Counted from the first letter of the stretch, positions 1-40,236 are shown. The stretch is DNA of 40,236 nt from a virus (IMGVR_UViG_3300033067_001247:1-40236); one strand, 5' to 3'. A program made the numbers and translations. Notes: generated from the sequence alone by a model not told the origin.

Positions 1-79
1 AGCAGTGCGAGCAGCCCGAGCAGTCCGAGCAGTCCGAGCAGCCCGAGCAGCGCGAGCAGTCCGAGCAGTCCGAGCAGTT
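1..79. repeat. 9-bp tandem repeat CGAGCAG[C/T][C/G], left part
   Basis: Visible directly: 8 full units at 8-79 plus a partial unit that continues from the right end. Confidence 0.97.
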
Positions 80-193
80 GGTACAATTATCGCAATCGAT
101 GAGGCTATCGAGCGCTTTCTGCGCTGCTTCCGTCGATCCGAAGTATTCCGCGCTGCACTTGTTGCCGCGGTCGTCTTTGAGCCATGTGGTCAT
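1..193 (-). CDS. N-terminal part of the Cys-Ser-x repeat protein (continues across the junction into 40236..39608)
   Basis: ATG at 193, just after the stop of 198..512. Reads MTTWLKDDRGNKCSAEYFGSTEAAQKALDSLIDCDNCTNCSDCSDCSRCSG... and stays open to base 1. Confidence 0.85.
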   Translation of the reverse strand, partial: MTTWLKDDRGNKCSAEYFGSTEAAQKALDSLIDCDNCTNCSDCSDCSRCSGCSDCSDCSGCSHC

Positions 194-197
194 TGGG

Positions 198-512
198 TTA
201 CTCCGTGACGTCGGCGCGAAGCATGCTCGCGGTCTGGTTTTCGATCCCGAGCCGGAACGTCAGCCGCTCGATCAGTTGCTCGCGCGTCAGCGTCAGGTTG
301 CGGCAGCGGTCGATCAGGTCTTGCGTGTCCTGCGCCAGCGCGTCCATGAGGTCGGCGGTGCGCTTCATGGCGCGCGCGGCGCGGTCCTGCGGCGAAAGCG
401 CGGCGTTCTGCACGTCCAGCGCGGCGAGGGCGGCTGCGGACAGCGCGTTGGTGACGCGAATGCTCGCGATCTCGGGGATCATCGGCCGGAACGGCATGAC
501 GCGGGAGTTCAT
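198..512 (-). CDS. Hypothetical helical protein, early-left operon
   Basis: 4-bp overlap with the upstream gene; operon context. Confidence 0.7.
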   Translation of the reverse strand: MNSRVMPFRPMIPEIASIRVTNALSAAALAALDVQNAALSPQDRAARAMKRTADLMDALAQDTQDLIDRCRNLTLTREQLIERLTFRLGIENQTASMLRADVTE

Positions 513-718
513 CGCGACACCGCCGCGAAGGTCTGGCCGAGGGCGATGAAGCCGAAGTCATCAGGCCGCGGGATCGTGAAATCGGCGCTGGCGACGGCCG
601 GCGCTTCCGAGATCGTCTCGATGGCGAGCTGGACTTCGGCGAAGGACTTGCCGGTCACCCGATATGCGGTGCGGGTCCGGTCCTTCGGATCGTGCTGGCT
701 TTCGACGTGGGCAGGCAT
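509..718 (-). CDS. Hypothetical protein, first gene of the early-left operon
   Basis: ATG at 718 with a GGAGGG ribosome-binding site just downstream of PL. Confidence 0.7.
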   Translation of the reverse strand: MPAHVESQHDPKDRTRTAYRVTGKSFAEVQLAIETISEAPAVASADFTIPRPDDFGFIALGQTFAAVSR

Positions 719-741
719 CGGCGTCCCTCCTGGATGGAAGG

Positions 742-792
742 ACGATACACCGAACGGTGTGTAAGTCAACACCGAGAAGTGTATTACGGTGT
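742..792 (-). promoter_or_regulatory. PL promoter with OL operators
   Basis: TTGACT(769-764)-16 bp-TATCGT(747-742). Operators ACACCGAACGGTGT (747-760) and ACACCGAGAAGTGT (769-782), plus a half-site ending at 792. Confidence 0.75.
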
Positions 793-1050
793 GGACGGTT
801 TCCGCAGCTTTGCGATCAGCCAGACGGCTAGGCCGCCGATAGTGATTCGCGACATTGCCCCGAGCGCGAGCAGGCCGGCCGGGGAGGCGGATTGCAGGAA
901 GGCCGCGAAAGTGGCGGTTTCGACGATCGCGATGCCGGCGATGGTCAAGAACGCCGGCCAGGGCGCGCGGATCAGCAACAATGCGATGCCGGCTGGGACG
1001 ATGAAAAACGGGTCGAGGAGGGCGCCAAGCAGGAGTCCGACGGCCAACAT
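784..1050 (-). CDS. Small multi-pass membrane protein downstream of the repressor (candidate superinfection exclusion)
   Basis: About 3 hydrophobic segments; starts 5 bp after the cI stop. Confidence 0.65.
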   Translation of the reverse strand: MLAVGLLLGALLDPFFIVPAGIALLLIRAPWPAFLTIAGIAIVETATFAAFLQSASPAGLLALGAMSRITIGGLAVWLIAKLRKPSTP

Positions 1051-1054
1051 AGCG

Positions 1055-1717
1055 CTAGCGAGAGTAGGTGCCGACGACGACGTGAACGACGGGCCATTCG
1101 GCCTTCTTTAGCCGGAACGTCCGAACTTCGGGCTGGTAGCGGCGCAAGATCCATTCGTTTGCGGTCTGGCCGACGTATTCCTTGATCGTCGCCTTGACCT
1201 CGCCGACGACCTCGCCGCCGTAGAGAATGATCCCGTCCTCGGGGCGGGGCGAAAGATGCGGATTTACAAGGACAATCTGGCCGGAGCGGTACACGGGGAC
1301 CATGGAATCGCCGGTGACGATGAGCCCGTAACCACCTCGGACGGATGCCAGCGGCGTGCCGCGGTGCTTCCAGTCGACCGGCTCCACAGTCACGATAACC
1401 GTGCCCTCCCCACCTTGCGCCGCTGCGTAAATAGGCAGATCGGCGTCGGCCCTAGAAAGATTGTTCTGAGACGCGCGATCAGCGTCTAGGGAGTATGACG
1501 AATCGTGGTTATCGAGGCGTTGTAGGTCGGGGTCCAATTCCTTCAAATCCATGCCCAGGCGCGCGGCGATGCGCGGGAAGTAGCTGGATTTTTTCGTAAT
1601 ACCGCGCTCGATCTTGTCGATGGTCTGCTGCTTGGTGCCGACATCGGTCGCCAGCTCGGCCTGTTCCATCCCGAGTTCCTTGCGGCGCGCTTTGATCTTT
1701 TGCCCTGCGGTACTCAT
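1055..1717 (-). CDS. cI: CI-like repressor (XRE HTH plus S24 peptidase)
   Basis: HTH (MEQAELATDVGTKQQTIDKIERG), catalytic GDSM and TIKE motifs; divergent from a cro-like gene. Confidence 0.92.
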   Translation of the reverse strand: MSTAGQKIKARRKELGMEQAELATDVGTKQQTIDKIERGITKKSSYFPRIAARLGMDLKELDPDLQRLDNHDSSYSLDADRASQNNLSRADADLPIYAAAQGGEGTVIVTVEPVDWKHRGTPLASVRGGYGLIVTGDSMVPVYRSGQIVLVNPHLSPRPEDGIILYGGEVVGEVKATIKEYVGQTANEWILRRYQPEVRTFRLKKAEWPVVHVVVGTYSR

Positions 1718-1730
1718 TGCGCAAGTGCTT

Positions 1731-1805
1731 ACACCGCGCGGTGTTTAGTTACTAACACCGATTTCAACACCGATTGGTTGATTTGCACACTAATCGGTGT
1801 ATTGT
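1731..1805. promoter_or_regulatory. OR operators and PR promoter
   Basis: ACACCGCGCGGTGT (1731-1744), ACACCG half-sites at 1755 and 1767, ACACTAATCGGTGT (1787-1800). PR is TTGATT(1778-1783)-16 bp-TATTGT(1800-1805). Confidence 0.75.
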
Positions 1806-1813
1806 CCGCGCTC

Positions 1814-2101
1814 ATGGGCAATACGACCGTTCGACCGACCGAGGAAGAAGTCCGCGATTTACTGCGGGAAGCGACCGACCTGTTCAAAGGGAACGAGTCG
1901 GCGCTCGCATCGGCGTGTGGGCGGAGCCAGAATGCGATCTGGCAGGCGAAGCAGCGCGGCTCAGTCACGCCCGAACTCGCGATCGACATTCACCGTGCAA
2001 CCGACGGCAAGGTGCCGGGCAATAAATTCTGCCCGCATATCTGGACCGCGCCGGAGCACGTGCCAGCGCACGCGCAGCCGGAAGCGCAGGACGTACAATG
2101 A
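1814..2101 (+). CDS. cro: Cro/YdaS-like HTH regulator
   Basis: ESALASACGRSQNAIWQ HTH and a AIDIHRATDGKV...CP tail typical of Cro/YdaS; divergent from cI. Confidence 0.8.
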   Translation: MGNTTVRPTEEEVRDLLREATDLFKGNESALASACGRSQNAIWQAKQRGSVTPELAIDIHRATDGKVPGNKFCPHIWTAPEHVPAHAQPEAQDVQ

Positions 2102-2108
2102 GAATCCA

Positions 2109-2130
2109 GATCATTTCACGTGAAATGATC
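2109..2130. repeat. Perfect 22-bp palindrome GATCATTTCACGTGAAATGATC
   Basis: Self-complementary, immediately downstream of cro. Confidence 0.9.
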
Positions 2131-2192
2131 GTGATGCAGGTGCCGACATCGCGTGGTGCCATGGCTGCGTCCGGACGGAAAGGGAAGTCCTG

Positions 2193-2429
2193 ATGTCGGC
2201 ATGGCAGCCCATGATCCTCGCGTTCGCGGCGATCATCGCCGGAGCGATTGAGTTCGCGCTGCTACTCCGGCTGCTGCGCAAATATATCGATCCGATGGAA
2301 GACACCCTCGATGCGTTCTTTTCGCGCGCGTCACTTGAGGACGCTTGGCGCGTTCAATCTCACACGCTTACGGCACTGTTCCTTTTCGTGCTCGCGAGCG
2401 CCCTAATTTACTTACCGCGGCGGACCTGA
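2193..2429 (+). CDS. Small two-TM membrane protein
   Basis: Two hydrophobic stretches; AAGGGAAG upstream. Confidence 0.6.
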
Positions 2430-2446
2430 TCACTCGGAGGACTGAC

Positions 2447-3139
2447 ATGGCAGACGAAGGCAGAGAGACGACGAACTTCGCGAAGTCGCAGTTGCGTGCG
2501 CTGGTCGAGCGGATCGAGCGTCTCGAAGAAGAAAAGAAGGCGCTCGCCGACGATATTCGCGAAGTGTACGGCGAAGCCAAAGCCAACGGCTTCGATACCA
2601 AGGCGCTGCGCGCAGTGGTCAAGATGCGCGGGCAGGATGCCGCCGAACGCGCAGAGTTCGAGGCCGTGGTCGAGTTGTACCGCGACGCGCTCGGCATGGG
2701 TGGCTACGTCGAAACCGATCTCGGGCAGTCCGCAGTTCGCGCCGGCATGAAGGACCCGAAGGTCCGCAAGGCCGCGAAAAACCTCACCAAGACGCTCGGC
2801 AAGCCTGTCGAACCGACCGACAAAGAAAAGGCGCGCGGCGCAACCGTTGTTGCCTTCGAGAAGGACGGCGTGCGCACCTCCATCGCGGTCGGCGACCCCA
2901 AAGGTGCTGTCGATCGAGCGGAGGCATCGGCATCGGAACGAGACCGCGTTCGACAGAACCAGGACGAAGCCGCGGCTGATATCATGGCGCCGCCGCGACC
3001 GCCGCATCCTTCGGTTGCCAATCCTCCGTTCGCGATCACGGCACCGAATCCCGGCGACGAAATGCCGGACATTCCGGAAAACCTTCGGCGCGTGCGCGAG
3101 CCCGAAATGATCGAACCCCGCGTGGCGGCGGCGGAGTAG
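2447..3139 (+). CDS. gapR: GapR/DUF2312-family nucleoid-associated protein with C-terminal extension
   Basis: [41 protein letters not shown]...LYRDALGM; GGAGG RBS before ATG 2447. Confidence 0.88.
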
Positions 3140-3144
3140 CGCGC

Positions 3145-3390
3145 ATGAGCTACGTCGCCCGCCGCGGCCCGGCACTCAGCGAGAAGCAGCGCGCAATCCT
3201 TTCCGATGCGCCGCTGTCTCGCGAACCGAACAGCGTTGTGTGGACCGGTCGTCGAGGCCGCTACTTCGGCGACAGCATTCACCGGCTCATCAACCGCAAG
3301 ATGCTCGCCGTCGATCTCGAAGCGGATCGCTTCGCGCGAAAGGTCGTCATCACCGATGAGGGGCGGCAAGCGCTGCTGCAATCGCCATGA
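3145..3390 (+). CDS. Hypothetical protein (winged-helix-like)
   Basis: LSEKQRAIL...ITDEGRQAL pattern; operon packing. Confidence 0.6.
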   Translation: MSYVARRGPALSEKQRAILSDAPLSREPNSVVWTGRRGRYFGDSIHRLINRKMLAVDLEADRFARKVVITDEGRQALLQSP

Positions 3391-3485
3391 CGCGCGCGAT
3401 GGCACTCGCTTTGACTGACGCCGGATACATAACGGTCGCGGAGTTTCTGCGGCTCGATGCGGAAAACAATTGGCTTGCCGAATAA
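3387..3485 (+). CDS. Small hypothetical protein (32 aa)
   Basis: ATGA overlap; fills the gap; MTRAMALALTDAGYITVAEFLRL... Confidence 0.4.
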   Translation: MTRAMALALTDAGYITVAEFLRLDAENNWLAE

Positions 3486-3496
3486 CGGGGTGAACG

Positions 3497-3820
3497 GTGG
3501 GAAAATTCTCTCGCGACAAAGGCGGACGTGGCGAACGTCTCGTCGTCGCCAAGATGAACGAGCACGGCTTCGACGCGCAGCGGGTGCCGCTTTCCGGTGC
3601 GGCACTCGGGCAATTCGCTGGCGACATCGCTGTCAGCGTATGCCGTGAGAACTGGCGTGGCGAGGTCAAGCTGCGCGCGAAAGGCTTCGGCCAGATTTAC
3701 GGCTGGCTCGCCGATCATCAATTCCTCGTCGTGAAAGCCGACCGGCAGGATCCGCTCGTCGTCATGCGGCTTTCCGACGCCGCACGCATCGGCGCGATTG
3801 CGCAGAAGGCGGGGAAGTGA
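3497..3820 (+). CDS. Holliday junction resolvase (Hjc-like PD-(D/E)xK)
   Basis: SRDKGGRGER...RVPLSGA...GDI...EVK motifs. Confidence 0.8.
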   Translation: MGKFSRDKGGRGERLVVAKMNEHGFDAQRVPLSGAALGQFAGDIAVSVCRENWRGEVKLRAKGFGQIYGWLADHQFLVVKADRQDPLVVMRLSDAARIGAIAQKAGK

Positions 3821-4401
3821 TGGCCGCCCTGCAGGCACTCCAAGGGCGGGCACCACTCGCTGAACGGAAGGACGATCTCTATGAGACGCATCCGGCCGCG
3901 GTGCGCGCGCTGATGAAGGCTGCCGAGCTGCCGAGTTTCATCTGGGAACCTGCCTGCGGGCCGGGAGCGATCGTGCGCACGTTGCGCGAAGGCGGGCACA
4001 CGGTATGGGCGACAGATCTCGCTGATTATGGATGTCCGCTCAGCGAAAGCGGCGTTGACTTCCTGCTTGAGCGGCAGACCCGCGTGGACGTCGAGGCCAT
4101 CGTCACGAACCCGCCCTTCAAATTGGCCGGGGAGTTCGTCGAGCACGCGCTACACCTGTGCCCACGCGTGTTCATGCTGCTGCGGCTCGCTTTCATGGAG
4201 AGTGAGAGGCGGACTGGAATCCTCGATACCGGAAAATTGGCTCGTGTTTACGTCTTTCGCAATCGCCTGCCGATGATGCACCGCGACGGATGGACGGGAA
4301 ACAAGGTCAGCAATGCGACCGCCTTTGCCTGGTTCGAGTGGAACCGCGCGCATAGTGGACCGACCGAGCTACGGCGTATTTCGTGGGAGCGCGAGCAATG
4401 A
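3817..4401 (+). CDS. DNA N6-adenine methyltransferase
   Basis: IWEPACGPG SAM-binding motif and TNPPF catalytic motif. Confidence 0.85.
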   Translation: MMAALQALQGRAPLAERKDDLYETHPAAVRALMKAAELPSFIWEPACGPGAIVRTLREGGHTVWATDLADYGCPLSESGVDFLLERQTRVDVEAIVTNPPFKLAGEFVEHALHLCPRVFMLLRLAFMESERRTGILDTGKLARVYVFRNRLPMMHRDGWTGNKVSNATAFAWFEWNRAHSGPTELRRISWEREQ

Positions 4402-4667
4402 CCCGCACCATCGTCCCCGCGGTCAGCGATCATGCCATGTTGCGCTACTTCGAGCGGTTTTACGAACTCGACATTGACGCATTGAAGCGCGAGATCATGC
4501 CGCCGGAAATCGCGGCGCAGATTGCAGCCGGCGCTGTCACAGTAAATGTGCGCGGGCACAAAGCCCCGGTCGAGAACGGCGTCATCAAGACGATCCTGCC
4601 GAAAGAGGGGGAGATCAAGCCGAGGCACCACGCCGCGCGGCACGACCGAAAGGTGGTGACGAAGTGA
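4398..4667 (+). CDS. Hypothetical protein (SDHAxxRYxER motif)
   Basis: 4-bp overlaps on both sides; motif common in phage early genes. Confidence 0.65.
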   Translation: MTRTIVPAVSDHAMLRYFERFYELDIDALKREIMPPEIAAQIAAGAVTVNVRGHKAPVENGVIKTILPKEGEIKPRHHAARHDRKVVTK

Positions 4668-5479
4668 GCCGGTGGTGGCGCGCATATGACGATGCCGTCA
4701 ACAATCCGAAGCTGCAGCGGCTTCCGGCCACGCTTTTCAAGGCGTGGTTCAACCTCTGCTGCCTCACTTCGAAGAACAACGGCGAGCTTCCGGCGCTCAA
4801 AGACGTCGCTTTTTCTCTGCGAGTTAGCGAGCAAAAGGCCGCAGAAATTATCGATGCGCTTGTCGATGCGAAGATGCTCGACCGCGACGGCGACACCGTT
4901 AAGCCCCACGACTGGCAGCATTATCAGTACCAATCCGACAGCTCGACTGAACGGGTTCGGCGTTTCCGACAAGGCAAAGGAAACGTTTCAAGAAACGTTT
5001 CAGTAACGCCACAGAACAGAACAGAGACAGATACAGAGCAGAACAGAACAGAAGATAGGGCGGCTGACGCCGCACCGCGCGCCAAAGCGAAGCGGGCCTG
5101 TTCGTTCCCTGACGATTTTACGCTCAACGACGAGCGACGGGCGGTGGCTCTCCGGCATGGAATCCCGGAAGCCCGCGTGGCTGGCGTCTTTGAGCACTTC
5201 CGCGACGACCGCGTCATGAAGGGCAAGACCTTCAAGGATTGGGATGCGGCGTGGCGCACTTGGTGCCGCAACGATGAAAAATTTGGAGGCCACAATGGCA
5301 ACGGACCTGGCGCGGGCAGCGCCGCAGGGAATGCGAACCGTCGATCAACGGGCGCGGATGCCGTCATTGCCGGATTCGGCAAGGTCGCTGATCGGCGCGC
5401 TGGGCGAAGTGACGATCGACGGCAGGACAGCGAAATACCTCCCGGCCGGTATGAGCTTGACCTCGGCGCAACGCGCTGA
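4664..5479 (+). CDS. Replication initiator (lambda O-like/DnaD-type)
   Basis: N-terminal WWRAYDD...W..YQ..SD.STERVRRFR, internal iterons, C-terminal KDWDAAWRTW. Confidence 0.8.
   Translation: MSRWWRAYDDAVNNPKLQRLPATLFKAWFNLCCLTSKNNGELPALKDVAFSLRVSEQKAAEIIDALVDAKMLDRDGDTVKPHDWQHYQYQSDSSTERVRRFRQGKGNVSRNVSVTPQNRTETDTEQNRTEDRAADAAPRAKAKRACSFPDDFTLNDERRAVALRHGIPEARVAGVFEHFRDDRVMKGKTFKDWDAAWRTWCRNDEKFGGHNGNGPGAGSAAGNANRRSTGADAVIAGFGKVADRRAGRSDDRRQDSEIPPGRYELDLGATR
4980..5052. promoter_or_regulatory. Putative replication origin iterons
   Basis: GAAACGTTTCA twice (4980, 4992), followed by an ACAGA purine-rich repeat tract, inside the initiator gene. Confidence 0.6.
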
Positions 5480-6011
5480 GTTCGAGCGGCTCGTTCAGTC
5501 GATCACAAAGCATCTCGACGGTGCCGGCCAGACAGCGGCGCGGCTCGCGCACCTTGCGAAGTTCGTCGCAAGCTTCGGCAATCGCGGCGGTTCCGAACTC
5601 GACCGGGAGGCGCAGGGCGAGGCGTTCGAGGACGCGCTGGATGACATCCCGGCATGGGTGGTCGCCGAAACGATCCGCAAGTGGCATCGCGCCGAAATCG
5701 GCCAGATCAACGGGCAGGCCGTGAACCTGAACTTCCAGCCGACACCGCCGATATTCCGGCTTGCTTGCCTGAAGATGCTGCGCCCGCATTTCGAAGATCT
5801 CGCGCGACTGCGTGAGTTGCTCGAAGCGAAGCCGCTCACGGAAGCTATCCGCAAAGTCGAGCCGAAGGTGGTTGAGGGCTTTGCAACCCTATCGAAATCG
5901 CTGGGAAACTTCGTTGATCCGCGCCGCCAGCCCAATCCTGCGGTAGCGGAGATCGCGGCGGCATCCCGCGCGCGTCATGCTGCCGAACCGGAGGCGCCGG
6001 CCGATGTCTAA
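5295..6011 (+). CDS. Putative helicase loader/replication partner (P-like position)
   Basis: GGAGG RBS and ATG at 5295; ALDDIPAWVV...W...F.PTPP motif. Confidence 0.6.
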   Translation: MATDLARAAPQGMRTVDQRARMPSLPDSARSLIGALGEVTIDGRTAKYLPAGMSLTSAQRAEFERLVQSITKHLDGAGQTAARLAHLAKFVASFGNRGGSELDREAQGEAFEDALDDIPAWVVAETIRKWHRAEIGQINGQAVNLNFQPTPPIFRLACLKMLRPHFEDLARLRELLEAKPLTEAIRKVEPKVVEGFATLSKSLGNFVDPRRQPNPAVAEIAAASRARHAAEPEAPADV

Positions 6012-6231
6012 ACTTCCCGAAGCAACCCGCGCGCGGCACAAGCGCAATCTCCAAAAGCAGCGCCAGATCAACGCCGAGTTGCGCGCCGCTGCGGCGTGCG
6101 AGGCCGAAAGAGCGAAGCCGTTCATTCAGGCAGACGGGAAGCGGCGCGAACCTTACGTTCCAGATGCGAGACCAGCAGCGATTGTAGGAACCGATCTGCT
6201 GCTCGCTCGGCTGCAAGCGGGGCGGCGATAG
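6004..6231 (+). CDS. Hypothetical protein
   Basis: Tight operon packing. Confidence 0.55.
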   Translation: MSKLPEATRARHKRNLQKQRQINAELRAAAACEAERAKPFIQADGKRREPYVPDARPAAIVGTDLLLARLQAGRR

Positions 6232-6720
6232 ATGCAGCCTGAACCGCTCGCGATCGGTGACAGCTACGACGACTTGATCCGGGCGTTGCGGGAGCGGGCG
6301 TCTGCGCTCGGCATGACGGATAAGATCATCGAGGAGATTGGCGGTTTCACCGGCGGGCATGTCGGCAAGTTGCTCGGTGCGAAGCGGACCAAGAGCCTCG
6401 GCGGGCTTTCCTTCGGCATGATGCTGGGCGCGCTGGGGCTGAAATTCGCGATCATTGAGGACGAGGAAGCCACGGCACGAATCAAGCGGCGGTTCGATCA
6501 CAGCGTGAAATCGAAGCGTGAACTCACCATGGTGAGTTGGACCATAACGCCGGAATTGGCAGCGCATGTTTTTTCCGATCACTTGGCGCGAATCTCGCGC
6601 CTAGGTGTTCAGGCTCGCATGAAAAAAATGACACCGCGGCAGCGTCGCATCATAGCGCGGAAAGCGGGGCGGGCGAGTGGGCGGGCGCGGCGCAACAAAC
6701 CCAGCATGGGATGTTTCTGA
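6232..6720 (+). CDS. HTH-like protein with basic tail (candidate late regulator)
   Basis: LRERASALGMTDKIIEEIGGFTGGHVGKLL resembles an XRE-type HTH; near the end of the early-right operon. Confidence 0.6.
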   Translation: MQPEPLAIGDSYDDLIRALRERASALGMTDKIIEEIGGFTGGHVGKLLGAKRTKSLGGLSFGMMLGALGLKFAIIEDEEATARIKRRFDHSVKSKRELTMVSWTITPELAAHVFSDHLARISRLGVQARMKKMTPRQRRIIARKAGRASGRARRNKPSMGCF

Positions 6721-7136
6721 TGAGCCTCGGACGCCGCGCCTTTCTGCGTGTTGCTGCGCTGTCACCGCTCGCCGCGAAGAAAGCGGCGGAAACAACGGCC
6801 GCGGAGTTATCCGGCACCATCACCGCCGGGCATGGCAACTGGCATGGATTAGGTGGCGGTACGCCGAACAATGGGCCCGCGGTCTCTAAGGAGTCCTGGC
6901 GGCAACTGCTGTCGAACGCTGCGCATCGTGCGGACGCCGAAAGCGTGATCTTCGAGGACGAGCGCAAGGTCGGCTTCATCGATCCCGACATCGCGTGCGC
7001 AAGATCGTATTCACTCAACGCCAAGATCGCGTACCAGCGGCAACGCAATGTCGAGCTCCGCCTCCAGCAGCTTCAGAACGAGTGGCCGTGGCAGAAGCTC
7101 GAAGGCATCGGCCGTCGGATCATGAAGGCGATCTAG
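6720..7136 (+). CDS. Protein with a twin-arginine-like N-terminus
   Basis: MSLGRRAFLRVAALSPLAA; TGATG overlap. Confidence 0.65.
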   Translation: MSLGRRAFLRVAALSPLAAKKAAETTAAELSGTITAGHGNWHGLGGGTPNNGPAVSKESWRQLLSNAAHRADAESVIFEDERKVGFIDPDIACARSYSLNAKIAYQRQRNVELRLQQLQNEWPWQKLEGIGRRIMKAI

Positions 7137-7375
7137 CGCAGCGGCCGGCCGTTCTGCACCAGTGGGCGCCAATCCGGCCTGACATCGGGCTCGGCACGGC
7201 CGCACTTCGTGCAGCGCAACCGACGCGCGATATCGGTATAGGTCATCTCGCCGGGCCAGTGATCAGCATTCATTTCCGCCGAATGCCCGCAGAAGCAATA
7301 GATTAGGATGCCGCGGCAGCCGTTGTCGCGCATGTTCTGGATCGCAACTTTCTGGACACGGCGACGAGGCATCAC
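7133..7375 (-). CDS. Zinc-ribbon protein
   Basis: NMRDNG...CFCGH...LRCTKCG...VRPDW, a pattern recalled from small rhizobial Zn-ribbon proteins. Confidence 0.7.
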   Translation of the reverse strand: MMPRRRVQKVAIQNMRDNGCRGILIYCFCGHSAEMNADHWPGEMTYTDIARRLRCTKCGRAEPDVRPDWRPLVQNGRPLR

Positions 7376-7536
7376 TTCGGCCAGATAATCAGGGACAGGC
7401 CGACCAGCGAGAAGAAAACGACCATGCCACCGACCACGATATGTCCGCCAAGGTCGAGCCGGTGGAAGTTGAGTGCATACCCAGCGATCGCGACGAGCGG
7501 CAGGGCGTAGTAGGAGGGGTGAGCGCGGCGGAACAT
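7372..7536 (-). CDS. Small two-TM membrane protein (54 aa, below the ORF-track cutoff)
   Basis: MFRRAHPSYYALPLVAIAGYALNFHRLDLGGHIVVGGMVVFFSLVGLSLIIWPK; fills the gap with a GTGA overlap. Confidence 0.6.
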   Translation of the reverse strand: MFRRAHPSYYALPLVAIAGYALNFHRLDLGGHIVVGGMVVFFSLVGLSLIIWPK

Positions 7537-7543
7537 GCCGGGA

Positions 7544-7837
7544 CTATGGAAGGCGCTGCTGGTTCCCGCAACTCGTGCATTTGAATGGCTTTCCGCGCTG
7601 ATTGTCGCGCAGGAACACGCGACCGCCGTGACCGCATTTGGTGCACTTCACGTTGATCCTGGTCGGCATTCGCCGAATTCTCGCAGAAGCGCAGGCTTTA
7701 TCGGCCATTTCACGCAGTTCCGCCTTAGACGGGCCGGTTGCGAATTCCCCGTTCAGCATGGCTGCCAGCGCGTAGCCGTCGGCCGCGGCGCTATTTGCGC
7801 GATCTCGGTTTCGCTGTTTCTCGAAGTTTCGAGACAT
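7544..7837 (-). CDS. Zinc-ribbon protein
   Basis: CTKCGH...CTSCG. Confidence 0.65.
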   Translation of the reverse strand: MSRNFEKQRNRDRANSAAADGYALAAMLNGEFATGPSKAELREMADKACASARIRRMPTRINVKCTKCGHGGRVFLRDNQRGKPFKCTSCGNQQRLP

Positions 7838-8027
7838 TGCGCAGTGCCCTTGTCCAGTGCTTCGTCAGCACGCCTTGCCTGATCCTTGCCGTATCGACGC
7901 CTGAGCGGCGTACCCAGTAGTGCGCCAACTGCTTCGAGACCCCGGCGAGCAGCCGCGCCTCGTGCTCGGTGCAGAGCCCGCGTTGCAGCATCCAGATCAC
8001 CGCAGCCCGTGCATCGCCGTCTTTCAT
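7791..8027 (-). CDS. Small HTH protein
   Basis: CTEHEARLLAGVSKQLAHYW HTH-like; ATG 6 nt after a -10 element. Confidence 0.65.
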   Translation of the reverse strand: MKDGDARAAVIWMLQRGLCTEHEARLLAGVSKQLAHYWVRRSGVDTARIRQGVLTKHWTRALRNVSKLRETAKPRSRK

Positions 8028-8033
8028 TTGACC

Positions 8034-8069
8034 AGGGTAAAACGGCTTTCTTCACTTTCTCAACGCACC
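8034..8069 (-). promoter_or_regulatory. GGTGCGTTG-type promoter, leftward
   Basis: CAACGCACC at 8061-8069; TTGAGA-18-TACCCT. Confidence 0.7.
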
Positions 8070-8119
8070 GGCGATCCGTCCACAACACGAAACACCAGCA
8101 AAATCAGCAATAACCAAGC

Positions 8120-8155
8120 GGTGCGTTGATGCCCCAGGCCAATCCGGACCATCTT
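8120..8155 (+). promoter_or_regulatory. GGTGCGTTG-type late promoter (terminase operon)
   Basis: Motif at 8120-8128; TTGATG-18-CATCTT. Confidence 0.7.
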
Positions 8156-8272
8156 CCTCGCGCGTCCCGCATCGCGTGCGCGTTCCTTTCTTCAAGGGAG
8201 CGACCAGCGACCGCAGAAGTAGGTGAACGAGCGATAGCGAGTGAAGCAGCGCTCCATGACACGGAAAGCTCG

Positions 8273-8776
8273 ATGTCCACCGCAGTTGCAGTCACACCCG
8301 ATCAGACGCCAGCAAAGACCGATAAGCCGAAACCTGCGCGTATCCGTGGCAAGCTGAAGCTCGCTCTCGACCTCATGGTATACGGAAAAGACGGCAAACG
8401 CTTCGATCACGTCACCGCACCGCGGGAAGTCGGTTTCACTGGCAGCGCAATGCGTAAGGCCCTCGAACGAGCCGACGTCCAGCGATACCTCAGCGAACAG
8501 AAGCAGGTGTTTCGCAAAAGCCTGAGCGCCGGAAATATTCACGTGCTCGGCGAGATCAGAGACGACAGCGGCAACGCGATGGCTCGCCTCGGAGCGGTGA
8601 AGCTGCTCGAGCAGATGGATCAGCAGGCACCATCGCAATCGGCGGCCGCTCGCAACGTCACGCCTGGCGTTGTCGTCGTCATCAACGCCAATCGAGAAGC
8701 GCCGCTGATAGACCATCAGAGGGTTATCGAGATTAACCCGTTGCAATCAAACGAGGATGTTGGACATGAGACGTGA
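8273..8776 (+). CDS. terS: Terminase small subunit (putative)
   Basis: Position upstream of terL; HTH-like N-terminus and ARLGAVKLL...PGVVVVIN tail. Start uncertain. Confidence 0.6.
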   Translation: MSTAVAVTPDQTPAKTDKPKPARIRGKLKLALDLMVYGKDGKRFDHVTAPREVGFTGSAMRKALERADVQRYLSEQKQVFRKSLSAGNIHVLGEIRDDSGNAMARLGAVKLLEQMDQQAPSQSAAARNVTPGVVVVINANREAPLIDHQRVIEINPLQSNEDVGHET

Positions 8777-9055
8777 CCAACGCGCTCCGACCGCTGACTT
8801 CGGCTCCGCGCTGCATGCGATTGCGAGCGGTGCAGGCCGGGCGACACGATGCCTGGCTGCGATGCGCGGGGTCAGCGCCGGCACGAAGCGGTCGAGGGGG
8901 GTCGCGATCTCACAGCGCGCGTGCATAGCGGGAGGGGGGGTTGGAAAAGCCGTCGCCGAATCCAGTGCTGGAGGTTCGCTCTCGCGATTATCCCTCGGAT
9001 CGTTCCGGGGTCAGCGAATTTTTTCTGATGCTGGAAAACTTCGGGTGAGGCTGTT

Positions 9056-9214
9056 GTGACCGTCATCCGCTTTCCGACCTGGCTGGTCGAGCGCCGCGGT
9101 GAGGTCGTGCAGGGACCTTCCGCGAAGGTAATCGTGCTGCCGGTCATTCGGGTTGAGCGGGCGAAGGCGGAAGAACCGAAGCGCCCGCGCCGGCAGCGGA
9201 GGGTGAAACGGTGA
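9056..9214 (+). CDS. Small basic hypothetical protein (52 aa)
   Basis: GAGG RBS, GTG start, GTGA overlap with the next gene. Confidence 0.5.
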   Translation: MTVIRFPTWLVERRGEVVQGPSAKVIVLPVIRVERAKAEEPKRPRRQRRVKR

Positions 9215-9438
9215 GCAAGGGCAATGTGGTCGAGTTCACCGGCATCACGAAATTGGACCTGCTGCCAGAACGCGTTCTGGCGAAGGCTTCCGAACAGGAA
9301 TTCGAGGGCGTCATCGTTATAGGCTGGAAAAAGGATGGAGACCGCTACTTCGCGTCGTCCTACGCCAGCGGTCCCGAAGTTCTGTGGCTGCTCGAACTTT
9401 CGAAAAAAAACCTGCTCGAAATCGGGGACGGTGAATGA
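9211..9438 (+). CDS. Hypothetical protein
   Basis: NVVEF...VIVIGW...EVLWLLE; overlaps both neighbours by 4 bp. Confidence 0.7.
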   Translation: MSKGNVVEFTGITKLDLLPERVLAKASEQEFEGVIVIGWKKDGDRYFASSYASGPEVLWLLELSKKNLLEIGDGE

Positions 9439-11015
9439 AACTCCGCTCGCCGCTCGAGAAGTCGTTTGCCGAAGTCGCGCCGCCGGCGCTGCCGGAACTG
9501 CAGTTCGACGAGCACGGCCGGAAAATCTATGCGCCTGACGGGGCGATCCTTTGCGAGTTCCTGCAGGACCGCGCGCATGTCAGCGGCATCCGCGGCCCGA
9601 TCGGTTCGGGCAAGACGCTCGCGGCCTTCAACAAGGTCTGGCAGATCGCGTGCGAGCAGAGGAAGTCTCCCCAGGACGGCTTGCGGAAAACCCGCTGGGG
9701 TGTGGTCCGAAACACCTATCCCGATCTTGAGGGCACGACGCTGAAGGACTGGCTCGAATGGTTCCCCGAGGGCCAGTACGGGCGGCTGAAGCGGACACGG
9801 CCTTTCGAGTATGTGATGGAACTCGGCGACGTCCGCTGCGAGATCATCTTCCTCGCGTTGGACAGCGAGGACGACATCAAGAAGCTGCGTTCCGGCCAGT
9901 TCACCGGGTTCTACTTCAACGAGCTGCAGTACATTCCGAAGGCGATCTTCGACGAAGCGGAAAGCCGCACCGGCCGCTATCCGTCGCCGGCGGACGGCTT
10001 CGCGACGTGGCACGGCGTCATCTTCGACATGAACGAGCCGTCGGAGGACTTCTGGCTCGTGCAGATGACCGGCGAGGTTCCGTTTCCCGAGAACATGCCG
10101 CTCGAAGAACGCGCACGCCTGCAGTGGCCGCGGGACTGGAAATACTACGTCCAGCCGCCGGCGCTGGTCGAAGTCTTTCATTCCGATGGCGTCACGCTGC
10201 GCGGCTATCTGATGAACCCGCTGGCCGAGAACACGCGCTGGCTGAAGCCGGGCTATTACGCCGAAAAGGTGCGCGGCAAGGACAAGGCGTGGGTGGATTC
10301 GCGGCTGCTGAACAAGATTTCGGTCTGGGTCGATGGCAAGCCGGTCTTCCCGATGTTCAACCCGCAGGTGCATGTCGCGAAGGAAGAACTGCGCGCGGTG
10401 CCGGGGTATCCGATCTGCGTAGGGCTCGATTTCGGGCGCAACCCGGCGGCGATCTTCGGGCAACTGATCGGGAACCGCTGGTACATCCTCGGCGAGTTGC
10501 TGGGCTTCGATGTCGATAGCTCGACATTTGCGCCGGAAGTGAAGCGCTATCTCGATCAGCGCTGGCCGGGCTTCGAAGTCCGCTTCCACGGCGATCCGAA
10601 GGGGCAGGACAAGGGGCAGCAATCGACGCGCACGAGCTACGACATCTTCGACACTTTCGGCATGCGCGTTGTCGCGGCGCCGTGCAACGACAACGATTAT
10701 CAGATTCGCCTCGGCGCCGTGATCCGACCGCTGAACTCGATGCACGACGGCGCGCCGCGCGTCATCCTGTGCCCGGTAAACTGCCGCACGCTGAAGGTCG
10801 CGCTGTCGGGCAAGTACCACTATCCCCGCATCAAAGGCACCGGCGGCTATCACGACAAGCCGGCGAAGGACAAATATTCGAACCCGGCCGACGCCTTCCA
10901 GTATTTGTTGCTCGGCGAAGGCGAAGGCGACCGGCTTGTCGGTCGGCCGGAGCGCGGAAAGGCGCAACCGGTCCAAACCCGCACCGGGCGGCGCTCGCTG
11001 CGGCGCGTCGCATGA
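9435..11015 (+). CDS. terL: Terminase large subunit
   Basis: Walker A GPIGSGKT, Walker B FYFNE, nuclease motifs VGLDFG and PADA. Confidence 0.92.
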   Translation: MKLRSPLEKSFAEVAPPALPELQFDEHGRKIYAPDGAILCEFLQDRAHVSGIRGPIGSGKTLAAFNKVWQIACEQRKSPQDGLRKTRWGVVRNTYPDLEGTTLKDWLEWFPEGQYGRLKRTRPFEYVMELGDVRCEIIFLALDSEDDIKKLRSGQFTGFYFNELQYIPKAIFDEAESRTGRYPSPADGFATWHGVIFDMNEPSEDFWLVQMTGEVPFPENMPLEERARLQWPRDWKYYVQPPALVEVFHSDGVTLRGYLMNPLAENTRWLKPGYYAEKVRGKDKAWVDSRLLNKISVWVDGKPVFPMFNPQVHVAKEELRAVPGYPICVGLDFGRNPAAIFGQLIGNRWYILGELLGFDVDSSTFAPEVKRYLDQRWPGFEVRFHGDPKGQDKGQQSTRTSYDIFDTFGMRVVAAPCNDNDYQIRLGAVIRPLNSMHDGAPRVILCPVNCRTLKVALSGKYHYPRIKGTGGYHDKPAKDKYSNPADAFQYLLLGEGEGDRLVGRPERGKAQPVQTRTGRRSLRRVA

Positions 11016-11476
11016 ACAGCGTACCGATCTGGTCGCCGCAGCGCTGGTTGCTGATCTTCGAGACGAAATGCGACTGGCGTTTCGCGCGTCTCATCCCGGG
11101 CCGCTTCAAGCATGTCTTCACCGTGGGCTACTGCGCCGACATCGATACCTGGATGGTCTATTCGGTCGAGCGCGACGGCACCAAGATCGGGGCGTGGCGG
11201 CCTGGTGACGACTTCGAGCGGTGGCTTTCCGGCGTCGTGCCGCATGCCGGGGTGCTCAGGGTCGAGGCTGCCGGCACCGCGACGCGGATGCCGTGGTTCA
11301 CGTTCTGGTGCGTGCCGGCGGTGAAACACCTGCTGGGCCTGCGCTCGGGTGCGTTGTGGCCGGATCAGTTGTGGCGGTACTGCTTGGCGAACGGAGCGGA
11401 GATCGTCGTCGATGCAGATGCGGCAGCCCAACATTCAGGAGACCGACGCCGAGAAGGCGGCGAAGCTGGCTGCTGA
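11012..11476 (+). CDS. Hypothetical protein, possible permuted papain-like peptidase
   Basis: FKHV (His) precedes FWCVPAVKHLLG...WPDQLW (Cys). Confidence 0.6.
   Translation: MNSVPIWSPQRWLLIFETKCDWRFARLIPGRFKHVFTVGYCADIDTWMVYSVERDGTKIGAWRPGDDFERWLSGVVPHAGVLRVEAAGTATRMPWFTFWCVPAVKHLLGLRSGALWPDQLWRYCLANGAEIVVDADAAAQHSGDRRREGGEAGC
11348..11385 (+). promoter_or_regulatory. GGTGCGTTG-type late promoter (portal), embedded in a CDS
   Basis: Motif at 11348-11356; -10 element weak. Confidence 0.55.
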
Positions 11477-11582
11477 AGAACAGGCGATCGAGAAGGCCCA
11501 GACCCGCGCCGGCCGCGAAACCAACCGCCTGTTTCAACTCTATGGCGGCTCGCGCTCGTTCTTCGGCACCCGCGCGGGGTAA
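11412..11582 (+). CDS. Small pre-portal virion assembly protein
   Basis: Position immediately before the portal; Ala/Glu/Lys-rich helix. Confidence 0.55.
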   Translation: MQMRQPNIQETDAEKAAKLAAEEQAIEKAQTRAGRETNRLFQLYGGSRSFFGTRAG

Positions 11583-11585
11583 GCC

Positions 11586-13148
11586 GTGGCCGATCTGAAA
11601 GCGCAAGCAAACGAACGCCTCGCGGAATGCCGCGAGGAAAAGTCGACGATCTCGGCTGAGATCGAGGAAGCCTATTTCTTTTCGGCGCCGCGCCGGGTGC
11701 GGACATCGACGTCGCGCTCGCAGAGCAAATCGAAGCCGAAGGATGACGCCGAACTGATGACGTCATTCGCCGGGGAGGTTGCCGACGACTTCGCCGAAAT
11801 GCTGATGTCGTCGTTTACGCCACCAGAGGCCGATTGGGCCGAACGCAAGATCATGGGGCTCGATGACGCGCAGGCCGCGCAGTTCAACGAGCAGGCCAAG
11901 AAGCAGGACAAGAAAATCTTCGGCATGATCCGCGCGTCGAACTATTACGCGGAGAAGGGCAAACTTGCCGTGCCCGATGCCGCGATCGGTGTCGTCGCGC
12001 TCATGATCGACAGCATGGGCAACGACCGGCCCGTGAACTGCCGCGGCATCCCAATCCGCGAACTTGAATTCAATCTCGGCCCGGATGGCCGCATCGATGA
12101 TCGCTGGGAATGCCGCCAGACCCGTTACCGCTATCTGCCGGCACTACTGCCTGATGTGGACTTTGCGAAGTTTCCGAAGCTCGCGAAGAAAATCCGCGAC
12201 GAAGGCAAGAAAGCCGTCATGGTGCAGTGGGGCTTCTGGCGGAAGTGGGATCGCCGCGACGACGAAGTCTGGCAACATGTCGTGCTTGTCGGCGACGAAC
12301 TCGTCTTCGAGGGCGAACTCGTCGGACAGGGCTCGTGCCCCATGGTCGTCGGCCGTTTCGGTGCGACCCCGGATTTCGCGTGGCCCGATGGCCCGATGCT
12401 GAAAGTCCTGCCGGAGCTGCGCCAGCTCGATTATGGCCGTGAGGCAATTGTCGAGAACATCGACTTCCGCAACCGGCCACCGCGCGCATACGAGGACGAT
12501 GGCGTCATCAACCTCGAGGGTGGCGTCGAGCCGGGAATGTTCTATCCGAAGCGCGCCGCGCAGGGCCGCACGATCTTCGAGAACATCTTCGATCCCGGCG
12601 AAATCGATGTCGCCATGCTGGACGAGGCCAATCTGAAGGACCGCATCCGCCGGATGCACTACGTCGATTATCCGGAACAGAAGGGCAAGACGCCGCCGTC
12701 GGCATCGCAATGGCTGGACGAAATGGTGCTGAAGCAGCGCCGCATCGGGACGCCGGGGCACTCGTTCTGGCGCGAAGAACCCTTCGAGACCTTCCAGCGC
12801 TTCCGCTTCATTGCTGAGCAGCGCGGCACGATCCAGAAGATCAAGGTGCCAGGCGGCGCATCGCTGCAGCCGTACAACCCGGCGCAGCGCGCATTCGAAA
12901 ATCAGGAAGTGCTCACCGGCACGCGCTTCGCGCAAATCGGGGCGTCGATCTTCCCGCAGACTTGGCAGGTTGCGGTGGATGAACTGCAGACGCTGGCGAA
13001 CTTCAAGCAGAAACTCGGCGACGAAATCGTCGTTCTACGCAGCAAGGAAGACATCGCGGAGAAGACGGAGCAGCTGGCTTCGCTCGCGGGTGTCTTCGGG
13101 CCGCGCCTGCCGGGCGGCGCACAGGGGCAAGGCGATGGCTCTCAATAA
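11586..13148 (+). CDS. Portal (head-tail connector)
   Basis: 520 aa, PMVVGRF...GP...LP motif, position after terL. Confidence 0.85.
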   Translation: MADLKAQANERLAECREEKSTISAEIEEAYFFSAPRRVRTSTSRSQSKSKPKDDAELMTSFAGEVADDFAEMLMSSFTPPEADWAERKIMGLDDAQAAQFNEQAKKQDKKIFGMIRASNYYAEKGKLAVPDAAIGVVALMIDSMGNDRPVNCRGIPIRELEFNLGPDGRIDDRWECRQTRYRYLPALLPDVDFAKFPKLAKKIRDEGKKAVMVQWGFWRKWDRRDDEVWQHVVLVGDELVFEGELVGQGSCPMVVGRFGATPDFAWPDGPMLKVLPELRQLDYGREAIVENIDFRNRPPRAYEDDGVINLEGGVEPGMFYPKRAAQGRTIFENIFDPGEIDVAMLDEANLKDRIRRMHYVDYPEQKGKTPPSASQWLDEMVLKQRRIGTPGHSFWREEPFETFQRFRFIAEQRGTIQKIKVPGGASLQPYNPAQRAFENQEVLTGTRFAQIGASIFPQTWQVAVDELQTLANFKQKLGDEIVVLRSKEDIAEKTEQLASLAGVFGPRLPGGAQGQGDGSQ

Positions 13149-13461
13149 GGAAGACATCGAAAACGCGCTGGAACGCATCGGCCGGACCAAGGACGGCGCG
13201 GTGCTGATCGCGTTCCTCGATCTCGTGATTTCGCGCGTGCAGGGACGCGGCACCGAAGTCGGTGCGTTGCAGGAGTTCAATGGCGAACGCAATTTGGCGC
13301 ACGACCTCAAACGCCAACTTGTAGGCACCAATGCTCGTCCGAGACCAGAACCAGCAGCAGACGTCGGCGAACGACGGCAACCAGTCGCAGCAGGACGACG
13401 CAGTCCGCGCGGGGGACGCCGCCGCGTCGAGCTCATCGACCCGCCCGGAGGGACTCGCTGA
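13135..13461 (+). CDS. Small post-portal protein (Bbp19-like)
   Basis: TKDGAVLIAFL...NGERNL motif; position after the portal. Confidence 0.65.
   Translation: MALNKEDIENALERIGRTKDGAVLIAFLDLVISRVQGRGTEVGALQEFNGERNLAHDLKRQLVGTNARPRPEPAADVGERRQPVAAGRRSPRGGRRRVELIDPPGGTR
13261..13295 (+). promoter_or_regulatory. GGTGCGTTG-type late promoter (scaffold/capsid), embedded in a CDS
   Basis: TTGCAG-17-CAATTT. Confidence 0.7.
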
Positions 13462-14098
13462 CCAGTATTGGGACGGCGAGAAGAACGAGACGAAGCTGGC
13501 CGATCTGATCCGCGATCACGGCGAACTGGCAAAATTCAAAACCGAACAGGACGAAGCGGCAGGCAAGCTGCCGAAGGCGGAAACCGATTACACCGCCCCT
13601 GAAGCGCTGTTCGATGCTGAAGCGTTGAAGTCACTGCCGGAAGGTGCGGGCGATCTCGTCATCGATACCGAGAACCCGGCATTCGTCGCAGCGCGCAAGT
13701 TCGCTCTCGACAACAAACTGTCGAACGAACAGTTCCAAGGCTTGCTGAAGCAGCACGCGCTCGGGGTCATTCAGGCCACCGAAGGCATGCGTGCGCAGAT
13801 CAAGGCGGAAGTCGCGGCGTCCATCAAGGCGCTCGGCGCCAATGGTCCGTCCCGCGAGAAGGCCGTCATCGACGCGCTGAAAGCGCAGTTCGGCGAGAAG
13901 GCGCCCGGCATGGGCGAACTCGACGGCGACTATATCCAGATTTTCGAGAAGCTGATCGAGGGCGCGCAGAAATCGAACGTCGTCACGTTCGATAACAAGC
14001 GCGACCGCCAGAGCGAAGCGATCTCGGACGAGGACTACGAGAAGATGACGCCGCGTGAGCGGCTGGAATTTGCGCGCTCCGCGAAGGCGGGCGGTTAA
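13331..14098 (+). CDS. Capsid scaffolding protein
   Basis: RPEGLADQYWD...P...Y motif, acidic and helical, YEKMTPRER tail; directly before the capsid gene. Confidence 0.75.
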   Translation: MLVRDQNQQQTSANDGNQSQQDDAVRAGDAAASSSSTRPEGLADQYWDGEKNETKLADLIRDHGELAKFKTEQDEAAGKLPKAETDYTAPEALFDAEALKSLPEGAGDLVIDTENPAFVAARKFALDNKLSNEQFQGLLKQHALGVIQATEGMRAQIKAEVAASIKALGANGPSREKAVIDALKAQFGEKAPGMGELDGDYIQIFEKLIEGAQKSNVVTFDNKRDRQSEAISDEDYEKMTPRERLEFARSAKAGG

Positions 14099-14112
14099 GA
14101 GGGGACTAAGCC

Positions 14113-15054
14113 ATGCCTGTTATGACGCTGCCCGAATACGCGAAGACGAAGGACAAGACCGACGTATCGCGTCCGATCATCGAAATGTTTGCGGCTTCCG
14201 CGGATATTTATCAGGCCTTGCCATTCGAGACCATCGGCGGTCCCGTTTACGAAGGCTATCGTCAGGCGCAACTTCCGAGCGTGGCTTTCCGCGCAATCAA
14301 CGCAGATTCCACGAACGGCAACGGCAAGGTTGAGCAGTTCCAAGAACCGACGTTCGTGCTCGATCACGACATCGACATCGACGAAGCGATCATCCGTCGC
14401 AACGGGGAGCAGCGTCGCTCGCAAGAAGAAGCGATGTCGATGGCCGCCGTCGGCAAGCTCTGGCTGGACACCTTCATTTCCGGTGACAACTCGACGGACC
14501 CGACGGAGTTCGACGGTGTTCAGAAGCGATGCGAGAAGTATTCCCGCAAACTCGCTGCCGGCAACACCGCTGGCGGTGATGCGCTCAGCCTCGCCAAGCT
14601 CGACGAACTGCTCAACATGGTGAACGGCTGCAATGCTCTTCTCATGTCTCGGAACATGCTCCCGCGCGTGATCGCGGCGGCTCGCGATACCTCGATCTCT
14701 GGCTTCGTGATCCAGACCTGGGATCAGGTAGGCGGTCCGAAAATGACTTACGCCGGGAAGCCGATTTTCTTCGGTTACGAGAAGGACGATCACGGCGTCA
14801 TCCTCCCGTATTCCGAAGCGAACCCCAACGGCGGCTCCGCAGTCGGCACATCGATTTATGCGCTGGCGCTCGGCGACGGCAAACTCCGCGGCATCATGCT
14901 GAAGGATCTTGCTGCCGAGGATGTCGGCCTCGTGAAGACCGGCTCCAAGCCGTTCCGCCGCACGCATGTGTCGTGGGACGTCGGCATGGTCGATGAACAC
15001 AAGTACTGCATGGCGCGCCTCTGGGGCATCAAGGACGCGGCGATTGTGAAGTAA
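14113..15054 (+). CDS. Major capsid protein
   Basis: 313 aa; LPSVAFRAIN, GD...EFDG, TSIY motifs; strong RBS. Confidence 0.88.
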   Translation: MPVMTLPEYAKTKDKTDVSRPIIEMFAASADIYQALPFETIGGPVYEGYRQAQLPSVAFRAINADSTNGNGKVEQFQEPTFVLDHDIDIDEAIIRRNGEQRRSQEEAMSMAAVGKLWLDTFISGDNSTDPTEFDGVQKRCEKYSRKLAAGNTAGGDALSLAKLDELLNMVNGCNALLMSRNMLPRVIAAARDTSISGFVIQTWDQVGGPKMTYAGKPIFFGYEKDDHGVILPYSEANPNGGSAVGTSIYALALGDGKLRGIMLKDLAAEDVGLVKTGSKPFRRTHVSWDVGMVDEHKYCMARLWGIKDAAIVK

Positions 15055-15121
15055 CGCGGCAGGGCGGCAGGGTTCTCCTGCCGCTCCGCTAGCCTACAAA
15101 GGTCAGGATTAGGAGAGCGCT

Positions 15122-15562
15122 ATGGGCACTCGTGTTTACAATTACGACAAGGAAATGCTGCTCAAGGATGCTGGCCTCGTTGCCGCGTCCGCAGCGGCAA
15201 CCGTCGCTTCGGCTGCCAAGGTGATCAATGTCGGCAATGCCCGCTTTGAGGCTGTTGCGATCATCGACGTGACTGCGGTTGAGATCGAGTCGAACAACGA
15301 GGAATACGACATCCTCATTCAAGGCTCGTCGGTCGAGAACTTCGGCTCGAATATCCAGACGCTCGCGCAGTTGAACCTCGGCGCGACCGAAGTTCGCCAA
15401 GGCGGCGCCATCGACAGTGTGGCCGGTCGCTACGAATTGCCGTTCATCAATCAGCAGGCCGATGTCACTTATCCGTACATCCGTGTCTATATCGTCGTCG
15501 CCGGCACGGTCGCGACCGGCATCAATTTCACGGCATGGGCGGCTCCGTTCCCCGGCAAGTAA
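15122..15562 (+). CDS. Capsid cement/decoration protein (Bbp16-like)
   Basis: Beta-rich, YIRVYIVVAGT; follows the capsid gene. Confidence 0.65.
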   Translation: MGTRVYNYDKEMLLKDAGLVAASAAATVASAAKVINVGNARFEAVAIIDVTAVEIESNNEEYDILIQGSSVENFGSNIQTLAQLNLGATEVRQGGAIDSVAGRYELPFINQQADVTYPYIRVYIVVAGTVATGINFTAWAAPFPGK

Positions 15563-15610
15563 GCCGGCTAGCGTAGGCGTTTTCCGGCAGGGCATTCAGG
15601 AGCAAGAACG

Positions 15611-15790
15611 ATGCAGATCGTCGAGATTTGGGACACCGAGGCGGAAGCATATATTCAGCGTAAGGCGGTTGACGCGCGCGAAATCCTCGCGAGTGATCCG
15701 GATCGTTATCTGCGCGAGCAACCCGAGGCCAAGGCCGAGAAAGCCACCGAGAAGCCCGCGGATAAGTCGAAGGCCAAGGCCGATAAGTAA
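15611..15790 (+). CDS. Small hypothetical protein (59 aa)
   Basis: CAGGAG RBS; MQIVEIWD...VDAREIL... Confidence 0.6.
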   Translation: MQIVEIWDTEAEAYIQRKAVDAREILASDPDRYLREQPEAKAEKATEKPADKSKAKADK

Positions 15791-15805
15791 TCCGCCGACC
15801 TGGCA

Positions 15806-15840
15806 GGTGCGTTGCGGCGGTGTCGAGCAATCGGCACCGT
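15806..15840 (+). promoter_or_regulatory. GGTGCGTTG-type late promoter (tail tube)
   Basis: TTGCGG-17-CACCGT, intergenic. Confidence 0.72.
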
Positions 15841-15863
15841 CGTTTTGCATTTAGGGGGCGCCT

Positions 15864-16472
15864 GTGCCTGATCGTCTCTCCATCATCAACGATGCCCTGT
15901 CGAACACCGGCAACAATCTCGTGCAGGTCGAGTTCGAGGACAGCGACGAATGGGATGTGGCCAAGCGCGCCTATGACCGCTTCCTGCCGCAACTGATCGA
16001 GGCGCATCCATGGCCATTCGCCACGATCACGGAACCGATCACGAAGCTGCCGGACTCCGATAATCCATCCGAGCGCTATGCCCACGCCTACACGATCCCG
16101 GCGAATGCGCTCTGGCTGCAGGCAGCGTTTAAGAACGGCCGCACCATCGATTACGAGATCATCGACGACAAGCTCTGCACCGATGCTGACAACGCTTCGG
16201 CGTCGATCACGGCGAAATACGTCCGCGTGCCGGGTACCGACGCGATGTCGAACCTGTTTTTCGAAGCGCTGCGCAAGCTAGTCGAAAGCGGGTGTCTCCG
16301 CGGATTGAACGAAGAAAACAGCGAGGCGACCCGGCGCGAGCAGGAAGGCTGGCAGATGCTGCGGCTTGCGGCCTCTCGCGCGGACCAGCAGTCGCCGCGC
16401 CGCGGCTTCCTCGTTTCGCATGCCGTTGCTGCCCGTCGAGGCGGTCGCTACCGGAGCCGCGGGGGCCAGTAA
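15864..16472 (+). CDS. Tail tubular protein A/adaptor
   Basis: IINDAL..G, HPWPFA, Y.IP motifs. Confidence 0.8.
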   Translation: MPDRLSIINDALSNTGNNLVQVEFEDSDEWDVAKRAYDRFLPQLIEAHPWPFATITEPITKLPDSDNPSERYAHAYTIPANALWLQAAFKNGRTIDYEIIDDKLCTDADNASASITAKYVRVPGTDAMSNLFFEALRKLVESGCLRGLNEENSEATRREQEGWQMLRLAASRADQQSPRRGFLVSHAVAARRGGRYRSRGGQ

Positions 16473-19081
16473 TGCCGCGTCCCGCCATTGCATTTACGCA
16501 GAAGGATTTCTCCGCCGGGCAGGTGACCGCCAACGCTGCGCGTAGCGACGACGTCAAGCTCGTCAAGATGGGACTGAAGGAGGCGACAAACCTGCGGCTG
16601 GTCAGCCCGCGCGGGTTTGCGCCGCGCTTCGGCCGGGACGTCATCTATAACGATGCCGGCCGCACCGAGACCGTGCGCTTCGGCGTCGGGCTCGAGTACC
16701 GCATCACCTTCGGCAACGGCAGCGTCAGGATTCGCGATCGCGCAACCGGCGACATCGTATTCGAGAACAGCGGCTACCCGTGGACCTTCGCGACGCTGGA
16801 TGAGATCGCTTGGGCCAGCCTTGAGCGCGAGATCGTGGTCTGCTTCCGGAATACGCAGCCGTGGGTCATCCGCTATCGAGCCGCCGTAGCGACGCAGATT
16901 TCGTATGGTGCCGGCACCCTGATCGGCAACTACCAGTATCGGGATCGTGCGTTTCTCGGTCTGACCAATCAGGCTTACGCGAACTGCGCGCAAAGGGATT
17001 CGGCGTATAGCACGGGCTTTATCGGTAAGTCGTTCTCGACGCCTCGCACGATCGGCAAGGCAGAGGTAAACGGATCGAATAATTTCGGCTATGACGCGCA
17101 GTCTCCGAACTCGACGGTGACCCTGCAGCTTTATGGCAAGCAGGGCTCGCCGCCAGCAAATGAGACCGACGGCACGCTGCTTGGGACCACCGGCAGTTTC
17201 ACCGATGGTGCGACGGCAAACCCGAAGACGCTGACGTCAAGCGATACGACGACGGAGTGGGATCATGTCTGGATTCGCTCGCAGTCCAGCGTACCGGGCG
17301 GCGCCTTCGCGGACATCGCGTTCTTTACCGCCGCGGGGTCCGAGGCTTGGACCAGCGAGCCGTTCGAGTTCGCGCAGAACGCCCACGACGTAAAGCGGCA
17401 GCCCTATTACAAATACGCGCAGTCCAATATCGCAATGCAGCCCGGGGCCACGACCGGCTCTGGGATTACGGTCAACTTCTCTGCCCCGGTTCTGGCTGCC
17501 GCGCATGCCGGCGTCTCGTTCCGGTACTGCGGGCGCGAACTGGTCTGCTCGACCTATGTCTCGCCGACGCAGGGCACCTTCGACGTCATCGAAACGCTGC
17601 CGCCGACCTACAACGTGACCGTCAACAGTACGGCGGATTTCCGTATCGGTGAAATCTGCATCGGCGCGTCGTCGGACTGCCAGGCGTTGATCGTCGATAT
17701 CACCTCGTCCACGGTGATGAAGTGCATCTATATCAAGCGCTTTGCGGGCTTCACGACGTCGGAGAAGATCACGAGCCCGAGCGGTGTCACGACGTTTACT
17801 TCGCATACCTCGACCGCCATCGCCGCCACTGCTTTCTGGGATGAGGCCATGATGTCGCCGGTGCGCGGCTGGCCGGCGTCGGTTTCGCAGGACCGCAGCC
17901 GCATCATCTTTTGCGACTTCCCGTTGGTCGGACATGTCGTCGCGGAATCCGCTATTGGTTCGTTCAATGACTTCATGCCGGGCAGCGAGGCGACGGAAGC
18001 CATCCTTGAGAATGTGCCGGGGTCGCCGCGGGTCTATCACGTCATCGGCGGACCGGATCAGATCGTGCTCACCGACAAGGGCGTGTTCTTCATCCCGATT
18101 TCGGAGAGCAATCCGCTGGTGCCGGGGTCGGTCATCTTCCGGAAGGTCGGCTCGCTCGCTGCGGGCCGGATCAAGCCGGTGGAAATGGATCAGGGCATCG
18201 TGTTCGGTGCCGCCGGTGGCAACGGCATCATCGCGGTACTGCCGACCGGGCAGAACACGCAGCCTTGGGAACTGCGCGACGTCTCCCGCTATCACGCCGG
18301 GCTCGTGAAAGGACTGCGCGCGCTCGCCGTACAGGCCGGGACCGAAGACAGTGCCGAGCAATATCTATGGGCAGTGAATGCCGACGGCAGCGTCGTCAGC
18401 GGACGTTTCGATCCGGATAACCAGTGGATCGGATTCGTGCCGGTGGCAGGGACGGGCGCGGTGCAATGGATTTCAACCTCGGGTGCAGAAGTCCTACTCA
18501 ACGTCGATTACGATCTCGGCGGCGGCAACACCACGCGGATCGTCGAGCGCATCGACGAGGATCGCTTTATCGACGCCTGCATCGACATCAACGATCCCGA
18601 TCCTTTGCTGGCGGGCGCGCCCGGCAAGGGGCCGCTCTGGATGTTTGCGGGGCTTTCGGTGGCGATCATGAAAGGTCGGAAGTATTTCGGGGCCCGCGCG
18701 GTCGACGCGAACGGCGATCTTGTCGAGGAAATCGGGGACGATTTCTCGGCATCCGGCTTCGTGGCCGGTTTCGGCTTCACGGCGCGCGCGCGGCAATACC
18801 TGCCGAATATCGACGAGGGCGAGGCCCGCGGGCAGCGGATCACGCGGCGCAAGATCAAGAAGGCCACGATCCACGTCCGCGCCGCAACCGAGTTCGATTT
18901 CATGGGGCGCACCTTCGCCGGCTACAAGGCCAGTGATCCGGGCGAGGCCGATCCGCCGCTGTGGGATGGTGCATTTTCCGGCCGCTCCCGTGGGCGGACC
19001 TATGATCCGGAAACGATCTTCGAGAAGTCGGTGCCGGGACCTTGCACGGTGTTAGAGATGGCAGGTGCCGTCACGGTGTAG
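16472..19081 (+). CDS. Tail tubular protein B/nozzle
   Basis: QKDFSAGQ N-terminus, GWPASV...RIIF; beta-propeller-type length. Confidence 0.8.
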   Translation: MPRPAIAFTQKDFSAGQVTANAARSDDVKLVKMGLKEATNLRLVSPRGFAPRFGRDVIYNDAGRTETVRFGVGLEYRITFGNGSVRIRDRATGDIVFENSGYPWTFATLDEIAWASLEREIVVCFRNTQPWVIRYRAAVATQISYGAGTLIGNYQYRDRAFLGLTNQAYANCAQRDSAYSTGFIGKSFSTPRTIGKAEVNGSNNFGYDAQSPNSTVTLQLYGKQGSPPANETDGTLLGTTGSFTDGATANPKTLTSSDTTTEWDHVWIRSQSSVPGGAFADIAFFTAAGSEAWTSEPFEFAQNAHDVKRQPYYKYAQSNIAMQPGATTGSGITVNFSAPVLAAAHAGVSFRYCGRELVCSTYVSPTQGTFDVIETLPPTYNVTVNSTADFRIGEICIGASSDCQALIVDITSSTVMKCIYIKRFAGFTTSEKITSPSGVTTFTSHTSTAIAATAFWDEAMMSPVRGWPASVSQDRSRIIFCDFPLVGHVVAESAIGSFNDFMPGSEATEAILENVPGSPRVYHVIGGPDQIVLTDKGVFFIPISESNPLVPGSVIFRKVGSLAAGRIKPVEMDQGIVFGAAGGNGIIAVLPTGQNTQPWELRDVSRYHAGLVKGLRALAVQAGTEDSAEQYLWAVNADGSVVSGRFDPDNQWIGFVPVAGTGAVQWISTSGAEVLLNVDYDLGGGNTTRIVERIDEDRFIDACIDINDPDPLLAGAPGKGPLWMFAGLSVAIMKGRKYFGARAVDANGDLVEEIGDDFSASGFVAGFGFTARARQYLPNIDEGEARGQRITRRKIKKATIHVRAATEFDFMGRTFAGYKASDPGEADPPLWDGAFSGRSRGRTYDPETIFEKSVPGPCTVLEMAGAVTV

Positions 19082-19097
19082 CGATCAGCGCCGCGAG

Positions 19098-19134
19098 GGT
19101 GCGTTGCTGCGATTTCCTGCCCGCGCGACACCGT
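19098..19134 (+). promoter_or_regulatory. GGTGCGTTG-type late promoter (ejection proteins)
   Basis: Motif at 19098-19106, intergenic. Confidence 0.68.
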
Positions 19135-19154
19135 AGCATCGACGGGAGATCGCG

Positions 19155-19583
19155 ATGCAAGGGCCGGCGCTCGGACTACTCGGAATTGGATTTCAGGTCG
19201 CTGGCGCGCTCGGAAAGGGCAAAGGTCAGTCGGACTCGCTTTCCTTTCAGTCCGAGCAGGCCGCGCGTAACGCGCGCGCCGGTCGCGTCGCTGCCGATCA
19301 GACCGACGCATTCCTGCGCGACGAACTCGAAAGCACGGTGGGCCATATCCGTGCGATCCGCGCCTCGGCCGGGATGACGGATAGCCCGACCTCGGACGCC
19401 GTGATCGAAAAGCAGGGCGAGGTTTCGGACAGCCAGCGCCGCATCAAGGTCGGCAACATGCGGGCACAGGCCGACGACGACGAGCGCTCGGCAGCGTACT
19501 TGCGGCGCGCGGCGCGGTCTTCGCTGAACCTTTCGTATCTCAGCGCCGCCGGTATCGGCATCAAAGGCATGGCGGCGAGGTAG
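19155..19583 (+). CDS. Internal virion protein (gp14-like)
   Basis: Hydrophobic Gly-rich N-terminus, A..ASAG...S motif. Confidence 0.7.
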   Translation: MQGPALGLLGIGFQVAGALGKGKGQSDSLSFQSEQAARNARAGRVAADQTDAFLRDELESTVGHIRAIRASAGMTDSPTSDAVIEKQGEVSDSQRRIKVGNMRAQADDDERSAAYLRRAARSSLNLSYLSAAGIGIKGMAAR

Positions 19584-19586
19584 CCC

Positions 19587-22500
19587 GTGGTCGATCTCCC
19601 GAAAGTCCCGCGCCGTCTCGTCACTACCGAAGCGCCGCGCTCGCGGGTATCCGGCGAAGTCGTCGGCGCGCCGATGCAGATGCTGGGCAACGCGCTCGGC
19701 ACGCTCGGCGAAGGCGTCGAGGCTGCCGGTGTCCGCATCGCCGAGGATGAGGGCCGCCGCGCCGTTACCATTGGTGAGGACGGGACGCCGAAGTTCGAGC
19801 AGATGCCGGCGTTCTCCGGCAAGGCAGGCGAAGCCTATAACCGTGTTGGCCTGAATAAATGGGCCGTCTTGATGCAGAACAAGACGGAAGACGAGGTTCT
19901 GCAGAAGCGGCTCGAGCTGCGCGGCGATCCCGAGAAGTTCGACGAATGGGGCAAGGCCTATATCGAAAAGCTCGCCACGAACGAGCCCGACGAGAAACTG
20001 CGCGACATCGTGAAGGCGCAGGCCACCAATCAGGTGCAGCAACACTACCGCGCGCTTGCGGCCGAAAAGCAGAACCTCGACATCGACAGTGCGAAGACTG
20101 GCCTTTTGCTGCGATCGCAGAAACTGGAAAACGAACTCGCGGCGCTTGCACGAACCGGCGGCACGGAGACGCCGGAATATCAGCAGCGTCTCGCCGATCA
20201 TCGCCAGATCGAAACCGAACTGACGAAGAACCCGCTTTATAAGTATCCGCCGGAACTGGCGACTGCGGCGCGGACGAAGATGGAGGCCAACCATATCGTC
20301 GAGGCCGCCATCGGCGCGATGGATGGCATCTTCACGAAGAAGGGTAAGGACGAAGCCCGCCGCCATCTCGAAGCCGTGGCGTGGCGGTCCGATCTGAACC
20401 TGAGCGCAGCGGAGCGCACGCAGCTTGTCTCGCGTGGGCTCGCGCGTCTGGAAGGCTTGACCGCGGAAACCGCCGCGCAACTGCAAGGCTTCCAGCAGGA
20501 AGTCACGCAGATCACGCAGAATTACAAGCGCGGCATCGAAATCGATCCCCGCACGCATGAGGAGCTGGTGAACCGCGCGGAACGGCTCGGCGACGTGAAG
20601 TCGGCGTTTTCGCTACGCGGGGCATATATGGAGAACCAGATTCTCCGCTCCTACCGCGCGATGCCGGATGCCTTGAAGCCGTCGTTTGTCCGCGATCTGA
20701 ACTCGGGCCTGAACCTGTCGCCGACGCAGCGCGGCATCAAGGACAAGATCGTCGCCGAGGCTGTGGCGCAGGGCATCGATCCCGCCGTCGCGACCATGGT
20801 TGCCTATCGCGAAAGCCGTCTCGACCCGACCGCTGCCAACAAATCCGGGGCCGTCGGTGTCTTCCAGCTGATGAAGCAGCAGCGCGAGCTTTATGGCGTG
20901 CCGGATGACGCCGATGCCGACACCCAGATCAAGGCCGGCATCACTTCGCTGAAGGCGCGCATCGCCGACATGACGAACCGGCTCGGTCGAGCACCGAACC
21001 CGGCGGAAGTCTATCTCGCGCACTTTCAGGGCGCGCACGGAGCCGAAACGCTGCTCAAGGCAAACCCCGACGCCTCGCTGAAGGGCACGCTCGACAGCGT
21101 GATCCCGTCGTGGCGCGGCAAGAAGGGCGAGACCTGGGGCGACGCCGTTCTGGCGGCGAACGAATGGATGCGGGCCTATCCCACGGTCGGCGGTTTCCTG
21201 CAGCGTATCCAGCAGATGGCCGGCGATGCGACGTCGCGCACCGATGCAAATGTCGCGGCGAACCCCTTTGTCGGTGCCGCGCGCGCGAATGTTGCCGGGG
21301 TCATCACGCAGGAAATGACGCAGGGCGTCTCGCAGATGGTGACGAACTTCATCGATGCCACGAAGAAACGAAACGCCGTCAACGAGGACGAACTGAATAC
21401 CTTGGTGGACTGGATCCAGATCACCGGCAAATTCGACGAAGGGAAGAAACTCGCCGAGCATCTGACGGCCTACGAGAACGGCCGCCTCGTCGCAGCGCTA
21501 CCGCAGCAGCAGCGCGATGCCTTGCTGGCTGGCCTGCAGAAGAAGGCCGAAACCACCGGCCTGACGCGTGCCGAGAGTATGGCGCAGCGCGCGATCGAGG
21601 ATCAGGTCAAGGCAGGCACGGAAAATCTCGCAGCGAACCCGCACGCCGAAGCGCCGCGGCAGGGCATCGTGACGGCGCGCCCGGATTACCTCAACGTCGA
21701 GGACCCGGCGGCGATCGAGAAGGCGCTGCCGCAGCGCGTCGCGACCGCGCGCGCGATCCAGAACCACAATCCGACGAACGGGCCGGTGGCGGCGCTCGAT
21801 ACCACGGAAATCGAACGCCTCGGTCCGGTGCTGACACAGGGCGATCCGGCGCGCGCCGCTTCCCTGCTTGGCAAACTGCATCAGGGCACATCGCCGGAAA
21901 TGTTTGCGCAGACGATCTCTCAGCCCGCTTTCAAGTCCGCACTCGAGGGCATGATCCGAACCAAAGACCCGACGCGCGTGTCTGCCGCGTTCGCAGCGCT
22001 TGATGTCGCCTATCGCGCGAACCCGGCACAGTTCGAGGCTACTTTCGGCGAAGCGTTGTACGGCAAGATGGCGGCGTGGCAGGAGAATCTGTCCTATTTA
22101 CCACCCGAGCGTGTCGTTGAGCAGATGCAGCGCGCGGACGATCCTTCGACAGCGAAAGCGCGCGCAGAAGTCGTCAAGCAATTCCGCGACGAAGCGTTGA
22201 AACTCGACAACCGTGTGGTCCTCAATGCTTTCGGCACCAGCGTCCTCGGGATTACTTTTGGAGCCGCGCAGCTTCCGGCCAATGGCGTGCAGGCCATGGC
22301 TTTCAAGCGCGAGTTCGCGAGCCTCTACGCCGAACTGCGCGCGCAGGGGGTCGATCATGAGAACGCGCTGAAGCGTTCGGTCGAGTGGCAAGGCCGCATC
22401 TGGGGCGTGTCAGCGACGAACGGCAACCAGCTGATGCGGCGTCCGCCGGAATCGTGGGCGCCGATGGTGGACGGCTCGCATGCATGGATGGGCGCCGAAG

Positions 22501-22997
22501 TGGAAGGGGCTATCGAGCGCGCTCTTGGTCCTAAGTATTCGCCAACGGTTGCAGGGGTGCGGCTGACGAAGGATGGGATGAAGCCGGACAATATTTCCCA
22601 GATTGCGAACCCACTGAACCTCGGAATCGGAGGTGCGCAGAACTGGTCGTACCAGCTCCTTGCCGACCCGCAGACGGAAAGCGAGATCGCGCGCTACAAT
22701 CAGTGGAAGGCCGCAAACCCCGGCAAGATGCCGCCGGCCGATCTCCGGCCGTCCTATCAGCTATTTGTATTCGACAAGGATCGGCGCGAAATCAATCTGT
22801 GGGAGCGGCCGGTTGATGAGATTGTACAGGACGGGCCGTTCAACATCGGCTCGGCCGCGCCTCTGAACGCGCGGCGGACGGCTGTTACCCGGTTTCGTTT
22901 CAATGGCGACGAGTTTGCTAAGGCCCAAGAACGGTTTGGGCGGAAGAGCGACGTCTACAAGCGGTGGCAGGAACTCAGCCCCGGGATGGTTCGGTAA
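19587..22997 (+). CDS. Internal virion/ejection protein with lytic transglycosylase (SLT) domain
   Basis: AVAQGIDP...RES...A....GAVGVFQLM...YLAHFQG at about 20750-21050. Confidence 0.8.
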   Translation: MVDLPKVPRRLVTTEAPRSRVSGEVVGAPMQMLGNALGTLGEGVEAAGVRIAEDEGRRAVTIGEDGTPKFEQMPAFSGKAGEAYNRVGLNKWAVLMQNKTEDEVLQKRLELRGDPEKFDEWGKAYIEKLATNEPDEKLRDIVKAQATNQVQQHYRALAAEKQNLDIDSAKTGLLLRSQKLENELAALARTGGTETPEYQQRLADHRQIETELTKNPLYKYPPELATAARTKMEANHIVEAAIGAMDGIFTKKGKDEARRHLEAVAWRSDLNLSAAERTQLVSRGLARLEGLTAETAAQLQGFQQEVTQITQNYKRGIEIDPRTHEELVNRAERLGDVKSAFSLRGAYMENQILRSYRAMPDALKPSFVRDLNSGLNLSPTQRGIKDKIVAEAVAQGIDPAVATMVAYRESRLDPTAANKSGAVGVFQLMKQQRELYGVPDDADADTQIKAGITSLKARIADMTNRLGRAPNPAEVYLAHFQGAHGAETLLKANPDASLKGTLDSVIPSWRGKKGETWGDAVLAANEWMRAYPTVGGFLQRIQQMAGDATSRTDANVAANPFVGAARANVAGVITQEMTQGVSQMVTNFIDATKKRNAVNEDELNTLVDWIQITGKFDEGKKLAEHLTAYENGRLVAALPQQQRDALLAGLQKKAETTGLTRAESMAQRAIEDQVKAGTENLAANPHAEAPRQGIVTARPDYLNVEDPAAIEKALPQRVATARAIQNHNPTNGPVAALDTTEIERLGPVLTQGDPARAASLLGKLHQGTSPEMFAQTISQPAFKSALEGMIRTKDPTRVSAAFAALDVAYRANPAQFEATFGEALYGKMAAWQENLSYLPPERVVEQMQRADDPSTAKARAEVVKQFRDEALKLDNRVVLNAFGTSVLGITFGAAQLPANGVQAMAFKREFASLYAELRAQGVDHENALKRSVEWQGRIWGVSATNGNQLMRRPPESWAPMVDGSHAWMGAEVEGAIERALGPKYSPTVAGVRLTKDGMKPDNISQIANPLNLGIGGAQNWSYQLLADPQTESEIARYNQWKAANPGKMPPADLRPSYQLFVFDKDRREINLWERPVDEIVQDGPFNIGSAAPLNARRTAVTRFRFNGDEFAKAQERFGRKSDVYKRWQELSPGMVR

Positions 22998-25900
22998 TGG
23001 GAATCGTCTTCGAGAACGATCCGGGATTGCTACGGGACTCGGCATCACTTGGGGCGGGCGAGCCCGAACCGATCAAGCAGCCCCTGCTGCTGGATACCGT
23101 CGCGGCGGCTTTCCGCGCGGTCAATCCGGTAGTCAGTCTCTATCGGTGGTCGCAGCAGGAAGCGTTCAAGCCCGAGGACGAGCACAACCCGCTGGATATC
23201 ATCCGCGACACCAAATACTTCGAGCGGCACGCCGACAACTTTCTGACGTCGCGCTCGACCGCCGAAACGTATTCGATCATGGCGCGGATCGATGCAGAAG
23301 AACGTGACCAGCAGACGCTTGCGGCGGCCGGGAATGCCGGTGTTGTCGCCTCGCTCGGTGCAAGCCTGCTTGATCCGACGATCTTCCTGCCTGCCGGTGC
23401 TGTCTATCGCTCCGCGCGCGGCGGCTACGACATCCTGCGTACGGCGCGGTCATTCATGCTCGGTGGCGCCTCGCAGGCGATCATGACGGAAGCGGTGTTG
23501 CAGGGCACGCACGAGACCTATGGCTTTTCGGATGCCGCGTTTTCGGTCGGCACCGCCGCGCTGCTCGGCGGCCTGCTCGGTGCCGGTGTAGCGCGATTGT
23601 CGCGCGCCGAAGCGGTGGTGCTGGAAACCGCATTTGCGCGGGAGCGCGAAATCCTGGGCGATCATCTGGCGGGCAATCTGCAAAAGACCGAAGCGCCTCC
23701 GGTATCGCCGTCTCGGGTACCCGAGGACGCCGGGGTAGCACCGCCAATGGCGCAGGCCGCTTCCGCAGCGGCGACAGATACCCGCACGCTCAACGTGACT
23801 TCCTACGGTTTCGATAAGGTGCCGGTCGTGCGAGACGTCGTGAAGCGGCTGTTTCCCGATCTTCGGGTGTACCAGTCGCAGGGCACGGCTGCCCGTCGTG
23901 CCATGGCTGATCTCGCCGAAACCGCCTTGCTGTTCGACGAAAACCTTGCGGGCCGCACGACGACTATGCGCGGTGGTCCGGCGCTGAACCGCGAAGCGTT
24001 GATGTTCGCCGACGGCATGCGCGTGAAATGGAACGACGAACTGACCCGGCTCTGGTCGGAAGTAAAATACGGCAACGCCGATCAGTCGTTCCCGCATCTG
24101 CGCGAATTTGTCGGCAACTTGTCCGGCAGTCCGAAAGGGCTGACCTTCGATCAGTTTAAGCGCGAGGTCTTCGACGCGCTCAACAAAGGCGACCGGCACG
24201 AAATCCCGCAGGTGCAGGCCGCGGCACAATTCATCCGCAAGAACCTTTTCGACACGATGTCGGCGCGCGCCGAGAAGGCGATCCCCGAGTTCAGGATGTG
24301 GCAGGGCAACGACGGCGAAAGCTATGCCCCGCACATGCCGGACAAAGACAAGATCAACGCGAACCGGCCCGAGGTTGTGGAAGACATCACGCGGTACTAC
24401 GTCGCCGATCAGGAACAGAAGCGCGCAATCCAGCAGCGTCTTGATTTTCATCACGCGCAATTACAGAGCTGGAACAAGCAGATCGCGAAACTCGAAGCGA
24501 GACTTGAGCGAGCAACAGCAAAAGAAGCTGAACTGGATATCCGCCGGGCAGAACGCAGCGGCGAAGCGGCCCGCACCGAGAGGCGCGCGGAGACGCTGGA
24601 AGAACGCACGGCGAGAATTGCGTCCGAAGCGGCCGACCTCGATGAAGCCATCGAGTTGATGCAGGAACTTGTTAGGCGAAGCCCGAACCTGAGCGATACT
24701 CTGCGGAGAGCGATTGAACAGGTCGAGCGCCGTTACGCGACGCTTCGTGTGGAGAAGGCGCGCGGCAAAGAAGCCAGTTCGAATGCGCGCGTCAATGAAC
24801 GCCGCCTCCAGAAACTCGAAGAACGTTTGCAGGATGCCGAGGCCCGAAAAGAATTGCTGGAGGAAATGGATGTTATCGCGCGTGAGTTTCATGCCGAGGT
24901 CCGCGCCAAGATCGAGGATGATCTGGCCAAGTGGGAAGGCAAGTCCACGCAGGAAGCCAAGGCCGCGCTGAAAGCACGCGAGAAATATGCGGCAGAGAAA
25001 GGCCGTGCAGCCGACGCGCCGCGCCTGACGTCCGCCGACGATGCCGTCGATCGTGCGGTGAAGCGGATCCTGAAATCGGATCGCGAACTACCGATCGATG
25101 ATCTGCGTGCTCGCGCCGAGGAAACCGTAGATCGCTGGATCGGCGGTCCCGACGGCCGCCTGCCTTATGACGTCTCCGTGGGCTATGCCGAACGAGGACC
25201 GACCGGCGGCGGCGATCTCCGCGGCTCGCTCAACGAGCGCGAGTTCAATCTGCCTTATGACGTCAAGCGGAAGTGGCTGGTCGATGATGTCGAGGATGTC
25301 GTCGGCGGCTATCTGCGCTCCGTCGTGCCGGACGTGCTGATCGCCGAACGCTTCGGCGACATCCGCATGAGCGAAGTCTTTCGCTCGCACAACGAGGAAT
25401 ATGCCGCGCTGATCGCGGAGGCCAAGGGACCGAAGGAGCGTATGGCGCTTGCGAAGGAGCGTGATCGGGTAACGGCCGATCTCGCCGCGATCCGCGACCG
25501 CATCCGCAACGTCTACGGCTTCTCGCAGGACGTCCAGATGAGGAACGCCGCCCGCATCGCTTCGGCGGCAAAGCGCGTCAACAATCTCGTCTCCGGCGGC
25601 ATGATGGCGGTGTCGTCGCTGCCGGACATGGCTGGCGTCGTTTTCCGCCACGGCTTCGAAAGTGCCTTTGCGGACGGCTGGGGGCCGTGGATGAGGGCTA
25701 TCGGTAGCAAGGAAACCGCGGAGGCGATCAAGAAGCAGGGCCGCGAGTTCCGGGCGTTTGCAATCGGTGTCGAAACCGCGATCGCGAGCCGCCAGCGCAG
25801 CATCGACGACATCACGGAGATGTATCGCTCACAGTCCCGCGTCGAACGCGCGCTGGAAGCCGTGACCGACAAGTTCTTCGTCGCTAATCTGCTGGCACCC

Positions 25901-26770
25901 CTGACGGATTTCCAGAAGCGTGTTGCGGCCTCCGTGGCGTCGGCAAATCTCCTGCGCGCGGCCGAGGCGACCGTCGCCGGCAAGGCGACGAAGGCGCAGA
26001 CACGACTGCTCGGCGAGTCCAACATCAACCCCGCGATGGCCGATAAAATCTGGCGCGAGTTTCAGGCCGCAGGCGAAACCATCGATGGCGTGCATATTCC
26101 GAATACCGGCGACTGGAAGGCGGCGGATGCCGTGTCGGCATTCCGCGGGGCTGTCGCCCGTGACGTCGATATCGCCGTCATAACACCGGGGCAGGAAAAG
26201 CCGCTCTGGATGAGCAATCCTGTTCTGGGCGTGCTCGGGCAGTTCAAGACCTTCATGGCGTCTTCGACTTCCCGCATCATGCTCGCGAACCTTCAGCGGC
26301 ATGATGCCACCGCTTTGCAGGGCCTCGTGTTCTCGGTCGGCCTCGGCATGCTGGCCTATCGTCTGCACACCTTCGCGTCGGGCCAGCCGGTATCGGAGCG
26401 GCCGCAGGACTGGATCAAGGAAGGATTGTCGCGCTCCGGCGTCATCGGCTGGCTCGAGGAAGGCAACGCCATCGCCTCGAAGGGCAGCCGCGGTGCCGTG
26501 GACATCTACCGTCTCATCGGGGCCGACAAGCCGCTGTCGAGATACGCGAACCGCAACGCCGCCGATCTCGTGCTCGGGCCTACTTGGGGCAAGATCCAGA
26601 ACCTGCTTCGCGTGACCGGCGCGGCCGGGGCCGGCGAGTGGACCGAAGGCGATACCCATGCGCTGCGGCTGCTCTTTGCGACGCAGAACCTTCTCTATAC
26701 CCGCATGCTGTTCGACGCCGCAGAGAAGGGCGTCAATTCCGCCTTCGGCATCCCGGTGAAGGCGCAGTAG
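22997..26770 (+). CDS. Large internal virion/ejection protein (gp16-like)
   Basis: About 1257 aa helical protein; LLDPT and QFKTF motifs; position. Confidence 0.75.
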   Translation: MGIVFENDPGLLRDSASLGAGEPEPIKQPLLLDTVAAAFRAVNPVVSLYRWSQQEAFKPEDEHNPLDIIRDTKYFERHADNFLTSRSTAETYSIMARIDAEERDQQTLAAAGNAGVVASLGASLLDPTIFLPAGAVYRSARGGYDILRTARSFMLGGASQAIMTEAVLQGTHETYGFSDAAFSVGTAALLGGLLGAGVARLSRAEAVVLETAFAREREILGDHLAGNLQKTEAPPVSPSRVPEDAGVAPPMAQAASAAATDTRTLNVTSYGFDKVPVVRDVVKRLFPDLRVYQSQGTAARRAMADLAETALLFDENLAGRTTTMRGGPALNREALMFADGMRVKWNDELTRLWSEVKYGNADQSFPHLREFVGNLSGSPKGLTFDQFKREVFDALNKGDRHEIPQVQAAAQFIRKNLFDTMSARAEKAIPEFRMWQGNDGESYAPHMPDKDKINANRPEVVEDITRYYVADQEQKRAIQQRLDFHHAQLQSWNKQIAKLEARLERATAKEAELDIRRAERSGEAARTERRAETLEERTARIASEAADLDEAIELMQELVRRSPNLSDTLRRAIEQVERRYATLRVEKARGKEASSNARVNERRLQKLEERLQDAEARKELLEEMDVIAREFHAEVRAKIEDDLAKWEGKSTQEAKAALKAREKYAAEKGRAADAPRLTSADDAVDRAVKRILKSDRELPIDDLRARAEETVDRWIGGPDGRLPYDVSVGYAERGPTGGGDLRGSLNEREFNLPYDVKRKWLVDDVEDVVGGYLRSVVPDVLIAERFGDIRMSEVFRSHNEEYAALIAEAKGPKERMALAKERDRVTADLAAIRDRIRNVYGFSQDVQMRNAARIASAAKRVNNLVSGGMMAVSSLPDMAGVVFRHGFESAFADGWGPWMRAIGSKETAEAIKKQGREFRAFAIGVETAIASRQRSIDDITEMYRSQSRVERALEAVTDKFFVANLLAPLTDFQKRVAASVASANLLRAAEATVAGKATKAQTRLLGESNINPAMADKIWREFQAAGETIDGVHIPNTGDWKAADAVSAFRGAVARDVDIAVITPGQEKPLWMSNPVLGVLGQFKTFMASSTSRIMLANLQRHDATALQGLVFSVGLGMLAYRLHTFASGQPVSERPQDWIKEGLSRSGVIGWLEEGNAIASKGSRGAVDIYRLIGADKPLSRYANRNAADLVLGPTWGKIQNLLRVTGAAGAGEWTEGDTHALRLLFATQNLLYTRMLFDAAEKGVNSAFGIPVKAQ

Positions 26771-26771
26771 C

Positions 26772-26806
26772 GGTGCGTTGCTGGCGCTTCGCGGCAGCGG
26801 CACTTT
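26772..26806 (+). promoter_or_regulatory. GGTGCGTTG-type late promoter (tail fibre)
   Basis: TTGCTG-17-CACTTT; ATG follows 7 nt later. Confidence 0.72.
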
Positions 26807-26813
26807 CGCCGCC

Positions 26814-28262
26814 ATGTCGAGCATCCCGATTGTCCCGAACAGCGACCGCATTTCGACTGCGAGCCTGAGCGCGAGTACCGGGCCGGTCACGGTTGGCTTT
26901 CCGGTTTTCGGCGGCGCTGATGATCTGTCGGTTTTTGTGGACGGCGTGCTGATCGACGCTGCGGACTGGACGCTGACCAGCTTTTCCGGCCTCAACGTGG
27001 CGTCCGACACCCTGCCCGCTGGCGATGGCCGCGTGACCTTCGACAATGCGCAGACCGGCGATGTCGAGGTCATTGGCGAGGTCAAACCGAAGCGGCTCTC
27101 GCAGTTCACGCCTGGCGTCGGTATCGGCGCCGAGTCGTTCAACCTCACATTTTCAGTCGTCATCGCGACGCTGCGCGAACTCTACGCATGGGGCCGGGCA
27201 TCGCTGAAGCTGGCACCCGGAGATCGGGCCGCTGCGCTGCCAGATGCTGCGACGCGCGCCGGGAAGGTTCTTTCGTTCTCTGATCCAGACGGCGACCCGG
27301 AAACTACGATTCCGGTCGGGGACATCGCGAACGCGGCTGGTTACGCGAGCGCCGCCTCGACGGCTGCCAACAACGCGCAGCAGGCCGAAAGCAATATCGT
27401 CGCTTTGCTGGCTGCCGCTGACTTCACATACTACGGCAGCGGAGTCCCGAGCGATGCCTTCGGCTCCAATGGTGACGTATATGTGAACACCGCGCACGCG
27501 CGCTGGTCGGTTTACGGCCCTAAGGCTGGCGGCGCCTGGGGCAGCATCGTCGGGTATATGTTCGGAGAGGACGGCACAGGAACGGGCGATGTAAGCGCCG
27601 CATCGAACATCACAGACGCCACTCTTGTTGTAGGCGATGGTGGCGGAAAGGGTATCAAAGGCCACGCCTCGGGCGCTCCGGGTGACGCTGCTTTCAAGAA
27701 CACAGGATCGACCGCTGGCACGGTGGCGGCGGGCGATGACAGCCGCTTCACGAACGCTGCATCCACGAGCGTGGTAGGCCATGTTGAGCTTGCCGACACT
27801 TCGGAGACTTCGAACGGCACCGACACGGGCAGGGCGGTAACGCCTGATGGCCTCGCTGGCTCTATCTTCGGAGAGTTCATCGTATCGATCTTGGTTTTTG
27901 ATGATTCGCAGGACGTTGTAACCGGGGATGGAGCCGGCGACATTTTCTGGCGCATCCCGCAGACCTTGAACGGGATGGACCTGGTTCGTGTCGCCGCTCA
28001 GGTGCAGACCGCTGGCACAACAGGCACCACGGATGTTCAGGTCGCTCGTAAGCGACTTGGTGGCTCGTTTGTCGATGTGCTCACAACCAAGATCACGATT
28101 GACAGCACGGAGGTCGATACTTCGACAGCCGCAACGCCAGCAGTGATCGACACGTCGAAGGATGACGTGCAGACCGGAGATCAATTCCGCATCGACGTTG
28201 ATGCGGTTTCGACTACGAAGCCCAAGGGCCTCACGGTTGAACTTACGTTCAGGTTGCCGTGA
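26814..28262 (+). CDS. Tail fibre protein
   Basis: T7-like N-terminal anchor; AAFKNTGSTAGTVAAGDDSRF and GHVELA...RAVTP fibre repeats. Confidence 0.8.
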   Translation: MSSIPIVPNSDRISTASLSASTGPVTVGFPVFGGADDLSVFVDGVLIDAADWTLTSFSGLNVASDTLPAGDGRVTFDNAQTGDVEVIGEVKPKRLSQFTPGVGIGAESFNLTFSVVIATLRELYAWGRASLKLAPGDRAAALPDAATRAGKVLSFSDPDGDPETTIPVGDIANAAGYASAASTAANNAQQAESNIVALLAAADFTYYGSGVPSDAFGSNGDVYVNTAHARWSVYGPKAGGAWGSIVGYMFGEDGTGTGDVSAASNITDATLVVGDGGGKGIKGHASGAPGDAAFKNTGSTAGTVAAGDDSRFTNAASTSVVGHVELADTSETSNGTDTGRAVTPDGLAGSIFGEFIVSILVFDDSQDVVTGDGAGDIFWRIPQTLNGMDLVRVAAQVQTAGTTGTTDVQVARKRLGGSFVDVLTTKITIDSTEVDTSTAATPAVIDTSKDDVQTGDQFRIDVDAVSTTKPKGLTVELTFRLP

Positions 28263-29026
28263 TGGACCTCTATCAGCCGCCGAAGCCTGCAATTATTCGG
28301 GCGAGCGAGCTTCCGAAGTCACTTGCGGATCAGCGCGGCATTCAGGTTGTTCGCAATTACGCTGATCGACATGGGGTTTCGTTTGATGAAGCTGCGCAGA
28401 TAATTTTCGTCCAACGGAAGAAGAATAGCGGCACCCCCGGCATCTTCGTCGGTCAACACATCCTGACTACTGGCACGCTCAGCTTCCCGGCAGGCACGCA
28501 GGAGGGTGATCTTGTCCTCATTTGTCACAACCAGTCCACTTCTACCGGCGTGACGATCAGTGCCAGCGGGTACAATGTCGCTGCGGCAGAGACGTTGTGG
28601 GCCTCCGGGCATGGATACTATCGCACCTGTCGGTGGAAGCTGCTAACCTCGACGGATATATCTACACCCGGCACACTTTCGACCATCGGGTCTTCCGGCA
28701 TGGTGTCTCTGCAGGTGTTCCGAAACGTTACGACAGTGACGCACAAAGAACTGGCCGCGAGTTTGAGCGGGGCAACCATTCCGCTTTCCGGCTTCACTAA
28801 AGCAGTAGGTAGCAAATTCGTGGTCTCTGTTGCCTATGAGCGCGACGCCGCAAACACTCTCGCACTCTCCGGCTTCACGCTCGTGCAGGCGCCATCCAAT
28901 GGCGTCTTCACTCATGCGGCGGCTTATCTTGATTCGGCGTCCTATACGAATGGCACTGCTGTTACATGGTCTACAACAGCCGGTAACAGCTACCAACAAG
29001 GCGCCGATCTTTTCGAGATCACATAA
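28259..29026 (+). CDS. Putative receptor-binding/fibre-tip protein
   Basis: PPKPAIIR N-terminus, PAGTQEGDL, Thr/Ser-rich beta domain; less GC-biased codons. Confidence 0.6.
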   Translation: MMDLYQPPKPAIIRASELPKSLADQRGIQVVRNYADRHGVSFDEAAQIIFVQRKKNSGTPGIFVGQHILTTGTLSFPAGTQEGDLVLICHNQSTSTGVTISASGYNVAAAETLWASGHGYYRTCRWKLLTSTDISTPGTLSTIGSSGMVSLQVFRNVTTVTHKELAASLSGATIPLSGFTKAVGSKFVVSVAYERDAANTLALSGFTLVQAPSNGVFTHAAAYLDSASYTNGTAVTWSTTAGNSYQQGADLFEIT

Positions 29027-29095
29027 AAGCTAACGGCGCTTTTCGTATCCTGCGCCGATCAACATATCGGCTACAAATTCGGCGGGGCGAATAAT

Positions 29096-29122
29096 CACCC
29101 ATGAAAGCAGCTTTCATGGGTG
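29096..29122. repeat. 27-bp inverted repeat CACCCATGAAAGC-A-GCTTTCATGGGTG
   Basis: Perfect 13-bp arms. Confidence 0.9.
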
Positions 29123-29153
29123 CGTTGCTGACCGCCCGTGAAATCGGGACTTT
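29119..29153 (+). promoter_or_regulatory. GGTGCGTTG-type late promoter (lysis operon)
   Basis: TTGCTG-17-GACTTT. Confidence 0.72.
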
Positions 29154-29174
29154 GCGGCCAAAGGGGATGCCCCG

Positions 29175-29705
29175 ATGGCGCGTGCTTCGGCAGTCTGGCT
29201 ACTGACAATTTCCGCTTTTGCCGGCCTTGTGTCGTGCGCGGGTGCGGATACTCGCCTGCCTTACGTCGTTGGTGACAGCATCTGTGAGGGTATGGCGTCC
29301 GTTCATCCTGCTCCCGGCTACATCCGGCGCGGGGCGAAGACGCGCGATCTAATCGGCTGGCTCCGGGCGCTGCCCAAAGGTTCTGCTGTTGTGTTCTGCG
29401 GCAGCACCAATGACGCCGCCGAGCGCCTCCGTGGTTTTCGGCCTTCCGTCGAAACCGCGCTGGTCGTCGCGCGCGAGAACGATCTTCGCATGACATGGAT
29501 CGGCCCGGTACGCACCAAGCGGCCGTGGGATCGCTATTCGGATCAGGCCGACACCTATCTCGCGTCTCGGCTGGCCGCTACCGGCGTTCGCTACGTCTCG
29601 CTGCGAGCGGTCAAATTCGAGCGCTCCGAACTCGCTGGCGACGGCATCCATTTCACACCGAAAGGATATCGCCGTGTCGCGCGGCTCGCGGGGGTGACGC
29701 CATGA
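29175..29705 (+). CDS. Exported SGNH/GDSL esterase
   Basis: Signal-like N-terminus (possible lipobox LVSC); VVGDS, G, GSTND and DGIH blocks. Confidence 0.8.
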   Translation: MARASAVWLLTISAFAGLVSCAGADTRLPYVVGDSICEGMASVHPAPGYIRRGAKTRDLIGWLRALPKGSAVVFCGSTNDAAERLRGFRPSVETALVVARENDLRMTWIGPVRTKRPWDRYSDQADTYLASRLAATGVRYVSLRAVKFERSELAGDGIHFTPKGYRRVARLAGVTP

Positions 29706-29923
29706 AGCTGCTTTCCAACTGGCGCGAGATCGTCACGCGGGCATGGAGCATCCGGCTTATCGTCCTCGCCGGCATCCTGTCCGCGATCGAGGCGGTACTT
29801 CCCTTCATTCCGCAGCTCTACATGGTGCCGCGAGGCATGTTTGCGCTCTTTACGCTCGCAATCACGTTTGCTGCGCTCGTCGCGCGCCTCGTGGCGCAGC
29901 AATCGATCGAAGGTGACAAATGA
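29702..29923 (+). CDS. Holin
   Basis: MKLLSNWR...AWSIRL, two TM segments, ARLVAQ; precedes the lysozyme. Confidence 0.75.
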   Translation: MKLLSNWREIVTRAWSIRLIVLAGILSAIEAVLPFIPQLYMVPRGMFALFTLAITFAALVARLVAQQSIEGDK

Positions 29924-30381
29924 GCCGCTTGAAGAAAGGCGGCGCTGCCGCCGCGCTCGCGATTGCGCTGATCGGAGCGTGGGAAGGGCTTCGGCTCTAC
30001 TCTTACCGTGATGTCATCGGTGTATGGACGGCCTGTTACGGCGAGACGCTCGGCATCAGGCCGGGGATGAAATTTACGAAAGACGAATGCGACGCGATGT
30101 TCCTGCCTTCTATCCAGAAGCACGAAGCAGGGATGCGGAAGTGTCTGATTGCGCCAGACGCCATCCCGGAGAAAAGCTACGTCGCTTTTGTCTCTCTCAC
30201 CTATAACATCGGCACCGCAGGCTTCTGCCGATCATCGCTGCCGCGCCTCATCAATGCCGGAGACTTTCGAGCGGCCTGCAATCTCCTGCCTGCCTTTAAC
30301 CGGGCGGGCGGGCGCGTCGTGCAAGGCCTCGTAAACCGGCGAGCGGCCGAAAAGAAGATATGCCTTGAGGGTTTGCAATGA
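29920..30381 (+). CDS. Endolysin, GH24 lysozyme (SAR-like N-terminus)
   Basis: E-x8-D-x5-T triad (EGLRLYSYRDVIGVWT) and GLVNRR; Ala/Gly-rich N-terminal helix. Confidence 0.92.
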   Translation: MSRLKKGGAAAALAIALIGAWEGLRLYSYRDVIGVWTACYGETLGIRPGMKFTKDECDAMFLPSIQKHEAGMRKCLIAPDAIPEKSYVAFVSLTYNIGTAGFCRSSLPRLINAGDFRAACNLLPAFNRAGGRVVQGLVNRRAAEKKICLEGLQ

Positions 30382-30728
30382 TCGCGTTCCTCACAAGCTG
30401 GAAGACGTGGCTTGCCGTCGCGCTCGCATCCGGGCCGCTGCTCATCAAATTCCTTCCTGTCACCGCGCCGATCTTTGCCGTCGTGATGCAAAGCAAGGCA
30501 GGGCGCACCGTGATCTACGGCCTGCTGATTGCGGCCGTGGCCTTGCTCGTCGTCTCAGCGCTGGAATCGCGCGCCTATAACCGGGGCGCCGCCGACACCC
30601 AGCAGAAGGTTAACGACCAGAACCGGCGCGCGGTTGAACGCGCAAACGAGGCCTCTATTTCGGTCGAGGACTGCTACGATCGTGGCGGCGACTGGATCCA
30701 AGAACGCGGGGTCTGCACGCTGCCATGA
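30378..30728 (+). CDS. Rz-like inner-membrane spanin
   Basis: TM segments plus helical periplasmic region with C-terminal Cys; follows the endolysin. Confidence 0.65.
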   Translation: MIAFLTSWKTWLAVALASGPLLIKFLPVTAPIFAVVMQSKAGRTVIYGLLIAAVALLVVSALESRAYNRGAADTQQKVNDQNRRAVERANEASISVEDCYDRGGDWIQERGVCTLP

Positions 30729-30937
30729 GAATCGTCATCGCCGCAGCATTGGCTTTTGCGCTTGCCGCCTGCCAGCACACCGGCCCGGCTACCATAACCG
30801 GCGCCTGCGAGGCGTTTCCTGCGCCGAAGCACGTCATCCGCGGCGCCAACAAGCCGTCGCAGCGCTGGATCGATACCACGATCGAGCGCGGCATCGCAGT
30901 ATGCAACTGGCCGCGGCCGCGAGTGTTGAAGCCGTGA
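30725..30937 (+). CDS. Rz1-like outer-membrane lipoprotein spanin
   Basis: Lipobox LAAC. Confidence 0.72.
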   Translation: MRIVIAAALAFALAACQHTGPATITGACEAFPAPKHVIRGANKPSQRWIDTTIERGIAVCNWPRPRVLKP

Positions 30938-30968
30938 ACAAGAAGCGAGGCAAGGCGTTGAACAATCG

Positions 30969-31223
30969 ATGACACAGAATCGTCACTGGCATCTCGACCG
31001 CCGCGTTCCGCTCGCGATGATCCTGACGATTGTCCTTCAGACCGCAGGCGTCATTTGGTGGGGTTCTTCCATAAACGAGCGTGTCAATCAGCTTGAAGCA
31101 AGGGCGCTCCTTACTGCACCGCAGGGCGACCGCATTACCCGCATGGAAGTGAAGCTCGAAAGCATCGAGAAATTTATGGGTCGGATTGAGCGCTTTATCG
31201 AACAGCGTCCCACCCCGAACTGA
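30969..31223 (+). CDS. Single-TM coiled-coil protein
   Basis: WHLDRRVPLAMI...QTAGVIWW followed by a coiled coil. Confidence 0.7.
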   Translation: MTQNRHWHLDRRVPLAMILTIVLQTAGVIWWGSSINERVNQLEARALLTAPQGDRITRMEVKLESIEKFMGRIERFIEQRPTPN

Positions 31224-31226
31224 ATC

Positions 31227-31345
31227 CGCCCTTCCGGGCAGATGCGCCGCCTGACGCTTTCAGGCAAGAGGCTCCCGTAGAGTCTCTGACGTTCCTCCCT
31301 GTGAACCAACTTGAGCCGCTCCCTATCCGGGGGCGGCTCTTTTTT
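31227..31345 (+). ncRNA. Candidate SuhB/MmgR (alpha-r8)-like sRNA or structured 3' UTR
   Basis: Three hairpins, then GTTCCTCCCT (31291-31300), ACTT and a terminator. Confidence 0.5.
31313..31345 (+). terminator. Rho-independent terminator
   Basis: GAGCCGCTCCC...GGGGGCGGCTC hairpin followed by T6. Confidence 0.85.
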
Positions 31346-31419
31346 CATTTGCGCCCGAAGGCTGGATGTGCCCTTCGACCCCTTGACCAACATACGTTAT
31401 ATATATCAATAAGTCGGTG

Positions 31420-31468
31420 CTGGTTTGGGACCAGAGGGTCGCAGGTTCAAATCCTGCCGCTCCGACCA
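31420..31468 (+). other. attP core: 3' part of tRNA-Pro(UGG)
   Basis: CTGG-TTTGGGA-CCAG anticodon arm, GCAGG-TTCAAAT-CCTGC T-arm, CGCTCCG-A-CCA. The 5' half is absent; adjacent to the integrase. Confidence 0.88.
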
Positions 31469-31482
31469 ATACTTAGCCGATT

Positions 31483-31516
31483 TGTTAGTAACTCTGTTAG
31501 CAACCTTGTTAGCAAC
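31483..31516. repeat. Integrase arm-type sites, 3 x TGTTAGYAAC
   Basis: At 31483, 31495 and 31507 (12-bp period). Confidence 0.75.
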
Positions 31517-31648
31517 CCCGGTTCCCGCATCGTTCTGCCTTTTGGATAATCGCCTTGGTGATGATCCCAATAAGCAGGTTCACGTGACGCCGGATCGTCG
31601 GTGAGGCGCTCTTGATCGCAAGAAGCCGGCGGCGATGTTCTTCAAGAG

Positions 31649-32926
31649 TCACGCTGCGTTACCCTTCTTTGCTCGGAGCGCTACGCGCGCCTTGGCTACC
31701 CGGCGCGTCGGCTCGGCGCCGGGACGGACATAGATCGCTGTGGTCGTCTGAAGATCGGCGTGCTGCCCGTGTATGCGCAAGTCGTTCAGTTCCGTCTTTC
31801 CTTCCCCGGCGCTCGACATGATTGCGTTATAGCCTTCGGTGAGACCGCCGTGCCGGGCGTGCATGTTCCAGACGTTCTTCGGAACGCCTGCCTCGTCGGC
31901 CAACTCCCGAAAGAGTTCGACATAGTATCGCTTGGCGATCGGGTCGCCGTTGTCTTTCACGACCACGGCCCCGGTCCGCTCATTCTCCGGCACCGCTGCA
32001 AGCGCTTGCTGAAACAGAGGGTAGGCGGAAGTATCGTACTCTGCGCCGACTGCAGTCTTTGACCGCACCACCGAGAGACTTCCAGACGCGAAGTCTTCGA
32101 AGCGAAGTCCGGGCCGCCAAACCTTGCCGGTACGCACGATCTCGCCCGGAGTAATGTCGCGGCGTCCCTTGATCATGATCCATTCGCCGATGACATCGAT
32201 CTGGCTCATGGTGAACTCGAACTGTGCCGCAACGCCGAGGGCGACACGGGCATGCCGCTTCGTGCCCTTGGCAAGACCTTTTTTCACGATGGCTTCCGCT
32301 TGGGCAAACGTCATCGCCACACGCTGCTTTTTCGGCTGCTCGCGTTCTTCCGGGACGCGAAAGGTCACCTTTGACAGAATCGTATCCAGCCGGAAGCAAG
32401 GCTCGTAGTTGCAGAAGATGCCGTAGTTTATAAGGACCCGCATCATCTGCTGCACGCACATGCGCGCGAGCCGTTCACGCGGCGGGCCGTCAGTCCCCGG
32501 CGGCCGGCGAATGTTCTTATACATTTCGAACAGATCTTTGCCGGTCAGCCGCGCTAACACTCGCTTGCCGTTTGTGCGCTCAAGAATCCCGCAGAGATAA
32601 TCGTATGAACGCTGCGTGTTCTGCCGCAGCGATCTATAGGGGCTGTCTTTGTCGCTCTGGTAGAGTCTGATCAGCGTGCCCAGCTTGCCGTCGAACGTCA
32701 CCTTGCGGCTGATCTCTGGCTCACCGAGCCATTCCATCATTTCCTTCTGCAGTCGGCGACAATGTTCTTCGAGCGAGGCTGCCGACTCTGCGCTTCCGAG
32801 ATCGTAGAAAAGCCTGACGGTGCGCGGCGAGTAGCCGAGTTTGCGTGCACGCACGCTGCAAACCCAATAGAGTTCGACGCCACCCTTCCGCCGGACGCGC
32901 CTAAGTCCTGGCGCGTTGAGCGGCAT
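31649..32926 (-). CDS. int: Tyrosine integrase
   Basis: SKT, WNMHARHG and QH...TT..Y motifs; next to attP. ATG 32926 preferred as start. Confidence 0.88.
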   Translation of the reverse strand: MPLNAPGLRRVRRKGGVELYWVCSVRARKLGYSPRTVRLFYDLGSAESAASLEEHCRRLQKEMMEWLGEPEISRKVTFDGKLGTLIRLYQSDKDSPYRSLRQNTQRSYDYLCGILERTNGKRVLARLTGKDLFEMYKNIRRPPGTDGPPRERLARMCVQQMMRVLINYGIFCNYEPCFRLDTILSKVTFRVPEEREQPKKQRVAMTFAQAEAIVKKGLAKGTKRHARVALGVAAQFEFTMSQIDVIGEWIMIKGRRDITPGEIVRTGKVWRPGLRFEDFASGSLSVVRSKTAVGAEYDTSAYPLFQQALAAVPENERTGAVVVKDNGDPIAKRYYVELFRELADEAGVPKNVWNMHARHGGLTEGYNAIMSSAGEGKTELNDLRIHGQHADLQTTTAIYVRPGAEPTRRVAKARVALRAKKGNAA

Positions 32927-33221
32927 TTCCGTGTCCCCTACGGTTATAGGCTCTCTGGGCCTCACCACTGTAATCCGGCTCCCCATCCTCAGGTTCGGCC
33001 GTCATGGTGTATGCGCCGCGCGCGCCTTGCAAGTAAGCCTCAATTGCCGCGATGACGTGAGGCCAATAACGGCGGCCAAATAAGGGGTGCGGCTTCCTGA
33101 GCCCGTGCTTTTCCTCAAGATATTTCGCGAGCGACGGCCACTCCGAGGCGCGATCCCCGAGAACCGCCTGACCAATCTGCGTCTCGCTCGGAAAAAGAGG
33201 AAGGTCGGCTTTCTTCGCCAT
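32901..33221 (-). CDS. xis: Excisionase-like protein
   Basis: LEEKHGL..P.PLFGRRYWP.V; immediately upstream of int. Confidence 0.7.
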   Translation of the reverse strand: MAKKADLPLFPSETQIGQAVLGDRASEWPSLAKYLEEKHGLRKPHPLFGRRYWPHVIAAIEAYLQGARGAYTMTAEPEDGEPDYSGEAQRAYNRRGHGNAAQRART

Positions 33222-33521
33222 CTACCCCTCCGCCTTTGGTGAGAGGGAGCGGATGGCAGATGCCGTTTCTTCTCGCGTGGGCGTGTTATCGATCAGAACG
33301 CGACCGGATATCATTTTTCCCGGAGCTTCTGGACCCGCATCAAAATCCGTTATTCCAAGAATTTCGACCAACCGCGCCGCCCTCTCAATTCCCCGTTGCT
33401 CGGCGGCGAGAAGTGCTTCATAGATTTGCAGCACGCTTTCGTTTGATTGCCAGAGAACGCTCTGCCGTAGGTTTCTCGCGGCTTCCATGAGGTCGTTATG
33501 TATCATCTTAGCGAGCACCAT
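33222..33521 (-). CDS. Hypothetical protein
   Basis: GIERAARLVE...ASAIRSL pattern; operon packing. Confidence 0.6.
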   Translation of the reverse strand: MVLAKMIHNDLMEAARNLRQSVLWQSNESVLQIYEALLAAEQRGIERAARLVEILGITDFDAGPEAPGKMISGRVLIDNTPTREETASAIRSLSPKAEG

Positions 33522-33681
33522 TTAGTAATACGCGAAATCCGGAAGCGAGCCAAAAGATCGCAAAGAGCCACCAGAGCGATATATACTTTCCCTGAAAAAT
33601 AGACTGAGGAAGAACGCCGTTTGCATAATCGGCGCAAACTAACGCAACAATTAGATTGCCTCCAAAGCAAATAAATCTCAC
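33508..33681 (-). CDS. Small two-TM protein (57 aa, AT-rich)
   Basis: GTG start; MRFICFGGNLIVALVC...LWWLFAIFWLASGF; fills the gap. Confidence 0.45.
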   Translation of the reverse strand: MRFICFGGNLIVALVCADYANGVLPQSIFQGKYISLWWLFAIFWLASGFRVLLNGAR

Positions 33682-33951
33682 CTACCGCCCTCCCTTTGGA
33701 TGCGTGGGGGCGGACGCGAGCATGGCTTTGTAGGCGTGGTAAGCGCCCCATCCATGCAAGCTAAGACGCAACTCGCCGACGAGCGGTAACTCGCCCCGCA
33801 ATGCTTCTGCGCCTGCCTCGCACATCTCCTTTGTGGGTTCGCTTGGTTTCAGCGCCCAACCCTCCTGCGCTACGGGGAGAAGGTAGTTTTGGTGCAGCGA
33901 CACAATCATGGGTGCTTGCGTCGTCATGGGCGTCGTCCAGACAGTTTCCAC
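33682..33951 (-). CDS. Hypothetical protein
   Basis: GW.L.P.EPTKEM..AG...YKAMLASAP phage motif. Confidence 0.7.
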   Translation of the reverse strand: METVWTTPMTTQAPMIVSLHQNYLLPVAQEGWALKPSEPTKEMCEAGAEALRGELPLVGELRLSLHGWGAYHAYKAMLASAPTHPKGGR

Positions 33952-34121
33952 AGAGGCTGAAAACCTCGCTCGTCGCCCCTAGAATCCGCTGTAGGTTCGT
34001 CGCACTCAAACCCACAATTGTTGCAGGTGTAGCGAAGAGCTTCGCCACCAAATCTAAATTTGACGTATCTCGGTCCAGAAATATTGATGGCTCTGCATTT
34101 GGGGCAGCTAATCATCTTCAT
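33924..34121 (-). CDS. Zinc-ribbon protein
   Basis: CPKC...CNNCG. Confidence 0.55.
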   Translation of the reverse strand: MKMISCPKCRAINISGPRYVKFRFGGEALRYTCNNCGFECDEPTADSRGDERGFQPLWKLSGRRP

Positions 34122-34561
34122 TCACCTTCTAGTAGAGCGCGGGCGCGGTCAGCCCTAGCGACATCGAGTTGCCGCAAGATCAGATCGGAATTTATTTGCT
34201 GAATAGTCTCTGAATCCTCTGGGTCCATGCTTTCTCCGGCCGCATCCCGATAGAACTCAAAACAATCGAGCACGAGCGACAAGTCGTTGTCTCGTTGCTC
34301 CAATGCCTCTCGCATCCTCTCGTTATCCGCTTCCAATTCCTTGATGCGGTCGAGAAGGTAAAGTACGGTTTGGGGATTGGCGGCGGCATAGAAGCGCGCG
34401 TCATCTTCCGTCCATGTGCGACAAGTCTCTTGGCCTGTGACAAGTGAGATAACGCCATAATCAACACAGTCTGCCGGTATCCCGCGAACAAGTCGCGCGT
34501 CGTAAGGGCCCGGAGTCGCCGCTTCCGCCAGCCTGCGCAGTTCTTCTAGGTCTGGTTTCAC
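34118..34561 (-). CDS. Ead/Ea22-like protein
   Basis: LRRLAEAATPGP...DARFYAAANPQTVLYLLD. Confidence 0.78.
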   Translation of the reverse strand: MKPDLEELRRLAEAATPGPYDARLVRGIPADCVDYGVISLVTGQETCRTWTEDDARFYAAANPQTVLYLLDRIKELEADNERMREALEQRDNDLSLVLDCFEFYRDAAGESMDPEDSETIQQINSDLILRQLDVARADRARALLEGE

Positions 34562-34863
34562 TTCGCGCCTCCTTGACGAGGCCGATCCTCGAACTCGCGT
34601 TTGATGCTTTGAACAATTTCATAATCTGAAAGGGTTCGACCGTCCGGTATTTCGAGATAGGGACCGTCTTGCGCTCGCACATCTTCGATGAAGTTCAGGT
34701 GCGAGAACGCAACGTAGGTTGTCGTGGCGACCAAAACGAAACCAAGACATTGCTTATACATGTAATAACGCTTCCGCCTTGCGCCGGTGAAGTGAAACAC
34801 CTTCACAATGTCGCCACGTTCGATGGGGATGCCTCGCTTGTCGTAAAGCGCTTTCTCAATCAT
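34558..34863 (-). CDS. Hypothetical protein (YopX-like start)
   Basis: DKRGIPIERGDIVKVFHF. Confidence 0.65.
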   Translation of the reverse strand: MIEKALYDKRGIPIERGDIVKVFHFTGARRKRYYMYKQCLGFVLVATTTYVAFSHLNFIEDVRAQDGPYLEIPDGRTLSDYEIVQSIKREFEDRPRQGGAK

Positions 34864-35101
34864 TTGCGCCTCCTTGAAGGGCAGAGCGGCCGGAAGGGGT
34901 GACTGTCACAAGATTGTATTCGATGCCGCGAGCAGAAGTCGGTCCAAGAAGCTGCACAAATCCTAGGTCGAGTAATTCATCGAACGTGCGGCCTTTGCAG
35001 GAGCCGTATGGCGTGAAGTCTCCTTCGATCAACTTCGTCAGAAGAAAGCGGTGATTTTCGTTCAGCTTCACCTTGTCGGGCGTCTTGGCTTCACCGGACA
35101 T
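34856..35101 (-). CDS. Hypothetical protein (winged-helix-like)
   Basis: LLDLGFV...VTPSGRSAL; ATG at 35101. Confidence 0.55.
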   Translation of the reverse strand: MSGEAKTPDKVKLNENHRFLLTKLIEGDFTPYGSCKGRTFDELLDLGFVQLLGPTSARGIEYNLVTVTPSGRSALQGGAND

Positions 35102-35648
35102 GCTGGGTAGCTCCTGCTGTAAACAATTCATCTTGATCGGCGGGTATGAGCCCGCGAGCTGCGGCCATCGCGTTCGTGCCCGGGAATAGATCGTCCAATT
35201 GATCGATGGCTCGAACGCCAAGTAGATCGAGAACCCATAGACAGAAGTCTCTCGGCTTCGCGCCAGTAAGCCCGCGACGGAGGGTGATATTCGCGCTGAC
35301 CCAATCGCGCGCCGTTGCCTCGTCGCGAGAGCGCTTCCTGCCACCTCGAAAAATGACAGGCTCCCAAGCGTAAGCAGGGTTTACGTTTGGCTTGAAGACG
35401 GCAAACGGCTTTACCCAAGCAGCCACCCGACAATCTTCAGGGCACATCGGCAAAATGACGCGCAAGGAAGGCGAGCTTAGAGACATTGCCCAACCGTCCT
35501 GATAGTCCTCGCAGAGACGCTTTATCAGCGTTCGGTGTGTCTCGGGATCGTCCCAAGCGCGTGAGTCCTGGTGATGCGAATCGTAGAGATTGCCGCAGCC
35601 AAGGTAGACGGGATCGGCGTAGGCAAACTTCATTGCCTCACTTCCCAT
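35091..35648 (-). CDS. Small DNA methyltransferase-like protein
   Basis: AYADPVY, WVKP, WEPVIF, GAKP, DLFPGT motifs (beta-class order). Confidence 0.7.
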   Translation of the reverse strand: MGSEAMKFAYADPVYLGCGNLYDSHHQDSRAWDDPETHRTLIKRLCEDYQDGWAMSLSSPSLRVILPMCPEDCRVAAWVKPFAVFKPNVNPAYAWEPVIFRGGRKRSRDEATARDWVSANITLRRGLTGAKPRDFCLWVLDLLGVRAIDQLDDLFPGTNAMAAARGLIPADQDELFTAGATQHVR

Positions 35649-36147
35649 TCTGCCCTCCTGCTGCCCAGCAATCCTCGTTTGATCGCTTGTCGCATTCGCC
35701 GGAAGGAAGGACAGGGTTTCCGCAGCCGCAAATGTGACGCTTCGGTTCGTCAAGAAATCGCACAACACGACGCGCAAGCATCTTCTTTCGAAACCGATAC
35801 GTGTCGACCTTCTCGGAATCCTCTCCACCCTGATCGTCGATAGCTTCAACCAAGGCGTCTCGGTCAATGACGCACGAGAATTTGTCGCGATCGGAATTGG
35901 TGATCGTCGCAGAAAAGTCCGCGCGAATTATTCTGTATTCGGGACCTTCATACGATCCTCCTGTCTCGACCCTGATGGGGTGCGAGACAAGGATCCTGGT
36001 GCCGGCTTGAATGGCCTTGGCAAGCCGCTCGCAGTTAAAGGTCGCGGACCGAAGTCCTAGGCCAGAAACGCGCTTGCGAAACTCATCACGTTGCTCGCAG
36101 CCGTTTCGGAGTGGACATCCTGTGCAGGGCTTCAGATACACACTCAC
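35638..36147 (-). CDS. Cys-containing hypothetical protein
   Basis: CTGCP..C and CGCG motifs; operon packing. Confidence 0.6.
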   Translation of the reverse strand: MSVYLKPCTGCPLRNGCEQRDEFRKRVSGLGLRSATFNCERLAKAIQAGTRILVSHPIRVETGGSYEGPEYRIIRADFSATITNSDRDKFSCVIDRDALVEAIDDQGGEDSEKVDTYRFRKKMLARRVVRFLDEPKRHICGCGNPVLPSGECDKRSNEDCWAAGGQNGK

Positions 36148-36259
36148 CGCTGCTCTCCTGCTTCACGGGCCTTGAGAGCGGCGATGCACCAAGCGATTTC
36201 CTCGATGTCGTGCTCGGCTTCCGCGACCACTATGTCTTCGTCCATTACCGGCCGGGCCA

Positions 36260-36661
36260 TCACTCGCTCTCCTTGATCTGGCGGAGGACACAACGAGCGC
36301 TAAGGAGCGCGCCGGTCAGTTTCACCCATTGCGGGCCTGTGACCGCTCCGCGGCTGGAAACTTGTGTTGAAGCCTTCTCTAGTTCCTCCAGCGCCTTCAC
36401 CGCCTTGGTGAGCCTGTCCTGTAGGGCTGGGTCGTAGGAGTTGACGGCGCGGACGATGAGTTCCGCGTTGGCCTCATCCTCTTTTGAGTGCTTCGGGTCA
36501 TCTTCATCCCAAAGACCTTCATCCCCGACGCGAGCAATAGCCCACTCGTTTTCGACGCCATTCCTGTTGAACCCCTTTCGGGGCGCGATAATGAGAATTT
36601 CGCCGCCGCCTGCCGGTTCAACCCGCCACGGCCTCTCCGTCGCCTTCGTGTCGTTATCCAT
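36260..36661 (-). CDS. Hypothetical protein (TxxPW...ANAxLIVRAVN family)
   Basis: Common phage early-gene motif. Confidence 0.7.
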   Translation of the reverse strand: MDNDTKATERPWRVEPAGGGEILIIAPRKGFNRNGVENEWAIARVGDEGLWDEDDPKHSKEDEANAELIVRAVNSYDPALQDRLTKAVKALEELEKASTQVSSRGAVTGPQWVKLTGALLSARCVLRQIKESE

Positions 36662-37127
36662 TGCGACTATCCCGGTGTCTATTTCTGATTGATCGATATG
36701 TTGATGGTGTTTCTAAAGCCGGGAGTACTTCCCAGCCTTTCTTGAGGCGCGTTTGGGCTGTGTTGTAAGCACAGACTTTCCCCGCCGAACGCCACGCATT
36801 CTTGAGTGACATACTCCTACCGCGATAAGTCACCATTACGCAGCAGCGTCGATTGTTTTGCTGCTCTAGTTCGGTTGCCCACCTAACATTGCCAGGCTCG
36901 TAGTTTCCGTCAGAGTTTATGCGGTCAAGCGAGTGCTTCGGCGTTGGCTTTGGCCCCACGTGCAAATAGAAATCATCGAATGAATCGAGCCATTCTTGAC
37001 AGACACTGATGCCTCTGCCGCCGTAATGCTTGTAAGATTTCGCTCGCTGGTCGTAGCAACGTGCCTTCATCGCATGCCATGCGTAGTATTCCGGGCTTGT
37101 CCTGCTGGCTGCCCTAGCAATGGTCAT
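36654..37127 (-). CDS. HNH-type homing endonuclease-like protein
   Basis: WHAMKARC...YGGRGI.VC.EW...SLDRI...GNYEPGNVRWAT. Confidence 0.82.
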   Translation of the reverse strand: MTIARAASRTSPEYYAWHAMKARCYDQRAKSYKHYGGRGISVCQEWLDSFDDFYLHVGPKPTPKHSLDRINSDGNYEPGNVRWATELEQQNNRRCCVMVTYRGRSMSLKNAWRSAGKVCAYNTAQTRLKKGWEVLPALETPSTYRSIRNRHRDSRNG

Positions 37128-38230
37128 GATGCGCTCCGCTTCAGCGTTGCGATCTTCTGCTCGACGCGGGCCTTGATCTGCGACCAGTGGTGGCGGTCGT
37201 CCTCATCGTCGGGCCAGAGGATTTTCGCGCGGAGGTCTTTGCCGCGCTTCCAGGTATTGGCGACTTCCTCCGCGTCGGTCGCATCGTCTAGGATGCTATC
37301 GAGCATCCCGGCGTAGTCCTCTGCAGACGGGACCGGCGGCGGTGATTGGTGCCCCGCGCCATCAGCGGCAGCGTTAGGCGCGGGACGATCCGAGGTCGAG
37401 GGGGAGGGGCGTTCGGCCTCGGGTTTCGGTTTGTCGTTGAGCGACCAGCGGGCAAGTGCGCGCCCGATGTCTTCTGAAAGCGGCTCGCCGTTCCTGAAGA
37501 CGGGCTTGAAATGGTCGGGCAGCTTCATCATCATGCGTTCGCCGACATGATCGCTGCGCCAAGTCGGCACGCCCTCAGAGCGCGGTTCCAACATGCAGTT
37601 GACCGCCATTTCATAGACCCATTCCTCGCCGGCAATCGGCATGAAGCCCATATCGACGACTTCGGTTTTGCCTTCCTTGCGAACTGGTTTCGTTTTTTCC
37701 TTCGCCCGGAAACAGAAGATGAAGACGCCATCAAGTTGCTTGATGCCTTCGATCATCTTCTGTCGAAGCGGACCAGCCTTCGCCCAGCCCAGCATCTTCA
37801 CGGCTTCGCGCTTCTTATAGTCGTTGCCTGCGATGCGATCGACAACGGCTTCAGCGGTTTCGAGATAGCCGCCTTCGCCGATGTGTTCGTGCGACATGCT
37901 ATCCACGATCGTGATGCGGGCGCCCTGCTTGTTCGCGTATCGCAGCGCTTCGAGATAATCGAGCGACCCGAACGGCGGTGTGAAATCCATATGCTTGAAC
38001 TTGAACCGGTCGGCGTAGTGCAGCATCCGGCCGTTTTCGGTATCGATCCCAAAGATGTCGCCGCCTAGCACTTCCTGCATGCCGGTCGCCAACCGCAGCG
38101 CTGAGAAAGTCTTCCCGCCGCCGCTAGGCGACATGATACCGATCAGCAATGGGACCTGACGCTCGCTGCGGGAGTCGGCGGCATCCTTGAATTGAAAATT
38201 GCGAGGCGCGTTCATCAGTAGTTTGTCCAA
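37124..38230 (-). CDS. Sak4-like AAA ATPase/recombinase
   Basis: SPSGGGKT Walker A, IDTE and IVDSMSHE motifs; downstream of the exonuclease. Confidence 0.75.
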   Translation of the reverse strand: MDKLLMNAPRNFQFKDAADSRSERQVPLLIGIMSPSGGGKTFSALRLATGMQEVLGGDIFGIDTENGRMLHYADRFKFKHMDFTPPFGSLDYLEALRYANKQGARITIVDSMSHEHIGEGGYLETAEAVVDRIAGNDYKKREAVKMLGWAKAGPLRQKMIEGIKQLDGVFIFCFRAKEKTKPVRKEGKTEVVDMGFMPIAGEEWVYEMAVNCMLEPRSEGVPTWRSDHVGERMMMKLPDHFKPVFRNGEPLSEDIGRALARWSLNDKPKPEAERPSPSTSDRPAPNAAADGAGHQSPPPVPSAEDYAGMLDSILDDATDAEEVANTWKRGKDLRAKILWPDDEDDRHHWSQIKARVEQKIATLKRSAS

Positions 38231-38601
38231 TGGTTGTTTTGTTTCTCGCCCTGGTCCCGGTAAACCTTGATGGGCGGCTCATAGACGGCGCGCATCAATT
38301 CCATGACGCGGCCCTTTGGAACGCGGTGCGTTTCGTTGCCGAGTTTGATTTCGACGAGTTCTTCGGTCGCGTCGTCGTTCTCGTTGACGCGCTCGATATA
38401 GCCGCGAAGGCGTGCGTTCTCGATCTCGCTGGCATGAAGCCGCGTTTTCAGATCGGCGAACTGTTCGCGTGTGTCTTTCTCGCGTTTCTCAGCGGCGGCG
38501 GCGCGGGCGCTCGACTTCTGCCGATCGTTGGACTCGGCGGCGAGGAGTTCGCGGACTGTCGCAAGCGTTGCTTCGAGCGACTTGATCGTCTTTCGCATCA
38601 T
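38215..38601 (-). CDS. Coiled-coil hypothetical protein
   Basis: ATG overlaps the exonuclease stop. Confidence 0.6.
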   Translation of the reverse strand: MMRKTIKSLEATLATVRELLAAESNDRQKSSARAAAAEKREKDTREQFADLKTRLHASEIENARLRGYIERVNENDDATEELVEIKLGNETHRVPKGRVMELMRAVYEPPIKVYRDQGEKQNNHWTNY

Positions 38602-39611
38602 CCGGCCCTCATGATGTCGCGGCGAAGCTCGGGGGACGCGGTGTCCGGCAGGTTGCCGATCACGGGATCGTCGAAGAAGTCGATGAGCCCGGCGTCGGCC
38701 AGCGCCATCTCGCGCTCGACCCAGCGGGTCTCGGCATAGTTCGGGTAAAGCGGTAGCGTCGGTTCGAGCGGATACCCCGGCCACTCGTTGGTCTCGTAGC
38801 AGCGCCGCCAAATCTGGATCGCGGCGGCGAGCTTGCGGCGGCCCAGCGTGAGCGAGGATTCCGGTATCTCGCACGGCGTAATAGCGAAGGGCGCGTAGTT
38901 CTCCTGCGCGACGAAGCGGAAGCGGCGGCGGCCGGCGTTATCGGGGTCGAGCACATCAAGCCCGCGCTCGATCATCGCGGCCTGCACGTCCCAGCCGTCG
39001 TCACACATCTTGTTCGGGATCGCTTGCGGGGCAGCGGACGCAGCCGTCGATTTCAGGTCATAGACGACGCGGCAATCCGTGGTCAGCCAGTCGATCATGC
39101 AGCGGAGCCAAAGGCCGTCTTCCTGCCAGGCAAGCACGACTTCGCCGAAGCCTTGCCCCTCTGCAAAGGCGTCAGCCCAGCCCACGGCCGCCAGCCCGCG
39201 CCGCGTGTTCTGCACCAAGGTCACAGCACGCTCGTAATGCGCCGCGATGATCGGCTCTTTGCCGTCCTCGATGGCCTTCGCCTTGAACGCCTGCGCGTCC
39301 TTTTTCTGCCAGTTCGCGAACTCGGCTGGTGCGATCGCGATGTCCTTTCCGCGCCCGATGAGCAGCGAGTGCGACGCGTTCCCGATGGCTTTGGTCTTGT
39401 TGTATTTCTCGGGCTCGTCTTCGGCTTCCGGCGGGCTGAGCCGGGGATGCTCGTGGAACGCATGCAGCGGCGATTGCTCAAGCAGCACCTTGGCGAGGGA
39501 CTGGTTGAGGCTCGGTGCGGGGCATGGATCTTGAAAATAATCCGCCGCCGGCATCTGATAGATGCCGGGCTTTGTGATCTTCTGGCCTGCTTCGAGAAGG
39601 ATCGGGGTCAT
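38598..39611 (-). CDS. RecE/exonuclease VIII-like PD-(D/E)xK nuclease
   Basis: PGIY...Y, GNASH, RCMIDW...DLKST, QAA and WPGY motifs. Confidence 0.85.
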   Translation of the reverse strand: MTPILLEAGQKITKPGIYQMPAADYFQDPCPAPSLNQSLAKVLLEQSPLHAFHEHPRLSPPEAEDEPEKYNKTKAIGNASHSLLIGRGKDIAIAPAEFANWQKKDAQAFKAKAIEDGKEPIIAAHYERAVTLVQNTRRGLAAVGWADAFAEGQGFGEVVLAWQEDGLWLRCMIDWLTTDCRVVYDLKSTAASAAPQAIPNKMCDDGWDVQAAMIERGLDVLDPDNAGRRRFRFVAQENYAPFAITPCEIPESSLTLGRRKLAAAIQIWRRCYETNEWPGYPLEPTLPLYPNYAETRWVEREMALADAGLIDFFDDPVIGNLPDTASPELRRDIMRAG

Positions 39612-40236
39612 TCCACACCCGCCCGGCGCTTCATGTCGGCCATGGCTTGCTCGTTCGTCTCGTAGAAGCGAACAGGCGAGATCGGCGATCCGCTTGCGCG
39701 ATGGATCAGTTGCGCGGCGAGCGCGGTATTGTGGAAACGCTCGAGGGCGTATCCGGCTTCGCCGGCAAGGTGGACGACCCAACCCGCGCGGCAGTGCGTC
39801 GTGTTGCAGGTGTGCCAGTCGCTCATTTTGAGCGCGTCAGGCTTTGATGCTGCCTCGTACACCTTGATGTCGATATTATCGATGACCGGTACGGGCGGCG
39901 GACCGGACCAATCCGAGTTCGGGTCGCCTTTAAGGTTCTGCTTGTCGCGCAGGTAGGCGACATGCGAGCAGCCCGAGCAGTGCGAGCAGCCCGAGCAGCG
40001 CGAGCAGTCCGAGCAGTGCGAGCAGTCCGAGCAGTCCGAGCAGTCCGAGCAGTCCGAGCAGCCCGAGCAGTGCGAGCAGCCCGAGCAGTCCGAGCAGTCC
40101 GAGCAGCCCGAGCAGTCCGAGCAGTCCGAGCAGCGCGAGCAGTCCGAGCAGCCCGAGCAGCCCGAGCAGCCCGAGCAGCGCGAGCAGTGCGAGCAGCCCG
40201 AGCAGTCCGAGCAGTGCGAGCAGCGCGAGCAGCCCG
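39608..40236 (-). CDS. C-terminal part of the Cys-Ser-x repeat protein with CxTTHCRAGW domain
   Basis: Frame is open from the contig end through the repeats into ...PVIDNIDIKVYEAASKPDALKMSDWHTCNTTHCRAGW; ATGA overlap with the exonuclease gene. Confidence 0.88.
   Translation of the reverse strand, partial: GCSRCSHCSDCSGCSHCSRCSGCSGCSGCSDCSRCSDCSDCSGCSDCSDCSGCSHCSGCSDCSDCSDCSDCSHCSDCSRCSGCSHCSGCSHVAYLRDKQNLKGDPNSDWSGPPPVPVIDNIDIKVYEAASKPDALKMSDWHTCNTTHCRAGWVVHLAGEAGYALERFHNTALAAQLIHRASGSPISPVRFYETNEQAMADMKRRAGVE
39965..40236. repeat. 9-bp tandem repeat CGAGCAG[C/T][C/G], right part
   Basis: 30 full units at 39965-40234 plus a partial unit. Confidence 0.97.

What the first reader, a model, noticed from the sequence alone, without database searches (positions are those of the whole stretch)
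39608..40236. Cys-Ser-x repeat protein with a four-state variable position and a CxTTHCRAGW domain
Seen: about 39 consecutive C-S-x units (41 Cys at period 3 counting CDN-CTN). TGC-TCG is invariant, and the x codon is [G/C][A/G]C (D, G, R, H) in aperiodic order, apart from the terminal CAT. A Pro linker and a Cys/His domain follow, and the gene is coupled to the RecE-like gene. From memory, this C-terminal domain is usually preceded by pentapeptide repeats in phage proteins, so the repeat module seems exchangeable. Inference: a Cys-cored beta-solenoid or metal-binding rod whose length and surface charge pattern can be reshuffled in frame by slippage or recombination. It may be a fast-evolving early anti-host or DNA-mimic protein, and is the best candidate for an undescribed system here.
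Basis: partly seen in the sequence, partly recalled or inferred. Interest (0 to 1): 0.82.

Follow-up and report, generated by a model that had tools for sequence, protein, structure and literature searches.

The report
Phage cysteine-ladder protein, swappable repeat rod
A temperate phage carries a gene, split across the two ends of the assembled sequence, whose protein has a cysteine at every third residue; it belongs to a large family of unknown function, and the variable ladder likely forms a thin rod that is predicted to tune binding to a host defence protein.

Summary
The array is real and coding. The stated coordinates hold 30 Cys-Ser-x units; 39 units (41 Cys) appear only when the record's two ends are joined, and the true copy number is unverified. 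The 273-aa protein is cap + CSx ladder + conserved HxCxTTHCRAGW domain, third gene of a repressor-flanked early operon. The domain has 1,839 relatives at the 50% cluster level, no Pfam or NCBIfam match, and a confident model without a PDB match. Among the best 150 relatives it follows pentapeptide repeats in 56, Cxx ladders in 36 and LRRs in 3, so the swap is confirmed, but it is rare on a tree. RecE coupling is local only: one related contig lacks the gene. Array charge argues against DNA mimicry. Best reading (0.45): an accessory counter-defence or host-binding rod tuned by unit conversion, by analogy to Vibrio phage 24 gp60, whose published escape mutations I map into its repeat. Five literature searches found no description of the family. 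The scan had noted it before on other DNA.

The parts
95..193 (-). Start of the gene and 33-aa N-terminal cap (hairpin plus helices in the model of homologue P0004)
   Evidence: 59 of 64 proteins found with this cap also carry the C-domain
1..94 (-). First part of the ladder: CDN, CTN, 8 CSx units and 4 nt of the unit cut by the record end
39962..40236 (-). Second part of the ladder: 5 nt of the cut unit and 30 CSx units, x = D, G, H or R
39902..39961 (-). Linker closing the ladder and leading into the Pro-rich stretch
39608..39901 (-). Conserved mainly helical C-terminal domain with HxCxTTHCRAGW motif (PHROG 31265 C-terminal part)
201..204 (-). GGAG ribosome-binding site 7 nt before the ATG; it serves the exonuclease start in the allele that lacks the gene
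   Evidence: function inferred
742..782 (-). Leftward sigma-70-like promoter (769-742) overlapped by two ACACCG-NN-CGGTGT palindromes (747-760, 769-782), likely repressor operators
   Evidence: consensus matches only
198..721 (-). Two small unknown ORFs (70 and 104 aa) between the promoter and the gene
1055..1717 (-). CI-like repressor (HTH_3 + Peptidase_S24); two more palindromes at 1731-1744 and 1787-1800
38598..39611 (-). Exonuclease VIII (RecE-like) gene, ATGA overlap with the stop; a neighbour, not a conserved partner

Best explanation
This is a real accessory gene in a temperate phage's likely early operon, whose Cys-Ser-x ladder is predicted to fold into a thin cysteine-cored beta-solenoid that likely binds a host protein, most likely a defence component, while unit loss, gain and conversion would retune its length and surface. 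Shown: the frame, the three-part layout, the family size, other repeat types in the same slot, length variation across phages, and one allele without the gene. Inferred: (1) expression from the leftward promoter on infection or induction; (2) each unit puts Cys inward, Ser in a one-residue strand and x (D, G, R, Y, N, H) on a turn, like the last three residues of a pentapeptide unit with Leu replaced by Cys, perhaps 12 residues per coil as in beetle antifreeze protein; (3) the constant C-domain, perhaps Zn-bound through Cys/His/Cys, caps the rod or carries a shared activity; (4) misaligned recombination keeps synonymous sites uniform while selection keeps a mixture at x; (5) the target is a host defence or regulatory protein. 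My odds for the steps: coding 0.95, solenoid 0.65, repeat surface is the selected binding site 0.5, counter-defence role 0.45.
For: Coding: 62 of 80 viral loci intact, 14 cut by a contig end, 3 frame-broken, 1 missed by my pattern; C-domain differences by codon position 0.24, 0.19, 0.60 over 79 loci. Cys at period 3 persists in diverged arrays without uniform neighbours (P0139, P0157, P0172). The D/G/R/Y palette recurs in arrays with different Ser codons (TCG, TCC, TCA, TCT, AGC) and with NNC or NNT at x, while synonymous sites inside an array are nearly uniform. Same slot holds known solenoids: pentapeptide 57 of 147, LRR_4 2 of 147. Palette overlap: pentapeptide i+2 is G 54%, D 21%; Cxx position 3 is D 28%, N 17%, G 14%, R 9%, Y 8%. 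The model of homologue P0004 has pLDDT 81-96 over residues 1-50 and a beta-bridge at every third residue from 32 to 53. TmAFP has inward C, S, C, A at period 3 in a 12-residue coil (PMC8038014, passages). Accessory: a run X4 contig joins the upstream gene's end to the exonuclease start, 56 and 43 letters on the two sides. Variation in near-identical phages: L021 and L022 have 37 and 42 units with 100% identity over 1,500 bp downstream; L064 differs from L060/L061 at two x positions; P0086 and P0089 have 5 and 11 units. Analogy: deleting the pentapeptide gene 24_60 of Vibrio phage 24 raised sensitivity to Sucellos, and six escapers carried Y112R and N110N/N115D (bioRxiv 10.1101/2024.07.02.601686, passages). 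The spacing N-x-Y-x-x-N occurs once in the GenBank protein, inside the repeat, at an offset of exactly 70 residues (14 units), and TAC to CGC and AAC to GAC match neighbouring units.
Against: No function is known for any protein with this C-domain; gp60 has a different C-terminal domain (no hit with the C-domain profile), so it is an analogue only, and my mapping of its mutations is inferred without seeing Figure S7A. The middle of the ladder is modelled at pLDDT under 50 (residues 59-111), and no fold search placed it with a solved beta-helix (best: 3eev_A, Z 2.7, rmsd 3.2, 71 aligned). x shows no periodicity that would mark a binding face (lags 2-9 within 1.3 SD). Length and order differences between short-read assemblies may be assembly errors; L038/L041, L060/L061 and L074/L075 are identical. 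The empty allele rests on one 262-bp contig in one run. Some homologues have only 3-5 units (L097, L106, P0148), which suits a dispensable spacer. No expression data.
Confidence: 0.45

Rival explanations
1. The C-domain does the work (a small Zn-dependent enzyme or host-binding module) and the repeat is a rigid but interchangeable spacer or stabiliser whose length and x residues drift almost neutrally.
For: The C-domain is the conserved part (H40 invariant; W33, H34, C36, C41, R42, G44, W45 at 90% or more of 147). It accepts unrelated repeats and arrays of 3 to more than 50 units. x order is random.
Against: A spacer would not need the same D/G/R/Y mixture across independent codon sets, though turn geometry alone could impose it. 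The cap + ladder also occurs with another C-terminal domain (P0269, P0313). The fold searches gave no enzyme lead.
Confidence: 0.25
2. The ladder is a metal or thiol sponge (metallothionein-like, Zn, Cu or Fe-S) or a redox buffer that protects phage development or starves metal-dependent defence nucleases.
For: 44 Cys in 273 aa; no signal peptide is apparent, so the thiols would be reduced in the cytoplasm (inference); the modeller, which has no metal, fails in the middle of the ladder.
Against: Cys-free pentapeptide and LRR repeats fill the same slot more often. A sponge needs no conserved cap or register, yet both are kept.
Confidence: 0.15
3. The rod is a DNA mimic that blocks gyrase or restriction enzymes, as MfpA, Qnr or Ocr do (recalled).
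For: Sister proteins carry pentapeptide repeats. The window's ladder is acidic (16 D, 5 R; pI 5.16).
Against: Across 70 arrays net charge per unit runs from -0.34 to +0.20, median -0.10, with 17 positive. Acidic residues have no fixed spacing.
Confidence: 0.07
4. The protein is a partner or regulator of the RecE-like exonuclease.
For: ATGA overlap here; an exonuclease follows directly in L058 and L076.
Against: A recombination gene is the first downstream ORF in 5 of 72 mechanically chosen candidates. tblastn finds the window's RecE type in 4 of 80 loci, an undercount since it missed L058. A relative has the exonuclease without the gene, and two other RecE relatives have no C-domain within 3 kb.
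Confidence: 0.04
5. The array is an assembly artefact or the wrong frame, a target of a diversity-generating retroelement, or a heterocycloanthracin-like peptide precursor.
For: The record breaks in the array. x codons are NNC. In L039 a Cxx ladder is the antisense shadow of another repeat. Heterocycloanthracin precursors have Cys-Xaa-Xaa repeats (PMC2674419, passages).
Against: Ladders are intact in isolate genomes such as Kaistia, Phyllobacterium and Dyadobacter and in frame with cap and domain. No second copy of the array and no credible reverse-transcriptase motif lie in the window; TCA Ser codons are invariant in L027 and L071, which adenine mutagenesis would alter. No NCBIfam model matched, and the ladder is followed by a folded 100-aa domain.
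Confidence: 0.04

Closest known systems
Ralstonia phage 'putative pentapeptide repeat proteins' (RSK1, RsoP1IDN, RpY1 and relatives) and a Flavobacterium phage FL-1 hypothetical protein; PHROG 31265
   Same: Homologous C-terminal domain, 50-55% identity over 85-90% of the query, in 20 of 50,697 phage records; same cap + repeat + domain layout in the Ralstonia proteins.
   Different: Pentapeptide instead of CSx repeat and a different cap. Annotation only; a search for 'Ralstonia phage' with 'pentapeptide repeat' found no paper.
PHROG 15341 (unknown function)
   Same: Matches the cap and the ladder (profile positions 10-137 of 276).
   Different: Does not match the window's C-domain, so its members likely end in another domain (inferred from profile coordinates).
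Vibrio phage 24 gp60, counter-defence against Sucellos (bioRxiv 10.1101/2024.07.02.601686; passages read)
   Same: Small phage gene with a near-perfect in-frame DNA repeat that is hard to assemble; its unit variants use the same codons (CGC/TAC, GGC/GAC, AAC/GAC).
   Different: Pentapeptide repeat and an unrelated C-terminal domain. An analogue, not a family member.
Beetle antifreeze proteins TmAFP and DhbAFP (PDB 1EZG; PMC8038014, passages read)
   Same: Inward-facing small residues at period 3 in a 12-residue beta-helix.
   Different: Secreted, disulfide-bonded, with a TCT ice-binding face; the phage ladder has Cys at every inward position, no TCT face and no periodicity at four units. Not retrieved by fold search.
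Heterocycloanthracin precursors, TIGR03601 (PMC2674419; passages read)
   Same: Cys-Xaa-Xaa repeat with indels of whole units.
   Different: Short leader plus core, dependent on maturation enzymes; here the repeat lies between two folded parts and no NCBIfam model matched.

Membership tests
PHROG 31265-type phage repeat + HxCxTTHCRAGW domain proteins | Homologous C-terminal domain | tested here: met
   E 8e-24; tblastn to Ralstonia phage proteins E 2e-18
PHROG 31265-type phage repeat + HxCxTTHCRAGW domain proteins | Cap and tandem repeat before the domain | tested here: met
Pentapeptide repeat proteins (PF00805; MfpA/Qnr-like) | A(D/N)Lxx repeats | tested here: not met
   No Pfam match for either piece; the repeat is CSx
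Pentapeptide repeat proteins (PF00805; MfpA/Qnr-like) | Consistently acidic rod surface (DNA mimicry; recalled criterion) | tested here: not met
   Charge per unit -0.34 to +0.20 in 70 arrays; sequence-level test only
Vibrio phage 24 gp60 anti-Sucellos type | Shared C-terminal domain | tested here: not met
   No hit of the C-domain profile in phage 24; gp60 tail matches PHROG 37032
Vibrio phage 24 gp60 anti-Sucellos type | Suppression of a host defence system | not testable with these tools
   Needs infection assays
TmAFP-like 12-residue beta-helix | Period-3 inward small residues | tested here: met
   Cys at period 3; bridges at every third residue in the model
TmAFP-like 12-residue beta-helix | Structural superposition with 12 residues per coil | tested here: inconclusive
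   Low-confidence ladder; no row above Z 2.8
Heterocycloanthracin / TOMM precursors | Leader matching TIGR03601-type model | tested here: not met
   0 NCBIfam families at E up to 1 for 10 proteins
Heterocycloanthracin / TOMM precursors | Maturation enzymes in phage or host | tested here: inconclusive
   None among the window ORFs scanned (not all ORFs); host unknown
Diversity-generating retroelement target | Template repeat and reverse transcriptase in the element | tested here: not met
   Only the two array pieces exist; one RT-like motif in a 103-aa off-strand frame. Action in trans is not excluded
Diversity-generating retroelement target | Variation confined to template adenines | tested here: not met
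   TCA invariant in 31 of 31 units of L071; T, I, A nearly absent at x
Metallothionein-like metal sponge | Multiple bound metal ions | not testable with these tools
   Needs ICP-MS or spectroscopy

The most novel reading that the evidence does not exclude
The CSx ladder is a new minimal solenoid, three residues per face with a reduced or metal-threaded cysteine core, and phages use it as a programmable binder: recombination among 9-bp units rewrites the exposed residues, a reverse-transcriptase-free diversity generator aimed at host defence proteins. It would be one of several interchangeable rods (CSx, pentapeptide, LRR) mounted on a shared domain of new fold, and the gp60 escape mutations would be the first seen case of such unit conversion.
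Probability: 0.27. Interest if true: 0.82.

Novelty: new variant of a known kind. Interest (0 to 1): 0.55.

Why it matters
The C-domain family is large (1,839 clusters at 50% identity), occurs with hosts from several phyla, and has no Pfam or NCBIfam model, no solved fold match and no description in the searches run. A cysteine at every third residue for up to about 60 units is an unusual protein architecture and a possible new repeat scaffold. The arrays often break assemblies (14 of 80 loci), so the genes are under-annotated. If unit conversion tunes counter-defence, it gives a direct, testable route for fast phage adaptation. Against a higher score: this is one member of a common family, the layout is known from pentapeptide sisters, and no function is shown.

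Tried and rejected
Pfam, NCBIfam and PADLOC scans of the two pieces: no match. PDB by sequence profile: two rows at E near 1, noise. Fold searches: nothing at E 0.001 or better in PDB, best VIA Z 3.4 (rmsd 3.2, 75 aligned) for the C-domain and 2.8 for the full-length homologue; this shows neither a new nor a different fold. BFVD: one close row (TM 0.77 by target) and weak rows at TM 0.53-0.59 among uncharacterised viral proteins, the named ones from a Gordonia phage. ESM Atlas: only unnamed viral clusters and two pentapeptide clusters for P0001; no named hit for cap + ladder. Sequencing runs: no RNA holder listed, contigs only, so the array itself and expression could not be read. Periodicity of x: none at lags 2-9 in 65 arrays; lag 1 z = -2.5 and lag 10 z = 2.7 are unexplained. 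That pooled count includes a 62-unit antisense shadow in L039 in place of its true 34-unit array; I drop it from the quoted range. AU test for one Cxx clade did not finish in two runs; the tree is a quick tree on 99 columns with 3 starred branches, and leaves out 55 of the 150 hits plus nothing else (short, other or poorly covered rows; window added). Link between the P0269 tail and the gp60 tail: no alignment, rejected. Homodimer prediction with Zn: not run, the queue was full. Literature: searches found no paper on this family; some searches gave the gp60 preprint and one unrelated mention of a phage pentapeptide protein. The library lacks most subscription papers, and the preprint's figures and supplements could not be seen.

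Full report
What is there. The window is a temperate podophage-type genome: terminase, head-tail adaptor, major head protein, tail proteins, endolysin, replication initiator and a CI-like repressor. The record is opened inside the repeat. Tandem Repeats Finder reports 30.2 copies of a 9-mer at 39965-40236 and 8.7 copies at 1-78. Joining the ends without overlap keeps the 9-bp phase and yields a 273-aa minus-strand ORF from 193 to 39608 with 41 cysteines at period 3. The two ends are neighbours for independent reasons: homologues carry both halves in one frame, and a contig in run X4 links window position 199 directly to 39611. The copy number is open, since the record has no end repeats, a 50-nt exact repeat spans the join, and public contigs stop within a few units of the array edges.

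It is a real coding gene. It has a GGAG site 7 nt before the ATG and an ATGA overlap with the next gene. Of 80 viral loci, 62 have cap, ladder and domain in one frame, 14 are cut by a contig end, 3 have a frame break and 1 was missed by my pattern; the C-domain differs at codon positions 1, 2 and 3 by 0.24, 0.19 and 0.60. Intact ladders occur in isolate genomes (Kaistia, Phyllobacterium, Dyadobacter). One caution arose: in L039 a second Cxx ladder is only the antisense shadow of another tripeptide repeat, so a ladder alone does not fix the frame; here the flanking domains do.

Context. The gene is third in the leftward run after a sigma-70-like promoter at 769-742 that is overlapped by two ACACCG-NN-CGGTGT palindromes, with two more beside the repressor gene (6 matches in the window against 1.8 expected). 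Repressor control and early expression are inferred. Coupling to RecE is local. The first downstream ORF is a recombination gene in 5 of 72 mechanically chosen candidates, 2 of them exonucleases; tblastn finds this RecE type in 4 of 80 loci and undercounts. The X4 contig places the exonuclease start behind the same ribosome-binding site with the gene absent (one 262-bp contig). This is the behaviour of an accessory gene.

The family. The C-domain finds 243 relatives among 293 candidates at 90% clustering and 1,839 at 50% clustering. It matches PHROG 31265; cap and ladder match PHROG 15341; both are of unknown function. Pfam, NCBIfam and PADLOC give nothing. Among the best 150 profile hits my rule-based classes are pentapeptide 56, Cxx 36, LRR 3, short or none 43 (many likely fragments), other 12; Pfam agrees with 57 pentapeptide members of 147. 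In 76 genome loci the split is Cxx 34, pentapeptide 28, other 11, and 3 without my motif. Among named phages the domain occurs in 19 Ralstonia records and 1 Flavobacterium record. The swap runs both ways: 5 of 64 cap-bearing proteins lack the C-domain, and P0269 and P0313 carry cap + ladder + another domain. On a C-domain tree repeat type is strongly clustered, 9 changes against 31 in shuffles, and starred branches force only one origin. Exchange of repeat type is thus rare; change within an array is the fast process.

The ladder. Lengths are 7-53 units in the viral loci once the L039 shadow is dropped, and up to about 63 in a genome locus. Within an array the synonymous sites are nearly uniform, but different arrays use TCG, TCC, TCA, TCT or AGC for Ser and NNC or NNT for x, and still hold a D/G/R/Y mixture. 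I read this as concerted evolution of the constant block with protein-level selection at x. Adenine-specific mutagenesis does not fit: TCA is invariant in L071 and L027, and no template or reverse transcriptase is evident. Near-identical phages differ in unit number or identity in some pairs and not in others; short-read error is not excluded. Charge ranges from -0.34 to +0.20 per unit, which is not what a DNA mimic would keep.

Structure. The C-domain model is confident (pLDDT 93.5, pTM 0.86, five helices) and has no match among solved structures. His40 is invariant and Cys36, Cys41, His34 nearly so; a Zn site is a guess. For the natural full-length homologue P0004 the cap and first units are confident, with a beta-bridge on the residue after each Cys, while residues 59-111 are under pLDDT 50. 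The pattern fits Cys inward, Ser in the strand, x on a turn. The residues at x overlap those at i+2 of the sister pentapeptides, and beetle antifreeze protein shows that period-3 inward Cys/Ser/Ala builds a 12-residue beta-helix (PMC8038014, passages). The solenoid is therefore likely but not shown, and coil size is unknown.

Function. No homologue has a tested function. The nearest tested case, pointed out by an earlier scan note and checked here, is gp60 of Vibrio phage 24: deletion raised sensitivity to Sucellos and six escapers carried Y112R and N110N/N115D; the authors note that the repeat was hard to assemble and made a corrected reference (bioRxiv 10.1101/2024.07.02.601686, passages). 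gp60 lacks our C-domain. In the GenBank protein the spacing N-x-Y-x-x-N occurs once, at 40-45 inside the repeat, exactly 70 residues (14 units) short of 110-115, and the changes equal the codons of adjacent units. I infer that escape came from unit conversion in the repeat; I could not see Figure S7A. This makes it reasonable, not proven, that the variable residues of such phage rods are what the host conflict selects.

Verdict. A real, widespread, undescribed variant of the phage cap + repeat rod + domain accessory proteins. Best explanation: a tunable host-binding, probably counter-defence rod (0.45); rivals are an inert spacer for an active C-domain (0.25), a metal sponge (0.15), DNA mimic (0.07), RecE partner (0.04) and artefact or other (0.04). 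Searches found no paper on the family. The scan has recorded the same family in other genomes; those notes are not evidence. Novelty: new variant of a known kind. Interest 0.55; 0.82 if the programmable-binder reading holds (probability 0.27).

Noticed in passing
window 31421-31468 (+): Sequence resembling the 3' half of a tRNA (T-loop motif and CCA end; reading recalled, ARAGORN finds no whole tRNA), next to a 12-bp x3 repeat at 31483-31518 and the end of the 445-aa ORF; likely the attachment site.
   Followed up: partly
window 31649-32986 (-): 445-aa ORF with no Pfam or PHROG match but a C-terminal R-H...H...Y pattern that I recall from tyrosine recombinases; likely a divergent integrase.
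   Followed up: partly
window 31209-31352 (+): Weak Rfam matches below the gathering score to alphaproteobacterial small RNAs BjrC1505 and suhB; a hint at an alphaproteobacterial host.
   Followed up: partly
window 2345-3139 (+): ORF with an N-terminal stretch that I recall as GapR/DUF2312-like, followed by a long extension; not scanned.
   Followed up: no
L030:5413-7245 (+): Two tandem copies of the CSx gene with different ladders (45 and 52 CxxC) and near-identical caps.
   Followed up: no
L039:3549-4106 (-): A different 9-bp tripeptide array (about 62 x-D/N/G-A units) inside another ORF, 1.5 kb from the CSx gene; its antisense frame reads as a false Cys ladder.
   Followed up: partly
L081:12900-13322 (+): The published escape mutations of Vibrio phage 24 gp60 fit conversion between repeat units if the corrected gene has 14 more pentapeptides than the GenBank record.
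   Followed up: partly
L137 and L155 (+), upstream of the C-domain: Two further repeat types before the same C-domain: a 12-residue repeat and a roughly 22-residue LRR-like repeat.
   Followed up: no
L132 and L133: Two identical-looking copies of a pentapeptide member 37 kb apart on one Xanthomonas contig.
   Followed up: no
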